DNA of 64,000 nt from Bacteroidota bacterium (GTDB taxonomy: Bacteria; Bacteroidota; Bacteroidia; Palsa-965): the NCBI GenBank assembly GCA_013289095.1, contig JABDAO010000002.1, positions 2,673 through 66,672 of the forward strand, read 5' to 3'. Under the pieces are notes generated by a model. It saw only the letters and a program-made list of their open reading frames with translations. It was not told the origin of the DNA and searched no databases. The translations under genes and the position numbers were made by a program. Shown here one piece after another: positions 1 through 64,000 of the stretch; the stretch's first letter is position 1, and each line of letters opens with the position of its first letter.

Positions 1-423
1 CTAAACCGAACGCCTATGAAACTGCAGCTGAGCAACGTGTACCTGATCGAAAAAAAACTTCTCCGGTCGGGCGGCACCGACAAGGTCAAGATTGCTTTTG
101 AGCCCCCACACAAGATTCAAAACAATTTGTTTGGCTGGAATGTATATATCCGTTCGCACACACACAATCTGGACAATACCAAGAGTCTGATGACAGAAAC
201 CATCTCTCAATTCCAATTTAGTTCGGAGACCGACTATGCCAGGGAGTTCAGGCATAAAAAGCACCTCGACCACTTTTCAAACCTGGTATATACGGCCCAC
301 TGCCAGCATGCTGCGTTGAGTATCCATTCGGCTGTTTCCTATCCTTCATTCGAAGCTCAGCTGCCCCCGTTTGTAGGTACGGAGGATGCCAAAAAACTAA
401 CTTCGGTGGTTATGAACCGATGA
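1..423 (+). CDS. Hypothetical protein, probably 5'-truncated by the window edge
   Basis: Frame is open from base 1 (first ATG at 16) to the stop at 423. No recognisable motif. Convergent with the GT4 gene. Confidence 0.4.
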   Translation, partial: LNRTPMKLQLSNVYLIEKKLLRSGGTDKVKIAFEPPHKIQNNLFGWNVYIRSHTHNLDNTKSLMTETISQFQFSSETDYAREFRHKKHLDHFSNLVYTAHCQHAALSIHSAVSYPSFEAQLPPFVGTEDAKKLTSVVMNR

Positions 424-507
424 AAATGGATGACGAGAAACACGGGATGAAATAACCGGAGCGTGTTGCCCCATTCAGAAAATATCTGAACAAAAGCTGC
501 AAGCCGA

Positions 508-1842
508 TTAGCGCCTTATAAGCTCGTCAAGCAACTTCGAGAGCTCTGCTGTCAACGACCTGCGGGAATAGTGTTCCACATTCTGTGAAACAGAACGGAG
601 GGTGCCTGCTTTATAGTGTTGGTAATAATCCAGGATGTTTTTGCGAAGGGTGTCTTCGTCTGTAAAACCCGAAAGCTTACCGCAACGGGTTTCGGCAAAG
701 GCATCGGCTATTTCGCCTATTTCGGGCCCAATACAGAGGATGGGCCGTCGGGCGCTGAGGTATTCATAGAACTTGCCGGTGAGAATGCCACCGGCATTTT
801 TTGTGTTATTTACAAGCAGGAGCAGCGCCTGGCTTTGTTGCTGGGCTTTGATCACGTCTGTATGCGGGAGGTAGTCGATCTTGTTCAGGTAGGGTTTTAA
901 CCCGGCTGAGTCGATGCTCTGCATCACGTTCACATCCACTTTTCCAACAAGTTTTATCTCCAGATCGGCTGCGAAAGCAGGATTCTCTTGCGTCAAGGCC
1001 GCCAGTGTTTTCCACAAGGCTTCGGGGTTGCGGCTTTTTACGAGGGTTCCGATATGGGCCAGACTAAACTTCGCGTCCATCACCAGATTGGCTGAGCCCT
1101 GCAGATCATCGGTATCATACCCGTTGGTGATGACATGGAATTTAGCGTTGTCTTTTCCATGTATCGCTGCAAACTCCTGCGACATGTTACGGCCTATGCT
1201 TACTACGCTATCGGCCTTTTCCAGCACCTCTTTTTCCTGACGGTGATGTTTGCGGTCGGAGCCGGAGGTAAGCATGAGTTCGGGATAGAAGTCGATGTTG
1301 GTCCAGGGATCCCTGAAATCGGCAAGCCAGGGAAGCCCCCATTTTTCTTTCAACCCCAGCGCAATGAGATGCATGCTGTGGGGCGGGCCGGTCGAGACAA
1401 TCACATCCACGGGGTTTTTAACCAGGTATTCGCTCAGAAAACCAATAGAAGGTTTGATCCAGAATTTGCGTGCATCGGGTATAAAGAAGTTGCCCCTGAT
1501 CCAGACGGCAATCTTCTCCATTCGTTTGGGTTTCTTGTTTTCGGTCAGAAATCCGGTATTGATCTTCTCGTCCTTGCCTTGTCCGATAAACCGTTTATAG
1601 CTGTTGTATGGCTCCCAGATAGGCTGTTTAATTACGGTGAGGCCTACAGGCACATCCTTCTGGAGTGAGTGGTCGATCACCGGCATTTCACCATTTTCGG
1701 GAGTATAGACAACCGGCTCCCAGCCAAATTCACGGAGATATTTTACAAACTTAAGCCAGCGTTGTACGCCTGCCCCTCCGCCTGGGGGCCAGTAATAGGT
1801 AATGATCAATACTTTTTTGGGATGCTTACTCACCGGCTGCAT
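508..1842 (-). CDS. Glycosyltransferase family 4 (conserved Bacteroidota type)
   Basis: N-terminal KKVLIITYYWPPGGGAGVQRWLKFVKYL, ADFRDPW, ITNGYD, and C-terminal GKFYEYL GT-B motifs. Confidence 0.9.
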   Translation of the reverse strand: MQPVSKHPKKVLIITYYWPPGGGAGVQRWLKFVKYLREFGWEPVVYTPENGEMPVIDHSLQKDVPVGLTVIKQPIWEPYNSYKRFIGQGKDEKINTGFLTENKKPKRMEKIAVWIRGNFFIPDARKFWIKPSIGFLSEYLVKNPVDVIVSTGPPHSMHLIALGLKEKWGLPWLADFRDPWTNIDFYPELMLTSGSDRKHHRQEKEVLEKADSVVSIGRNMSQEFAAIHGKDNAKFHVITNGYDTDDLQGSANLVMDAKFSLAHIGTLVKSRNPEALWKTLAALTQENPAFAADLEIKLVGKVDVNVMQSIDSAGLKPYLNKIDYLPHTDVIKAQQQSQALLLLVNNTKNAGGILTGKFYEYLSARRPILCIGPEIGEIADAFAETRCGKLSGFTDEDTLRKNILDYYQHYKAGTLRSVSQNVEHYSRRSLTAELSKLLDELIRR

Positions 1843-1969
1843 GAAATGGTTTACAAACGTCTTGGCATGATAGAACGCGGATTATGAGGATTGTCAGGAT
1901 AAGCGAGGATCAAAAGCTTGATGATCTTTATTTTCGGGTTGAACGGAGTGCTAACAGATCAAACCAGGG

Positions 1970-4513
1970 CTATGCCTTAACATCCGTTTCCTTCCTGCAA
2001 TTCCTCCAGGCCAAAAACCCGCTACCGGCACAGACTAACAGGAGCAGGATTGAACCTGCCATGGATATTTTCTCTCCGATAAGATACACCTTGGGTTCGA
2101 ACTTAAACTCGATCTTGTTATCCCCTGCCGGAAGACGCATGGCCCGTAGCACATAATTGGCGCGGATATGAGGCATCAATGTTCCGTTTACATAAGCGTT
2201 CCATCCTTTCTCGTAGTAAATTTCTGAAAAGACAGCAAGCCCTTCGCCTTTGTTATGCGTCTCATACATCAGGTCATTGGGTTCATACTGGGTAAGTTTA
2301 ATTACTGCCTGGGAGTCTTTGGCAGGAGTCAAGCCTTTGAGATTGTCTTCGAATTTGCGGTCGACAATGGCTGTCATGGCCGGATCAAAATGACTCAGGG
2401 CCGTGATCTCCGAATCGGCATTGGCCACCAGTTTGTATTCTTTCACAAACCAGGCATTGCCCAATGCGTTCGGGTTTTGCTGCACCACCGGCTGCTGGTC
2501 CTTATCGGGTATGATGACGTACCTGGTATTGAGCATATTCAACACACTCTGGTTGTTCTTGGCCAGGTGAAATTCGATGAGTTCCTGATAGCGTTTCAGT
2601 TTTGCCCCGTGATAACCCCCAATAGATTTATGGAAGTAGGAGGTGCTGGCATCGTTGTAGGTGTTTACCGCCAGGTTCCAGACACGAAAGTCGGGATCCT
2701 TATCGGCCATGATTTGCAGATCGGCAGCCGAGGGCTGATAGGGGTTTTCTACCTGTTGTTTGGGTACGAAGTTGGCATCGTTTAGATAGCGTTTGTCGAT
2801 CGGGAACATATCGCAAAGCACAAACACCCCCAGGCCGGCGATGACAATCCCGCGTTGAAAACCGCTTTTGAAATAATAGAACAACAACGCGGCAGAAAGG
2901 GTAATGAAGATGAGGCTTCTCCAGCAGTCGGCTTTGAAGATGGCTTTACGTGCTGATTCCAGACCATCAAGAAGCATATTGGTGGTTTCGGGGCCTGCCT
3001 GTTTCACAATCTGTCCGTAGAGGTGCTGACGTTCGTTTGTCATCGATCCGTCGGTATAGGCTGCGTATGATTTGAAATAATCATTCAGCCCTGGCATTAA
3101 GATGAACAACAGGCAAAGACCGCCTGTAAGGGCAAACGAAATGAGGAATGCTTTTTTGTTCTCTACATAAAAATCAATGAATGGCGCCTTCACCCTTTCT
3201 TTAAAGAAATCTTTCGATTTCAGGGCCTGATCCAGGGCCAGAATGGCCAACAGGGGCAATGTAAATTCAGCAATAACCAGGATCATAGAAACAGCCCTGA
3301 ACTTGTTGTAGCCGGGCACGTGATCAAAAAAGAAATTCGTAAAGCTCATGTAATTGCTTCCCCAGGAAAGCAGGATCGATAAAAGGGTGGCAAAGAGGAT
3401 GGCCCATTTCAAAGGCCCTTTTACGATAAAGAGACCGAGCACAAACAAAAACAAAACAATGGCCCCGGCATAAACAGGCCCGGAGGTGAAGGGCTGATCG
3501 CCATAATATCCATCCATCTGCCCGACGTATTGACGCATCTCTGGGGTTACGTCTTTCAAGGCATCGGCATGGTGTGTGCCGATCTGATCAGACGAGCCGC
3601 CCTTGAAATTGGGGATGAGCAAGGTCATCGTCTCGCCTACTCCGTAGCTCCAGCCTGTGGCATAGCTTCGGTCGAGCCCATCGGTCTTATCATACGCGTT
3701 TGATTTGCCAAGCTCGTTCTGGGTGAGGTCTGACTTGCCGCGGGTGGTATACTTTCCATACTCGTAGGTTGCCCAGATATTCGTAATGTTTGGAAGAACA
3801 GCCAGGAATGCGGCTATGCCAATAACAACCGAAGCTTTGAGGAAGGATGGAAATTCCTTCTTTATCACGGCGCTCACCAGCTCAGCTAAACAATAGATGG
3901 CGAGGAAAATGCAGAGATAGTACGTTATCTGCAGGTGGTTTGCAAAGAGTTCGAGCGAAAGGAACAAGGCCGTGAGCGCCCCTCCCAACAGGTATTTGCC
4001 CCTGTAGGTAAGTATAAACCCGGCCACTACCGGGGCCATGAGGCTGATGGCATGTGCCTTGGAGTTGTGCCCTGCCGACAGGATGATGAAGAAATACGAA
4101 GAAAAACCAAAGGCAATGGCCCCTACCACACCCACCCAGGGATCCACTTTCAACGCCAGCAGGAGGATAAAGAAACCCAGCATAAACAAAAACACATACC
4201 CCGATGGATGCGGGAGCCCCAGCATCAGGATCGTGTTTACGTATTTCATTAAATTCCCGTGATAGATAACCGATATCTGATAGGCGGGCATGCCCCCAAA
4301 CATACTGTTGGTCCACAAGGCTTCTTTGCCACCGGTTTTTTCGCGGTAGTCGGCTATTTCCTTTGACATACCCTGGTAGTGCTGCACATCGCCTTGTTGC
4401 AGTTGTTTCTTTCCTCCAAGCAAGGGGTTGAAGTAGAAAAGCGTTATTCCTATAAAAATGAATATCCCGGCAATGTGTGGTAAGTACTTTTTGATGTCAA
4501 AAGATGAGTTCAT
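1970..4513 (-). CDS. yfhO: YfhO-family polytopic membrane protein (putative GT-C glycosyltransferase)
   Basis: Motifs WTNSMFGGMPAYQIS, YYGDQPFTSGPVYAG, SIGGYHGAKL, VFSEIYYEKGWNAY, RANYVLRA. Start moved to ATG 4513 (MNSSFDIKK) because the longer ORF overlaps the upstream gene. Confidence 0.85.
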   Translation of the reverse strand: MNSSFDIKKYLPHIAGIFIFIGITLFYFNPLLGGKKQLQQGDVQHYQGMSKEIADYREKTGGKEALWTNSMFGGMPAYQISVIYHGNLMKYVNTILMLGLPHPSGYVFLFMLGFFILLLALKVDPWVGVVGAIAFGFSSYFFIILSAGHNSKAHAISLMAPVVAGFILTYRGKYLLGGALTALFLSLELFANHLQITYYLCIFLAIYCLAELVSAVIKKEFPSFLKASVVIGIAAFLAVLPNITNIWATYEYGKYTTRGKSDLTQNELGKSNAYDKTDGLDRSYATGWSYGVGETMTLLIPNFKGGSSDQIGTHHADALKDVTPEMRQYVGQMDGYYGDQPFTSGPVYAGAIVLFLFVLGLFIVKGPLKWAILFATLLSILLSWGSNYMSFTNFFFDHVPGYNKFRAVSMILVIAEFTLPLLAILALDQALKSKDFFKERVKAPFIDFYVENKKAFLISFALTGGLCLLFILMPGLNDYFKSYAAYTDGSMTNERQHLYGQIVKQAGPETTNMLLDGLESARKAIFKADCWRSLIFITLSAALLFYYFKSGFQRGIVIAGLGVFVLCDMFPIDKRYLNDANFVPKQQVENPYQPSAADLQIMADKDPDFRVWNLAVNTYNDASTSYFHKSIGGYHGAKLKRYQELIEFHLAKNNQSVLNMLNTRYVIIPDKDQQPVVQQNPNALGNAWFVKEYKLVANADSEITALSHFDPAMTAIVDRKFEDNLKGLTPAKDSQAVIKLTQYEPNDLMYETHNKGEGLAVFSEIYYEKGWNAYVNGTLMPHIRANYVLRAMRLPAGDNKIEFKFEPKVYLIGEKISMAGSILLLLVCAGSGFLAWRNCRKETDVKA

Positions 4514-4661
4514 ACGTTGCAGGCGGTTTGAGAGTTGAGGATTATCAGGATAAGATCGGGTGAAAAGAACGTTTGTTTTGCGGGTTTCGTATCGGCTCCG
4601 GGGCAGGGAGTTCTTAAATGATGTTAAAACCGATGAGCCTCCGGTTGCGGGGTGTTGTGTC

Positions 4662-4880
4662 TTACTTGACTTCTTCGTAATCCACATATTCACCGTCCTG
4701 GTCAGAGCTTTTGGTTTTCTTTTGCTCCACCTTTTTTTCGACGGTTACCTTGCCTTCCTGAGAGCGGTTGTAATGATGGGTATGGTGCTGATTTACCGTG
4801 TAACGCTGAACGATGGTTTGTCCCCCGAATATTTTGTAGAGGACCCACAGGATGATTAAGCCAACGAGTATATCTTTCAT
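4662..4880 (-). CDS. Small DUF4834-like membrane-anchored protein
   Basis: N-terminal TM helix and C-terminal GEYVDYEEVK. Typical neighbour of YfhO in Bacteroidota. Confidence 0.75.
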   Translation of the reverse strand: MKDILVGLIILWVLYKIFGGQTIVQRYTVNQHHTHHYNRSQEGKVTVEKKVEQKKTKSSDQDGEYVDYEEVK

Positions 4881-5014
4881 GAGTTGTAATTTGACACGCG
4901 AATATACGAAATGTGCTTTATTCGGGGCCCCGGCATCTTAAAACATCCGTTGTTTCCTGTTTTCGGGGGGCATGCCCGGTCTGCCTCTCTTGTTTTACCC
5001 TGCAGGGTGTCTGA

Positions 5015-6397
5015 TCAATACAGATTCACCGTAACCGATTTGTCGGTGCTGATCGAAAACTTTTTTTCGATGGTATAGGCCGATTCCTTGCGGCTGCGTG
5101 CCCTGAACTCCACGCGGTAACTGCCGGGTTGTAAAAAATAGTTTTGGATGGTCTGGTTATTATCGAGGTTACAGACCCATTGAAGATCGCCTTTGTTTTC
5201 GAGATAGATGCTGCCGCTGCCCGCTTCTCCGGTCAGGAGTTTCAATTCGCCGGCTCCGGGTATGTCGATGTTTTTTGTCTGGCCTTGCTCTATCTGTATG
5301 CCTTCGAGGTAGATACGGGGCAGGGTCAGGATTTCGAGGGCATAGACGCCTACCAGGTATTTTTCGTCCTGGTTAAAATCCTGCATGTTCAGGATTGCCG
5401 CATCGCCTTGTTTGCGCACCAGTGTTTTGATGCGGTAATTGAAGTTGTAGATGCCAGTGGTGCGGTTGATTTGCAACTTTCCCTGAGGGGCATCGAGGGC
5501 TATGATATTATGACGGCCCATCTCGAGTTTTACGTTTGTTTTTTGCACTTCGGGTATGGTATGCACCACCACGTCGTAGGTAGGGTTGGCATCGAGTGTC
5601 AGGGTATCGGGGTTATGGAGGGGATTGAGGGTATGCAGGTAATTGTATCGGATGTTGCCGCTGAAATGATCGTAAAAGGTCATATCCACATTGGTTTCGG
5701 TGGGGTTTCCGCTTTGGTCGAGCAGGTTGACCTGGGCCGTGGTGCGGTTCATGGTTTGGGTGATCACCACATTCACCACATTGAGCAGGGCATTGGGTTC
5801 TTCGACACTGAAATACTGACCCACGCAATCAAACGTCCGGCTTTGTTCCTGGCTGATGCCGATGCCGAGGATATAGGGTTTGAAGACAATGCCTCGTTCG
5901 CGCAGTTTGCGGGCCGATTCGCAGGGATCGCCCCCGCATTCCTCGATTCCGTCGGTGATGAGCAGGATGATATTGGTAGCAGGCGTTGGGGGGAAATCAT
6001 CGGCTGCCAGGTCGAGCGAATGGGCGATTGGAGTAATGCCCGTAGGTTTGAGCGGGACGACATGGCTCTTGATCTGCGCCGTGTTGTGCAATGCAAACGG
6101 AACGGCCAGATGGCTGTCGTTGCAATCGCCGGGGGGGTACATTTTCTCGGCCCCGTAGATGCGCAAGGCCAGTTCGAGTTTGGGGATGCGCTGCAGGCTG
6201 TCGACAATGCGGTTCATCAGGCTTTTGGCTGCTTCAATACGGGTTACGCCTTCGTATTTGGCCTGCATGCTGTTGGAAGCGTCGAAGATGATCAGGATGC
6301 GCACGGGCAGGCCCTGAACAGGTTTGGCGCCTTGGGCGGATGAACAAACAGAGGCTGCAAAACAGACCCCACACAGAAACAACCGCAGTTGATACAT
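5015..6397 (-). CDS. Secreted VWA-domain protein
   Basis: Signal peptide, MIDAS motif DASNS, GITPIAHSL, LITDGIEECGGDPC. Confidence 0.85.
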   Translation of the reverse strand: MYQLRLFLCGVCFAASVCSSAQGAKPVQGLPVRILIIFDASNSMQAKYEGVTRIEAAKSLMNRIVDSLQRIPKLELALRIYGAEKMYPPGDCNDSHLAVPFALHNTAQIKSHVVPLKPTGITPIAHSLDLAADDFPPTPATNIILLITDGIEECGGDPCESARKLRERGIVFKPYILGIGISQEQSRTFDCVGQYFSVEEPNALLNVVNVVITQTMNRTTAQVNLLDQSGNPTETNVDMTFYDHFSGNIRYNYLHTLNPLHNPDTLTLDANPTYDVVVHTIPEVQKTNVKLEMGRHNIIALDAPQGKLQINRTTGIYNFNYRIKTLVRKQGDAAILNMQDFNQDEKYLVGVYALEILTLPRIYLEGIQIEQGQTKNIDIPGAGELKLLTGEAGSGSIYLENKGDLQWVCNLDNNQTIQNYFLQPGSYRVEFRARSRKESAYTIEKKFSISTDKSVTVNLY

Positions 6398-6401
6398 GCA
6401 T

Positions 6402-6409
6402 CAAAAGTA
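6402..6409 (-). promoter_or_regulatory. Bacteroidota -7 promoter element TACTTTTG for the VWA gene
   Basis: Matches TAnnTTTG immediately upstream of the start. Very close to the annotated ATG, so the real start may be downstream. Confidence 0.4.
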
Positions 6410-6490
6410 GGAAAATCAGGGGGCTGATCTGATCTCCGGCTAACTATGTATCAACATGGGGTGTTGATAGAAAGATGGCGGTGACCTCTT

Positions 6491-7648
6491 CTATTCTTTC
6501 TTCTGCTTTGGCTCATCCTGAAAATTCTCAAAGCAATCGACCAGGCTTTCTACCACCATACAAAGCACAACTTTTGGTTTTTCTTTTCTGACAATATCGA
6601 GGTTGAGGCGGTGCTCCCATTTGTCCCAGATAAACGAGGTCCGTCCGAAATGTGCGCTGAGGAGGTTGCGCATGAGTATATTGGTAAAACTTTCGCGCAT
6701 CACCAGCAAACCGGGCAGCGTGGAGTCTTTGTTCTGAAATACCAGGTGGTACTCATAACAGTATGGAAATCCGCTGGGGCATGGGTACTGGGCCCCGGAT
6801 TTTTCGGAAGAAGCCAGGCGTACAGCCGGTTTGAGATCGGTATGCACATCTTTCCAGAGATCTGCCATGCCTATCATTTCGAGGATATTGCCTCCGCGCT
6901 GCACGGTGTCGCGTATGGAAAAATCTGTCAAGGGCAAGGGCGCCGGGATCGGATAATCGTTCTTCAGCCAGCGTATGATTTCCTGATAGGCATAAAAAAC
7001 GCCCAGCCCGTTCCAATGGTTATCGCCCTTGACATACAACTGACCGTTTTGTTTTGCGGCCAGCATAGCCGGGCGCAGATCGAAGATCTTTACGCTACTG
7101 TGTTGGCGTACATAGGCCAGCAACTGATCGGTGGCATTGGGCCCGGGGTATCTCTTTACATAATCGGGCAGGTATTCGGGATACACACTGAATTTGCTTG
7201 GTATGATCACTACCCGGTATTCTGCCCCTTCGGCGGCACAGGCCTTGCGGCGGTATTCGAGTTCTTCGAGGCTCTTTTTCAGATCGGATGCATCGAAACG
7301 GAATTTTCCGGTATAGATATTCAGCTCGTTGTTGGCCATATACAACCATCCGGCCTTGCCGATCATTACCATCGAGGGTTTGGGCGATTTGTGAAAATAC
7401 CGTGCATACACATAGTTATAACCAAAGATCAACGAGTTGCGGGCCGGAAAATGATCGTTGTACCAGGGCTCATACTGGGGAGGGAACGAATCGAGCAAGG
7501 CCGGTCTGAACTTTGGCCAGCGTGCAGGGGCCTTGTTCTCGAACGAAATGGTCTTTTCTTTCCATCCGCTCAGCCACACGGCCCCAGGCAAGAGCAGCAG
7601 GGCCATAAAGCCAATACAAAAGCCAGTATAGAGGGTACGTTTGTTCAC
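6491..7648 (-). CDS. AlgJ/AlgX-like (DHHW/SGNH) periplasmic O-acyltransferase
   Basis: N-terminal TM helix, WYNDHFPARN, GKAGWLY, GDNHWNGLG (Asp/His) and RESF (Ser). Immediately downstream of an MBOAT. Confidence 0.8.
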   Translation of the reverse strand: MNKRTLYTGFCIGFMALLLLPGAVWLSGWKEKTISFENKAPARWPKFRPALLDSFPPQYEPWYNDHFPARNSLIFGYNYVYARYFHKSPKPSMVMIGKAGWLYMANNELNIYTGKFRFDASDLKKSLEELEYRRKACAAEGAEYRVVIIPSKFSVYPEYLPDYVKRYPGPNATDQLLAYVRQHSSVKIFDLRPAMLAAKQNGQLYVKGDNHWNGLGVFYAYQEIIRWLKNDYPIPAPLPLTDFSIRDTVQRGGNILEMIGMADLWKDVHTDLKPAVRLASSEKSGAQYPCPSGFPYCYEYHLVFQNKDSTLPGLLVMRESFTNILMRNLLSAHFGRTSFIWDKWEHRLNLDIVRKEKPKVVLCMVVESLVDCFENFQDEPKQKKE

Positions 7649-9073
7649 TCAGAATCTGAAATAAATAAAGGGGTTATATGTATTACACAACAAACAGATC
7701 GAACAGATAAACAGGATGACAAGCAGACTGGCATAACGCAACGGCATGAGGCCATTCAAAAGCCATGCTGGAAGCAACCCATCCAGGTTTTTCATCCTGC
7801 GGAACAAACCAAAAGATCCGGCCACAGCAAGTACAGAAACGATTATAAAATCGGGGCTGAGGTAATACGCAATGCCACGGGTGACAATACCTGCCGGCAG
7901 GCGCCCATACATCATGCGCAGATAGTCGAACGCATAATGCAGATTGCCTGCATTGAAAAACACCCAGGCATTGACCACTACAAACAAGGTGTAAAACAGG
8001 TTTACCACCGGCAGCCGCTCCAGCCATTTACCCAGGAACAGCCGTTCGAGGATCAGAAAAGCGCCGTGTATAAAACCCCAGACAATAAAGTTGAAGCTGG
8101 CTCCATGCCACAAACCGGTAAGAAAAAACACGATCAGCAGATTGAGATAGGTACGCCAGGGGCCTTTGCGGTTTCCACCCAGCGGCACATAGAGGTAATC
8201 GCGAAACCAGGTGCTGAGCGAGATATGCCACCGCCTCCAGAAATCCTTGATGGAAGTGGCCAAATACGGGAAGTTGAAGTTTTCGGGAAAATGAAAGCCA
8301 AACATGCGCCCAAGACCCAGGGCCATATCGCTATAGCCCGAAAAGTCGCAGTAAATATGCAGGGTATAACACAAAGCCCCGAACCAGGCAAGCGGGGCAT
8401 CCTGATTGGCCACCGGGGTTGCAAAGATTTCGGTGGCAGGCAGGGCAAAGACATTCGAAAACAGCACTTTTTTTGCCAGCCCGAGGATAAAACGTTCGGC
8501 GCCTGCCACAAAATCATCGAGCGTCATCCTCCGCTCGGTAAGCTGTGAGGCGATGTCGTGATAACGTATGATGGGCCCGGCTATGAGTTGCGGAAAAAAC
8601 GAAATATACAATGCCAGCCGCACGGGGTTTTTCTGAACCGGGCATTCGTTGCGGTAGATATCGATTACATAACTAAGTGCATGAAAGGTAAAGAACGAAA
8701 TCCCGGCCGGGAGCAGGATTTCACGCATCTTCACCGGGTCATGATGAAACCAATGCAACACGCGGTTAAAGTTGCCCACCGCAAAACCCGAATACTTCAT
8801 GATAATCAGGAGCAATAAATTGCCGAAGACACAGAAACCAAGCACGAGCCTTGCCTTGGTCTGTCCTTTGTATTTGCTTACTCCCAGCGCCATGAGGTAA
8901 TTGAATACGATGGAGAGCAACATCAGCAGGGAGTAGCTCACCCCTCCCCAGGCATAAAACACCAGGCTGGCTGCAAGCAGCGCCACATTACGGAAACGGC
9001 GGGGAACTGCTACCGTTAGTATAAGGGTTACGGGTAGAAAGAAGTAGAGAAACAGCAGGGAAGAAAAAAGCAT
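7649..9073 (-). CDS. MBOAT family O-acyltransferase (AlgI/PatA/DltB-like) #1
   Basis: MLFSSLLFLYFFLP start (ATG 9073), LPAGISFFTF, FPQLIAGPI, FWRRWHISLSTWFRDYLYVPLGG, GLWHGA, C-terminal FIYFRF. Confidence 0.92.
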   Translation of the reverse strand: MLFSSLLFLYFFLPVTLILTVAVPRRFRNVALLAASLVFYAWGGVSYSLLMLLSIVFNYLMALGVSKYKGQTKARLVLGFCVFGNLLLLIIMKYSGFAVGNFNRVLHWFHHDPVKMREILLPAGISFFTFHALSYVIDIYRNECPVQKNPVRLALYISFFPQLIAGPIIRYHDIASQLTERRMTLDDFVAGAERFILGLAKKVLFSNVFALPATEIFATPVANQDAPLAWFGALCYTLHIYCDFSGYSDMALGLGRMFGFHFPENFNFPYLATSIKDFWRRWHISLSTWFRDYLYVPLGGNRKGPWRTYLNLLIVFFLTGLWHGASFNFIVWGFIHGAFLILERLFLGKWLERLPVVNLFYTLFVVVNAWVFFNAGNLHYAFDYLRMMYGRLPAGIVTRGIAYYLSPDFIIVSVLAVAGSFGLFRRMKNLDGLLPAWLLNGLMPLRYASLLVILFICSICLLCNTYNPFIYFRF

Positions 9074-9136
9074 GGAAGCAAAAGTAACAGAAATAGAAAC
9101 AGTTTTACAATTCACGCTGCTCCAGGCATGAGCTTT

Positions 9137-9210
9137 ATAGCTCCGCAGGAGCTGAATGTGGGTAGGATCCGTATCATTAATACGTTATTGTATAGCTCCT
9201 ACGGGGCTAC
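9137..9210. repeat. REP-like palindrome doublet (AGCTCC-GCA-GGAGCT and TAGCTCC-TAC-GGGGCTA)
   Basis: Two short hairpins at 9139-9153 and 9193-9209 that are inverted relatives of each other, about 40 nt apart, intergenic. Confidence 0.6.
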
Positions 9211-9251
9211 GGGATGTGTTGAGTCTTAAAACAGAAGCTTTTCGAAACGCT

Positions 9252-10535
9252 TCAAAAAAACTGGAACCAGATCAGCATCACCCCTGCAACGGTCATCAAC
9301 ACCAAGGCTGCGCCTCCCAGCCAGTTCGACCAGGGCCGGTTGACCGCCCTTCCCATCACCCGTTTGTTGTTGCAGATATGCAAGACGATGGCTATGATAA
9401 CCGGGGCCGTAAGACCATAGCCTATAGCGGTGTAATACAGGGCCTGAATCGGACTGATGCCCATAAAATTTATCCCCAGGCTGATCACCAGCGAGAGGAT
9501 CATCACTCCATAAAATCCACGGGCCTCATGAAATTTCTTGTCCATCCCCTCCTCCCATCCAAAAGTTTCGGAAAAGATATACGAGAGCGATCCGGCCAGG
9601 ACAGGGATGGCTATCAACCCGGTACCGATTATCCCCAATGCAAAAAGCAGGTAGGAGGCCCTGCCGGCAAGGGGCTTGAGCGCCATGGCAGCCTGATCGA
9701 CGGTGTCTATGCGGTGCACACCGGCATCAAACAAAATCGTGCCTGTGGTAAGGATGATGAAATACATAACCAGGTTCGAGAACAACATGCCGGTATAAAC
9801 ATCAGTCCGCATTTTTGCGATCGGGTTTTTGTTGACGATGAGCGTTTTTGCCAGCTGCCCCTTTTCTTCCACCTCCATCGAAGCCTGCCAAAAAAAGAGG
9901 TAGGGCGAAATGGTGGTGCCGAGGATGGCCACCAGCATCCCCAAAAATTCTTTGTTGAGATGAATCTGCGGAACAAAGGTGTTCCGAACAAGGGCCTGTA
10001 CATCCATCTTGCCCAAAAAAGGAACGATGATGTATACCAACAAGACCAGGCACAGGTATTTGAGGATGGACGAAAACCTGCGGTAGGGCAGCCATACAAT
10101 TAATACCATTAATAAGATGGTATAACAGATGCTGAATATGCCTGCATGTATTTGAGGAAAAAGCAGATTGCTCACGGCCCCCATACCGGCAATATCGGCC
10201 CCGATATTGAGCACAATGGCCGGAAAACTGAAAACGAGCATGAGGTAGAGTACCGGGCGGGAATAATTTTTCTTGAGCGTATGCGTAAGCCCCGAATTGG
10301 TGACAATGCCTATGCGGGCACACATCTCCTGTACGGCGGCCATAAGCGGAAAGGTGGGCAGGGCTGTCCACAGGGTGGCCATGCCAAACAAAGCCCCGGC
10401 CTGGCTGTAGGTGGCTATGCCCGAGGGGTCGTCATCACTCGAACCGGTAACCAGACCGGGGCCCAGTTCTTTCCAGAAACGGCCCAGTTTGGTTCCTTTT
10501 GTATGTTTTGGTGGAAGATTATTGCTTTCAGCCAT
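9252..10535 (-). CDS. Nramp-family divalent metal transporter (non-canonical DDDPSG motif)
   Basis: LGPGLVTGSSDDDPSGIATYSQAGA, QEMCARIG, GTTISPYLFFWQ; about 11 TM helices. Confidence 0.85.
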   Translation of the reverse strand: MAESNNLPPKHTKGTKLGRFWKELGPGLVTGSSDDDPSGIATYSQAGALFGMATLWTALPTFPLMAAVQEMCARIGIVTNSGLTHTLKKNYSRPVLYLMLVFSFPAIVLNIGADIAGMGAVSNLLFPQIHAGIFSICYTILLMVLIVWLPYRRFSSILKYLCLVLLVYIIVPFLGKMDVQALVRNTFVPQIHLNKEFLGMLVAILGTTISPYLFFWQASMEVEEKGQLAKTLIVNKNPIAKMRTDVYTGMLFSNLVMYFIILTTGTILFDAGVHRIDTVDQAAMALKPLAGRASYLLFALGIIGTGLIAIPVLAGSLSYIFSETFGWEEGMDKKFHEARGFYGVMILSLVISLGINFMGISPIQALYYTAIGYGLTAPVIIAIVLHICNNKRVMGRAVNRPWSNWLGGAALVLMTVAGVMLIWFQFF

Positions 10536-10570
10536 ACGTATTCGTCTGATGTCATCCCTTCAGTACCCTG

Positions 10571-10578
10571 CAAAGATA
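10571..10578 (-). promoter_or_regulatory. -7 promoter element TATCTTTG for the Nramp-like gene
   Basis: TAnnTTTG match about 35 nt upstream of the start. Confidence 0.5.
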
Positions 10579-10694
10579 GCAGATCCCTCGGGGAGCTGGA
10601 AAAACACAGCTATCTGCTTGTAAATCAACTTACGCCATTCAAAATACCCGACAGGGCCATCCTCAATTTGTTTCGGTGTCTAACTAATTTTTCT

Positions 10695-10702
10695 TATGTT
10701 TG
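10695..10702 (+). promoter_or_regulatory. -7 promoter element TATGTTTG for hppA
   Basis: TAnnTTTG match, followed by an A-rich translation-initiation region (AAAAACAAAATAAACA-ATG). Confidence 0.55.
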
Positions 10703-10776
10703 CACCCCTAAATGCAAAATAATTACAGTAAATAACTGAGTATCAAAATCATATCAAAGCAAAAACAAAATAAACA

Positions 10777-13086
10777 ATGAATTATTCGATCATTTATCTG
10801 GTGCCCTGTCTGGGGATTCTAGGATTACTGGTGATGGCCATCAAATCGGCCTGGGTTACAAAACAGGAGGCCGGTGAGGCCAAGATGCAGGAGCTGGCCG
10901 GCTATATTGCCGCCGGCGCCATTGCTTTTCTGCGTGCCGAGTGGAAAATACTGAGCGTGTTTGCTGTTATTGCCTGTTCATTGCTTACCTGGTCGGGTTT
11001 TACGGTAGCCAACTCAAGCCCTGTTATTGCTATTTCGTTCCTGATCGGGGCCATCTTTTCGGCCGTTGCCGGTTATATCGGGATGAAAATTGCCACCAAG
11101 GCAAACGTCCGCACGGCTCATGCTGCCAAGACCAGTCTGGCACAGGCGCTTAAAGTATCGTTTACAGGTGGTACCGTAATGGGCCTGGGTGTTGCAGGTT
11201 TGGCCGTACTTGGTCTGAGCGGTTTGTTCATTGTGTTCATCAGCATGTTTCATGTGGTGAGCGTAAACAGCGAAGAGATGCGCAAAGCCATTGAAGTGTT
11301 GACCGGTTTCTCCCTGGGTGCTGAATCCATTGCCCTGTTTGCACGCGTTGGAGGCGGTATCTATACCAAGGCTGCCGATGTAGGGGCCGATCTGGTCGGA
11401 AAAGTAGAAGCCGGAATCCCCGAAGATGATGTACGTAACCCTGCTACCATTGCCGACAACGTAGGCGATAACGTAGGCGATGTGGCCGGTATGGGAGCCG
11501 ATTTGTTTGGTTCGTATGTAGCCACCATCCTGGCAACCATGGTGCTTGGTCAGGAAATCAAGGTTACCGATAACTTTAACGGGTTTTCGCCTATCCTGTT
11601 GCCGATGGTGCTTGCCGGTCTTGGCATCGTATTCTCGATTTTGGGAACTGTGTTTGTACGTATTAAAGACGAAAAGTCAAGCGTACAGGCTGCGCTCAAT
11701 ATGGGCAACTATTCATCGATTGTATTCACTGCCGTGGCTTCGTTCTTCCTGGTGCGCTGGATGCTTCCTGCAACGCTTTCTATACGCGGCATCACGTTCA
11801 CTTCCATGGATGTGTTTTATGCCATTATCTTAGGTTTGGTAGTAGGCACACTCATGAGCATGATTACCGAATACTACACCGCCATGGGCAAACGCCCGGT
11901 GAACTCAATCATCCGTCAAAGCTCTACAGGCCATGCCACCAATATTATTGGCGGTTTATCGGTAGGGATGGAATCAACCGTTGCTCCAACCATTGTGCTG
12001 GCAGCCGGTATTTTTGGTTCTTACGAACTGGCCGGCATCTATGGTGTGGCCATTGCCGCAGCAGGCATGATGGCTACCACGGCCATGCAGCTTTCTATTG
12101 ATGCCTTTGGCCCGATTGCCGACAACGCAGGCGGCATTGCCGAAATGAGCGGTCTGCCGAAAGAAGTACGCGAACGCACCGATAACCTCGATGCAGTAGG
12201 TAACACCACGGCAGCTACAGGCAAAGGGTTTGCCATTGCTTCTGCCGCGCTTACCTCGCTTGCCCTTTTTGCAGCCTTTGTCGGGATTGCCATGCCCGAT
12301 GCACAACACATTGATATCTACAAAGCCCCGGTGCTTGCCGGTTTGTTTGTGGGCGCCATGATCCCCTTTATCTTTTCATCGTTGTGTATTGCAGCCGTAG
12401 GGCGTGCAGCCATGGCCATGGTCGAAGAAGTGCGCCGTCAGTTCCGCGAAATTCCGGGTATTATGGAATACAAGGCCAAGCCCGAGTATGAAAAATGCGT
12501 GGCTATCTCCACCCAGGCCTCTATCCGCGAGATGATCCTTCCGGGAGCCATTGCGCTTATCGTACCGCTGATCGTAGGCTTTACCTTCGGCCCCGAAGTA
12601 TTGGGCGGTTTGCTGGCCGGTGTAACGGTATCGGGTGTGCTGATGGGTATGTTCCAGTCGAACGCCGGTGGAGCATGGGACAATGCCAAGAAATCGTTCG
12701 AAAAAGGCGTGGAGATCAACGGACAAAAATATTTCAAAGGATCAGACCCACACAAAGCCTCTGTAACCGGCGATACTGTTGGTGATCCGTTCAAAGACAC
12801 ATCAGGGCCTTCGATGAACATCCTGATCAAGTTAATGTCTATCGTTTCCCTCGTTATTGCGCCACATATCATCAAACATGAAACCGTAGCCCTTCCGGTT
12901 GGCTCAAACCAGCCTGCAAAGGAGCTGAAGATGGATGCCCCCGTATCGGGTTTCATCCAAAACACGACAACTGCGGCCCCGGTTGCAACGGTATGGTCAT
13001 TCCGTTTTATGGATGCGGCGAAATTTGTTGCCGAAAAACCTTCGACCGTTGTTGTTGAGGCAGCAACTGCGGAAGCAAAGATCTGA
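10777..13086 (+). CDS. hppA: Membrane-integral ion-translocating pyrophosphatase, K+-dependent type
   Basis: GGGIYTKAADVGADLVGKVEAGIPEDD, DNVGDNVGD, DAVGNTTAATGKG, GGAWDNAKK, DTVGDPFKDTSGPS. Confidence 0.95.
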   Translation: MNYSIIYLVPCLGILGLLVMAIKSAWVTKQEAGEAKMQELAGYIAAGAIAFLRAEWKILSVFAVIACSLLTWSGFTVANSSPVIAISFLIGAIFSAVAGYIGMKIATKANVRTAHAAKTSLAQALKVSFTGGTVMGLGVAGLAVLGLSGLFIVFISMFHVVSVNSEEMRKAIEVLTGFSLGAESIALFARVGGGIYTKAADVGADLVGKVEAGIPEDDVRNPATIADNVGDNVGDVAGMGADLFGSYVATILATMVLGQEIKVTDNFNGFSPILLPMVLAGLGIVFSILGTVFVRIKDEKSSVQAALNMGNYSSIVFTAVASFFLVRWMLPATLSIRGITFTSMDVFYAIILGLVVGTLMSMITEYYTAMGKRPVNSIIRQSSTGHATNIIGGLSVGMESTVAPTIVLAAGIFGSYELAGIYGVAIAAAGMMATTAMQLSIDAFGPIADNAGGIAEMSGLPKEVRERTDNLDAVGNTTAATGKGFAIASAALTSLALFAAFVGIAMPDAQHIDIYKAPVLAGLFVGAMIPFIFSSLCIAAVGRAAMAMVEEVRRQFREIPGIMEYKAKPEYEKCVAISTQASIREMILPGAIALIVPLIVGFTFGPEVLGGLLAGVTVSGVLMGMFQSNAGGAWDNAKKSFEKGVEINGQKYFKGSDPHKASVTGDTVGDPFKDTSGPSMNILIKLMSIVSLVIAPHIIKHETVALPVGSNQPAKELKMDAPVSGFIQNTTTAAPVATVWSFRFMDAAKFVAEKPSTVVVEAATAEAKI

Positions 13087-13121
13087 GTACGACAAACACG
13101 ATTTTAACTGCATACTATTTT

Positions 13122-13165
13122 ACCGCCCCCGGTTTTCTGAAAAGAAAAAAGAGGGCGGTTTTTTT
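13122..13165 (+). terminator. Probable intrinsic terminator after hppA
   Basis: ACCGCCC (13122-13128) pairs with GGGCGGT (13153-13159), followed by a T-run. The loop is long. Confidence 0.5.
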
Positions 13166-13370
13166 ATGGGAGATGGGATCGTATTTTCTACCTGGAAACA
13201 GTGAACACCGGGAAACACCGGGAAAAACAGGTACTGCCTCCGTGCCACTTAGCGGTCGCTGTGCCCCCGTGTTAAATCAAAAATCAATAAATCCACAAAA
13301 AAAACACACATACCATACAATAACCCCAGCCAAAAAACGTTAATAGCTGGAAATAAGTTCGCTCCAGGTA

Positions 13371-13402
13371 TTGACTTATTAAATTTCTTGAGCGTATATT
13401 TG
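13371..13402 (+). promoter_or_regulatory. Bacteroidota promoter (TTG, 21-nt spacer, TATATTTG) facing the 21-bp array and orphan gene
   Basis: TTGAC at 13371 and TATATTTG at 13395-13402. Confidence 0.55.
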
Positions 13403-13710
13403 TTTCGCGATTGACATTTCAGTCAGAAAATACACTGGTACAAAGGGCAAGGGATAGTCTTCGAAGAATCCCGGGCCTGGGCAGCAACAAAAGCCACAGA
13501 CTACCAGCACACGACCAGAACGCCCGAAGAACGCAAACGTGAAGTTGCACTGCGCAGAACGATGACAGGAAGGCCCCTACGGACACCCCACCTGTCTTTT
13601 GTAACAAGGGAACAAGACACGATCATTCTATACCTAACAGGCCTCTGTTCAACCTTGAACCGGGGTGGGCCCGCACTTTAAACAGCTCTGCCGGATATCC
13701 GTACGGACCC

Positions 13711-13930
13711 TCTGAACCTGTAACCGGGCAACTTGACACAGGTAACGGGAAACTTGCGCGGGCGACCGGAAAACTTGCGCGGGCAACCGGAAATCTTGCG
13801 CGGGCAACCGGAAATCTTGCGCGGGCGACCGGAAATCTTGCGCGGGCAACCGGAAATCTTGCGCGGGCGACCGGAAAACTTGCGCGGGTGACCGGAAATC
13901 TTGCGCGGGCGACCGGAAATCTTGCGCGGG
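13711..13930. repeat. 21-bp tandem array #1 (unit CTTGCGCGGGCRACCGGAAAW)
   Basis: CTTGCGCGGG recurs 9 times at exact 21-nt spacing (13753 to 13921), with two degenerate units upstream. Confidence 0.95.
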
Positions 13931-14061
13931 TTCTTCTGCCACCCGTGCAGGCAAACGAACCGGATGAAGGTCTGGACCGTTTAGCGATGCATCAGGCTCC
14001 TGCAATCACCCGAAAAAGGAATTTACTCAACACTTATTCATTCATTTAAAACCTGCAAAAC

Positions 14062-14784
14062 ATGACAACCCTCAAGAAAGATTCGCGTATACCACGCAAT
14101 CACCCCAAATTCGATCTTTATATCAAAACAGCTGTTGCCTTCCTGCAGGGAGGCGGCACACCCAACAATGGTATCAGGCTGGGGCTTACCGCGGCCGACA
14201 TCACCCAGGCCCAGAGCATGCTCGCCATCTGGTATACGGGCAATGCGGCTTCGCCGGGTATCTACGAACAGCATACCAACCCCAATACCCGTACAAAGGT
14301 GACCACCCGGTTGGTAAAAGAGTTCATCATCAATTTCTCGGCTTTCTTCCGCTCGCTGTTAAATAGCATGGCCGGCAACAAAGCCATCACCCCGGCCGAT
14401 CGTGCCATGCTTAACATTGCCGCTCCCAACCCAGCCCGCAGCCAGCAGCGTCTGGCCCTGGTCAATACGGTGTATTTCGAGGGCAAGCCCATCGGGGGTG
14501 GAGAACTCAAGGTCTATTGCCGTACCGTAAAAGGCTCGAAACGGGGCAGCAAGGCCCCCGGCTCCGATTCGGTAGAGCTTTCGTACAAACTGGGCGACCC
14601 AGCGCCTACCGGAGGCGATGACCCAAACAACAAACACGAAATTTTTAGCCGTGCCGAATTCATCATGCCTTTCGGGGCATCCAATGCCGGTCAAAAAGTA
14701 CACCTCTTTGCCCGCTGGATCAACTCCAAACATAAACAACTGGCAGGGCCCTGGAGCCCGGTTACCAGTGTGTTTTTGGCATAG
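14062..14784 (+). CDS. Uncharacterised 240-aa protein: helical N-terminal half, beta-rich (FN3/Ig-like) C-terminal half
   Basis: Clean ORF with an A-rich upstream region. The C-terminus AGQKVHLFARWINSKHKQLAGPWSPV resembles a widespread unannotated family ending R-W-x-N-x(n)-GPWS (recalled, not searched). Confidence 0.8.
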   Translation: MTTLKKDSRIPRNHPKFDLYIKTAVAFLQGGGTPNNGIRLGLTAADITQAQSMLAIWYTGNAASPGIYEQHTNPNTRTKVTTRLVKEFIINFSAFFRSLLNSMAGNKAITPADRAMLNIAAPNPARSQQRLALVNTVYFEGKPIGGGELKVYCRTVKGSKRGSKAPGSDSVELSYKLGDPAPTGGDDPNNKHEIFSRAEFIMPFGASNAGQKVHLFARWINSKHKQLAGPWSPVTSVFLA

Positions 14785-15070
14785 GGGGGAGAGTTGGGGG
14801 GGAGGAAGCATTAGCGCCACAATCGTTGCAGCTGATGCTCCCCCTTACCTCTTCCTTGAGTGTATATGCTAAGCAGGCCGGGCAACCTGCAGGCTTCGTC
14901 ATCGCCCGCCCGGAGCATTTCTCTGAAGGATTCGCAAAGCATAAGCTGCAAGCCAAGGATGGGCCTGACAGCTATCAGCGGGTGCATCCGAAACGCCCGA
15001 CGCTTCAGCTCCTGAAAAGCATAAATTTCAGGGCTTTTATCTAAACCATAAACCCAATGGTTACAAATTA

Positions 15071-15400
15071 GGGTTCACTCAAAAAGTCGGCAATCTAGTG
15101 GAGGACGAATCGCCCTGTGCGCTGGGGAGTCCACGCGGAGAGCGAACTTCAAGATGGCTGGCGAGAAGCGATGGCCTGTGCTGAAAAGCCATCTTGAAGT
15201 TGGTCCGCGTGGGGCCTTTTTTGCGTTACTTTTTGGGCAAGCAAAAAGTAACTAAAAAATTCCTTTGAACACAAAGTTCGTCCACGTACTGCTTGGTGCA
15301 AGGGTTTTGATTGGAAACGGTATTTAGTATTGCATCTCAATGATGAAAGTGAGACATTATGTGTTGATTGGGTGATGGTTGTAGGTGTTTGAGTGAACAC
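15071..15400. mobile_element. MITE-like element with 13-bp imperfect TIRs and TA flanks
   Basis: Left end GGGTTCACTCAAA and right end TTTGAGTGAACAC (12/13 match), with TA on both sides. Nested internal inverted repeats: 15145-15159/15187-15201 (perfect 15 bp), 15131-15139/15204-15212, 15225-15235/15242-15252. No transposase. Confidence 0.6.
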
Positions 15401-15403
15401 TAA

Positions 15404-15613
15404 TTAGAGATGCCCTGGAGTTCACTCAAAAAGTCAGAACACGACAGGCTTCATTGCGTGTATTTATCAACCAATTAAAAGGTAGGTTTCATGAATCAAT
15501 CAGTAACCCCGCGCTGAAGCGCGGGGTTACTAACATTAGGGTTCAGTACCATATAGACTTTGGGCTTTAGCCACAAGGAGAAGTTTAGCTAAGGTTAGAT
15601 TGGGCTAAAGCCC
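15404..15613. repeat. Mosaic of REP/MITE fragments
   Basis: TTAGAGATGCCC end fragment (15404-15415); second GTTCACTCAAAAAGTC copy (15420-15435); perfect 13-bp hairpin AGTAACCCCGCGC/GCGCGGGGTTACT (15502-15531); GGGCTTTAGCC/GGCTAAAGCCC pair (15562-15613). Confidence 0.7.
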
Positions 15614-15698
15614 CAAGGTGTGGAGGAAACTTATTTTATTAATTTAATGCCGGAATTAGAGGTCTAAACTCATACGTAAAAACACCAAAACCCCAATT

Positions 15699-16172
15699 TT
15701 GAAAGTAACATTAATCCAAGTAGGCCGTACCGAAGAGCCCTGGTTAAAGGAAGGCATTGAAGTGTATGCAAAGCGGCTCGGGCATTATCTTCCGTTTTCG
15801 GTTGTGGAGCTGGCTGCTTTAAAAAGCAAGACGCGTCTTAGCCCCGAACAGCAAAAGGAAAAGGAAGGGGAGTTGATTCTGAAAGCGCTCATGCCCGGCG
15901 ATAAGGTCTATCTGCTGGATGAAAACGGAAAAGAATACAGCTCACCGGCCCTGGCCACCTTGCTGCAAATGCAGATGAACGGTTCTGTTAAAAATCTTGT
16001 TTTTATAATCGGGGGCCCTTTTGGGTTTTCAAAAGCCGTTTATGAACGATGCGATGGTAAGGTGGCCTTGTCTAAATTAACATTTACGCATCAGATGGTC
16101 AGACTGTTCTATACCGAACAGCTGTATCGGGCAATGACAATTCTGAGGGGAGAAAAATATCACCATGAATGA
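15699..16172 (+). CDS. rlmH: 23S rRNA (pseudouridine1915-N3)-methyltransferase
   Basis: LDENGK, FIIGGPFGF, LSKLTFTHQMVRLFYTEQLYRA, YHHE. TTG start. Confidence 0.95.
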   Translation: MKVTLIQVGRTEEPWLKEGIEVYAKRLGHYLPFSVVELAALKSKTRLSPEQQKEKEGELILKALMPGDKVYLLDENGKEYSSPALATLLQMQMNGSVKNLVFIIGGPFGFSKAVYERCDGKVALSKLTFTHQMVRLFYTEQLYRAMTILRGEKYHHE

Positions 16173-16205
16173 ATTGGGATTTGGGAATTAGGATTTGGGA
16201 TTTAA
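16171..16205. repeat. Heptanucleotide tandem repeat (GAWTTRR-type, 5 units)
   Basis: gaattgg gatttgg gaattag gatttgg gatttaa, directly after the rlmH stop. Confidence 0.6.
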
Positions 16206-16224
16206 GGAGTGATTCTGGATTTAT

Positions 16225-16319
16225 GGGCATCTCTAAAAACCCCGTTTTCTTGACCACTGCCTGACCCTCTCCGCCGCAGGCGGAGAGGGAATGTTTGGAA
16301 GGGGGTATTAGAGATGCCC
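16225..16319. mobile_element. 95-bp MITE/REP-like element, copy 1
   Basis: 19-bp imperfect TIR (GGGCATCTCTAA...) and internal perfect hairpin CCCTCTCCGCC/GGCGGAGAGGG. Near-identical to 26915-27003. Confidence 0.7.
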
Positions 16320-16387
16320 TTATTGGTAAATTGTTTTGAATTTCGGATTCGACAAGTTTAATTTTTTGTCTGCTAAAATCCCAAATC

Positions 16388-17401
16388 CTACAGGTTTTGT
16401 TCCCACTTCCAGGCGCTGAGCATCATTTCGTCGAGGTTGTATTTTGCCTTCCAGTGCAGGGCTTTTTCTACTTTGCTGCAGTCTGATGATATCGCTTCAA
16501 CATCTCCGGCTCTTCTTGGGCCAAGGGTGTAAGTTGGTTTTACCCCCGAAACTTTTTCGAAGGAAGCAATTGCTTCGAGCACGCTCACACCATTTCCGGT
16601 GCCGAGGTTTAAAACATCATACGTTTTAGCTGTTGTTTCGAGGTGCTCAAGTGCCAGTACATGGGCATTGGCAATATCGCTTACATGAACATAGTCGCGG
16701 ATGCAGCTTCCGTCGCGCGTGTTATAATCTGTTCCAAAGACAGTGAATGATTTTATTTTTCCGAGCGCCGTTCGGGTAATGAGGGGTACCAGATTTGTTG
16801 GTTTGTTGATGGGGCTTTCTCCCAGAAGACCCGATAGATGTGCGCCCACCGGATTGAAGTAACGCAGTGCAATGGCTTTGATGCCTGGTGTGGCGCGAAT
16901 AAAATCTTCGAGTATGCGTTCCCCGGCAACTTTGGTATAGGCATAGGGCGATTCTGCTTTTTCAAAGGGGGTTTGTTCGGTCACGGGTAATTGGTTGATG
17001 TTTCCATAGACCGAACAGGAAGAGGAAAAGATGATGTTTTTGATCTTGTTCTTGACTGCCGCCTTCAGGAGGTTGATCAAAGAACCGATGTTGTTTGAAT
17101 AATAGCCCAGAGGGTCGGCCACAGAGTCGGGTACAGATTTAAAGGCAGCGAAATGAATGATTCCATGGATATTCGGGTGGGCATCAAAAAAGGCATTTGT
17201 GGCTTCCTGGTCGCACAAATTGAAAGCGTACTGCTGAAAGCTTTTGCCGGTTATTTGTTTGACCCGATCATACGCATCGGGGGAGGAGTTGCTGTGGTTG
17301 TCGATTGATATCACCTCATAGGTGGGGTTGTTCAGCAGTTCGATGAGGGTGTGGGAACCGATGTAACCGGCTCCGCCGGTGACGAGGATTGTTTGTTTCA
17401 T
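16388..17401 (-). CDS. galE: UDP-glucose 4-epimerase
   Basis: VTGGAGYIGSHT, IHFAAFKSVPDS, FSSSCSVYG, SPYAYTK, LRYFNPVGAH, DGSCIRDYVHV. Confidence 0.95.
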   Translation of the reverse strand: MKQTILVTGGAGYIGSHTLIELLNNPTYEVISIDNHSNSSPDAYDRVKQITGKSFQQYAFNLCDQEATNAFFDAHPNIHGIIHFAAFKSVPDSVADPLGYYSNNIGSLINLLKAAVKNKIKNIIFSSSCSVYGNINQLPVTEQTPFEKAESPYAYTKVAGERILEDFIRATPGIKAIALRYFNPVGAHLSGLLGESPINKPTNLVPLITRTALGKIKSFTVFGTDYNTRDGSCIRDYVHVSDIANAHVLALEHLETTAKTYDVLNLGTGNGVSVLEAIASFEKVSGVKPTYTLGPRRAGDVEAISSDCSKVEKALHWKAKYNLDEMMLSAWKWEQNL

Positions 17402-17513
17402 AAGCCGTATCTAATCTGACAGAAATAGGGTTCTTCAAAAACGAATGTGAATGTACGCTCGAAATGGAGTAATCCGACCAACAGACCGGTCGGATAGTTC
17501 ACAAAAGTAAGCT

Positions 17514-18476
17514 TTAAGGCCGAATTTCGTCAAGAAGCTGTTTTACCCTATTGGAAAGATCACGACTCTGAATTTCTGCCCCCAGATGATTTAAGTGATT
17601 TGGGTCTTTCCAGTAAGAAGCAGAGGTTGAAAGACCGGGCAGGCTCAGTTCAAGATAGTTGATGTACGGTATTTTATTTTCACCACAAAGCAACTTGATT
17701 TTATCTGTAGAAGGTTTCAGATAGTCAGCCATAGCCCGGCTGAAATAGGGAGATGTGAAAAGAATAAGCCTGATATGTAGTCGTTTGCAAGTAGAAATAA
17801 TTGATTGCAGATCGGTAGTATATTCAGAAAGGAATTTGGCCGGAGGGAACACTTCCCGCTGAATAGAACGCAGGGTATAAATACTGTCGGTAGCTTCGGC
17901 CGGAATGAGATCATAACCGGTTTGAAGCTGTTTTGGATGCAGTACTGTTTTAAAATAATTATTTAACAGTGTAAGTACCCTGCCGTTATAACGATAGGTA
18001 TGAAAGTAAAAAAGATATTTTTTTGTTGACCCTTCGTTGTTAATCAGTGTGGTCACTTCCTCGTTTTTTCCGTAATAATAACGTAAAAATTCGACAGAGT
18101 TTAAGTTTTTTCGGGTGATACCCTCTTGTCCAAGATATTGACCAGGGTCTATCTGAAGCAGAATTGTTTTGGGGAGTTGTTTCTTTTCTTCAAGCACGGC
18201 CAGGAGTCCTCTTTGAAAGCAGTCGTCCGTTGCTGAATGCGCAATGTTGTATGTCGGCATCTTGAAACTATCTGGTACTACCTGATAATAAGCCCGAGAA
18301 TTTCCCATGATCAGGAGATCTGGCGGAGTGGGCAAGGAAAGATAATAATTGATCTTCCCTCCCGATTGTCCAGTCATTGTTTTGACATAAAGACAATCGA
18401 GAAAGGACGCAGCCAGCCGGTCCATTGTGAAAACAAGGATGAACAGTCCAGCCAGGTATATGCCAAACGATCTCAT
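17514..18476 (-). CDS. SGNH-like periplasmic partner of MBOAT #2
   Basis: N-terminal TM helix, MGNSRA (Ser block), WKDPNHLNHLGA (Asp/His block). Start overlaps the MBOAT stop (TAATG). Confidence 0.75.
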   Translation of the reverse strand: MRSFGIYLAGLFILVFTMDRLAASFLDCLYVKTMTGQSGGKINYYLSLPTPPDLLIMGNSRAYYQVVPDSFKMPTYNIAHSATDDCFQRGLLAVLEEKKQLPKTILLQIDPGQYLGQEGITRKNLNSVEFLRYYYGKNEEVTTLINNEGSTKKYLFYFHTYRYNGRVLTLLNNYFKTVLHPKQLQTGYDLIPAEATDSIYTLRSIQREVFPPAKFLSEYTTDLQSIISTCKRLHIRLILFTSPYFSRAMADYLKPSTDKIKLLCGENKIPYINYLELSLPGLSTSASYWKDPNHLNHLGAEIQSRDLSNRVKQLLDEIRP

Positions 18477-19906
18477 TAAAACTGAAAATAGATAAACTGA
18501 CCGCCTTCGGAATTGCCGAATAAGATGATCAGTAGGATTAATAAGCTGCTGAACCCGATTGTTTTGAATGAAACAATAGATCCATTCACGGGGTTAAAAA
18601 AAATTGCTTTGCGTAAAAAGAAGTATTCAATACTGAGGAGGAATGTAACAAGCAGAAGCATGGAGCAAAAGAGTCCTGTATCCTGAATTCTCAAGGTGAA
18701 GAAACCTGACGAGTGAAAGATATTACAAAGGATATACCAGGCTTGAGAAAATGTCTGGCTCCTGAAAAATATCCAGGCCAGACAAACCAGATTGAACGTA
18801 AAGAATGCTTTGGCCGCGCGTGAGAAAAAAGGTTGAGAGCCAGCCGGCGTCATGCTGCCGCCGGCTCCTGTGATTTTTTCGACAACCAAATACATGCCAT
18901 TGAGCGCGCCCCAGATCACAAAATTCCAGGAAGCTCCATGCCAGAGGCCTCCGAGAAGCATCGTGATCATCAGGTTCCGGTAGCTGAGAAATTTCCCTGA
19001 GCGGCTGCCCCCAAGCGGGATGTATAAATAGTCGCGCAGCCAGCTCGAAAGAGAGATGTGCCAGCGTCGCCAGAATTCGGTAATGCTTTTTGAAAAATAG
19101 GGAAATCTGAAATTCGTCATAAGTTCAAACCCCATGACCTGTGCTACGCCTACAGCAATATCGGAGTAGCCAGAGAAATCGCAGTAGATCATCAATGCAA
19201 AGGCCCAGGTTGCGACGCAGAGTGTAAACCCGGTATTCATCTGATAATTATCGTAAATAGAGTTTACGTAGACAGACAACAAATCGCCTACGGCCACTTT
19301 TTTAAATAATCCCCAGAGCATTAGTTGGAGGCCTCCGATGACTTGTTTCGATGAAAAGATATGTTTCTCCCGAAACTGGTGGAGCATATGTTGCGGACGT
19401 TCGATAGGCCCGGCCACAAGCTGCGGATAGAACATCACGTAGAGTGCATAGATCCCGAAATGTCGTTCAGCCTTTGCATTGCCGCGGTAGACTTCAATCG
19501 TATAACTTACCGCCTGAAAGGTATGAAACGATAAGCCAATTGGGAGCAGTATATTCAGATAGGGCAACGGATTGTCATGATGGGTCCACCTGAAAATCGA
19601 AGTAATATTTTCGTTTAGGAAATTGTAATACTTAAAGAAAAACAGGGTTCCGAAATTGGCTATCAAACTTAGAATAAGGAACGTCTTTTTTCGTTTCGTT
19701 CCAGCTGATGTCTCAATGTATATGCCAGCAACATAATCTACACCGATGGTGAAGAAAAGGATTAGAATATAGATAGGGATAAAGTACAAGTAAAAATAAC
19801 AACTGGAGAAAAGCAATAAAACCCACCGGTAGCGATGAGGTAACGCATAGTATCCGAGCGACACTACACCAAAAAAAAGGAAGAAAGTGAGTGAATTAAA
19901 CAGCAT
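18476..19906 (-). CDS. MBOAT family O-acyltransferase #2
   Basis: LPIGLSFHTFQ, FYPQLVAGPIER, FWRRWHISLSSWLRDYLYIPLGG, GLWHGASWNF, FIYFQF. Confidence 0.92.
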   Translation of the reverse strand: MLFNSLTFFLFFGVVSLGYYALPHRYRWVLLLFSSCYFYLYFIPIYILILFFTIGVDYVAGIYIETSAGTKRKKTFLILSLIANFGTLFFFKYYNFLNENITSIFRWTHHDNPLPYLNILLPIGLSFHTFQAVSYTIEVYRGNAKAERHFGIYALYVMFYPQLVAGPIERPQHMLHQFREKHIFSSKQVIGGLQLMLWGLFKKVAVGDLLSVYVNSIYDNYQMNTGFTLCVATWAFALMIYCDFSGYSDIAVGVAQVMGFELMTNFRFPYFSKSITEFWRRWHISLSSWLRDYLYIPLGGSRSGKFLSYRNLMITMLLGGLWHGASWNFVIWGALNGMYLVVEKITGAGGSMTPAGSQPFFSRAAKAFFTFNLVCLAWIFFRSQTFSQAWYILCNIFHSSGFFTLRIQDTGLFCSMLLLVTFLLSIEYFFLRKAIFFNPVNGSIVSFKTIGFSSLLILLIILFGNSEGGQFIYFQF

Positions 19907-20348
19907 TGTTTACAATAAATTCAGACTGTTCACCCGATGAGCCGGTGTGCAGACTCATCAAACTTGTCAACTTCCTGCCGGGTTTAAATTAAATTTGTAT
20001 TATTAGATGGTTTGTAAAAATAGCAAAAAGCATAATAGTATTCCGAAAATGTAGTCACGTACTTTTGATTTTAAAGACAGCACTTGGTATATGTGCATTC
20101 GTTTCCTGGGCCAGACCACCGGGCCCGGATATTAGGGACAACGTCATATTTTTGTAGCTTTGAGTTTCACAACTTGAATTTTGCCGGGTTTCGGAGATGG
20201 ATTAGCGGTATATTTTGCCATTCTACCGCTGAGCTGTTGATCTGCCTTCGATGCATTTGGGTGCGTGATTTAGACCCCTTGTTTTAAAAGTGACTCGTAA
20301 ATGACTGATCCTGGTTAACTTGTCCGGAGCTTGATTCAAATATAGGAT

Positions 20349-21740
20349 ATGGAAGATGAGGTTGTAAACAGAGGGTATTTGGAAAGCCTTGGCTCGGTTG
20401 AGCTCATGGCCTTCCCGTTCTACCTGTTTATTATTTTCTATCTGTCGTATGCCTATCAGATGAAACGCATTGGGAATAACCCGTCCTATACTTATTTTTC
20501 AAAAGGATTGATGGTTAAACTGATGGGTGCGCTCTTTTTTTGTTTGTGCTATATCTACTACTATCAGGGTGGAGATACCATCGCCTATTTTGAGTCTTCG
20601 AGGTCTTTTGTGAATTTGCTGCAACTACGCCCCAATTCATTTTTAACGGTTTATTTCGGATCCAATTCGGTTGAAAATTACTCGCAGTTTGATATGTTCA
20701 CCGGATTACCCTTCAAATATATGTATTTCGAAGGACGGACCATGTTCGTTATTAAAATCATTTTCCCCTTCGTCCTGCTCGGGTTTAAAAGTTATCTGAT
20801 TTCTACAATTCTGCTCTCTGCCACCTCTTTTCTGGGGATATGGAGGATGTATCAGGTATTTGTGAGGTACTACCCAGAGTATTATAAACAGATTGCGATC
20901 GGCTTTCTTTTTCTGCCTACTGCAATTTTCTGGGGATCCGGAATCCTTAAAGACACGATCACACTGACGGCATTTTGTTGGTTTGTAAGTTCCTTCGAAA
21001 AAGGGATTATTTCACGCGAGAAAATAGTGGTGAATGTACTGATAGCACTTCTGGCAGGATATATTATCCTCCTCATCAAACCCTATATTTTGATGGCTTG
21101 TGTTCCGGGGATGTTTGCCTGGATGTTTCATCAGCGTGTTGCGAAGATAAGAAACAAGTTCCTGAAGGTTTCAGCCATGCCGATTATCTATGCGTTAAGT
21201 ATTGTTCTTGGGATTGGTATCATGGCCCTCCTTGGCGATAGGCTAGACAAATTTTCGCTCAACAAAGTTTTATTTTCGGCCAAGGAATCACAGATGGATT
21301 TGAAAAACGATGCATATGAGGGCCATGGTTTCGATATTGGCTCGTATGACGCATCCGTACAAGGCGTGATGGGCAAAGCTCCCATTGCAATCGTTTCCGG
21401 ATTGTTCCGGCCTTTTATCTGGGAAGCAAAGAATTTTGTAATGCTCTTGTCGGCGCTGGAGAATCTGGCTTTTCTCTATTTATTTATCTACCCATTTGTG
21501 AAAATCGGGTTCAAAAAAACCGTGCTCATCCTTTTTGACAATCCCTTACTGTTTTTTCTATTCTCCTATTCGGTTTTCTTTGCCTTTTCAATCGGTATTT
21601 CTACCTCGAATTTTGGGGCGCTGGTCAGGTTTAAGATCGCTTTTGCCCCATTCCTTGCAACCCTGCTCTTAATTTTGTACGGACTTAAAAGCAAGAAGAA
21701 GGTGAAGAAAATAAACCAGTCGGCATACCAGTCAAGATAA
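20349..21740 (+). CDS. Polytopic membrane protein, putative Wzy-type polymerase or GT-C enzyme
   Basis: About 11 TM segments, GGDTIAYF loop, FWGSGILKD, LFRPFIWE, NFGALVRFK. Located in a glycan locus. Confidence 0.6.
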   Translation: MEDEVVNRGYLESLGSVELMAFPFYLFIIFYLSYAYQMKRIGNNPSYTYFSKGLMVKLMGALFFCLCYIYYYQGGDTIAYFESSRSFVNLLQLRPNSFLTVYFGSNSVENYSQFDMFTGLPFKYMYFEGRTMFVIKIIFPFVLLGFKSYLISTILLSATSFLGIWRMYQVFVRYYPEYYKQIAIGFLFLPTAIFWGSGILKDTITLTAFCWFVSSFEKGIISREKIVVNVLIALLAGYIILLIKPYILMACVPGMFAWMFHQRVAKIRNKFLKVSAMPIIYALSIVLGIGIMALLGDRLDKFSLNKVLFSAKESQMDLKNDAYEGHGFDIGSYDASVQGVMGKAPIAIVSGLFRPFIWEAKNFVMLLSALENLAFLYLFIYPFVKIGFKKTVLILFDNPLLFFLFSYSVFFAFSIGISTSNFGALVRFKIAFAPFLATLLLILYGLKSKKKVKKINQSAYQSR

Positions 21741-21885
21741 TCAGGTAAATAGTCAATGGCTGATATTCGGGTGGTTTATACCTGAATTTTCCGGAAAAGC
21801 CTGACTGTTGAGAAGGATAATGGGCAACAGACATTGTGATTTCTTTCACCCCCCCCCGCCTGATTTTTATTTTTCTCTTGGGATT

Positions 21886-22767
21886 TTACAATCTAATCCA
21901 ATCTTTCGGGATCAGATCAGCCATTCGATGCTCCGGCCCGTTTATCCATTTCAGCGGGGCAATAACCAGGTTGTTTTTTTGATTCGAAAGCCAAACCGCC
22001 CACCAGGCGAAGCTACTGTTTGAGATGATAAAATGGTTGCAGGCAGACATCAGTCGGATATAGTCCTGACACTTTGGGCCAGTATACTGATCTGATACAA
22101 AACAGACATTTCCGGTAAACGAGAGATTGTTCCTGCACCATTCAATCTCATCTGAAAAAACAAAGAAGTAGGGGTCAGTTACCTGTGATCTGAGCACGCG
22201 CTCTGCATCGGTATAATAGGAGGGAGCGATTGTTTCGTGAAATGAGTTTAGTACAAAATCGCCCCTTCGAACATGCACACAGACCGAATTCGTTTCTTTT
22301 ATTCTTTTTAACAAAACCTGTGAATTATCCAAAAGCGGTTCTCTGAAAGTGAAGTCTGTTTTTCGGAGCGAATCGGATGTGGCGCTGAAATATTTTTCGC
22401 TCTGCCAGTATCCTTCCAGATAGGTATTGTCAGGAGCATTCAGAAATGCGGGATGAAACCGATAACTAGGCTCCCGGATATAGGATTTTTTTGTCCCCAA
22501 TATTTTATTCAGGACTTTTTCTGCGAAGCGGATCCCGGTGCGTTTGGAAAGCCCGGCTACTTCATTTGGAGTGGCGAACTCTTTTGAAATATTAAAGATG
22601 GAGAGATCGTAGTTTCGAAAAACAAATTTTGTGTTTTGTATTGACCTGTCCAACAGAAACAGGGTATCCAGTTTCAAAATGGTGTGATTCCTGCTAGCCA
22701 GTTCGTTTCCAAATGCGTATTGAAACATTTGGTTGCCCAACCCGCCCATCAGTTTTGCAATGATCAT
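21886..22767 (-). CDS. GT11 alpha-1,2-fucosyltransferase-like protein
   Basis: GGLGNQMFQYA, YLEGYWQSEKYF, VHVRRGDFV, IISNSSFAWWA. Confidence 0.92.
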   Translation of the reverse strand: MIIAKLMGGLGNQMFQYAFGNELASRNHTILKLDTLFLLDRSIQNTKFVFRNYDLSIFNISKEFATPNEVAGLSKRTGIRFAEKVLNKILGTKKSYIREPSYRFHPAFLNAPDNTYLEGYWQSEKYFSATSDSLRKTDFTFREPLLDNSQVLLKRIKETNSVCVHVRRGDFVLNSFHETIAPSYYTDAERVLRSQVTDPYFFVFSDEIEWCRNNLSFTGNVCFVSDQYTGPKCQDYIRLMSACNHFIISNSSFAWWAVWLSNQKNNLVIAPLKWINGPEHRMADLIPKDWIRL

Positions 22768-22859
22768 AAGTAACTGTTTATACAGGTTGTAACATCACTT
22801 GGTCTCGTCAGGCATAGGTTCTAACTACATTCGATTGAGAACTGAAGTGTCAGTTGTAA

Positions 22860-23540
22860 TCAGCCGGTGAAACCTTTGTCCACAAATATTGAATTTACAT
22901 ACGTGTCCGCGTAATGAAAATAGCCATTTTCTGTCAGATAATCAATCACGTTTGATAGTTTAACCCCTTCATTCTTTTCGGAAAAGGTGATCGTTTCAAG
23001 GCAAAGCACTTTTGGGCGATAGCGTTTAAAGTCGATGGAGAGTGCGATTTCCTCATTGAGCCCTTCCACATCTATCGAGACCAAGTCAGGACCAACGCTG
23101 AAATTTTCACTTAGTATGGTATTGATATTTTTTAAGGCTACTTTAATGACCGATTCAATTCTATAGGTACCTTCCTGCTGTAACTTTTGCGCATCTTCTT
23201 TTGAAAAAGTGCTCAACGTGTCTGGCCGCATGATGTAGAAATCAGTTTCGCGCTCTTCGTGCGTACTCACCCCAATATTTAAACACCGATCTCTCTTTCT
23301 GCTGCGTGCCAGCGTTCTGCATAAGGCCGGATTGGGTTCAACGCAGACACCGCTTGCGCCTTCAGCATAAAACTTGAATGTGTTGTTCCTTATTTTAGGA
23401 TGGTTGGCCCCGATATCCAGAAAAGTCTTCACCGTTGATTTTCGGTTTCGGAATATCTGATCAATGATAATGTCTTCTCCCGCCTGGGAATAGGAGATTA
23501 CGGCGCCCAGGAGCTTATATGCAATTGTATCTTTTAACAT
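22860..23540 (-). CDS. FkbM family methyltransferase #1
   Basis: YSQAGED, FLDIGANHP, VEPNP, SIDVEG. Confidence 0.9.
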   Translation of the reverse strand: MLKDTIAYKLLGAVISYSQAGEDIIIDQIFRNRKSTVKTFLDIGANHPKIRNNTFKFYAEGASGVCVEPNPALCRTLARSRKRDRCLNIGVSTHEERETDFYIMRPDTLSTFSKEDAQKLQQEGTYRIESVIKVALKNINTILSENFSVGPDLVSIDVEGLNEEIALSIDFKRYRPKVLCLETITFSEKNEGVKLSNVIDYLTENGYFHYADTYVNSIFVDKGFTG

Positions 23541-23543
23541 AGT

Positions 23544-24488
23544 TTAATCACGATTATAGCTGATACGTTCAAGGAACAGGTTAGCACAAATGGCATCCGT
23601 CATATTCTCAGAGACCCAGGTTTCTGGTTCGTAGTCTTTCAATTCCGATCCGAGCGCTACCTCAAAATCTGCAAGGTTTTTAAATGTCTTTCCTGTCATT
23701 TTTGAAAGATAGGGCGCCGAGCTACAAGCATAGTTTGTGTTTTTATACATCCAGACACCCGGGTCCCAAACAAACGTAGGAGTGTTTGTGGCCCAGATTT
23801 CAAGAAGAGCCAGACCTTGTGATTCCTGCTCCACAAAATAAACCACCGCTTTTGCTCTTGTCATCAACTCTTTGAACCCCGGGTGGCTGTACGATCCATA
23901 AATCAATTCTTCCACCTGGTACCCCATATTGAGTGCATGTGTTTTGCAATGTTCGTAGATGTAATGTTCTGGCCTCTTTTTATAGAAGACAATGACCGGC
24001 TTGGGGGTTTCCTGTTTCGTAGTTTTCCATAGATCTTTGTCAACTCCGGCAGGCCATATCACAATTCGCTCCTCTAAAGCCGGATTGTCAAGTAAATAGA
24101 ACGATTTTGTCCATTCGGAGTTCACCGCATAACAATCAATTTCAGGCGATGCGATCACGCCACCGGCATCGGCAGATGAAATTACAATATTAGGACCAGC
24201 GCTGAGACGCTTTATCTTTCCCTTCCGTTTAAGTCTGATGGCAAGACGAAGCGCTTTTTTGTTAGCAAGAACATGAATATGTGTAGAATGCTCCGATAGC
24301 CTGAACGGATTGTAGGAGTATTCTTGATTGTTTTTTTCTAATCCTTTAATCAAACTCCTTACAACTCCAAAATGCCCTGAGTAGGGGAGGATTTCCCTTT
24401 GAAGAAGATACCTTTTAATGAAATTCTTCGCCTTCTTTTTTACCTGAAACCAAAAACTAAAACTCGGCTCAGTTAGAATCGTTATCAT
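23544..24488 (-). CDS. Putative GT-B glycosyltransferase
   Basis: WPAGVD, ESQGLALLEIWATNTP (ExxGxxxxE-like). Confidence 0.7.
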   Translation of the reverse strand: MITILTEPSFSFWFQVKKKAKNFIKRYLLQREILPYSGHFGVVRSLIKGLEKNNQEYSYNPFRLSEHSTHIHVLANKKALRLAIRLKRKGKIKRLSAGPNIVISSADAGGVIASPEIDCYAVNSEWTKSFYLLDNPALEERIVIWPAGVDKDLWKTTKQETPKPVIVFYKKRPEHYIYEHCKTHALNMGYQVEELIYGSYSHPGFKELMTRAKAVVYFVEQESQGLALLEIWATNTPTFVWDPGVWMYKNTNYACSSAPYLSKMTGKTFKNLADFEVALGSELKDYEPETWVSENMTDAICANLFLERISYNRD

Positions 24489-24535
24489 TGTTTCTTGATT
24501 TGTTGTACCCGTTCTGGTCGAACACTAAAATGCAT

Positions 24536-25423
24536 CTATCGTATTCCAAGCATTAAAGCCGTTTCTTCCGAACAAAACAGGTAATTATAATAATCGCTCT
24601 TTTCGATCTTCTCAACCCTTCTGATCCCTTTTGTTTCATCAATGTTGAAATACAGGTAACCTAAACCTTCAAGCATGGTCTCTATTTTTTGACCAATTTC
24701 GTCTGTAAGTATCTCTATCAACATGGTTGGCCGGTGAATCTTCAGGTGTTTTGCATACCCTTCGAGGACTTCGGGTTCATGTGTTTCTACGTCTATCTTC
24801 AAAAGATCAAAACGCTGAATGTGTTCCTGCTCAATAATGGTATCCAGTGTGATTGTTTGAATGCGTTTTTCGATGACCTGGGTGGTGGGAGGGAAAAAAT
24901 TCTGATTTACCGTTACGGAGTAGATGTGATCGCTTGTGGCATTATCATAGATAACGGCTTCCCCATTTTTATTGGAGATGGCCAACGGACTGCACTGAAT
25001 ATCATACTTGTTCAGTTCGTTGTTTTTCACCAACTTTTCAAAGACCCGGTCAACGGGTTCGTATGCATAGACTTTGGAGCGAGGGTTGACAGACTTAGCG
25101 ATGAGTGCATACACGCCTGTGTTTGCACCGATGTCAACAATTACGGATGCGTTTTTGCATAGCTTGATCCATAAACCCAGTGAAACACATTCCCATCCAT
25201 GTTCTATTCCTTCCCAAAACAGTTCATTCTCTATCCTGAAACCATAATGCATGATATCAAAAGAAGTAGTAACGCCTGTTTTTACCGGAAATACGCCATT
25301 GAAATAAAGATGTCTGTACATACGACCCGGCGGAATCGCTATCGCTTTCAGGAGTGTAAATACTTCTCTTTTAAAAGGAAGCTTCTTCAGGACACTTTTA
25401 AGAGATCGTCTGATGATGGACAT
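24536..25423 (-). CDS. FkbM family methyltransferase #2
   Basis: VDIGANTGVY, AYEP, LKIDVETHE. Confidence 0.9.
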   Translation of the reverse strand: MSIIRRSLKSVLKKLPFKREVFTLLKAIAIPPGRMYRHLYFNGVFPVKTGVTTSFDIMHYGFRIENELFWEGIEHGWECVSLGLWIKLCKNASVIVDIGANTGVYALIAKSVNPRSKVYAYEPVDRVFEKLVKNNELNKYDIQCSPLAISNKNGEAVIYDNATSDHIYSVTVNQNFFPPTTQVIEKRIQTITLDTIIEQEHIQRFDLLKIDVETHEPEVLEGYAKHLKIHRPTMLIEILTDEIGQKIETMLEGLGYLYFNIDETKGIRRVEKIEKSDYYNYLFCSEETALMLGIR

Positions 25424-25572
25424 AGTGAGGTGTAAGGGGAAGCAAAATTAAATATAATTGTACGAAAGCTCTCGCATCTCATTTCTTTTTCCTCCCTTAC
25501 CTTGATAGGCATTGCCTTTTTAAGGTTGAATCGAAGCTGATTGAAGAAATTCTATCTCGTCGGGATGCGATA

Positions 25573-25580
25573 CAAATATA
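25573..25580 (-). promoter_or_regulatory. -7 promoter element TATATTTG upstream of the FkbM#2-GT-FkbM#1 unit
   Basis: TAnnTTTG match in a 400-bp intergenic gap. Confidence 0.4.
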
Positions 25581-25830
25581 GCGAAATTACTATGTGTCTG
25601 GAATGTGAATTGGCCGGTACGTTGGGCAGATGGGGTAGATTATATAACATCGTTCCTGTCCATACATGTCAGCCTAGGAGCAGCATACGTTGAAAATTGA
25701 TTCTGATACAACCCTTCGGCTGCCGGGCAAGTTGACTTTTAGATGGGTTTGTTTGATCACCTCTCGTTTTTCGAGCCGTTATTGAACACTCCAATGTAAT
25801 CTATGCGGCTTATCGCATCGATTCAATGGA

Positions 25831-26616
25831 TCAGACCGTTTCAGAAAAGAACTTTTTATTTCTATAAATAGCATCATATTCTTCCAGCCAAAGTCCCTCA
25901 CGCCGGTAATTGGCAATAATATCAACAAGCTCAAAACCCTGATTTTGTAAAAAACGATCAACTACATCATAAGACGAGGAATTTTCATAGAATTTGTGCT
26001 TTTGCATTTCGGTCAGGATGTATTTGGTCCGTTGCAGGAGCTGCGTGCCCCCTGAAAGCACATCAAGTTCTGCTCCCTGAACATCCAGTTTTATTAACAA
26101 TACATTTTCTGAATTGTCGGCAAATTCATTATCCAGTGTATTTACCTGTACGAGCAGTTCTTTTTCAAGAATCATCGAGGATTCGTAAGGGTGCTTTTTA
26201 TGTTTGAGTAATGAGCTGTCGGCTTTTTTTAGGGAGGAGGTCAATGAGTTGGAGTTCACGAAAAATGGCATTTCACCCGGTTTATTGCTTAATGCAATGT
26301 TTCTAATCTTTATGTTCATTGATTTTTTGCTTTTCAAGTGCAGGATATCCTGAAAAGCGGGATTTGGCTCAAAGGCATAGAATGGATTCGTGGGAAAATC
26401 AGTCTGCAGAAACATCAGAATCTCTCCGTTTGCAGCCCCGATATCGATTATAATATCTTTTGGATTAACACTGTTTGACTTAATAAAGCGGACAGCCTGA
26501 CGGAGATGCTGTAATTTGTCAATCAATATCGTATCTCTGATGTACCTTTTTGCCCTTACAGAGCCGGTAAATGGCAGAAAATAGACGCGGAGTAAAAAAT
26601 TCACCAATGCTCTCAT
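25831..26616 (-). CDS. FkbM family methyltransferase #3
   Basis: IDIGAANG, AFEPNP, IKLDVQGAE. Confidence 0.9.
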   Translation of the reverse strand: MRALVNFLLRVYFLPFTGSVRAKRYIRDTILIDKLQHLRQAVRFIKSNSVNPKDIIIDIGAANGEILMFLQTDFPTNPFYAFEPNPAFQDILHLKSKKSMNIKIRNIALSNKPGEMPFFVNSNSLTSSLKKADSSLLKHKKHPYESSMILEKELLVQVNTLDNEFADNSENVLLIKLDVQGAELDVLSGGTQLLQRTKYILTEMQKHKFYENSSSYDVVDRFLQNQGFELVDIIANYRREGLWLEEYDAIYRNKKFFSETV

Positions 26617-26704
26617 TCTGTATGTTGGATTATCACGTTAGACGATTGGTTTTATCTTCACCCCCCCCGAATCTGACGAATTGAAGAAGGCTAAATTCGC
26701 ACCA

Positions 26705-26712
26705 CAAAAATA
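26705..26712 (-). promoter_or_regulatory. -7 promoter element TATTTTTG upstream of FkbM#3
   Basis: TAnnTTTG match about 90 nt upstream of the start. Confidence 0.4.
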
Positions 26713-26914
26713 AGATTAATAATGAATCAGGGTCTCGATAGTCCCGCTTCAACCGGAACAAGGGTTGAGTTAGATCTTTCTTTAGAAATCCGTTTTGGGA
26801 TCAGGATGCTATACGGTTTCTTTTCATCTCTATTCGAAGCAGAAGATTGTCCTGATCTGAAATCACGCAGCACATTCAGAAAGAAGAAGCTCTGTTTGCC
26901 CTTTTATATATCTG

Positions 26915-27003
26915 GGGCATCTCTAATAACCCCGTTTTCTTGATCTCTCCCTGACCCTCTCCCAAGGAGAGGGAATGTTTGGAAGGGGTTATTAGAGATG
27001 CCC
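26915..27003. mobile_element. 89-bp MITE/REP-like element, copy 2
   Basis: Perfect 19-bp TIR GGGCATCTCTAATAACCCC and internal hairpin CCCTCTCC/GGAGAGGG. Near-identical to 16225-16319. Confidence 0.75.
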
Positions 27004-27038
27004 TCTATTGAATTTTATCGGCTTGTTTGTACCTTGAA

Positions 27039-28229
27039 CTATTTTGTGGTGAAGATCTTCGAGTAAACGCCCCTTGTTCTCTCAAAGCTCCTGTATTGAT
27101 AAGCCAGTCTTGAAATTTCGTTTCTGTGCGATTGATCCTTCAATATGACGCTGATTTTCGCAAAACCAGAAGCTAGGCTTTCTTCCGTTAGTTCAAAGAC
27201 AGCTCCTGCATTTTTTGTTATTATAATGTTACTGTCATCTCCGCAATCGGGGGGGCAGACAACGGGTAAACCATTTGCCCAATATTCCCCAATTTTAATA
27301 TGTGAGGAAAATTTGGCGTAAGGATTTGGCTTTGTCAAGGTAAATGCCATATCGGATGCCGATAAATAGGCCGGAATTTTATCATGTGCCACGAAGCCTG
27401 TCACAATTTTGTCGGTATCCATTCCAAGTGAATGCAGTGAAGCCAGGATAAGAGTCCTGGGATGTGGAGAAAGGATGATAAGTCTGAACCGATCCTTAAA
27501 AAATGCGAAAGCCTGTTTGAACACCCAAAAGGCCTCTTCGTCGTAATAAATTCCTCCAAACTTTCCGGTATAGATGCCCACAATGGAATCATCAGCTATC
27601 GAGAGCTCTTTTCGGATTGCGGAGCGTTGTGTTTCTGAATAGGAGAATACCTCAACCGGCACACAACAGGGAATGGTGAAGATTTTGTTGGGCGATATGC
27701 CCTGTCTGATCAGTTCAAGCTTGTAGTTTTCGCTTACCGGCATCAGGATGCTTGCATACTGCATCTGCTTTTTTTCCCAATATTTCTGAAATCGATAACG
27801 TAAACCCCAGTGTGGCCATTCACCTGTTTCGCGCATATAGTCGGCATGGGGTTCAAATGATTCAACACAAAGTTTGAGCTTGTTTCGTCTGCAAATTGAA
27901 TAAGCCAGCGCTCCAGCCATGACGCCCCTGGTAAAGATATACGAAACACGATATTGGTCGAGGATCGATTGTAGTTTTATCGGGAAATGAAAAAAATCGG
28001 CAGTTTTGTTGAAGATGTTGTGCCGGTAATTCTTTGAATGCAGGGCATAATGAACCACCTTCTGGCAGTTAAAGGGATGCCCCGAGGGTACGGCCTCTGA
28101 TCGTTCGATGGTGACAAAAACAATTTTTTCAATAGATTCCAGTGTATCCAGTATCTCGAGATGCGGATAGACGGTCGAAACGGTTAACGGATCATTGAGT
28201 CCCCAATAACTAAGATAAAGTATGGTCAT
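27039..28229 (-). CDS. Glycosyltransferase family 4-like
   Basis: LSYWGLNDPLTVSTV, IPCCVP, YTGKFGG, SSHIKIGEYWANGLPVV. Confidence 0.85.
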   Translation of the reverse strand: MTILYLSYWGLNDPLTVSTVYPHLEILDTLESIEKIVFVTIERSEAVPSGHPFNCQKVVHYALHSKNYRHNIFNKTADFFHFPIKLQSILDQYRVSYIFTRGVMAGALAYSICRRNKLKLCVESFEPHADYMRETGEWPHWGLRYRFQKYWEKKQMQYASILMPVSENYKLELIRQGISPNKIFTIPCCVPVEVFSYSETQRSAIRKELSIADDSIVGIYTGKFGGIYYDEEAFWVFKQAFAFFKDRFRLIILSPHPRTLILASLHSLGMDTDKIVTGFVAHDKIPAYLSASDMAFTLTKPNPYAKFSSHIKIGEYWANGLPVVCPPDCGDDSNIIITKNAGAVFELTEESLASGFAKISVILKDQSHRNEISRLAYQYRSFERTRGVYSKIFTTK

Positions 28230-28263
28230 AGCAATTACTTTTCTGGGCGGCCGGTTATGAAAT

Positions 28264-29166
28264 TCATTTTAGCAGAGAGGATAAACGGCTCGTAATGGTT
28301 TTTCCGGCAAGGAGCTTTAACATGTGCAACAAGATCTTGCGTTGCAAGCCCAGAAACGACCTGGCTTTCAGGATGTAATGCCAGGAAGTTTTGTAATCAT
28401 TCTCCAGATAACTGTGAATGGCGCAGATATAGCCTGTGTTTCCTCTCAGAATTGATTTTTCGTCATCCGTAAGCGGAATCCGATTTTCGAGATACCTGGT
28501 TGCAAGTTCACGCCGGGTAATTATCAACTTGTTTTGATGCATGGACCGTAAGGGGTGATCAGTAAGGTTTAGTGTAGCGCAGCTACTTATAAATATCTTT
28601 TCCAGAACTAAATTGTCCATGAAAAAGATCCAATCTTCCATGGCTGAATATCCCCGGTCTTCAAAAAAGCCGATGAGCTTTGGGTTATCTCTGCGGATGC
28701 AGACATTGCAGGCTAGTGGGTTGCCGGCCAGAAAAAGCGTGTATGAATACATTCCTTCCTGTAGCTTGCTGGTATTCCATCCTTGTCTGTGATCGGGAGT
28801 TTGGACGGTATAATTCGTCGAGAAAAAATTGATTTCGGGATAGCGAACAATACTCTCTGACAAGACCTGCAGATGGTTATTTTGAAATTGGTCGTCTGAG
28901 TCTAGCAGAACCACGAAAGTTCCTTTCGAAGACCGTATGCCGTTATTTCTTGCAGCGCCTCGTTCTTGATTCGTTTGAAAAATATATCGGATTTTATCTG
29001 GATGGGAGGCTTGGTATTGTTCCACTACTTGCCTGGTATTATCAGTGCTGCCATCGTCAATTATGAGCAATTCAAAATCCTGACAGTTCTGATCCAATAC
29101 AGATTGTATAGCTCCCGGAAGAAAGGCAGACCGATTGAAAGCTGGAATGACTATAGAAAAGCGCAT
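28264..29166 (-). CDS. Glycosyltransferase family 2
   Basis: FSIVIPAFN, IDDGSTD, AARNNG, LLDSDD. Confidence 0.92.
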   Translation of the reverse strand: MRFSIVIPAFNRSAFLPGAIQSVLDQNCQDFELLIIDDGSTDNTRQVVEQYQASHPDKIRYIFQTNQERGAARNNGIRSSKGTFVVLLDSDDQFQNNHLQVLSESIVRYPEINFFSTNYTVQTPDHRQGWNTSKLQEGMYSYTLFLAGNPLACNVCIRRDNPKLIGFFEDRGYSAMEDWIFFMDNLVLEKIFISSCATLNLTDHPLRSMHQNKLIITRRELATRYLENRIPLTDDEKSILRGNTGYICAIHSYLENDYKTSWHYILKARSFLGLQRKILLHMLKLLAGKTITSRLSSLLK

Positions 29167-29196
29167 AGCGGTTTGTTGTGCGTTCGGTACAGAAGC

Positions 29197-30081
29197 TCAG
29201 TGTTCGGCCTGTCGGGCAATGATGTCGAAATGACAATTTTTGAAATCAGAGTTCCGGTGAATCCGTTCTCCGGTGAAAGCATGTATGATAACCGGATAAT
29301 ACTCTTCAAGAAATGTGATGAGCATGGAAGCCGAAGCATGCTGCCTTTGAAGATTTGCGTCACTTAATTCAATGAAAAGGGTCGGACGCCATTTTTGGAT
29401 GATTTCCTTGCCTCCAAGGAGTACCTGGTACTCAAAGCCTTCAACATCTATTTTTATTAAATCAATCTTAGGGATGTTTTGTTCTTCCACAAACAGGTCG
29501 AGTGTGGTAACTTCTATCCAGTTGAATGATCCATCGGTCTGGTCATTGATCCTTCCTCCGCCCCTGTTATCTGCTGTGTCAAAAGTTAGTTTGTGTCTTT
29601 CTTTTGTCTGCCCCATCCCGAAATTGAAAATAGTTATAGGAAGCTCTGGGTTCAGGTTCATGTTTTTTGATAATTGTTCAAAATTATACATGTCGGGCTC
29701 AAAGGCATATACCTGCCCGCCGGTTCCAACTTTTTCTTTCAGTCGCAGACAGGTAAAGCCAATATTGGCCCCGATGTCAAAAACCGTGTTGTTTGTCTCG
29801 GCAAGCCCCAATAATCGCCTGGTCTCCGATTCATGATACCCAAAATAAGCTTCATGACCCATATAATCTGAAACATCGAGGTTCATTTTTACAGAACCTA
29901 CTGCGGTTGATCTGAATGTTTTTTTGGCATACTGATAGTGATTCGGCACCAATTTGGAGATAACCAGGGAGGCTTGATTATCCTTCCGGATAAGTTTGGC
30001 CAGCTGCCGTTCAATGCCAGGTTTCTTGAGGAAACCACGGAAGAAATTCAGGAATGCAACTTTAGGAGTCTGTTGATTCAT
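29197..30081 (-). CDS. FkbM family methyltransferase #4
   Basis: FDIGANIG, AFEPD, IKIDVEGFE. Confidence 0.9.
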   Translation of the reverse strand: MNQQTPKVAFLNFFRGFLKKPGIERQLAKLIRKDNQASLVISKLVPNHYQYAKKTFRSTAVGSVKMNLDVSDYMGHEAYFGYHESETRRLLGLAETNNTVFDIGANIGFTCLRLKEKVGTGGQVYAFEPDMYNFEQLSKNMNLNPELPITIFNFGMGQTKERHKLTFDTADNRGGGRINDQTDGSFNWIEVTTLDLFVEEQNIPKIDLIKIDVEGFEYQVLLGGKEIIQKWRPTLFIELSDANLQRQHASASMLITFLEEYYPVIIHAFTGERIHRNSDFKNCHFDIIARQAEH

Positions 30082-31082
30082 GAGGTTTGATTGTTAGGCC
30101 AACTGTCGGCAATTATCGTTGAAGCCTTAGCACCGGTTGGCTTGGCCTGGATATACCTCACGGAGGCCCCTTCCTGATATCCCTCAAACAAAGATATCGC
30201 AGTTAGAAAGTGAATTAGTTTTCTGTAAAGGGGATCAAACACCCTGAAATTTGGAGTCAGGTATGCGAAGCTGGTAAAGATTGATTTCACAGCTAAGCTT
30301 ATCCGATAAATTGAAATCCTTGCTTTTGTATAGTGTTGGGCAGTTGTCTGATTGCCTTTCTCTGTAGCGACTCTAAGCGTTATACCCCCCCGTTTTTTGC
30401 GTTGTAACCACTGTGTAAGACCGATGCGGTCTTCTTCATTGTGAAAAAGTGTAGCAAATGGAAGGATGAAGAAGGAGAGCTTATGTTTCTTGAGTCGCTC
30501 GGTAAAGTCCGCATCTTCGGCTCCGGCATAAGGAATATCTTCATCATATCCGCCCACCTCCATAAACGTTTTTTTTAAAATGGGCAGGCAGTAACTAGCT
30601 ATCCCCGAATGTTCAAAAGGCAGAGGCTGTTTCCAGTGCTTGCCGGAGCCAAGCCATCCCTCCAATGAGGTATAGCGCTGGCTAAGGAGGTACCTGCCGA
30701 ACTTGGTTCTTTGAAGGGTCGCTTCGAGCTCTGGAGGATAGGTCCAGTTCAACAAATAAATATGAGTGGGTTCTTTCAGTGAATGAGAGAGAATAACATC
30801 AAGATGATCCTTACTCAGGAGCATGTCGTCATCCAGAAATAATAAGAGTATTGCATCGGCATGCAGTGCTCCAAAATTTCTGGCAGATGCTGCTCCGCTT
30901 TTTGGATTGTTCAGATAGGTGAGTTTAGGATGTGGCTTCAGCGCCTGGAGGTGTTGGCTCGAATCATTCACCACAATAATTTCGGCATTAAAATTCTCAA
31001 TAGAAAGCAGGGCGGTTCTCAGCGTTTTTTCGAATACTTCGCCTCGATCTTTTGTTGGAATGATAATGCTGAAATCTTTCAT
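30078..31082 (-). CDS. Glycosyltransferase family 2
   Basis: FSIIIPT, VVNDSS, ARNFGA, FLDDD, GGYDE, GAEDAD. Confidence 0.9.
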   Translation of the reverse strand: MKDFSIIIPTKDRGEVFEKTLRTALLSIENFNAEIIVVNDSSQHLQALKPHPKLTYLNNPKSGAASARNFGALHADAILLLFLDDDMLLSKDHLDVILSHSLKEPTHIYLLNWTYPPELEATLQRTKFGRYLLSQRYTSLEGWLGSGKHWKQPLPFEHSGIASYCLPILKKTFMEVGGYDEDIPYAGAEDADFTERLKKHKLSFFILPFATLFHNEEDRIGLTQWLQRKKRGGITLRVATEKGNQTTAQHYTKARISIYRISLAVKSIFTSFAYLTPNFRVFDPLYRKLIHFLTAISLFEGYQEGASVRYIQAKPTGAKASTIIADSWPNNQTS

Positions 31083-31141
31083 GGCCTATCCTATCTCAAT
31101 CCAAATGAATTCCATCTATTGGGATCTGCCCAGTTCAGTAA

Positions 31142-32149
31142 TTAGTTGAAATGGGGATCAAGATGAGTCCTGATTAAATCCTTCAATTGTTCGATCGTCA
31201 GCATCTCTGGATTGGTTCCTGAACTGTATTTGAAACCCGTGGGTACTTTTTTAGCAGAAAATGTTTTTACGAATTCATCCAGATTCCAGTTTGGTTCATG
31301 GGCAAGAATTGCATAATACTTACCAAGGTCCCAGGTAAGAAGTGAATCTGATTCCGTAATCATTTCCTCATGAATTTTCTCACCTGGACGGATCCCGATG
31401 AGTTCAATTTTACATGCAGGGCCAACTGCGTTAGCCAGATCTACCAAACGGAATGAAGGGATTTTTGGCACAAATATTTCGCCACCCCATGCTTTTTCAA
31501 TGGCATGCAGAACCAGCTCGACACCCTCCTGAAGCAAAATATTGAAACGAGTCATGTCTGGATGTGTTACAGGCAGAATTCCGGTTTTTCGCTTGCTCAG
31601 AAAAAAAGGAATCACTGAACCGCGCGACCCCATCACATTTCCATACCGAACGACCGAAAATCGAATATTTTTATTTCCTCTGATATTATTCGCGGCCACA
31701 AAAAGTTTATCTGAACACAGTTTGGTGGCGCCGTATAGATTTATCGGGGCCGCAGCTTTGTCTGTTGAGAGTGCAACAACACTTTTAACTCCAGCATCAA
31801 GCGCCGCATTCACCACGTTTTCGGCACCCATCACATTGGTGTTGATAAACTCCATGGGGTTATATTCAGCCAGGGGCACATGTTTCAATGCGGCCGCATG
31901 GATTACAATGTCAACATTTTCGAAGGCGCGCTTTAAACGGTCTTTATCCCTTACGTCTCCCAGAAAAAAGCGGATTTGAGGATATTTTGAGCTCGGATAA
32001 AGCAACGACATTTCATACTGTTTCAACTCATCTCTTGAAAAAATAATCAATTTTTTTATCTGATACCGTTTCAGCAAGGTTTCGGTCAGTTGTTTGCCCA
32101 AGGATCCGGTTCCACCTGTAATCAATACGGTCGAATCATTTATCTGCAT
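31142..32149 (-). CDS. pseB: UDP-N-acetylglucosamine 4,6-dehydratase (inverting)
   Basis: ITGGTGSLG, FSRDELKQYEM, HAAALKHVP, ALSTDKAAAPINLYGATKLCSDKLF, VRYGNVMGSRGSV, GIRPGEKIHE. Confidence 0.93.
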   Translation of the reverse strand: MQINDSTVLITGGTGSLGKQLTETLLKRYQIKKLIIFSRDELKQYEMSLLYPSSKYPQIRFFLGDVRDKDRLKRAFENVDIVIHAAALKHVPLAEYNPMEFINTNVMGAENVVNAALDAGVKSVVALSTDKAAAPINLYGATKLCSDKLFVAANNIRGNKNIRFSVVRYGNVMGSRGSVIPFFLSKRKTGILPVTHPDMTRFNILLQEGVELVLHAIEKAWGGEIFVPKIPSFRLVDLANAVGPACKIELIGIRPGEKIHEEMITESDSLLTWDLGKYYAILAHEPNWNLDEFVKTFSAKKVPTGFKYSSGTNPEMLTIEQLKDLIRTHLDPHFN

Positions 32150-32217
32150 GCGCTTGATTATCAGTTAGGTGATTTGAATATTAGGCCTATGACTGCATAG
32201 AAAAACAGCGTAGAAGC

Positions 32218-32225
32218 CAAATGTA
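32218..32225 (-). promoter_or_regulatory. -7 promoter element TACATTTG for pseB
   Basis: TAnnTTTG match about 70 nt upstream of the start. Confidence 0.5.
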
Positions 32226-32751
32226 CAATAAATTCCGGTTTCAGTGCCTCTTCGACGGCCTCACGTGTTTTATGACCATTCCGCTGCATCCTTTTTATTT
32301 GCTTTGATAATCAAATTGTTAGAATGGTTTTTGGGAAAAGCCCTGGAGCAATTTGTTGGGGTTTAGCCGGAGCATGCATCGGCAGTGATATTCACAAATT
32401 TTTTGGGGTGTATAGGCCTCTCTGGAAATAAAAATCACTGTCCATTAATCGAATTTTGGTTTGATTCACTGATCGTTGTTGCTAGCTTCACTGCCCGATT
32501 GTGTTTAATGGGTTCAATTTCAATAAATTGCATGATTAAAAGTTAATCCCCCCACATTCAAGACGTGATTCGTTGAATGCTTTTTGAAAAACTTCGGGAT
32601 CAGCTTCTATTTCTTGGAAGAAGGTTTGAAGAGCTCCGAACGATCATGAGCAGATGAGACCTGCATTGTATAGAGCAGGGTAATCGGTTCTGAAAATTAT
32701 CAGCTTCCAGCGCACTATATCCAATGATCCATGTTTTGGAGTGGAAGCAGC

Positions 32752-32856
32752 GTGTATTTACGAAGGAGAAGAGTGTATTTACGAAGGGAAAATGTGTATT
32801 TACGAAGGAGAAGAGTGTATTGATGAGGAAGAAGAGTGGACTATGTAGAGGAGAGG
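32752..32856. repeat. 21-bp tandem array #2 (unit GTGTATTTACGAAGGAGAAGA), short and degenerate
   Basis: Units start at 32752, 32773, 32794 and 32815, with a degenerate unit at 32836. Confidence 0.8.
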
Positions 32857-32938
32857 CCGGTATCGTAAAAATCGAGTTGTAACTGCCAAGGCTGAATGTT
32901 GCATTCTTCGGGGCTCTAGGCCAGTGAACAACCCTGTG

Positions 32939-32993
32939 GAAACAGGGTCACTTTTAAAATCGAAACAGGGTCACTTTTAAAATCGTTTGTACT
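32939..32993. mobile_element. Solo IS21-like terminal fragment (23-bp direct repeat x2)
   Basis: GAAACAGGGTCACTTTTAAAATC occurs twice in tandem. The reverse-complement end AGTACAAACGATTTTAAAAGTGACCC resembles the IS21-family layout (TG terminus, AAAA-x-TGACCC, repeated internal binding sites), recalled from memory. No transposase nearby. Confidence 0.45.
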
Positions 32994-33043
32994 AAGTTAC
33001 TCAAAATCAGAACGCCGGCTAGCAGTTCTCTACCTCCTCATCC

Positions 33044-33059
33044 TCCGATAGCTATCGGA
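33044..33059. repeat. Perfect 16-bp palindrome TCCGATAGCTATCGGA (REP-like)
   Basis: Self-complementary and nested in the longer imperfect hairpin TACCTCC...GGAGGTA (33031-33079). Confidence 0.65.
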
Positions 33060-33133
33060 ACCATCGGGAGTAGGGAGGTAATAATGCTTCGGTATGGTTT
33101 TAGAGGATTAAGTCTATGCCCAATATTTCTTAA

Positions 33134-33403
33134 ATTGCAACGATATTCTTGACTGAGGAAGCCGAATCAGCTCCGACAACTCTCTGTAAATCCTTTCCGA
33201 TGGACCCGATTTATCTGTTAACATCCTGCATTTTTGTTGTACTCTTATTCGTAAGCGAATATTTGTTTGGGGCAAATGTAGTTGTTGGAATGCAACGTAC
33301 GCTAAAGTCGCGTAAATTACGATGGGTCGTATATTACCTTTTAATCTTGCTTTTGTTTTTCTCGAACAACAAACAACAAACATTTATTTATTTCCAATTT
33401 TAG
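33134..33403 (+). pseudogene. 3' remnant of an MBOAT gene
   Basis: Two TM segments ending QQTFIYFQF, the same C-terminal signature as the intact MBOATs. No N-terminal part. SGNH partner starts 3 nt after the stop. Confidence 0.75.
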
Positions 33404-33406
33404 GAT

Positions 33407-34348
33407 ATGGCCAACTTTCTAAAGACACTGTTCGGGTTTTTAGTGCCCTTGGTACTCGTGTTTTCGGTTACTGAATTTATGGCTTCTCGGTGGTATGGAA
33501 AATACCTGAGCCTGCCGGGATCATATCATGTATTTGAGAGAAAACGAAACAATGTGGAAGTTTTGTTTGTTGGCGATTCGCATATTTTGTGTTGTACGGA
33601 TACAGGCCTTGTCAAGAATTCTTATGTCCTCTGGTGGGGAGCACGCGATTTGTATTATTCAATGAAAATCATCGAGCAAAACATTTCAGAGATGCCCCGC
33701 TTAAAAACCATATTCGTCGATTTGAGTTACTTTAGTTTTTCAAATATGACGGCCTTTTACAATCCCAAACAAATCAACAACTACTTCCACATGGGCATTT
33801 TGCCCAACGTAGGATATGATTACCGGTACTTATCTACCTTGTACTCCAATTCAGACATTCTTTGGTCAACGTTCTCTGGCACACTCCTCAAAAAGGCCGG
33901 ATGGAAGGAACCGGCCCCGGTGCCGGCCACAGGTTTTGGAATTGTAAGACAACTTAATTCAGAAGCAGAATTTATCGGTCATGCCAAATTTAAGCTTCCG
34001 GAGCATTCAACGCCGATCAGGGACCGGTTCAAACATCCTGAATTTGAGTCGATGAACCAGAAGTACCTTGAGGAGATTGTGGCCAGTTGTCAGAAAAACA
34101 GAAAAAACCTCTTTATTATTCTTCCTCCCCAATCTAGTTACTACAACCAGCTTTTTACATATAAAACCGTTTTCTACGCAGATTTGAAAAAATTTGGGGA
34201 CATGAACCCAGGGGTTAAGATTTATGATTATTCAGATATTTATGATGATTCGTTGTCCTATTTTCGAGATTCCGATCATTTAAACGGTAAGGGGGCTTCG
34301 GCCTTTACCCGTGACTATATTCATAAATTACTCACCGCAGCGAAGTAA
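33407..34348 (+). CDS. SGNH-like periplasmic MBOAT partner
   Basis: N-terminal TM helix, FVGDSH, YFRDSDHLNGKGA. Confidence 0.78.
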   Translation: MANFLKTLFGFLVPLVLVFSVTEFMASRWYGKYLSLPGSYHVFERKRNNVEVLFVGDSHILCCTDTGLVKNSYVLWWGARDLYYSMKIIEQNISEMPRLKTIFVDLSYFSFSNMTAFYNPKQINNYFHMGILPNVGYDYRYLSTLYSNSDILWSTFSGTLLKKAGWKEPAPVPATGFGIVRQLNSEAEFIGHAKFKLPEHSTPIRDRFKHPEFESMNQKYLEEIVASCQKNRKNLFIILPPQSSYYNQLFTYKTVFYADLKKFGDMNPGVKIYDYSDIYDDSLSYFRDSDHLNGKGASAFTRDYIHKLLTAAK

Positions 34349-34437
34349 TGTTAGCAGCAGCCTGTTAGGGCAGCAACAGAGCGGATCGCCTGCTTGAACC
34401 AGACAGAATTCAATCAGTTAGTAGCAGGTATTTGAAT

Positions 34438-35604
34438 ATGAAGAAAATTGGATATCTGGAAGGTTTACGCGGTGTAGCTGCAATAATTGTGGTAATCTAT
34501 CACCTTCAGATTATCGTTCATGCTGATCTTACTGTGATTTTAGTTTCATTTTTAGATCGTTTTATACCACACCGTATAGGGAGTATATTCGCAAGCTCTC
34601 TGAATGTTTTGATCGATGGTCCTCAAGCAGTATACATTTTCTGGGTACTTAGCGCTTATGTTATTTGCATTAAATTGTTCGACAACAGTCCGTTGGAGAG
34701 CAACCGTTACTTAATTGCCAGCGTATCAAAAAGATATTTCAGGCTCTTTTTCCCTTCTGCGGTATCAATTCTGCTGGCATATTTAATTATGCGCTTTGGC
34801 CTCATGTTCAACCTACGGCTTGCGGAGCAAAGTGGGAATGCAAATTTATCAACAGCCTATCATTTTGTTCCAAATGTTTTTTTTGCAATTAAATCAGCGG
34901 TGTGGGATATTTTTGTGAATGGAGATTCAGAATACAATCATGTATTGTGGAGCATGAAAATCGAATTCTGGGGTTCCTTGTTCTGTTTTTCGGTCTTTGG
35001 GATTTTCAGAAAAAGCCGAAAACGGCTCATCGTCTATCTGCTGATGCTGTTTTGGATACTTGCCATGCATGAATATGGCATGCTTTGTTTTTTACTGGGC
35101 TTTTTCCTGTGCGACTTTGATTTCTGTTCCAAGCAGTATATGGATCTGAAGTTCATTAAATTAATCAACAAGGCAGATGCGTACTTCCGGACAAACAAGG
35201 TTCTTGCCATTGTTTTATTCCTGCTCATCGCCTTCCCCGGCAGCCTGATCCTCAATAAATGTTCTTTTCCTAGGACACTTATCCCGGCGATCATCAGTTT
35301 TGGGATTGTTTATTGTGTAATCCGAATTCGGTTGTTGAATCGGTTTTTTGAAACGCGTATGATTGCCTGGCTTGGAAAAATATCCTTCAGTCTTTATCTG
35401 GTTCATTGGCCCATATTCTACTCGTTCAGTTGCTGGATGTATCTGGCTGTCGGTGGAAGTTCCCGCCTTAAGACACTAAGCACAGCCCTGGTGAGTATTG
35501 TAGTTTGTCTGGCCGTTGCTGCGCTTTATCACGCGGTCATCGATCGTAAGTGTGTTCTGCTCACAAACCGTATCGGGAATTATTTTAAACCGAAAACCGC
35601 TTGA
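34438..35604 (+). CDS. Acyltransferase family 3 (OafA-like) membrane O-acyltransferase
   Basis: YLEGLRGVAAIIVVIYH, KRYFRL, LWSMKIEF, LGKISFSLYLVH. Confidence 0.9.
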   Translation: MKKIGYLEGLRGVAAIIVVIYHLQIIVHADLTVILVSFLDRFIPHRIGSIFASSLNVLIDGPQAVYIFWVLSAYVICIKLFDNSPLESNRYLIASVSKRYFRLFFPSAVSILLAYLIMRFGLMFNLRLAEQSGNANLSTAYHFVPNVFFAIKSAVWDIFVNGDSEYNHVLWSMKIEFWGSLFCFSVFGIFRKSRKRLIVYLLMLFWILAMHEYGMLCFLLGFFLCDFDFCSKQYMDLKFIKLINKADAYFRTNKVLAIVLFLLIAFPGSLILNKCSFPRTLIPAIISFGIVYCVIRIRLLNRFFETRMIAWLGKISFSLYLVHWPIFYSFSCWMYLAVGGSSRLKTLSTALVSIVVCLAVAALYHAVIDRKCVLLTNRIGNYFKPKTA

Positions 35605-35710
35605 CAGGAAAAGGATAGGAGCATAGACCGCGATCCTGAATAAGCGCATGGCCGCCAGGCTCCGCGCAGCCCCGATACCTCTTGAAATGAAACACCCGGA
35701 TGAGGCATTA

Positions 35711-37195
35711 CTAAAGTGCGTTTTTTACAGACACCACCCAGGCTTTGGAGATTATATTTCGAAAGGATAATTTGTTCTTTAAATACAAAAACATAAATAC
35801 AGAAATAAAAAATAGGGGGAGCGAATACGTAATAAAGAAAACATAATGCATGTTGGGGATCCAGTAATGATATAAGCTTATTGAAAGGAGAATAAGGATT
35901 AGCCCAATACTGATCGGACGGATATAGGTAAGGTTGTACCTGAAATATGAATATTTTCTATACAGATAATACGTAAGCAATAATTGAGCTCCTCGTGCCA
36001 GCAACATACTTGCGGCAGCTCCCCACAATCCCCAAACAGGAAGCAGGATCATATTGGCGATGACGGTGATTGTACCTGCCACTACATTTAGCCATGGCAA
36101 TTGTTTGGTTTTCTTGAAAAAGAAGAGCGGATCGACATACAGACTGTATAAATAACGGAATATATATCCAATCATTAGAACCGGAAGAAGAATAAGCGCC
36201 TGTAGATAGATGGGCTTCAGAAAGAAAATTATGACAATTGGTGCCATCATACAAAGTAAAGCGATGATGGAATACACACTGAGACCGATACCTCTGAAAA
36301 TCCGGCTGACATAGTTTGCATTTTGCTTCGCTGATTCTTTCAGTTTTTCATAGACAAGTGGAGCGGTTGTGTTTTCAAGAGAAGATAGAGCCGTGTCTGA
36401 CAAAACAGCGATTGAAGCCGCAAGGTTATAGATGGCCACAGAAGTCATGTTCAGATATTGTTCGATCATGATTCGATCATAGCTCATATAAATAAAGCCA
36501 AAAAGCACGTATGGAATGATGGGAAGCGAATAGCTCAGAGACGCACGGAGAAATCGCCGGTCAAAACGGAGGCCTGTTTTTCGCAATAATAAGCTCCATG
36601 TTACTATTGAAACAAAACCAAGCACCGAGAGCCTGACGATCAGGACGTCTGCAGCCCTGGCGTGAAAATGTATGACTGCCAGCGCTTCACTGATGATGGA
36701 AAGGATAAAGCTTCCTCCGGAGAAGAAAACAAACAAGAGTGGTTGTTTACTGTTGCGTAAATAGAATGAGATAATTGAGTTGATCGAGTTGACAGCTGCA
36801 ATAGACACGGTTGTGATGCCATAGGGGTAAAAGGTGAATGATGGATCTTTAAATGCTAACTGATAGATCTTCGTTCCCCAGGGCAGAATAAGCAGAAAAA
36901 AGGCAAGGCTCAGAAATAAAATAGTTAAAAAAATGGTTGAAATGTAAGAATGTAACATTTTCTTGTTCTTATGGTAGTTGAAGTAGAAAACGGAAAACGC
37001 ATTGTCAAAGCCCAAGGTGAAAAAGATTGGAAGTGCCACAGAAATAGTTGTTGATAACCCGATTACTCCATATTCCTGAGGGCTGAGATAGAGCAGGAAA
37101 ACTGGCAGTAAAAAAATTCGGGAAAGAATTGGTAAAAAAGTAAGGGTGGAGTAAAGCGCAGTTGATTTAATGAAGGACCGGAAATTGCTGCTCAT
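35711..37195 (-). CDS. wzx: Wzx-type polysaccharide flippase
   Basis: About 13-14 TM segments, LSPQEYG, YDRIMI, AIYNLA, WGLWGAAAS (MOP-family pattern). Confidence 0.85.
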   Translation of the reverse strand: MSSNFRSFIKSTALYSTLTFLPILSRIFLLPVFLLYLSPQEYGVIGLSTTISVALPIFFTLGFDNAFSVFYFNYHKNKKMLHSYISTIFLTILFLSLAFFLLILPWGTKIYQLAFKDPSFTFYPYGITTVSIAAVNSINSIISFYLRNSKQPLLFVFFSGGSFILSIISEALAVIHFHARAADVLIVRLSVLGFVSIVTWSLLLRKTGLRFDRRFLRASLSYSLPIIPYVLFGFIYMSYDRIMIEQYLNMTSVAIYNLAASIAVLSDTALSSLENTTAPLVYEKLKESAKQNANYVSRIFRGIGLSVYSIIALLCMMAPIVIIFFLKPIYLQALILLPVLMIGYIFRYLYSLYVDPLFFFKKTKQLPWLNVVAGTITVIANMILLPVWGLWGAAASMLLARGAQLLLTYYLYRKYSYFRYNLTYIRPISIGLILILLSISLYHYWIPNMHYVFFITYSLPLFFISVFMFLYLKNKLSFRNIISKAWVVSVKNAL

Positions 37196-37255
37196 AAATA
37201 AAGTTGAATGGTCTGCACAAATCGAAATTAAAATTGAGAGTATCCTACTCGTGTG

Positions 37256-38071
37256 CTAATTGAATTTTTTAATAATGGCTGAGAAGACGGCATCAAAATC
37301 GCTCTTCCTGTGTTCCCCAACATAATAATTCGTTAGTGTGTGCCTCGATCCGGCACGAATGGGTGATCGTCGATGGATTCCCATGGTATCTGTCAGAATT
37401 ACAGATCCGGCCTTTGCCGTCAGTGTTTTTAAGGTGAGTTTTCTTTTTCCTTCCAGATATTTTAAAAGCTCTAAGTGAGGGAAATCGGTTTTTTTTTCAA
37501 AAAGCCCAGCCGTGTCGGTGACATTCGATATCCGGTGTGAATTCGCGATGTACGCATAGGGGGCATTGTCGGGTCCAACATCCGAAAGGTACATGATGGC
37601 CTTGATCTGTTTCTCAAATTCTGAATCACGATGCCACTCAGCTCCTTTTTCAGGGTCCACGGCATTAGGAGTGTAGCAATTCGTTTGGGTTGTGTAGTTA
37701 ATCGTGGGGTAATTTAGATAACAGTTTGCAATTGCAAGTAAGAGTGGGTCGGCATAAAAAGGGGTTATGGAGGAGATCTTCTTTTCGCCGGCCCAAATCT
37801 TTACATCATTTACACCAGGACTAAAATCTGTTTGTAAAGGATGATTTACTTGAAATGCATTGATGTCGTTCTTAATATTCTCGCAGCGATCCGCGGAGTA
37901 ATAATTTTCTATGACAGTGAATCCATTTGTTCTGATTTCATGGATGTGTTTCAGAACGGTTGCCTCAAAAACAATATCCTTCGCAAGGCTGTGTAAGGCA
38001 TCCCGCTTTTTCTCGGCCATGCACTTTGAGAAAGTTGAAAGCCGAATTTTAATTTTTCGTGCAATTGGCAT
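37256..38071 (-). CDS. PhyH-like Fe(II)/2-oxoglutarate dioxygenase
   Basis: WHRDSE (HxD), MYLSDVGPDNAP, SHR, AGSVILTDTMGIHR. Confidence 0.82.
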   Translation of the reverse strand: MPIARKIKIRLSTFSKCMAEKKRDALHSLAKDIVFEATVLKHIHEIRTNGFTVIENYYSADRCENIKNDINAFQVNHPLQTDFSPGVNDVKIWAGEKKISSITPFYADPLLLAIANCYLNYPTINYTTQTNCYTPNAVDPEKGAEWHRDSEFEKQIKAIMYLSDVGPDNAPYAYIANSHRISNVTDTAGLFEKKTDFPHLELLKYLEGKRKLTLKTLTAKAGSVILTDTMGIHRRSPIRAGSRHTLTNYYVGEHRKSDFDAVFSAIIKKFN

Positions 38072-38205
38072 AAAAGTAAGGCAGATGAATGCGTGTGAGT
38101 GTGTATAAAAGTAGTGTTATTTTGCATTGGGACTGATCCAGACTTAGAATTTAGTGCAAATTCGTATCCTTCTATGGCAGAGTCTGTTAGAATAGCCTGA
38201 AATGT

Positions 38206-39999
38206 TTAGCACGAAGTACGTTTATTCGCTAGTTGAAGCATTAGCTCAAACAATCGTTCTGATGCATTTCCATCGGTTTTGTATAGATACAATGTTTTCA
38301 ACCTGTTTATTTTGGCATAAATCTCATGACTTGCACCCGTATTGAAAATGTCGCTCGCATACTCGGCAAAAGATGCCATGTCATGGAATTTAAACGCAAG
38401 ACCTTCTTTTACCATAGTCATTTGGTCAGCACGTGTTTCCTCTAGACTGGTAGTGAGGTAACAGAATGGTTTGTTAAAATAAAGGGCTTCCAGAACAATA
38501 CTGGAGATTTGATTTGTGATAAAATCAGAATAAAAGACAGCCTCCGATAGGCCTACCTGATCATGCCTGAAAGCCCTTTGTCTCAGGTAATTATTTTCTG
38601 CTATTACATCATCTACAATGGTGTCGAACTCAAGCGGATGTTTTTTTACGATCAGGTTCCAATCGTTTTCATGGCAAAGTTTACAAAGGTTCCTTAATAT
38701 CTCTTTTTTTTCGATGTCGTACAGGTAATTGAGGGCTGATGAATAAGTGCCTGCAAAAAAAATGGTCTTCTTCAGCGGGTCCAATTGGTGTCTGGCGAAA
38801 AATGAAGCCTTATTAAAAGAGGCGCTTAGTTGTAAATATTCATCCAGGTTCGGGGCGCCGATAATATAGTGTGAGGGGGTGGGGTCCTTTCTTTTCTTCC
38901 AAACATCAACCGCATCTTGGCCTGGTACTGCTCTTGCAGTAAACTCAATATTCGCCTCAAGCAAAGGGTCGTCGAAAGAGATGCCGTATTCCAGATTAAC
39001 ACTTGGTACGTCATAAAAATTTGCCACATCACTCATATAACGCCCATCATTGAAAACCCCAATATGCAGACAAACATCCGGTTTTAGTAATTCAAATGCT
39101 TTGCCAATCCATGCGTATTTAAGTTCAGCATGGTATAGCAAATTGCCCCTTTTAAAAAATTGGAACACAGGGTTGAGCTTGTTTAACGCGTTATAAAAAT
39201 CCGAATGCGAAACAATTGTCTTCGTTGACCGGAACTCCTGTAAATTTAAAACCTGGAAATTGACAGATTCATTCGATTTTAGTGAAGCGGAATGCTTCTG
39301 TTCAATCCCTGAACTGACATGAACTACTGTAATGAAAATATCCTTCTGCTTTTCACAAAGCTTGAAGAAGGTTTTTAGAATATGATGATGATGCTTTATG
39401 TCGGATAATAAGAATAGAAAGTGCGTTTGTGTTGCTCCAGGTTTTTTAAGTCTTTGTCTGGGTTTTGGGATTAGGTATTCAAATGTGTAATACATGTGTT
39501 TTAAGACTCCTAATAGCCTCAGCTTAGAGGGTGCTTTGATTTTACGGAATGTAAAGCTGAACTCAACAGACAAACCGGGTCTTTGGACGAGCGTGCTCAG
39601 GTAAGCATATTCTTCGGGAAGGTTGACATGGATTGCATTTGTTTCAGGGTACTTACTTAGGAGTTGTTTTATCAATTGAAGAAACAGGTGGCTCTGAGTG
39701 ATTGTCATCCGAAAATGCAAATGCAAAAGAAAGAAAACAATATCCTTCTCTGACCGGGTACCCAGGTAACGGTTTACTTTGAATAGTTGCCCTGATAGGA
39801 CGGCCTGCATTTCATACAGATCTGATAACATAGATTCTCTTGCTGTGAATTCAGCCTTGTTGAGAGTGTTGTTGAAAGTAGCTATCCCTTCGTCGCTTAT
39901 CCAAGTTGAATTTACAAGCAGAGGCCCGTTCAAAAGGCATTTGAATTCAGCACCCTCGGCTTTATAAATATCAGAACTGTCTGTCAGAAATAGTTGCAT
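38206..39999 (-). CDS. Hypothetical protein with C-terminal GT-B-like domain (candidate nonulosonate transferase)
   Basis: IVKKHPLE, SSIVLEALYFNKP; lies between the Pse genes and wzx. Confidence 0.6.
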   Translation of the reverse strand: MQLFLTDSSDIYKAEGAEFKCLLNGPLLVNSTWISDEGIATFNNTLNKAEFTARESMLSDLYEMQAVLSGQLFKVNRYLGTRSEKDIVFFLLHLHFRMTITQSHLFLQLIKQLLSKYPETNAIHVNLPEEYAYLSTLVQRPGLSVEFSFTFRKIKAPSKLRLLGVLKHMYYTFEYLIPKPRQRLKKPGATQTHFLFLLSDIKHHHHILKTFFKLCEKQKDIFITVVHVSSGIEQKHSASLKSNESVNFQVLNLQEFRSTKTIVSHSDFYNALNKLNPVFQFFKRGNLLYHAELKYAWIGKAFELLKPDVCLHIGVFNDGRYMSDVANFYDVPSVNLEYGISFDDPLLEANIEFTARAVPGQDAVDVWKKRKDPTPSHYIIGAPNLDEYLQLSASFNKASFFARHQLDPLKKTIFFAGTYSSALNYLYDIEKKEILRNLCKLCHENDWNLIVKKHPLEFDTIVDDVIAENNYLRQRAFRHDQVGLSEAVFYSDFITNQISSIVLEALYFNKPFCYLTTSLEETRADQMTMVKEGLAFKFHDMASFAEYASDIFNTGASHEIYAKINRLKTLYLYKTDGNASERLFELMLQLANKRTSC

Positions 40000-40007
40000 G
40001 GATCTGT

Positions 40008-41018
40008 TTAGGCCGGCAAGGACCGGAGCGCTTGCTTGAGTGAAATTAATAATTGTTCCTGTGTTTTAATTCGAACCGTATTAGCCAGTAAATGTTCGAG
40101 AGGATCAGTGATTTTGATGCCAGGCAAGAGTACGATTAGTTTTTTCTTAAAGATCGCGGCTTCGAGTAGAATGCTCGAAAACATCCCTATGGTTACTTCA
40201 GAATAATACAGAAGTTCAGGAATCGACGCTTCGGTTAGGACTGAAAAAGAGAAGGCTGTTTTCTTTTGGAAATGAACGAGTGTTTTTTGGAGTATGGCTC
40301 TGTCTTGATTGGGATGGCATTTGATTAATAGGTGAAATTCAGCAGCAATCGGCATTGATTTCAGCGTATTCAACAGAAGGTGGAGGGTCGTTTGCTCATC
40401 AAACCCGAATTTGTCGATCCCTCCGGCATTTGTTAACGGGTCAGGTGCAAATAAAATGAGCTGTTTACTGGTTTCGACTCCAAGTGAAGAATATAGCGCT
40501 TGGCGTGACCTTGTCGGGCGCCAGGTTTTAAGGAAATGATGATATGGATTCCCGACACATCGAATTCGTAAGGAGCGGACACCTTCTCTGAGTGCCATTC
40601 TTTTGGCGGTGCTATCAACGACCCAGGTCTCATTCGGAAATAGATACTTCCCCTTCAAGATAAACCGGGAGGCCATATTTGTCCAGTGATCAATAAATGA
40701 ATACGTTCGGACAGCATTTTTGTTGCCCCAATGTAGGGCAAGTAACTCCAGTTCTGATGTGTACGAAGTGCCAGTGAATATATACTCTGGATTGAAGGAA
40801 CTCAAGATGCCAGTCAGCGTTGATTTGGAAGCGTGTTTGACCTGGAGGCCGAAGTCTTCGGTAAAAGAATAAGATCGATCAGATAAGATGATGAATGATG
40901 TTACGTTTTGAGACCCCAGAACCTGGTGGGCTAAAGCCAGTATTGCCTTTGCTCCGCCGGGGTCGCTGAAGACAAATACACCGCGTTTGTGAATGAATTC
41001 CTTGACATAGATTCTCAC
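40008..41018 (-). CDS. Hypothetical GT-B-like polysaccharide biosynthesis protein
   Basis: SDPGGA, IDHWTN...RF, IKCHPNQ, GMFSSILLEA. Confidence 0.6.
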   Translation of the reverse strand: MRIYVKEFIHKRGVFVFSDPGGAKAILALAHQVLGSQNVTSFIILSDRSYSFTEDFGLQVKHASKSTLTGILSSFNPEYIFTGTSYTSELELLALHWGNKNAVRTYSFIDHWTNMASRFILKGKYLFPNETWVVDSTAKRMALREGVRSLRIRCVGNPYHHFLKTWRPTRSRQALYSSLGVETSKQLILFAPDPLTNAGGIDKFGFDEQTTLHLLLNTLKSMPIAAEFHLLIKCHPNQDRAILQKTLVHFQKKTAFSFSVLTEASIPELLYYSEVTIGMFSSILLEAAIFKKKLIVLLPGIKITDPLEHLLANTVRIKTQEQLLISLKQALRSLPA

Positions 41019-42310
41019 TGGATCAATTCCTTTATGTTTTCTGCGACTTTTTGGAAAGCATTAATCACATCCATTAAATCAAGCGTGCTCATACCAGGCC
41101 TCATGAATTCATGAGTAATCAGTTCGTTATAATGTAACTGTTCTGCGTTGGGACAAATTCCGGGAGCATAACTTACTTGACCCGTATATCGTGGACAGTT
41201 GAAGGAACATGCGGAAATCCGCTGTTGGTAGATCGGTTGGAGGTAAAGCGGTTTCACATAGCCTGCCCCAATTAGGGGTGTATCTTCTCTCATGACCGCT
41301 GATGGTAGCTCAGCTTTAAGTGCATCCACATAACGGTTTCTGTGCACACCTGAAAAAAGTGATTGATCGTATTTCAACGGATGTACATAGTAAGCATGTG
41401 TGTTGCCTTGTTCCACAAGTGGGGCTGTTAAGCCTTGGATCTGTTCAAAACCGTTTGTTAAATAATCAATGTTTTTTCTTCGTTCGACAAGTAGGCCGGG
41501 CAATTTTTTCAATTGTTCAATGCCTATAGCGGCCGCAATTTCAGTCATTCTGTAATTAAAACCTTGCGTATTCAGAAGGTCAAGTGTTCCTTTTGCTTCA
41601 ACAACCTGCTCTCCATGATTTCTGATGAGGAAGAGTTTTTCAGCGAGCAAATCATCGTTGGTTACGACAACACCTCCTTCGCCTGTGTGTACGTGTTTGT
41701 GATAATTCAGACTAAAGACACCGATGTGCCCTATGGTACCTACCAATTTGTCTTTATACATTGCCATGGGCGCCTGAGCGCAGTCTTCAATAACCGTTAG
41801 GTTATGTTTGCGGGCAATCTGCATAACTTCGTTCATCTTTGAGGGGTTCCCGAAAATATGCACAACAAGTATAGCTTTGGTTCTTGGAGTGATACAGCGT
41901 TCAATGCTCGCTGGATCCAGACCAAAATTGTCTATGTCTATATCTGCGAAAACAGGCACTGCACCATAGATGAGCGGAGCGATAGCTCCGGCCGACATGG
42001 TATAGGGTGAAACAATAACTTCATCACCGGGTTGAATGCCACAGGCGCCGATTGCAGCAAATAATCCGGAAGTGTTTGAGTTGACGGATATGGTATGCTT
42101 TACCTTAAACAACGTTGACCACTCTTTTTCAAAGGCTTGAACATAGGGGCCGCCGTAAAAATCCTTGTGCCAGGCTCCAAGAAATTGCGATAGGTTTCCA
42201 CTTTCCAATACAGTCAGTACGGCTCTTTTTTCTTCCTCACCTATCGTATTATACGCGGGAAAAAGTTTTGTTCGAACTGGTGTTCCACCACAGATTGCTA
42301 ATTTATTCAT
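41015..42310 (-). CDS. DegT/DnrJ/EryC1/StrS PLP-dependent sugar aminotransferase
   Basis: NSNTSGL, PVFADID, IEDCAQA, FSLNYHKHVHTGEGG, NYRMTEI. Confidence 0.92.
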   Translation of the reverse strand: MNKLAICGGTPVRTKLFPAYNTIGEEEKRAVLTVLESGNLSQFLGAWHKDFYGGPYVQAFEKEWSTLFKVKHTISVNSNTSGLFAAIGACGIQPGDEVIVSPYTMSAGAIAPLIYGAVPVFADIDIDNFGLDPASIERCITPRTKAILVVHIFGNPSKMNEVMQIARKHNLTVIEDCAQAPMAMYKDKLVGTIGHIGVFSLNYHKHVHTGEGGVVVTNDDLLAEKLFLIRNHGEQVVEAKGTLDLLNTQGFNYRMTEIAAAIGIEQLKKLPGLLVERRKNIDYLTNGFEQIQGLTAPLVEQGNTHAYYVHPLKYDQSLFSGVHRNRYVDALKAELPSAVMREDTPLIGAGYVKPLYLQPIYQQRISACSFNCPRYTGQVSYAPGICPNAEQLHYNELITHEFMRPGMSTLDLMDVINAFQKVAENIKELIQ

Positions 42311-42365
42311 TCTTTTAAATTATTTCAGAATAAAATTTCTTGCCAAAATACAATTCCAGGATAAC

Positions 42366-43310
42366 TCAGGAGCTTTTCACTGTGGCTCCATCTATAATAT
42401 CCAACATGTTTCTATTCAAACGAAGACTATTACTAAAGTTGGTGGAAGTGCCAGGATAAAAGCATTCAATTGCTCTCTGAACCACCGGTCGCATATAGTT
42501 TTTAATACAACCATCAGCCTGAAATATCGGAATGGAATTATTTTCCTTATAGCGAACCAGTTTGATCGTGTCTCCTGAATTGGTGATGAGGATGCCGTGA
42601 TCTAGGTAATACAGTTCGATTGTAAAGATGGGATATTCAATGCCGGTCAAACCTATTAAATGAATTCTGAAATTATTCCATTCAGCTGAGAATGAACGCG
42701 TCGGATCGTTGGTGAAACGATCAGGCACTGAGCTCGAGTGTGTGATTTTCGTTAACGCCAAACGCTCGTCCAGTAGAAATTCAAGAAGGTCAAAGGCATG
42801 AGATGCGTTATTAAGAAAGCCGCCGGTATATTTGACAACGACTTCCTGGAGCGTCATAGAATTTAAATATTCTGAAAATGATTTTTTAAAGCTTATGAAC
42901 GCCGGCTGAAAACTGCGGATGTAATTAACGAGAACACGAGCGTGTGAGTTAGAAGCATATTGTTCAATTTCATCCAGGTCGGTGACAGAGTACGAAATTG
43001 GTTTTTCGCAAATGATCACAGGAGTATTAAGACGAAGAAAGAACTCCAACTGTTCTTTGTGTTGGGCCGTAGGAGAACAAATACTTACCAGATCAAAAAT
43101 GCCAGGTGGTATCGATTTTAGTTCGGACAAGCAATTGCCCTTATATCTTGTAGCGATTAAACTTGACAGGTCGGACTTTGTATCGTAAAACGAAAGGTTA
43201 AAATATTCTGATTCGAATAGAGCCTTTGCATGTGTTTGAATGTCATCGTTTTCGAGGTCGTATTGAGCCCCTATTTTTCCACATCCAATAACGAGTGCTT
43301 TTCGTTTCAC
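42366..43310 (-). CDS. Gfo/Idh/MocA family oxidoreductase
   Basis: IGCGKIG, ICSPTAQH, ICEKP, VNYIR, GGFLNNASHAFDL. Confidence 0.85.
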   Translation of the reverse strand: MKRKALVIGCGKIGAQYDLENDDIQTHAKALFESEYFNLSFYDTKSDLSSLIATRYKGNCLSELKSIPPGIFDLVSICSPTAQHKEQLEFFLRLNTPVIICEKPISYSVTDLDEIEQYASNSHARVLVNYIRSFQPAFISFKKSFSEYLNSMTLQEVVVKYTGGFLNNASHAFDLLEFLLDERLALTKITHSSSVPDRFTNDPTRSFSAEWNNFRIHLIGLTGIEYPIFTIELYYLDHGILITNSGDTIKLVRYKENNSIPIFQADGCIKNYMRPVVQRAIECFYPGTSTNFSNSLRLNRNMLDIIDGATVKSS

Positions 43311-44014
43311 GGTCTTTTCTTCAGTAAGAGTGAATACTTGACTTCCGCAATTTTCCAGTCCTCCTCAGTATCGATATCCTGTACTTCTGATTCGGGGACT
43401 TCTAATGCTAATGTGTGTTCAGTGAAGAGGCTTCTGGTTGTTAAAAATCGGTCTGTTCTGAAAAAATAGAACTGTCCGCAATCATGGTAGGCTGGTGGCA
43501 GATCTTGTGAACGGGAATTCAGGTTTTCGGGCCAATTCATTTTTGCCAAACCGTTTTCAATCTTCAGTGATCGAAGAATCGGATAACTAAACCGACATAC
43601 TGGAATAATTCCATCAGCAGTCGAGTTTTTTAATTGAAAGTAGGCCTCCCGAAGTTTGTCTTTGTTTACGAAGGGGGCTGTTGGGTAGATGCAACAGAAA
43701 TATTCAAATAATTGATCTGTTTTATGCAATTCGCAGAGAACCTCCTCAAGCACTTCGGCTGTCGTACTCTGGTCATCGGAAGATTTAGCAGAGCGCAGAA
43801 ATGGGATAAATGCTCCAGACGCTCTGGAGATCATGGCAATTTCTTCGCTATCCGTCGAAACCATAACCAGGTCAAAACAACCTGATTGAAGCGCAGCATC
43901 AATAGAATATTGGATGATTGGCTGGCCGAGGAATGAGCGTATGTTTTTTTTTGGTATTCTTTTACTCCCGCCCCTGGCAGTGATTATGGCAACCGCATTT
44001 TTTCGTAGAATCAT
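43307..44014 (-). CDS. pseF: Pseudaminic acid cytidylyltransferase
   Basis: ITARGGSKRIPKKNI, VSTDSEEIA, CCIYPTAPF, RSQDLPPAYHDCGQFY, QDIDTEEDW. Confidence 0.9.
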   Translation of the reverse strand: MILRKNAVAIITARGGSKRIPKKNIRSFLGQPIIQYSIDAALQSGCFDLVMVSTDSEEIAMISRASGAFIPFLRSAKSSDDQSTTAEVLEEVLCELHKTDQLFEYFCCIYPTAPFVNKDKLREAYFQLKNSTADGIIPVCRFSYPILRSLKIENGLAKMNWPENLNSRSQDLPPAYHDCGQFYFFRTDRFLTTRSLFTEHTLALEVPESEVQDIDTEEDWKIAEVKYSLLLKKRP

Positions 44015-44182
44015 ATCTTGTAAATATGCTGTTGGTTCAATAAAAATTCAACAATTTGATAATTTTTTTAGTGATAATTCAGTCGGGATTACTAATTTCA
44101 TCAAAGTTAGGCGAATCTTCCCTGATTTCCTGAACTCTGGCCTGCATAAATGGGCAGAGAATGAAGCCAACGTTACGGCATC

Positions 44183-45214
44183 TCAGTCTTCATCATCTCT
44201 TACCTCCTTTGGTTTCGGGAATGAGTCAGGCTTTAAAAACGAGACTGTATACGAAATCCTCGATTGAACAAAGGTGGTGAAGCCTTTCTTAAAGAGTGCA
44301 ATACTTCTCGATTTGGCAGACTCGCCGGGATCAAGATTGCCCATATTAAAGTAAAGGAGTCCCAGTTTTTGAGCATGTAAAATCGAGAAATAAAGAGTAT
44401 AATGCGAAAGTGGCAGGTCTTCAGCCATCAATTCCCGATCATATACTCCAATTCCGTAATAGGCCGTCTCTGAGCCATGCAAAATATAGGACGCTGCTAC
44501 CAGCTTGTCCTGGTAATAACCGGTCACTAAATAGGCTTTATTTTGCTGAAGCATTTCAAACTGAGTCATCCAGCTCTCATCAGAGCGGGTTGTACGGCCT
44601 GCAACATGGATATGAAAATCCCTGAATTTGATGAATTCGGTTAGTTCGACATCCCTACCTGATATCACTTGCAATTTCAGATTATGAAAGCCCCAATTTA
44701 TCAGCGATTTATAACTTTTTCTGACATTCGTTTTGATAAGATCAGACTGGATGTGCAGATCAATCATTCCAAAATGTTCTATTCTCGAAGATTTGATTTT
44801 ATCATAAAAAGAGTTGACAAAATGCCCATTGGAATAAAATGTCAATTCAGTAAAATTATGCGACTGGATCAACCCCTTGATAAAGGCAATGGTTTTTGTG
44901 AAAGACATCCAAAGAAGTTCCGGGTTCACCTCCAGATAGAATATCTGGGCCGGGTCATTAAAAAAACGGAAACTTGTTCCGCTGGTAAAAATGTAGCAAC
45001 AAAGCACGGGTTTTTCATCATAAAATGCGACCACTGAGAAATCTTCATAGTTTCCAGGAAAGACTTGTGCATTATAAGCAAGGGAAAGCGAATGATAGGT
45101 ATATTCTCGTTGGATCTGATGAAATAAGTCAGAGGATGTGAATTGTCCTTTTTCTAATACAGTTAAATCTCGTAGAAGCTTTACACTGAACATAGACAGA
45201 GAGGGTAAGACCAA
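44183..45214 (-). CDS. FemAB/GNAT-fold protein
   Basis: VRKSYKSLINWG, FHIHVAGRTTRS, AYYGIGVYDR, LFKKGF. Confidence 0.7.
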   Translation of the reverse strand: MVLPSLSMFSVKLLRDLTVLEKGQFTSSDLFHQIQREYTYHSLSLAYNAQVFPGNYEDFSVVAFYDEKPVLCCYIFTSGTSFRFFNDPAQIFYLEVNPELLWMSFTKTIAFIKGLIQSHNFTELTFYSNGHFVNSFYDKIKSSRIEHFGMIDLHIQSDLIKTNVRKSYKSLINWGFHNLKLQVISGRDVELTEFIKFRDFHIHVAGRTTRSDESWMTQFEMLQQNKAYLVTGYYQDKLVAASYILHGSETAYYGIGVYDRELMAEDLPLSHYTLYFSILHAQKLGLLYFNMGNLDPGESAKSRSIALFKKGFTTFVQSRISYTVSFLKPDSFPKPKEVRDDED

Positions 45215-45563
45215 CGATTTGCGTCTCGTAAAATTAGAAAGAAATTCGATTCAGGGCCTGTAAATCAGTCAAATATCGACGATCTGGCTAAGTCCTAGCA
45301 CAAACGAAACAGCAAGACTACACCCTTTGACTAAGCATCAAGCGATATTTACTAAATCCCGGGAGTGCTAATAATCTTCTGTGGGCTTAGCGCCCCCGAT
45401 TGAAAAGATCGCGCCAATATTTCACAAAAGCTTGAATTAATCTTTCTAAAATATTGGTTATCTTGGAAGCCTGATCAGAGCATTTCTTCCTAGTTTAGAT
45501 GAACGATACCTGTGATTAGGAACATTCCGATGTAAATAAATCCATGATTCAACTTTAGTACAG

Positions 45564-46607
45564 ATGATCCAGTCGATTCATATTGAAAATCAATGCATTG
45601 GTGCACTCGAACGCCCATTTATCATTGCCGAGATGTCAGGTAATCATAACAAATCACTGGATAGGGCTATGGAAATTGTAAGGGCCGCCGCCTTAGCAGG
45701 AGCAAGCGCAATTAAATTGCAAACATATACGGCTGATACAATGACGCTTCCGGAGATATTCAAAATTGAGGATGAAAACTCTCTTTGGCAAGGACGTGAG
45801 CTTTATGAACTCTACCAGGAAGCAGCTACCCCTTGGGAATGGCACAAACCTATTTTTGAATATGCCAGATCGTTGGGTTTGGTTGCCTTTTCGAGCCCTT
45901 TTGATGCTTCCTCCGTCGATTTTCTGGAAGAGTTAGGAGTAGGGGCTTTTAAAATAGCATCTTTCGAAAATACGGATTTGCCGCTACTTACCAAAATAGC
46001 AGCCACCCGAAAACCAGTCATTCTTTCAACCGGAGCATCAACCCTAAGCGAGCTGGACGAAGCCGTGAGTACCTTGCGCACTCATGGGTGTACAGAATTG
46101 ATTTTGTTGAAATGCACTAGCACATACCCTGCGAGCCCTGAACAATCAAATTTGAAGACGATTCCGCATCTTCAACAATTGTATCAATGTCAGGTTGGTC
46201 TATCCGACCATACAATGGGTATTGGTGTGCCGATCGCCGCAATCGCACTGGGGGCAACCGTTATTGAAAAACATTTTACTTTAAATCGTGCCGATGGCGG
46301 AGTGGACAGTGCATTCTCCCTTGAGCCTCATGAACTTAAAAGCCTGGTTCAAGAGTCAGAAAGAGCTTTTCTGGCAATGGGGGAGATCCGGTATGGTGTG
46401 CAGGTAGCAGAGCAGAAATCCGTCGCTTTTAAGCGATCCGTCTATGTCGTGAAAGATATCAAGGCCGGGGATTTTTTCTCAGACGAGAATATTCGTGTTA
46501 TCCGGCCCGCAAATGGTCTTGCTCCCAGGTATTATCAAACACTGTTGGGTAAACGGGCCGCTATTGATATCAAAAGAGGTACACCAATGACCTGGGGGTT
46601 GATCTAG
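45564..46607 (+). CDS. pseI: Pseudaminic acid synthase
   Basis: IIAEMSGNHN, IKLQTYTADT, FSSPFD, KIASFE, GLSDHTMG, IEKHFTL, DSAFSLEP, C-terminal SAF domain. Confidence 0.93.
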   Translation: MIQSIHIENQCIGALERPFIIAEMSGNHNKSLDRAMEIVRAAALAGASAIKLQTYTADTMTLPEIFKIEDENSLWQGRELYELYQEAATPWEWHKPIFEYARSLGLVAFSSPFDASSVDFLEELGVGAFKIASFENTDLPLLTKIAATRKPVILSTGASTLSELDEAVSTLRTHGCTELILLKCTSTYPASPEQSNLKTIPHLQQLYQCQVGLSDHTMGIGVPIAAIALGATVIEKHFTLNRADGGVDSAFSLEPHELKSLVQESERAFLAMGEIRYGVQVAEQKSVAFKRSVYVVKDIKAGDFFSDENIRVIRPANGLAPRYYQTLLGKRAAIDIKRGTPMTWGLI

Positions 46608-46660
46608 GCCTTTCAGGCGAAAGCGATATGCCTATAGCTCTTGAACTGCGGAAAACAGAA

Positions 46661-47662
46661 ATGAAAAAAATAATCTTCAGAGCTGATGGTGGGGTCAAAA
46701 CCGGATTCGGGCATATCTATCGGCTGCTGGCATTAGCAGAAATGTTGCGCGAGGATTTTCTGTGCGTCTTTGTCACCTCTGTTCAGAATGATTTTCTTCA
46801 GTCTGAAATTCAAAAGTGTTGTTCATTGCTTATTTTACCTGATTCTGAAAATCCAGTTGATCCAAATGCCGATCTTCCTTTTGATCTTGAACCGTTTCTT
46901 ACCGGAACAGAAATTGTAGTAATCGACGGATATCATTTCAGATGCGCATATCAAATGGCAGTCAAAAACGCAGGATGCAAATTGGTTTGTGTAGATGATC
47001 TCGTAATTCCGGAAATTTGCGCTGATTTAATTATTAACCATTCACCTGGGATCAGACTTGAGGACTACACCGTTTACAAATCCGTCCAACTCTGTTTGGG
47101 CCTGGAGTATGCCATCCTCAGAAAGCCATTTTTCAGGCCATTCCTTATCAAACGGGATAAATATCAATCGGCATTCGTCAGCTTCGGAGGGGCCGATCCT
47201 TTTGGATTTTGCTATAAACTGGCTAGCATAATACTTAATCTTCAGCTATATAGAAGCGTGCATGTGTTGTGCTCCTCCTCGTTTAGCTCTGATCTGCTTC
47301 AGCGGTTAACCGTTCTCGAAGCCAGCTCGAATGACCAGTTGATTTTGCACCTGAACCTTGGCGCCGCTGAAATTGTTGATCTGATGGATGTGTGTACGGA
47401 TGCTTTTGTTTCGGCAAGCACTGTTTTGCTGGAAGCATATTCGAGGGGGCTTCGCTGTTACACCGGTTATTACGTAGATAATCAAAAAAATAATTATTCA
47501 GGGTTTGTTGAAAATAAGCTGGCAATTGGAATGGGGCGGGTGAATGACCTCTCCGATTCTGATTTTAAAGGGCTCTTTCATAAAGATCAATCTGTTCAGC
47601 TTTGCCCAGCGCCGCTTGGTTCAGTAGGAAATATAAAAAATGCATTTAAAACATTGTGCTGA
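46661..47662 (+). CDS. pseG: UDP-2,4-diacetamido-2,4,6-trideoxy-beta-L-altropyranose hydrolase
   Basis: FRADGGVKTGFGHIYR, VIDGYHF, GLEYAILRKPF, FGGADP. Start set at MKKIIF. Confidence 0.88.
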   Translation: MKKIIFRADGGVKTGFGHIYRLLALAEMLREDFLCVFVTSVQNDFLQSEIQKCCSLLILPDSENPVDPNADLPFDLEPFLTGTEIVVIDGYHFRCAYQMAVKNAGCKLVCVDDLVIPEICADLIINHSPGIRLEDYTVYKSVQLCLGLEYAILRKPFFRPFLIKRDKYQSAFVSFGGADPFGFCYKLASIILNLQLYRSVHVLCSSSFSSDLLQRLTVLEASSNDQLILHLNLGAAEIVDLMDVCTDAFVSASTVLLEAYSRGLRCYTGYYVDNQKNNYSGFVENKLAIGMGRVNDLSDSDFKGLFHKDQSVQLCPAPLGSVGNIKNAFKTLC

Positions 47663-47702
47663 CTAAAATAAGGTTTACTTTGAATCGTACAAGCCCGTGA
47701 AC

Positions 47703-48155
47703 ATGATGAATCAAGTCTTAAGAAAAGCTACTTTGGCAGACGCTGGGCAATTATTGGAATGGCGAAATGACGATGGAACACGAAATAATTCGAATTCTAC
47801 AGGACTGGTTTCTTTGGATGCACATTTGGCGTGGTTAACAAAATCATTGGCTGATACCGGTTGCCGGTTCTACATCATGGAAGTGAATAAGGAAGCGGTG
47901 GGAACGATTCGTGACAACCTTGTACAAACGGAAGGTTGCACTAAGCAATACCTATCCTGGACAATTGCTCCAGTCTGCCGGGGTAAGGGCTATGGAACAG
48001 AGATGCTCCATATGTTTTTGAAAGAAAATAAAGGATGCTTTTATGCAGAAATCAAACCTTTCAACCAAAGTTCAATTAAGATGGTGGAGCAGAATCAGTT
48101 TGTTTTGCTAGGGAAAGCCGGTGAAAATTTAGTTTACACGCGAATTGTCACTTAG
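47703..48155 (+). CDS. pseH: GNAT N-acyltransferase (PseH-like)
   Basis: LLEWRND...H..W, GTIR, RGKGYG, NQSS; follows pseI and pseG. Confidence 0.7.
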   Translation: MMNQVLRKATLADAGQLLEWRNDDGTRNNSNSTGLVSLDAHLAWLTKSLADTGCRFYIMEVNKEAVGTIRDNLVQTEGCTKQYLSWTIAPVCRGKGYGTEMLHMFLKENKGCFYAEIKPFNQSSIKMVEQNQFVLLGKAGENLVYTRIVT

Positions 48156-48259
48156 AATCGGCCCGATCAGATGCGGAGATTCACTTTGCTTTGATTAATT
48201 TCCTTTCTTTATACGACTCGATCAGTCTGAAGCTTGTATCACTTAAAATTGTTTCGAAC

Positions 48260-48841
48260 ATGGACTTGCTCTTCGCAACCTCTAATAAAAATAAAGTCAT
48301 TGAAATGAGAACACTACTTGGCCCGGGTGTGCGACTGCTAAGCTTAGAGGATGTTGGGTGTCAGGAGGAGATCCCTGAAACTTCGGATACGATTGAAGGA
48401 AATGCATTGCAGAAAGTTCGATATATCATTCAAAAATATCACATAGATTGCTTTGCTGATGATACAGGAATGGAGGTTGATGTTTTGGATGGCAGGCCCG
48501 GTGTTTTTTCGGCCAGGTATGCCGGGGATTCGAGGGATGCGAATAAAAACATGGACAAGGTGCTCGGGGAGTTGAGTACTCAAGAAAACCGGGGTGCGCA
48601 ATTTAGGACAATCTTGGCGTTAATTCTTGGTGGCAAAGAATTTTCTTTTGAGGGAATTATGCGCGGTACAATTCTATACGAAAAAAGAGGGAACTCGGGG
48701 TTTGGATATGACCCCATCTTTCAACCCCAAGGGTTTTCCCGAAGTTTTGCTGAAATGAATCTTACAGAAAAAAACGGTACGAGCCACAGGGCGGCGGCGG
48801 CACTCAAAATGGCGGAGTTTCTTAATTCCAGGCTTGGATGA
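48260..48841 (+). CDS. rdgB: Non-canonical purine NTP pyrophosphatase (Ham1/RdgB)
   Basis: FATSNKNK, IPET, FADDTG, PGVFSARYAG, GFGYDPIF, SHRA. Start at ATG 48260. Confidence 0.93.
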   Translation: MDLLFATSNKNKVIEMRTLLGPGVRLLSLEDVGCQEEIPETSDTIEGNALQKVRYIIQKYHIDCFADDTGMEVDVLDGRPGVFSARYAGDSRDANKNMDKVLGELSTQENRGAQFRTILALILGGKEFSFEGIMRGTILYEKRGNSGFGYDPIFQPQGFSRSFAEMNLTEKNGTSHRAAAALKMAEFLNSRLG

Positions 48842-48892
48842 CGGTTTCATGGTAAACCCAAAATGAACAGTAGAAACGTAGTGCACTACTGT

Positions 48893-48947
48893 TCAGTGCG
48901 TTTGGATTTTGTGCAGTCCCGATATTCATCGGGATGGGTTATCTCGC
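48893..48947 (-). repeat. REP-like element with TCCCGAT-ATTC-ATCGGGA palindrome
   Basis: About 50-bp inverted relative of 59250-59302 (GATAACCCATCCCGATGA core). Confidence 0.55.
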
Positions 48948-49033
48948 TGCTCCTGAGAGCTGGCGGCCCTTTCAGAGCGTTAGCCATCTTCAACTGAAAA
49001 ATGCGGGATAAACCAACCTGGTTTCGTCGTACC

Positions 49034-50233
49034 TCAAATCAGATGCCGGATTATATAAATCGCATCTGAAAAGGAATTTGCGCGAAAAAAGACATTGGAT
49101 AGAGAAAAGAAACAAAATGTCAGTAATATACTGAGGCGTGAATACACGAGCTTGGGGATTTTTTTAGAGATGAATTTGCGTTGTTTTTTTGTTAAAAATT
49201 CAAAGCAGATGAAGACACTTTGCAAAAAACCATAAAACACAAAATTCCAACTGGCCCCATGCCACAATCCGATAATACTGAATGTAATTACGGTAGCCAG
49301 AATGATTCCCCACTTACCAGCATGTCTGAAGTAGAGAGAGATTGGATTGAAGAGATAATCGTGAACCCAGGATGAAAGTGAAATGTGCCAGCGGCGCCAC
49401 AATTCGGAGATCGATGTTGCTGCAAGAGGCCTGTCAAAATTTTGCATCAGCGTAAACCCCATCACCCTGGCTGCTCCAATGGCAATATCTGAATACCCCG
49501 AAAAATCGCAATAAACCTGCAAAGTAAACCCTGCCGAAGCCACGAGGAAGGGTAATCCGTGATATGCATGAACATCACCAAAGATCGGGGTGATGAGTAA
49601 TGAAATCCTGTCGGCTATGATGCATTTTTTAATGAATCCCCAAAGCATCTGTAGCAGCCCATCGCGGGCATTCTCATAGTTGAATGTATGAGTTTCATAA
49701 AATTGGTGGATAATATGTTGTGGTCGTTCAATCGGACCCGCTACAAGCTGAGGATAAAACATGACGTACAATGCATATATTCCTAGGTTTTTTTCTGCCC
49801 GCTGGTTTCCACGATACACTTCGATGGTATAACTCATTGCCTGGAAAGTATGAAATGACAGCCCGATAGGCAGGAGGATATTTAAGTAGGGTATCGGGTT
49901 TTTGTGCCCTGTAAGGCTGATGAGCCCCGATAAATTGCCGTTTAAAAAGTTATAGTACTTGAATACTGCCAATACCAATACGTTGGCAACGATACTCATG
50001 ATCAGGAACCTCTTCTTTTGGGATATTGTTCCCGCTTTCTGTATGAGTATTCCCGCCCAGTAATCGATAATAATGGTAAAGAACAAAATCAGGATATAAA
50101 TAACCTTGAAATAGATATAGAAAATGCAGCTGGCGAAAAGGAGCAGGCCCCACCTGTATTTATGGGGAAACAGAAAATATAGGAGAGTGACAAGAGGGAA
50201 AAAAAGGAAAAATTCCAGAGAATTAAATAACAT
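49034..50233 (-). CDS. MBOAT family O-acyltransferase #3, C-terminally truncated
   Basis: Intact core (LWRRWHISLS, GLWHGASWNF). Stops 14 aa after FFRA, whereas the paralogues run about 90 aa further to FIYFxF. Confidence 0.85.
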   Translation of the reverse strand: MLFNSLEFFLFFPLVTLLYFLFPHKYRWGLLLFASCIFYIYFKVIYILILFFTIIIDYWAGILIQKAGTISQKKRFLIMSIVANVLVLAVFKYYNFLNGNLSGLISLTGHKNPIPYLNILLPIGLSFHTFQAMSYTIEVYRGNQRAEKNLGIYALYVMFYPQLVAGPIERPQHIIHQFYETHTFNYENARDGLLQMLWGFIKKCIIADRISLLITPIFGDVHAYHGLPFLVASAGFTLQVYCDFSGYSDIAIGAARVMGFTLMQNFDRPLAATSISELWRRWHISLSSWVHDYLFNPISLYFRHAGKWGIILATVITFSIIGLWHGASWNFVFYGFLQSVFICFEFLTKKQRKFISKKIPKLVYSRLSILLTFCFFSLSNVFFRANSFSDAIYIIRHLI

Positions 50234-50942
50234 CAGAGGCCGCGTTAATGATAAAATTCGAACCGTTTATTTGCTGGCTGCAACGTGTTAGAAAACGGAC
50301 ACTTTCAGCCACCTCGTCAGGTTTCAGAAGCTGCTTCAGCGGATGTTGATCACGCATCGTTTCCACAATGCGCTCATCTGTTTCAGAATTCATATTCGTC
50401 TCCATAAAAGCCGGAGAAACCACGTTCGATGTAATATGAAAGGCCGCATTTTCGATAGCCCATGATTTGTGAAGCGATAATAAATAGTTCTTTTGTGCCA
50501 CATACTCACTCCATCCAATCGGCGGTTTGTTAATGATGGCAGAAGAGAGAATGGTAATAATTTTACCAAATCGTTCTTTCCGAAAAAGCAGAAGCGCTTT
50601 TTGAGTGATCTTAATGACAGGAATAACATTCAGTCTAAAGCTATTCAGTATAGCTTCAGGAGACATTTTGTGAAAGTGTTTTTTTTCAAACCCCGCAAAC
50701 GCATTATTGATCAGAATGGTTGGTTTTATTTCTTCCATTTTTACCAGCAGCGATTCAAGGGACGATTCAGATTCGAAATCACAGTGAATGCCTACAACAT
50801 TCGGGAATTTTACGCTGAGTTCTGCCGCGCCCAAATGCGACTTGTTATAAGTAAAAAAGATCCGGTCCTGCTCCTCTGCTGCCAGGGCACGCGTTATTGA
50901 TTCTCCAAGTCCCGAAGCGCCTCCTGTTATCAGTATATTCAT
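50223..50942 (-). CDS. SDR family oxidoreductase (FabG/KR-like)
   Basis: ITGGASGLG, LINNA, YVAQK (YxxxK), VSPAF. Overlaps the MBOAT start by 11 nt. Confidence 0.9.
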   Translation of the reverse strand: MNILITGGASGLGESITRALAAEEQDRIFFTYNKSHLGAAELSVKFPNVVGIHCDFESESSLESLLVKMEEIKPTILINNAFAGFEKKHFHKMSPEAILNSFRLNVIPVIKITQKALLLFRKERFGKIITILSSAIINKPPIGWSEYVAQKNYLLSLHKSWAIENAAFHITSNVVSPAFMETNMNSETDERIVETMRDQHPLKQLLKPDEVAESVRFLTRCSQQINGSNFIINAASDVI

Positions 50943-51045
50943 GTAGGTTTGAATGTTTACAATTCGCTGAAACGAATGCCTTCATCCTCTCAGCTTGCCC
51001 CGGTTTCCATTTCTGTCGGCCGGCGGTCTGAAAAGATTGCAATTT

Positions 51046-51459
51046 TCAGAGAAGCCCTATGCTTATCCGGCCTTTCGCAATCCTTTGACCGGTTTGGTTT
51101 TCGAATAAGTACTTAAATTCAATCACACGGACCGACTCATGCACGTGGTCAATGATGGCCGTAAATCTCAACTCATCTCCCAGATAAAATGGATTTAGGT
51201 AATTAATTTCCTGCGAATGTATAATCACTTCCTTGTCTGGAAGTTTTTCTCCAACAAAGTAAGAGAGAAATCCGCATAAAATATTGCCATACATTACTTC
51301 TGAGCGGAACCCTTTGTTTCTTGCAAAGTCAGCATTTGTATGGAGCGGATTGCAATCCCGGAAGGTTGATTTAAACCCCAGGTATACTTCTTCGTTGACC
51401 TTAAATAGTAAAATTATTTTTTCGCCTTCTTTCAAGAGGTTAGCCAAGCTTTTGTTCAA
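51046..51459 (-). CDS. MaoC-like hotdog dehydratase
   Basis: FRDCNPLHTNADFARNKGF...YGNIL, YLNPFYLGD. Confidence 0.85.
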   Translation of the reverse strand: MNKSLANLLKEGEKIILLFKVNEEVYLGFKSTFRDCNPLHTNADFARNKGFRSEVMYGNILCGFLSYFVGEKLPDKEVIIHSQEINYLNPFYLGDELRFTAIIDHVHESVRVIEFKYLFENQTGQRIAKGRISIGLL

Positions 51460-51682
51460 TGAGATGAATCATGTCGCCAACCTGATTGAAGTTCCTGATC
51501 TCCTGAGAGGTGAACTTCAATTTGAAATGTTTTTCAATTGCAACTATCAACTGTATATGCGTCAATGAATCCCACTCTTCAATGTCCTTGGCCGATGTGT
51601 CAAGCTTTATCTGGAGTGCCTCATTGTCCATGACATCAATAAAAATTTCACTCGTTTCGCGTAGTACCTGATCTGTAGACAT
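51440..51682 (-). CDS. Acyl carrier protein
   Basis: EEWDSLTHIQLIVAIEKHF (phosphopantetheine Ser in DSL); about 80 aa, acidic. Confidence 0.9.
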   Translation of the reverse strand: MSTDQVLRETSEIFIDVMDNEALQIKLDTSAKDIEEWDSLTHIQLIVAIEKHFKLKFTSQEIRNFNQVGDMIHLIEQKLG

Positions 51683-51970
51683 AAAGTTTTTCGTTTCTTC
51701 AGTTGGTGATTCCAAAGGTAATGATTATCGTGTACTTAGCCATATTGGGTCCTGATACCCATTCGTTTATCCCAGAGAGCGGCTTACCTGCTCCGAATCC
51801 TACCGGAGAATGGTAGATCCCCAATGGTACCTGCACATTTTTTCGCTCTTTCGGTATCTATTGATTACGCAAAAGATATGTGAAATGCTCATTGATAAGA
51901 ATCTCCTACTCCAGCAATTGTCCCATAGCCCCTTGTTTACCTGGTTTTGTATTCTGTTAGTCAATGAAGG

Positions 51971-53713
51971 TTAATTGGGGACATTCGTCTCGGTTATATG
52001 CTCAATAAATGTTGGACGTGCCTGGTACGAATTAGCATCCATCAGCCAGTGCCCTTCGAGTGCATTGAAGCCTAGGTTTTCATAATGATTTTTCACGAGT
52101 GCATTTTTTAAGGTTGGCAAATATTCGCCTTTCAGGCACTTAAACCCATTCTTGCAGGCCAGTTCAACAATTGTATTGAGCATGAAATTTTCCATGCCTC
52201 TTTTTAGAACCCGGCAACTCATCAGCCAGGTTTCAATGAAAAGCGTTTCAGTGTCTTGTTTTTCTAAAATGGCAAGGGCGATCAATCCGTTGTCACCATA
52301 TTTGTCTGCCAGGGAAAATGCAAGGGTGTAATATTCGCCTGACTCAGACAAGGTTTTGATCATATCCTCCGTATAGCGGGTTGTTCGGAGGTTGAATTGA
52401 TTCGATCGTTGTGAAAGTTGTGTAACCCGGGGGCAATTGAAGCGTGTGAAAGGTTGTACGAGGGCATTCATCTTTAAGCTCTGTAGAAAATCGTTTTCAT
52501 CCGAAAACGTTTTTTGTAATTCGGCCCTCCTGGCCTCTGTCTGATATTGTTTGGTGCGGGTGGTGTCTTCCTCTGTAAATGATGCTGTTTCGAACAGGTT
52601 CAGTACCTGGAGGCACTGAAGGTATTCTGCCGGGTCTTCAGGTAATTCGGGAACGGTTATTTCAGGGAGGTGGGTACGAACCATATCACGTTCGAATGGA
52701 TTATCATCAAGAAAGACCATCGAATCAAAACCAATATTTAGGATTGATTGGATGTGCCGGATGTTATCGACTTTCGTTTCCCAGTTCGCGATAAAGACAG
52801 CAATGTCTGTTAAGCGAAGCACCATATCCGGATGATTTTCAAAAGGCGCTTTCGCGATTGCCTCTGTATTTTTACTACAAACGGCCAGAATGATTCCCCT
52901 GTTTTTGAGCTGTTTGAGCCAATGCTGGAATTCGGTGAATGCCTTGCCCCCCCCTAAATCTCCAATCTGAATAGATTCAACGCCATCGTCTCCAATGGTT
53001 CCGCCCCATAAGGTATTGTCGAGGTCAAGAATCACGCATTTGATAAAGGTACCCTGGATACTTTGAATAATTTTTGCTGTATTTCTGGCTATGATTGGAA
53101 GAAAATCAATACTGAAAAGAATATCTGTGTTTATATAAACCTTCTCATCGTGTACAAAGGAATAGCCAAACTGATTGTGAAGAGCCGACAAATCATTGAT
53201 ATAGAGTTGTGGGTTCGTAATTGCAAGGTTCATCAAGCCCAGGTTTATGCTTCTGAGCTGATAGATGAATGAGCCCGCTAATTTGTTCGCAAAATTGCCA
53301 TAGATATTGTCTGTTACTTCAGGAAAATTAAAATAAATAACCCTTGATTTTGAGCTAGCATGGAGGTGATCAGTCAGTTGTACAATGGCACGGAGTTGAT
53401 CTGTTGAAAAGCTGGTTTTCTCCGAGTATGATAGTTCATAAAATTTTTTCCTGAGTTTTTGGGTGGATTGAAAGACGATGGTGTAATCGGGGTGGAAGGC
53501 GTATAAATCGGAATGGGGATCAAGTATCTGAAGCTGGATTTGGTTATAGTCGGATTCAAATATCAGAAAATTGATGCCCAAGTTATAACCTGCCCCGCGA
53601 AATGCTTGTACAAACAACTGGCTTGCAGAGTCAGCCAGAACAGCAATTCTTAAAACTGGTAAACCAGCAAAGTCCTTTTTTAGATTTTTCTTGAGCGCCG
53701 AAAATGAGTCCAC
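51971..53713 (-). CDS. fkbH: FkbH-like HAD-IIIC glyceryl-ACP transferase/phosphatase
   Basis: ILDLDNTLWGG, CSKN, FLDDNPFER, QRSNQFNL, DKYGDNGLI, WLMSCRVL. Confidence 0.92.
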   Translation of the reverse strand: MDSFSALKKNLKKDFAGLPVLRIAVLADSASQLFVQAFRGAGYNLGINFLIFESDYNQIQLQILDPHSDLYAFHPDYTIVFQSTQKLRKKFYELSYSEKTSFSTDQLRAIVQLTDHLHASSKSRVIYFNFPEVTDNIYGNFANKLAGSFIYQLRSINLGLMNLAITNPQLYINDLSALHNQFGYSFVHDEKVYINTDILFSIDFLPIIARNTAKIIQSIQGTFIKCVILDLDNTLWGGTIGDDGVESIQIGDLGGGKAFTEFQHWLKQLKNRGIILAVCSKNTEAIAKAPFENHPDMVLRLTDIAVFIANWETKVDNIRHIQSILNIGFDSMVFLDDNPFERDMVRTHLPEITVPELPEDPAEYLQCLQVLNLFETASFTEEDTTRTKQYQTEARRAELQKTFSDENDFLQSLKMNALVQPFTRFNCPRVTQLSQRSNQFNLRTTRYTEDMIKTLSESGEYYTLAFSLADKYGDNGLIALAILEKQDTETLFIETWLMSCRVLKRGMENFMLNTIVELACKNGFKCLKGEYLPTLKNALVKNHYENLGFNALEGHWLMDANSYQARPTFIEHITETNVPN

Positions 53714-53903
53714 GATAGGTTTAGATTGTCAGTAAATATAACAAATTTGCAAAACAGTTTGAGTCTGAGGCAAAGCGGATCTTTCATCTTTGCAAAGAGT
53801 TTCAGGCTCTTACCAACGGGATGGTAGACAAACGAAAGACCTGTTGATGGATTCAAAGCGGCTTTCGGGGGCAGGCAAACCAAAGAGGAAGGATAGACTA
53901 GAA

Positions 53904-55454
53904 TTACGCATGCTTAGTCCGATAATTCCAAATCAGTGAAAGGCATTTTTGGATTGATATGGAAGCTAAAATGGTCAGGAGAGCATAGGCCGGGTTAAAA
54001 AACCGGATGTCGATGAACAAAAGGATAAAGGGGAAAACGCAAATTAACACGAGGGTTGCTGAAAGGATGAACATATTTTCCGGATTCCTTGCTCTCCAGG
54101 CCAGAAACCCTCCTGCTAGACCAAATAAAAGGACAATCCAGTAGAGGATTGACTGGCTGATCTTGAAAAAGATCCCGAAGTAATCAGCTTTCATAGAATC
54201 CAGCTTTTTAAACGGAAGATAAATAGACCCGCTGTTGACCAGGAATTCTTTTAGTAGCACGATCCTGTTCAGTACAAAATAGTAAAAGGGTTTTTCCTGT
54301 TTATAATTTATCGTGTAGGCATCAAATCGTGCGTTCAGGATGCGGGCTGCATTGTTTTGGGAAAGTGTATGATGATGGGTATTGTGGTCAATAATCTCTG
54401 TCTGTATAAGCAGAAAATCTCTTCGCATCGATCGAACAGAGTCAAGGTTAAAGGTTGATGTGAAAATACGGGATGGGGGAAGCCAGTCCTTGCCTGCGAA
54501 TGGAGTATTACACATCCACGCCGCCAGGGTATTCGGGCGATAAAAGATCATATCTCCTCCCACCGTTTTGATCCAGTTGTACATATGATATTCCAGGTCT
54601 TCGGCCGGTTCTCCGGTGCCTTCCACCCACCGGTTGTATTGAAATGGAATGATCATCTTCAGATCCCGGTAGTTGCGGGGTATCCACCAAAGCTCAAACC
54701 CTATAAGCCAAATCAAAAAGAGTGAGAGGGGGATACGCATTTTTTTGAACCGGTCAAGTATTGACCGGATACGGATTGACATTCTTTTGCCGTTGTCCCA
54801 GAGAAAATACAGGAGAAAAAAAGGCAGAATCGTAATCGCGATCACGCGTAACAGGATCGTCCAGGTAAGAAGAAGTCCCGAAATGGCGATGAAGGAGTTG
54901 CGCCCGGTCTGTTTGTATCTCATTGCGAAATAGATAGAAAAGATCAGGATGCTTACACCGAGGCTCTCTGGACCAACATAGCGGTCAAGCACACAGACGT
55001 AGGTGGAAATGGAATAAAGAATAAAGGTGATGTAAAAAACAGAAACCTTGTTGGTAAGCATCTGCGAGACCAGGGCCAGATAGTAAATGCTTATCCCTCC
55101 CAGGAGCACTTGTGCGAGGACCAACAAGCCTTTTGCGACAAAAGGGGAACAAAACAAACGGAACAGGAAATAGGGGGCAGCGTAGCCGGGCATCCGTGTT
55201 ACCCGGGTCCACTTATCATCAGGGTTTGATTGGTAATCACCTCCGTTGATCATGGATTCAGCAGGGCCCAGGAAAGTACTGGTTTCGATCGTATTCAGAT
55301 ACGGAACGGAGTTTCCATCTGCCCCTGTCCTTGGATAGTTCACATTACCCAGGTGAAGGATATAGGCGTAGAGAATAGTCTTCGAGAGGATCCCTAGTAT
55401 GATCCAGGTGAACGATCTCTCCGGGCTGAACAAGCTAGCGTTCTTGTTTTTCAT
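53904..55454 (-). CDS. Polytopic GT-C/ArnT(PMT)-like membrane glycosyltransferase
   Basis: TRMPGY loop motif, PESL, multiple TM segments, large periplasmic loop, IRF near the C-terminus. Confidence 0.6.
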   Translation of the reverse strand: MKNKNASLFSPERSFTWIILGILSKTILYAYILHLGNVNYPRTGADGNSVPYLNTIETSTFLGPAESMINGGDYQSNPDDKWTRVTRMPGYAAPYFLFRLFCSPFVAKGLLVLAQVLLGGISIYYLALVSQMLTNKVSVFYITFILYSISTYVCVLDRYVGPESLGVSILIFSIYFAMRYKQTGRNSFIAISGLLLTWTILLRVIAITILPFFLLYFLWDNGKRMSIRIRSILDRFKKMRIPLSLFLIWLIGFELWWIPRNYRDLKMIIPFQYNRWVEGTGEPAEDLEYHMYNWIKTVGGDMIFYRPNTLAAWMCNTPFAGKDWLPPSRIFTSTFNLDSVRSMRRDFLLIQTEIIDHNTHHHTLSQNNAARILNARFDAYTINYKQEKPFYYFVLNRIVLLKEFLVNSGSIYLPFKKLDSMKADYFGIFFKISQSILYWIVLLFGLAGGFLAWRARNPENMFILSATLVLICVFPFILLFIDIRFFNPAYALLTILASISIQKCLSLIWNYRTKHA

Positions 55455-56331
55455 TCGAGTAATTCCAGTTCGATAAATCCTTGCCTAATAAACGAGAAAG
55501 TTCTTCATTATAGGGTTTAAAAAACTCCGAGAGGATCATTCTGCTCCCAGTACTCATGGGTTGGTGAAATTCTTTTGATTTGTTCAGGCCTCTTACAGCA
55601 TTACCATATTTATGGGCCTGGTGGATGGTTGTAAATGGCAAAAGTAATTTTCTCAGTATGCTCTTGTTGCTCAGGGCTTTTGCAACCATTTTTGCATAGG
55701 TTACTGAACGTTGTTTTTGTGTGACGTTGTGTTTTATCTTGGTATTAGGCATAAAATCGGATCTCACACCTATTTTCTGAAAGATTGTTTTGCAAATCTG
55801 AGGGGCATTGTCCTTCAAATCTTCGTAGAAAATAACCTGTACCTGTTCCTTCGGGAAGATTGAATAAAGTATCCGCAGGTGTTGGATGTAAATACCATAA
55901 TCAATAAAAAATTGATATTCCCAGCTTGATTTGTGACTGAGCAACCTGGGGATTTCATCGAACCCAAAGCTTCCGGATCCAGCATTCTTTTCCATCAGAT
56001 AAGATGAATAGGCTCTGTCAACCGGGTTTCTCAGAATTATGACGATTTCACATTTGGGATTGTGAGCATACAGCCTTTTGAGGGCTTCCTCATCACTATA
56101 TAAACTGGCGCTTTTAGCGAGTATGATATCTGAGTCTGAAATTGATTCGGTCTGATAGTATTTCTTAACGGCACTCTCATATCCCTTTTTGTACTCATTT
56201 GGGGTGAGGAAATAAGCGAATTCCTTTTGCGCATGCCTGACAATATTGGGATGTTCTCCCAGGTACATCAGTAACGAGGTTGTCCCAGCTTTTTGTGCCC
56301 CCACAATCATTAAATCAATAGGTCTCATCAC
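55435..56331 (-). CDS. PAPS-dependent sulfotransferase
   Basis: 5'-PSB loop GAQKAGTTSL, KEFAYF, 3'-PB motif LRNPVDRAYS, FYEDL. Confidence 0.88.
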   Translation of the reverse strand: MMRPIDLMIVGAQKAGTTSLLMYLGEHPNIVRHAQKEFAYFLTPNEYKKGYESAVKKYYQTESISDSDIILAKSASLYSDEEALKRLYAHNPKCEIVIILRNPVDRAYSSYLMEKNAGSGSFGFDEIPRLLSHKSSWEYQFFIDYGIYIQHLRILYSIFPKEQVQVIFYEDLKDNAPQICKTIFQKIGVRSDFMPNTKIKHNVTQKQRSVTYAKMVAKALSNKSILRKLLLPFTTIHQAHKYGNAVRGLNKSKEFHQPMSTGSRMILSEFFKPYNEELSRLLGKDLSNWNYSNEKQER

Positions 56332-56554
56332 TTGTCAAGCTTAGGGTTCGGAAATTTAGCAGATATTTCGGTGAATTAGGCAAAATTATGCAATTATATG
56401 AATCCTGTAAACCGGAATTCAGTCTCACTGGATTCTGATCCTTTTAGCTATCAGGAATCCTTAATTAATTTTCATTTAATTATAGACATCAAGTACACTT
56501 GATGAAAGATCAGGCAGTTGAAAAGCTCGTTTTGTTTTGAGATTTTCCAGTTCC

Positions 56555-57523
56555 CTAACGCTTTTTAACTCCATCTTGATTAGTGCTTCCGATGTTTAGT
56601 TTTTTTCTCACCTGGTTGCCTATAATAATTGAGTAGTAGGCAGCTCCACTGGTGTTCAAATGTTCGGTGTTTCGAAAGAATTCTCTGTGCTCGCAAAGCC
56701 GGAGGGTGTCTTCGCGAACGAAATCCAATTGACGGGTGGAAGCAATGTGGGTGATCTTTTTGAAAATTTCCTTGGAGTCCAGAACATGACGTTGATAATT
56801 TTTGTTGTACTCAGGTGCCGATGTTAGGAGGAGTTTGATGTTTTTCGAATTACACAGGTCTATGATATGTTCCAATAGTTGTACTCCTTCTTCATCGACA
56901 GGCTGACTCATAAAACGGGTGATGGTATCGGCATTAGACATTTCCAAAAGGGTGTTAGTAGAATACCCCTTATATTGAAACTCATGACCGAGTTTTTGTT
57001 GATTTTCGAGCAGACCTTTTAAAGCATCGGCTAATATTGGATACTCATCGTCCGTAAAATGCAGGAAGGGCAGCAGGCGAAATCTCCAGGGTATGGGTGC
57101 CGCTTTCTCGAGGGTTTTCTCTAGTATGGTGTTGGAAAGATAGGGTCGGTAAGGCATCGATGTCTTTATTTTCTGGCCCAGGTTGAATGAGCCCAGATCG
57201 AGTGTCAGCACGATATACTCGGGCGCAGGATGGACGAGGAGGTAGGCATTGAGGATCATGTTTACCTCAAACAGATTTGCTCCGTCTATTCCGCTGTTGA
57301 TCGAATGCAAACCGGTAACACGGTCAAAAATGGCCGGATTAATAAAATAGTGAATACTCGAGGAGCCCAGGAGCAGACAGTTGTAGGCGGTTGGACGTAC
57401 AAACAGCTCATCCATTTTTTCGTGCTCGCATTTCCCGGCTTCACGCGAGGCAATCAGAAAGGCGAGCTGACAAATAATGCATGCAAGGAGGAGCGAAAGA
57501 ATAATCCGGTAGAACGGTTTCAT
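56555..57523 (-). CDS. SGNH-like periplasmic partner of MBOAT #4
   Basis: N-terminal TM helix (start MKPFY at 57523), LLGSSS, FFRNTEHLNTSGA. Confidence 0.75.
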   Translation of the reverse strand: MKPFYRIILSLLLACIICQLAFLIASREAGKCEHEKMDELFVRPTAYNCLLLGSSSIHYFINPAIFDRVTGLHSINSGIDGANLFEVNMILNAYLLVHPAPEYIVLTLDLGSFNLGQKIKTSMPYRPYLSNTILEKTLEKAAPIPWRFRLLPFLHFTDDEYPILADALKGLLENQQKLGHEFQYKGYSTNTLLEMSNADTITRFMSQPVDEEGVQLLEHIIDLCNSKNIKLLLTSAPEYNKNYQRHVLDSKEIFKKITHIASTRQLDFVREDTLRLCEHREFFRNTEHLNTSGAAYYSIIIGNQVRKKLNIGSTNQDGVKKR

Positions 57524-57567
57524 AGCAAAGAAATCAGGTAGTGCCGCAATAAAAAATAAGCAAAGAA

Positions 57568-59007
57568 TTATAGTTTGGAATAGATGAACATCGAGCTTGC
57601 ACTCGTTCCAAAGATAAGAATCAGTGAAAGAATGATCGAACAAAAGGCTATATCAGCATATGCATTGTCCCATCGTGCTCCAATTTCCCCTTTTATAAGC
57701 ATGTGTATGATGATGAGCAGGGCAATAAAGAGGATGGAAAGGATAAAATTGGTGTACCCAAAGCTGGGTAACAGAAAGGCTGAAAAAGAGAGCGGGGTTT
57801 TCCAAAAGTGTCCGAGCTCACGGATCACGTATATTGAATCGGAGATTGATTGAGCCCTGAAGAATATCCAGCTGAAAGTGATCAGGATAAAGACTGTTAT
57901 CATGGATGGCACAGATACCCATCCGGATTTAAGACCGAGTGAAAGTTTCAATCTGAAATTTCGGGTTAAATATTCATACACCAGAATACTGCCGTGAAGC
58001 AATCCATAGGCCAGAAATGTCCATTGCGCACCATGCCACAGTCCACTGAGAAGAAATGTCGTGAGCAATGCAATCACAACCGACCAATCCCTGAGTGATG
58101 ACATGCTTGCAAAGATTGGCTTGAACAGATAATCATTATACCAGACGGTGAGTGTGATGTGCCAGCGTCGCCAGAATTCGGCCATCGATTTGCTCCGAAA
58201 AGGTTTGTTGAAGTTTGGGGAGAGCCTGAAGCCCAGGATCCGTGCTGACCCGATGGCGATGTCTGTGTAACCCGAAAAATCGCAATAAAGCTGGACGGAG
58301 AAGAAAAGCACGGCAAGCGAGAGGGTGTAGGCATGGAAATCATGCGGGTGCTGATAAACAGTATTCACATAGAGGGCGAGTCGGTCGGCAATGACCACTT
58401 TTTTGAAGAAACCCCAGAGCATCAGCCTTAGCCCGGTGAGGAGGTTTTCGGTGTTAAACAGGTGATTCTCTTTGAATTGAGGTATCAGTGCATAAGGTTT
58501 TTCGATCGGGCCATTGATCAGTTGTGGAAAAAAGAGAGCAGATGATGCATAGACGATGAAATTTCTTTCAGCACTCATTTTTCCACGGTATATCTCAATA
58601 AGATAGCTGATGGAACGCAAGGTATGGAAGGATAAGGCAAGAGGTAAAATTAAATGCAGGTACGGAAGGTGGCTGGTGGTCAGACCGAACGAGGACAAGG
58701 CTTCATTGATTGATTCGGAAAAAAAGTTGAAATACTTAAAAAAGAACAATACACACAAGTGGATGCTGATCGAAGCGAGATAGATTGATTTCTTCTTAGG
58801 CTGGGCTGTGCGTTCGATCAGGATTCCAGCCCCGTAATCAAGGAGAACCAAGGCGAGAAGCAGGAGAATATAAGTGGGTATAAAAGCCATGTAGAAGATA
58901 CAGCTTGCCAACAATAAATGCAGGGCCCGGTATTGATGGGGCATTAAAAAATACAACAGGGCAACGAGTGGAAAAAAAAGTAAAAATTCGAACGAATTGA
59001 AGATCAT
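57568..59007 (-). CDS. MBOAT family O-acyltransferase #4
   Basis: MIFNSFEFLLFFP, FPQLINGPIE, FWRRWHITL, GLWHGA; C-terminus FIYSKL. Confidence 0.9.
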   Translation of the reverse strand: MIFNSFEFLLFFPLVALLYFLMPHQYRALHLLLASCIFYMAFIPTYILLLLALVLLDYGAGILIERTAQPKKKSIYLASISIHLCVLFFFKYFNFFSESINEALSSFGLTTSHLPYLHLILPLALSFHTLRSISYLIEIYRGKMSAERNFIVYASSALFFPQLINGPIEKPYALIPQFKENHLFNTENLLTGLRLMLWGFFKKVVIADRLALYVNTVYQHPHDFHAYTLSLAVLFFSVQLYCDFSGYTDIAIGSARILGFRLSPNFNKPFRSKSMAEFWRRWHITLTVWYNDYLFKPIFASMSSLRDWSVVIALLTTFLLSGLWHGAQWTFLAYGLLHGSILVYEYLTRNFRLKLSLGLKSGWVSVPSMITVFILITFSWIFFRAQSISDSIYVIRELGHFWKTPLSFSAFLLPSFGYTNFILSILFIALLIIIHMLIKGEIGARWDNAYADIAFCSIILSLILIFGTSASSMFIYSKL

Positions 59008-59249
59008 GTGCTGAATAAGGTTGGGGAATATCCCTGTGTCTTCATAGATTCAATCCGACTCAACCCGTTTTCAGACCCCCAAAGTGAAGTTGAAGCCGAT
59101 GAGTCGCTCTTTTTCGCTGATAAATACTGGATTTTAAGCAAATGAACCACTTATTTCTGCATTTGCCAAGATATCTGGTCTATTTTTATACCGAATTATG
59201 CATTAAAAGTAGTCAGTCGCCTTAAAAGGCCAGCAAGCACAACGAACCC

Positions 59250-59302
59250 GCGGGATAACCCATCCCGATGACTATCCGTACCGCGCAAATCCTAACACAC
59301 TG
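59250..59302 (+). repeat. REP-like element, second copy
   Basis: GCGGGATAACCCATCCCGATGACTATC... matches the reverse complement of 48893-48947. Confidence 0.5.
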
Positions 59303-59419
59303 TGCATTAGCGCACAAGCCATCTAATGCATAATCTGGGTTTAGGCGATGTTCCTGTTCACGTTCATAAGTCGGTTAATTAGTTGCCTTCCCACCCCTTC
59401 CCAAACGATCCCTATTCAG

Positions 59420-59427
59420 TAATTTTG
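59420..59427 (+). promoter_or_regulatory. -7 promoter element TAATTTTG for ddl
   Basis: TAnnTTTG match 25 nt upstream of ATG 59452. Confidence 0.5.
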
Positions 59428-59451
59428 AGAAACATTCGTCTATTCATTGCC

Positions 59452-62145
59452 ATGAAACTCAAAATCGGAATCATCTTCGGGGGCCAGTCCAGGGAGCGCG
59501 AAATATCATTTGCCGGGGGACGGACCGTTTATGATAACCTGAATAAAGCGCTCTTCGAAGCGGTCCCGTTGTTTGTCGACAGCTTTGGAAATTTTCTCCT
59601 TCTCAACTGGGAATATATTTACAAAGGCAGCATCCGCGATTTTTATCCTCCTGCTGAAACCCTCCCCCCAGACAATGATGATTTTCAGCTCTATGCCGAA
59701 AGTCTGGGTCCTGCTTCGGCCGAGCAACAACATCGTCTGGCTGCCCGGCTCGGGAAACGAATACCGGTTTCAGAGCTCAGCAAGCACATCGATTTTGCAT
59801 TCCTGTGCCTCCATGGGGCCTTTGGGGAAGACGGTCGTATCCAGGGTCTGTTTGAATATTTTCATATCCCGTATTCGGGTTCAGGGATCCTTCCATCAGC
59901 CATTGGCATGGATAAAGCCGTGCAAAAACGTTTGATGACAGGGGCCGGCTTTAATAGTCCCCCTTTTCTTTCTTTTCACCGCAGGGAGTGGGATGCCGGC
60001 CATGAACAACATTTTTTTGAGAGGGCGTCAGCTCAGATCGGTTTCCCGTTGGTGGTGAAAGCAGCTCATCAGGGATCCTCCATCGGCATCAGCATCCTTC
60101 CTGATTCAGACTTCCAGGCTTTTTGTGGAGCGGTTGACCGAAGCTTTTTTATCCGACGTATTCAACCGGCTGAATGGAATCGACTCAACCACGACCAGAA
60201 AACAGATTTCATCCGGGTGCTTTGCGATATCCGCGAAGGAATAGGCATCCCCGTTAAAGCCGGGGCCCGGGTGTTTTATCTCCCGGCCGATTTGCTGACC
60301 TTTGTGAATGGATATTTCAGTAATCCCGAAACATCCGGACAGATTCTTACACTCGAATCGTTGGATGGTGAAAGCCAGGTGCTACTCGAAGGCTTTATCA
60401 GCGGACGTGAATTTTCATGCATCGTCCTGCAGGATGAGGCGGGCAGGCCCATTGCATTGCCCCCTACCGAGATCAGGAAAGGAAAGGAATTGTTCGATTA
60501 TCGTTCAAAATACCTGCCAGGTCTGAGCCGGAAGATTACCCCGATCGATTTGCCGGATACACAAATACAAGAAATCCGCGAACAATGCGAAACGCTTTTC
60601 GCCGCCCTTGAATTCGACGTTTATGCCCGTATCGACGGGTTTATCACAGCCGAAGGAAAGGTGTTTTTAAACGACCCGAACACCACCTCGGGCATGATGC
60701 CCTCCAGTTTCTTTTTTCACCAGGCTGCCGAAATCGGGTTGAACCCCTCGCAGTTCATCACCTACATTATCCGTACTTCGCTAAACTCCCGGATTCAGGC
60801 TTCGATGAACAGCGGAAGGTATGACGAGCTTCTTAAAAATCTGGAGGATGCCCTTTTAAAAGAAAAGACAGCGGGGGCCAGTAAGACCCGTATTGCTGTC
60901 TTGTTCGGAGGCTATTCATCCGAAAGACATATTTCAGTCGAGAGCGGCAGAAATGTCTATGAAAAACTTTCCTCTTCTGATAAATACGCCCCAATTCCCG
61001 TATTCCTTACCGGTAACGACAAAGAACATATCCTCTATGAGGTTCCTGTAAACTTGCTTCTGAAAGACAACGCCGATGATATTCGGGAAAAGGCCGAACA
61101 TTACCTCGTTCATCCGGTAGTCAAAGAGATCATCCGGCGTTGCTCCTTCATCACCGAAAAATACGCTCCCTCCTCGCGATTGCTGGAACCCCGCAGAATC
61201 ACATACGATGAACTAGGAACCTTGGCTGATGGTGTTTTTATTGCCCTGCATGGACGCCCGGGAGAGGATGGGGCCGTCCAGGAAAAACTGGAACAGATTG
61301 GCCTGGCCTATAATGGCTCTGATAAAGGAAGTTCAGAAATCACAATCGATAAATACCGCACCAACGAGATCCTGCTCAAGCACGGTCTGCTCGTTGCCGA
61401 GCACCTGTTGGTTACCAGGGCCGACTGGGATCAGCATGCTGATAGCGTAAAGAAACATATCCTGGAAAAGATCGGCCTTCCCTTTATTGCCAAACCTGTT
61501 GATGACGGTTGTAGCTCTGCCGTTAAAAAAATCAAGACTTTTGAAGAGCTGGATGCATTTGCCGCGTTGATTTTTCGGCTTTCTCCAAACCTCGATCCGG
61601 TTTCATCCGATGTATTGCATATCAAACCCAAGGAAGAATTTCCCATAAAACCTCTCTTCCTGGTCGAAGAACTGATTTCAAAACGCGATGCATTGCACTT
61701 TTTGGAAATAACCGGTGGAATGCTCACCCGGATGAACGACGAGGGTGAACTGGTTTACGAAGTGTTCGAAGCCAGTGAGGCCCTGAGCGAGGGTGAAGTC
61801 TTATCGCTCGAGGAGAAATTTCTGGCCGGGCAGGGCCAGAACATTACACCTGCCAGGTATTCAACGGATAAGACGATTCAGCAAAAGATCTCTGCCCATG
61901 TCAAATCCGAGTTGGGCAAGGCCGCCAGGTTCCTGGGGGTGACGGGTTATTGCCGCATTGATGCGTTTGTAAGAATTTACGAAAAAGGCAGGGCCGAAGT
62001 GATCTTCATTGAAGTCAATTCCCTGCCGGGGATGACACCCGCCACCTGCATCTTCCATCAAGCAGCCATTGATCAGCTCAAACCCTACGAGTTTATTGAT
62101 AAAATCCTTGATTTTGGGTTTAGAAAGAATTCACTTCACGCTTAA
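59452..62145 (+). CDS. ddl: D-alanine--D-alanine ligase with two tandem ligase modules
   Basis: Module 1: IFGGQSREREIS, LHGAFGEDG, DYRSKY, RIDGF. Module 2: LFGGYSSERHIS, LHGRPGEDG, RIDAF, EVNSLPGMT. Confidence 0.9.
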   Translation: MKLKIGIIFGGQSREREISFAGGRTVYDNLNKALFEAVPLFVDSFGNFLLLNWEYIYKGSIRDFYPPAETLPPDNDDFQLYAESLGPASAEQQHRLAARLGKRIPVSELSKHIDFAFLCLHGAFGEDGRIQGLFEYFHIPYSGSGILPSAIGMDKAVQKRLMTGAGFNSPPFLSFHRREWDAGHEQHFFERASAQIGFPLVVKAAHQGSSIGISILPDSDFQAFCGAVDRSFFIRRIQPAEWNRLNHDQKTDFIRVLCDIREGIGIPVKAGARVFYLPADLLTFVNGYFSNPETSGQILTLESLDGESQVLLEGFISGREFSCIVLQDEAGRPIALPPTEIRKGKELFDYRSKYLPGLSRKITPIDLPDTQIQEIREQCETLFAALEFDVYARIDGFITAEGKVFLNDPNTTSGMMPSSFFFHQAAEIGLNPSQFITYIIRTSLNSRIQASMNSGRYDELLKNLEDALLKEKTAGASKTRIAVLFGGYSSERHISVESGRNVYEKLSSSDKYAPIPVFLTGNDKEHILYEVPVNLLLKDNADDIREKAEHYLVHPVVKEIIRRCSFITEKYAPSSRLLEPRRITYDELGTLADGVFIALHGRPGEDGAVQEKLEQIGLAYNGSDKGSSEITIDKYRTNEILLKHGLLVAEHLLVTRADWDQHADSVKKHILEKIGLPFIAKPVDDGCSSAVKKIKTFEELDAFAALIFRLSPNLDPVSSDVLHIKPKEEFPIKPLFLVEELISKRDALHFLEITGGMLTRMNDEGELVYEVFEASEALSEGEVLSLEEKFLAGQGQNITPARYSTDKTIQQKISAHVKSELGKAARFLGVTGYCRIDAFVRIYEKGRAEVIFIEVNSLPGMTPATCIFHQAAIDQLKPYEFIDKILDFGFRKNSLHA

Positions 62146-62297
62146 TATTCGAAATCTTTCGTTCAGCTGAAAGGAATGGCCTTCTTCTTCGTCCCAAAGT
62201 TGTCAGTATAGCCGTTGGCATTCCTGTTGGGTTAGAGGGCGTTGATGAATCGGCTGTTTCTGCTCATTCTTCTACTGTCAAAACGTTCCCTCCCAAA

Positions 62298-62962
62298 GAT
62301 CTCTGTTTAAGCTTACCCACTGCTTGCCCGGGATTCCGGATGCCGTTGCTTAAGATCCCTGCCTGTTCCCCAGGGTTTTCGACATGTTCCCCAGAGTTCC
62401 CGACATGTTCCCCAAGCTTCCCGGCATGTTCCCCAAGCTTCCCTACATGTTTACTAAGCTTCCCGACATGTTTGCTAAGGTTCCCGACATGTTTACTAAG
62501 CTTCCCGACATGTTCCCCAAGCTTCCCGACATGTTTGCTAAGCTTCCCGACACGTTTACTAAGCTTCCCGACACGTTTACTAAACTTCCCGACATGTTCC
62601 CCAAGCTTCCCGACATGTTTACTAAGCTTCCCGACACATTTACTAAGCTTCCCGACATGTTTGCTAAGCTTCCCGACATGTTTACTAAGCTTCCCGACAC
62701 GTTTACTAAGCTTCCCGACATGTTCCCCAAGCTTCCCGACATGTTTGCTAAGCTTCCCGACATGTTTCCCAAGCTTCCCGACACGTTTACTAAGCTTCCC
62801 GACATGTTCCCCGAGGTTCCCGATATGTTCCCCAAGGTTCCCGACATGTTCCCTGAGGTTATCGACACGTTCCCCAAGGTTCCCGACATGTTCCCCAAGC
62901 TTCCCGACATGTTCCCCAAGGTTCCCGACATGTTTACTAAGCTTCCCGACATGTTCCCCAAG
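62298..62962. repeat. 21-bp tandem array #3 (unit AAGCTTCCCGACATGTTCCCC and variants)
   Basis: 27.5 well-conserved units (62384-62962) plus about 4 degenerate units on the left. No spacers. Confidence 0.97.
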
Positions 62963-63046
62963 CCTTGGCTACCCGAAGCCTTTGATTGGATTATTCAAAC
63001 AGACCCGATAGATCCTGACTGAAGTTTAGTAAATTTGAATCCGTAT

Positions 63047-63871
63047 ATGAAAAACGTGTTCGCCTTCCTGAAGAGTCGTATGTTTTTGAGACACCTGGGT
63101 GTTGCATTACTTGCATTGATTGCGGTGTTCTGGCTTGTTTTCGAAGGTCTTGACATCTATACCCGGCATGGCAAAACAGTAACCGTTCCAAGCTTTAATA
63201 ACCTTAAAGTCAGAGATTTGACCAGCTTTATCCATGGCAAACAACTAAAATATCTGGTAATCGATTCAATTTTTGATACTAAAAGAGACAAAGGCATCGT
63301 TATCAAACAGGAACCCGAGGCCGGATCGAAGGTAAAACCCGAACGGACCATCTATTTATACGTAACTTCGGTGATGCCTCCGCGTATAGCCATGCCGAGG
63401 CTGGAAGACAGATCGCTTCGTCAGGCCGTTGCTCTGCTCGAAACATACGGTTTGAAACTTGCCAAACCGGTGAAACGAAAACCCGATGTCTGTAACGGAT
63501 GCGTGCTGAGCCAGGAATACAAAGGCAAACGCATTGCCGAAGGGGCTATGATCGAGCGTGGTTCTGAAATTGTCCTCACCATCGGCGAAGGGCGCGAAGG
63601 AGGAGGCAGTGTCGGGATCCCGAATCTGATCGGTCTTACACGCCGGCAAGCGGTTCAAAGGCTGAATGAAAACAATTTATCTGAAGGAGCCATGATTTTT
63701 GATAAAAAGACCAAGGAAAAACAGGATACCGCTGCTGCTGTTGTTTACAGACAGAACCCCGCAGCAGGCGAGGATCATCTGATCAGCCCGGGCAGCAGTA
63801 TTGATTGTTACCTCACAACTGATAAAACCAGGTTGCACACAACATCTGATACAACCAATCAACATCCGTGA
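63047..63871 (+). CDS. PASTA-domain protein (membrane anchor plus three PASTA repeats)
   Basis: N-terminal TM helix, YTRHGKTVTVP, KQEPEAGSKVK, MPRLEDRSLRQA, IPNLIGLTRRQA, QNP. Confidence 0.9.
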   Translation: MKNVFAFLKSRMFLRHLGVALLALIAVFWLVFEGLDIYTRHGKTVTVPSFNNLKVRDLTSFIHGKQLKYLVIDSIFDTKRDKGIVIKQEPEAGSKVKPERTIYLYVTSVMPPRIAMPRLEDRSLRQAVALLETYGLKLAKPVKRKPDVCNGCVLSQEYKGKRIAEGAMIERGSEIVLTIGEGREGGGSVGIPNLIGLTRRQAVQRLNENNLSEGAMIFDKKTKEKQDTAAAVVYRQNPAAGEDHLISPGSSIDCYLTTDKTRLHTTSDTTNQHP

Positions 63872-64000
63872 TGAAAAGCTTACTTTTTCTTTCCATCGGT
63901 ATGTGTTTTTTCTTTTCCGGGGCCTGGGCTCAGGAAAAACTTGTTCCACTCCGGGCAAATGGGGCCCTCACCGCGAAAGATATTGAATTCAAAACACGGC
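63871..64000 (+). CDS. Secreted protein, 3'-truncated by the window edge
   Basis: ATG overlaps the PASTA stop (TGATG). MKSLLFLSIGMCFFFSGAWAQEKLVPL reads as a signal peptide with an AWA-Q cleavage site. Confidence 0.65.
   Translation, partial: MKSLLFLSIGMCFFFSGAWAQEKLVPLRANGALTAKDIEFKTR

Follow-up and report, generated by a model that had tools for sequence, protein, structure and literature searches.

The genes for a double-module D-Ala-D-Ala ligase (ddl) and a PASTA-domain protein follow each other on the same strand of the window analysed here (the whole stretch of 64,000 nucleotides from a Bacteroidota genome), with 901 bp separating the ddl stop (62145) from the PASTA ATG (63047). This spacer carries a tandem array of 21-bp units that is crossed by several long open reading frames, and a preliminary description of the locus regarded the array as an insertion concealing a start-less frame of heptads on the minus strand. 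The question raised by the locus is therefore whether the array hides a gene or represents repeat DNA of another kind, and how it may have come to lie between ddl and the PASTA gene. The evidence presented below makes it likely that the array is a non-coding minisatellite of a species-specific, MITE-borne family, which was inserted or left in the ddl-PASTA spacer.

Structure of the ddl-PASTA spacer

The array was recorded by TRF as 27.8 copies of a 21-bp period between positions 62380 and 62963, with 86% matches and 0% indels, and in-register scoring of the window resolves 28 good and three decayed units spanning 62317-62967, in agreement with the array as first described. Its right edge is sharp according to the same scoring (near 62964-62967), and further to the left of the decayed units the sequence matches the consensus at only 3-7 of 18 positions. 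As judged from the columns over 382 genomic units, the unit CGACAYGTTYNCYNAGNTTCC is composed of a 16-bp conserved core and a 5-bp variable stretch. The hexamer palindromes AAGCTT and ACATGT, which had correctly been reported from most of the units, occur 19 and 20 times, respectively, in the 28 window units and alternate at distances of 11 and 10 bp. The positions of all features are compiled in Table 1.

The left spacer shows a weak similarity to the spacer of relatives over its first ~30 bp, and its remainder (~140 bp) is probably part of the inserted DNA. No second genomic copy of the left spacer was found by blastn (word size 9, E<=1), and in-register scoring indicated no 21-bp periodicity in it. 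The last ~50 bp of the right spacer, together with the TAAATTTG motif, are similar to the native spacer of the relatives. The ddl product is matched twice each by the Pfam families Dala_Dala_lig_N and Dala_Dala_lig_C; its length of 897 aa is also given by an independent gene call on a Logan contig, and an alternative TTG start at 59383 would result in 920 aa. The PASTA gene encodes three Pfam PASTA stretches (E 2e-26), and its orthologues in congeners are 61-71% identical.

Table 1. Positions of the genes, spacer segments, repeat units and reading frames around the ddl-PASTA spacer in the window.
Feature	Positions	Strand	Remarks
ddl, double-module D-Ala-D-Ala ligase	59452..62145	+	897 aa from ATG 59452; upstream neighbour of the insertion
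Left spacer	62146..62316		unique in the genome; first ~30 bp possibly native ddl-PASTA spacer
Start-less VGKLSKH frame with stop codon	62264..62968	-	234 codons; TGA at 62264-62266
Decayed units (n=3)	62317..62379		left end of the array, the older one; in-register agreement with the consensus at 10-12 of 18 positions
PTCSPSF-repeat ORF	62340..63011	+	223 codons; antisense partner of the VGKLSKH frame
Core minisatellite, 28 units of CGACAYGTTYNCYNAGNTTCC	62380..62967		evidence from TRF, unit table, column frequencies and palindrome counts
MFPKLPD-repeat ORF	62384..63022	+	212 codons; ATG in most units (those bearing ACATGT); co-directional with ddl and PASTA gene
Right spacer	62968..63029		unique in the genome; unpaired with the left flank
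TAAATTTG, match to TAnnTTTG	63030..63037	+	9 nt before the PASTA ATG; downstream of the insertion
PASTA-domain gene	63047..63871	+	274 aa; downstream neighbour of the insertion

Assembly of the locus

The genome is available as a MAG of 2.95 Mb in 167 contigs with a completeness of 62%, and in such a fragmented assembly, in which 5 of the 18 arrays of this type sit at contig ends, an artefact due to collapse or wrong joining of a repeat at this position has to be considered, as was already done in the preliminary description. However, an independent Logan assembly of run SRR8422484 contains ddl, the left flank and the adjoining 4.5 units on one side, and, on separate contigs, the last half-unit, the right flank and the PASTA gene, both parts being identical to the window. 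The junctions, with their locus-specific decayed units and the unique right flank, are thus matched base for base. These contigs break inside the array, the interior of which is not spanned by any of the independent Logan contigs. Both array junctions are real, and a single assembly underlies the number of units in between; the caution about the assembly is thus largely answered and still applies to the number of copies, which the Logan contigs leave unconfirmed. The gene order of ddl and PASTA is the same as in relatives, the order of unit variants is specific for each array, and the longest exact stretch common to the window array and any other array measures 83 bp, which further argues against an artefact and renders this explanation extremely improbable. 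Arrays of this kind disrupt short-read assembly, as seen from the five copies at contig ends.

The ddl-PASTA junction in relatives

In six of seven relatives, the two genes are separated by 25-63 bp, as opposed to 901 bp in the window. The inspection of this junction for an empty site, which had been proposed beforehand, therefore yielded a short, array-free spacer in these six genomes and bears out the earlier view that ddl and the PASTA gene are commonly adjacent and that the array is an insertion. The remaining congener contains a glycosyltransferase-like gene (assigned by eye) upstream of the PASTA gene. The motifs TAAATTTG, TAGCTTTG or TATATTTG are found upstream of the PASTA gene in the relatives L015/L019, L016/L017 and L021. 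Since TAnnTTTG is common to the relatives and retained here, about 0.82-0.84 kb appear to have been added upstream of this motif. The window version TAAATTTG matches TAnnTTTG, which we take to be the Bacteroidetes -7 promoter motif with a putative promoter role, and because the array lies upstream of this conserved element, expression of the PASTA gene is probably largely intact.

The unit was found neither in 40 relatives nor in any of the 34 further genomes of the order, the JGI metagenome contigs contain no match to a 23-mer of the right junction or to the unit pattern, and the leader sequence of the associated MITE (see below) is absent from five congeners. As judged from these searches, the repeat family is species-specific. 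The 901-bp gap between ddl and the PASTA gene is best ascribed to inserted repeat DNA of a selfish or neutral nature.

A dispersed family of arrays and its MITE

Depending on the pattern used, the unit yields 304-367 matches in the genome, and the reversed control yields 0. These units form at least 18 arrays, which together contain 382 units and cover 8 kb. All 15 arrays that do not sit at the very end of a contig are intergenic, lying between long ORFs, and their gene contexts are co-directional, divergent and convergent, with arrays on both strands. Between co-directional neighbours, five arrays have the same orientation as the genes and three the opposite one.

A tail of ~105 bp is common to 11 arrays, and a leader of ~410 bp is common to five complete copies, while a sixth copy with the leader end (C1:63617-64480) contains a different inner module. 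The element delimited in this way, in which at least 11 of the arrays are located, is a MITE that measures roughly 0.9-1.2 kb, is bounded by terminal inverted repeats of 12 bp (GGGTCAAYGTCA) and has the minisatellite inside. Exact target duplications of 8 bp are present at the copies in C4 (ATAATTTG), C36 (ATTTTTTT) and C1:63617-64480 (TTGAGTGT), imperfect ones at C1:28861 (7/8) and C6 (6/8), and none was found at the copy in C59. The tail closes 19 elements, some of them with other cargo, and the same MITE ends bear several unrelated arrays; the poly-C run of the tail consists of 5, 6, 7, 8 or 9 bases and does not vary in steps of three. The leader has 46 matches in its own genome, most of them to its inner part. 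The arrays in C5, C8 and C11 possess common flanks that differ from the MITE, and four arrays, including the window copy, have flanks of their own.

A leader, a tail, terminal inverted repeats and a target duplication are all lacking in the window copy, the two flanks of which share no direct or inverted repeat of at least 8 bp. The evidence for transposition therefore applies to the family level and not to the window locus itself. A cognate transposase was not identified in the 62%-complete MAG. The only matching inverted ends that might have indicated an autonomous partner are located 2.3 kb apart in C80, but this candidate was rejected, as the ends enclose a lipoprotein-like ORF of 489 aa and no ORF of transposase size.

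We propose that the MITE would be moved by a transposase supplied in trans and that the arrays would then expand, contract and homogenise via slipped-strand mispairing or unequal recombination. The hexamer palindromes could give rise to ladder-like hairpins in single strands, which may help the arrays to grow or shrink. The window copy would represent a solo array whose ends have been lost or were never present.

Reading frames across the array

Four of the six frames are open in the window copy. The minus-strand VGKLSKH frame was described accurately with respect to its course and its lack of a start codon throughout the conserved units: it contains no ATG, GTG or TTG before codon 216, ahead of which there are just three ATC codons (48, 204 and 209), and a TAG precedes it at the edge of the array. 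Its translation reads VGK/N-L-S/G/R-K/E-H/R and continues in register with the degenerate heptads quoted at the time. The further statements on codon usage also proved correct, in that the change CGAC>CTAC at 62443, which closes the LVNMSGS (MSGSLVN) frame, is synonymous in the VGKLSKH frame (GTC>GTA, Val), and that the PTCSPSF frame on the plus strand, as read directly from the sequence, has its third-codon positions in common with it (unit positions 2, 5, 8, 11, 14, 17 and 20). The ATG of the PTCSPSF frame is conserved in the MITE copies and lost in C6 (ATA plus TGA) and C163 (ACG).

The variation over the 382 units is concentrated at positions 6, 10, 11, 13, 14 and 17. According to a column-wise shuffle of these units, 0.0 and 0.3 stops are to be expected in the VGKLSKH and PTCSPSF frames, respectively, so that the openness of the two frames is uninformative; the long open frames result from a unit of exactly seven codons, the variable positions of which are unable to form stops in those frames. 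Random single substitutions would yield a stop in the VGKLSKH frame in 2.8% of the cases, and as the ~100 unit-level occurrences of rare variants correspond to ~2.8 expected stops, the observed number of zero is not significant. In the MFPKLPD frame, 48 of the 382 units have a T at unit position 14 that creates a TAG; 44 stops were observed genome-wide, and in other arrays the frame is reduced to a length of 118-146 codons. Like the VGKLSKH frame, the MFPKLPD ORF is probably a by-product. Frames over the 21-bp arrays of the whole genome extend past the array by a median of ~20 codons, and 7 of the 87 arrays of this period (see below) have no open frame. For annotation, this means that the long ORFs (three or four) which cross the array should be left out of the gene calls.

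Coding and functional alternatives

If the VGKLSKH frame were a current or recent coding sequence for a coiled-coil-like heptad protein rich in His, Lys and Gly, either using a non-canonical start or acting as a start-less recombining cassette, this would account for its being open in 18 of 18 arrays, for the invariant Val and Leu residues at the coiled-coil a/d positions with only polar residues varying, and for the freely varying unit position 14, at which the codon stays Leu by full degeneracy. It would also agree with three of the six hypervariable positions (11, 14 and 17) being wobble positions shared with the PTCSPSF frame, with an in-frame 3-bp deletion in C11 (n=1), and with the changes in C6 and C163 that destroy the plus-strand ATG and are synonymous or conservative in the heptad frame. 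However, zero stops are already predicted by the column composition, three variable sites of six in one codon phase are not unusual, and a hydrophobic pattern confined to a/d positions should turn up in one of four open random frames at a rate of ~0.3 by a rough estimate. Coiled-coil families of Pfam do match the frame, but all of these matches are compositional, and a search of 5.8 billion proteins returned one marginal match to a 173-aa protein of coiled-coil type (E 1e-4) and no convincing homologue. The start codon is lacking here as well as in C11, C19 and C20, and the window frame opens at the TAG right at the array edge and runs antisense to ddl and the PASTA gene. The frame is also broken in the MITE modules next to the arrays of C4, where it meets a stop, and of C51, where the module is a related one of 42 bp and contains stops as well as a frameshift; the poly-C run of the tail changes its length by single bases, and the 62% of the genome that is assembled yielded no expression locus. 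Given a dispersed intergenic family with start-less, partly broken frames, unconvincing homologues and no stops to be expected in any case, the concealed coding frame of the preliminary description was not upheld. A gene of this kind is very unlikely, and the sequence data lend no support to it, the VGKLSKH frame appearing instead as a by-product of the seven-codon unit. Translation of the plus-strand MFPKLPD ORF as an intercistronic ORF of a ddl-PASTA transcript would be in line with the ATG in most units, with the common direction of all three frames, with an ORF that stays open through the entire window copy, closing 24 nt short of the PASTA ATG, with a spacer in which the scan revealed no terminator-like site, and with the polycistronic transcription of the ORF-bearing MIRUs, to the extent that these are covered by a review (PMC3184786). 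It is nevertheless quite unlikely, as the frame is interrupted by TAG in the units mentioned above and shortened in the other arrays, gives no Pfam match of note and starts 238 nt past the ddl stop, which precludes a start/stop overlap of the MIRU kind, and as either orientation with respect to the neighbouring genes is seen among the arrays.

A function of the array at the DNA level, either as a set of phased protein-binding sites or as an insulator or attenuator that forms a structure and modulates expression of the PASTA gene, appears unlikely as well. The period of two turns of 10.5 bp, the division of the unit into a 16-bp conserved core and a 5-bp variable stretch, and the alternation of ACATGT and AAGCTT at 11/10 bp would fit such a role, as would the promoter activity of BrickBuilt segments (PMC4596501) and the RNA of the array plus strand, which folds far better than shuffled sequences (z = -4.9). 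The strong fold is explained by pairing between the palindromes of separate units, and it may promote slippage or have an influence on a transcript that reads through the array. On the other hand, the ~30 array families of the genome share no general 10/11-bp sub-period, palindromes are present in 13 of them compared with 8.8 in shuffles (maximum 16), which is a modest excess, and the copies are found in every gene context and in either orientation. The array is also devoid of a match to a sigma-70 or Bacteroidetes-type promoter, and the lack of the unit in congeners indicates that no conserved host function depends on it. With respect to the locus as a whole, a TTTG is absent at the canonical -33 distance from TAnnTTTG, the combined pattern TTTG-N17-23-TAnnTTTG has no match in the locus and occurs at chance level in the window, the scans of the locus for sigma-70 promoters and terminators gave no match, and no Rfam family was detected in 61900-63200 at E<=1. 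An avoidance of the two hexamers as restriction sites was considered and rejected, since AAGCTT and ACATGT occur outside the arrays at 0.96 and 0.93 of their expected frequencies, respectively; the frequencies of these words lend no support to the idea behind the earlier suggestion to inspect the methylome, and no link to restriction-modification is indicated. The non-coding minisatellite remains the best explanation for the array.

Comparison with known repeat systems

Plasmid iterons and centromere-like arrays likewise contain direct repeats with a spacing of about two helical turns. Their repeats are few in number and located beside rep or par genes at a single locus, whereas the arrays reported here occupy at least 18 loci on the chromosome, reach up to 30 units and have no rep or par genes nearby.

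The closest resemblance is seen to BrickBuilt of Porphyromonas gingivalis, a MITE/minisatellite with a 23-nt unit at 19 loci that are always intergenic (Klein et al. 2015, PMC4596501). BrickBuilt contains a leader and a tail with small inverted-repeat ends, and the variation within its unit is concentrated in one half; both leader and tail are missing from 3 of the 19 loci, with others being leader-only or tail-only (PMC4596501). Both systems occur in Bacteroidota and consist of spacer-less arrays of a unit of ~20 nt (up to ~23 copies in BrickBuilt) at about 19 dispersed, strictly intergenic loci, with a host range of one species, inverted-repeat ends on leader and tail, and variable sites in one half of the unit. 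Likened by structure and not by sequence, the family thus matches the BrickBuilt kind at the family level in every structural feature tested. The window copy, which is missing ends of its own like the copies at 3 of the 19 BrickBuilt loci, may accordingly be classed as a solo array rather than a complete MITE. The two systems differ in the length of the unit, which is 21 nt here instead of 23 nt and consequently leads to long open frames, and in the two hexamer palindromes of the present unit. Promoter activity has been demonstrated for BrickBuilt segments (PMC4596501). The family would represent the second well-delimited MITE carrying a minisatellite in Bacteroidota, after BrickBuilt, from which it is set apart by clear 8-bp target duplications and by the different, unrelated arrays borne by the same ends.

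Some features are also shared with dispersed repeats of more distant bacteria. MIRUs have units of 40-100 bp with few copies per locus, according to their summary in a review (Supply et al. 1997, reviewed in PMC3184786), and as far as described there they resemble the window array in consisting of tandem units between operon genes, in being missing at the homologous site of relatives and in carrying co-directional ORFs. In the same account, the MIRU ORFs overlap the flanking stop and start codons, whereas the plus-strand ORF at 62384-63022 overlaps neither; the arrays of the present family additionally occur in either orientation. The BOX elements of Streptococcus pneumoniae, which are named in the same review (PMC3184786), are likewise modular, dispersed, non-coding and intergenic, with conserved ends and a variable number of internal tandem modules, but they contain few internal boxB copies and are not known to be associated with transposon-type 8-bp target duplications.

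Predominance of the 21-bp period

A whole-genome TRF analysis identified 103 strong arrays, 87 of which (28 kb) have a period of 21, 42, 63, 84 or 126 bp, while 16 have other periods. The 87 arrays belong to about 30 unit families that are mostly unrelated, their inter-family similarity being close to that of shuffled units. Common ancestry of all the 21-bp families received no backing from the similarity of their consensus sequences, as 21 related pairs (at least 13 of 21 positions) compared with 6.7 expected ones amount to a small excess only, and a general rule of a 10/11-bp sub-period or of palindromes across these families was not found either. The same bias toward 21 bp, with other unit sequences, was seen in samples of two congeners, whereas samples of two genomes that represent other genera of this family did not show it.

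It is conceivable, if doubtful, that the arrays are genus-specific, period-locked satellites in which a length-setting mechanism or selection keeps the unit at 21 bp or its multiples. The argument for such a mechanism or selection would be that descent alone, combined with complete sequence turnover, should also have produced some families of 20, 22 or 24 bp, almost none of which were seen. Candidates for the cause of the period lock would be a DNA-protein ruler of two turns, some feature of the enzyme that mobilises the arrays, or heptad peptides translated at a low level. Why almost all minisatellites of the genus keep a step of 21 bp is of wider interest, and the period lock is the only part of the present observations with real potential for novelty. 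Note that 21 bp corresponds to both seven codons and two turns of DNA. The family of the window array is the largest among the ~30 families, and some families are found on the same MITE ends.

Periodicity of the tandem arrays

Of the 103 strong tandem arrays in the whole genome of the organism, 87 have periods of 21, 42, 63, 84 or 126 bp, all divisible by 21; these 87 arrays fall into about 30 unit families, between which there is almost no similarity. The same bias is present in samples from two congeners, and it was not seen in two other genera of the family. Two further arrays of this kind lie in the window itself (see table), and an array of the main 21-bp unit, oriented oppositely to the window copy and with the tail of the small transposon (MITE) attached, is located at the very start of the same contig, which begins inside this array, 2.4 kb upstream of the window.

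Architecture of the MITE

The MITE, which carries many arrays of the main unit, is bounded in this genome by 12-bp ends, GGGTCAAYGTCA, and by 8-bp target duplications. Altogether 19 elements share one and the same tail at their end, and other arrays are the cargo of some of them; the homopolymeric C/G run in this tail varies from 5 to 9 bases depending on the copy. One short form, on C47, spans only about 360 bp from leader to tail and encloses a different small repeat. The inner part of the leader (about 130-160 bp) is an abundant dispersed repeat in its own right, present at 46 places in the genome and often adjoined by 21-bp arrays; it was not found in the congeners. Judged by eye, this inner part is apparently rich in hairpins.

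Features of the arrays, the MITE and associated genes (C, contigs of the window's own genome, C2 holding the window; MITE copies, tails and inner parts are examples)
Feature	Source	Coordinates
Array with period 21 bp or a multiple	window	13748-13930
Array with period 21 bp or a multiple	window	32752-32838
Main-unit array with MITE tail	C2	2-316
MITE copy	C4	17995-18927
MITE copy	C36	6608-7620
MITE copy	C1	63617-64480
Short leader-to-tail form	C47	1931-2294
Tail with variable C/G run	C2	339-420
Tail with variable C/G run	C44	80-150
Tail with variable C/G run	C48	1118-1190
Inner part of leader	C8	22316-22477
Inner part of leader	C64	16402-16540
Very long ORF	C27	22159-28538
ddl	window	59383-62145
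418-aa gene	L018 (G002:C53)	1-1500
69-aa gene call	L107	2964-3173, minus strand

Genes associated with the arrays and the ddl-PASTA junction

A very long ORF on C27 runs without a stop for over 2,800 codons around one of its arrays, and its array periods (45, 63, 72, 81, 108 and 180 bp) are all multiples of 9, suggesting collagen-like Gly-X-Y triplets. Only one other ORF of the genome with such an array exceeds 1,000 codons.

The ddl gene codes for two complete D-Ala-D-Ala ligase modules in a single protein of 897-920 aa. At least four relatives (L015, L021, L022 and L023) have either a ddl ORF that is also long or an additional upstream match to Ddl, weaker than the first, so this fusion appears to be conserved in the family. 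In one congener, ddl is replaced upstream of the PASTA gene by a 418-aa gene, which by eye looks like a candidate glycosyltransferase; within the genus, the junction is therefore prone to rearrangement.

Among the gene calls of the Logan collection is a partial 69-aa "gene" that runs off the end of one contig (L107). It corresponds to the last part of the main array's heptad frame, the one that lacks a start, and is an example of 21-bp-type arrays seeding spurious protein entries.
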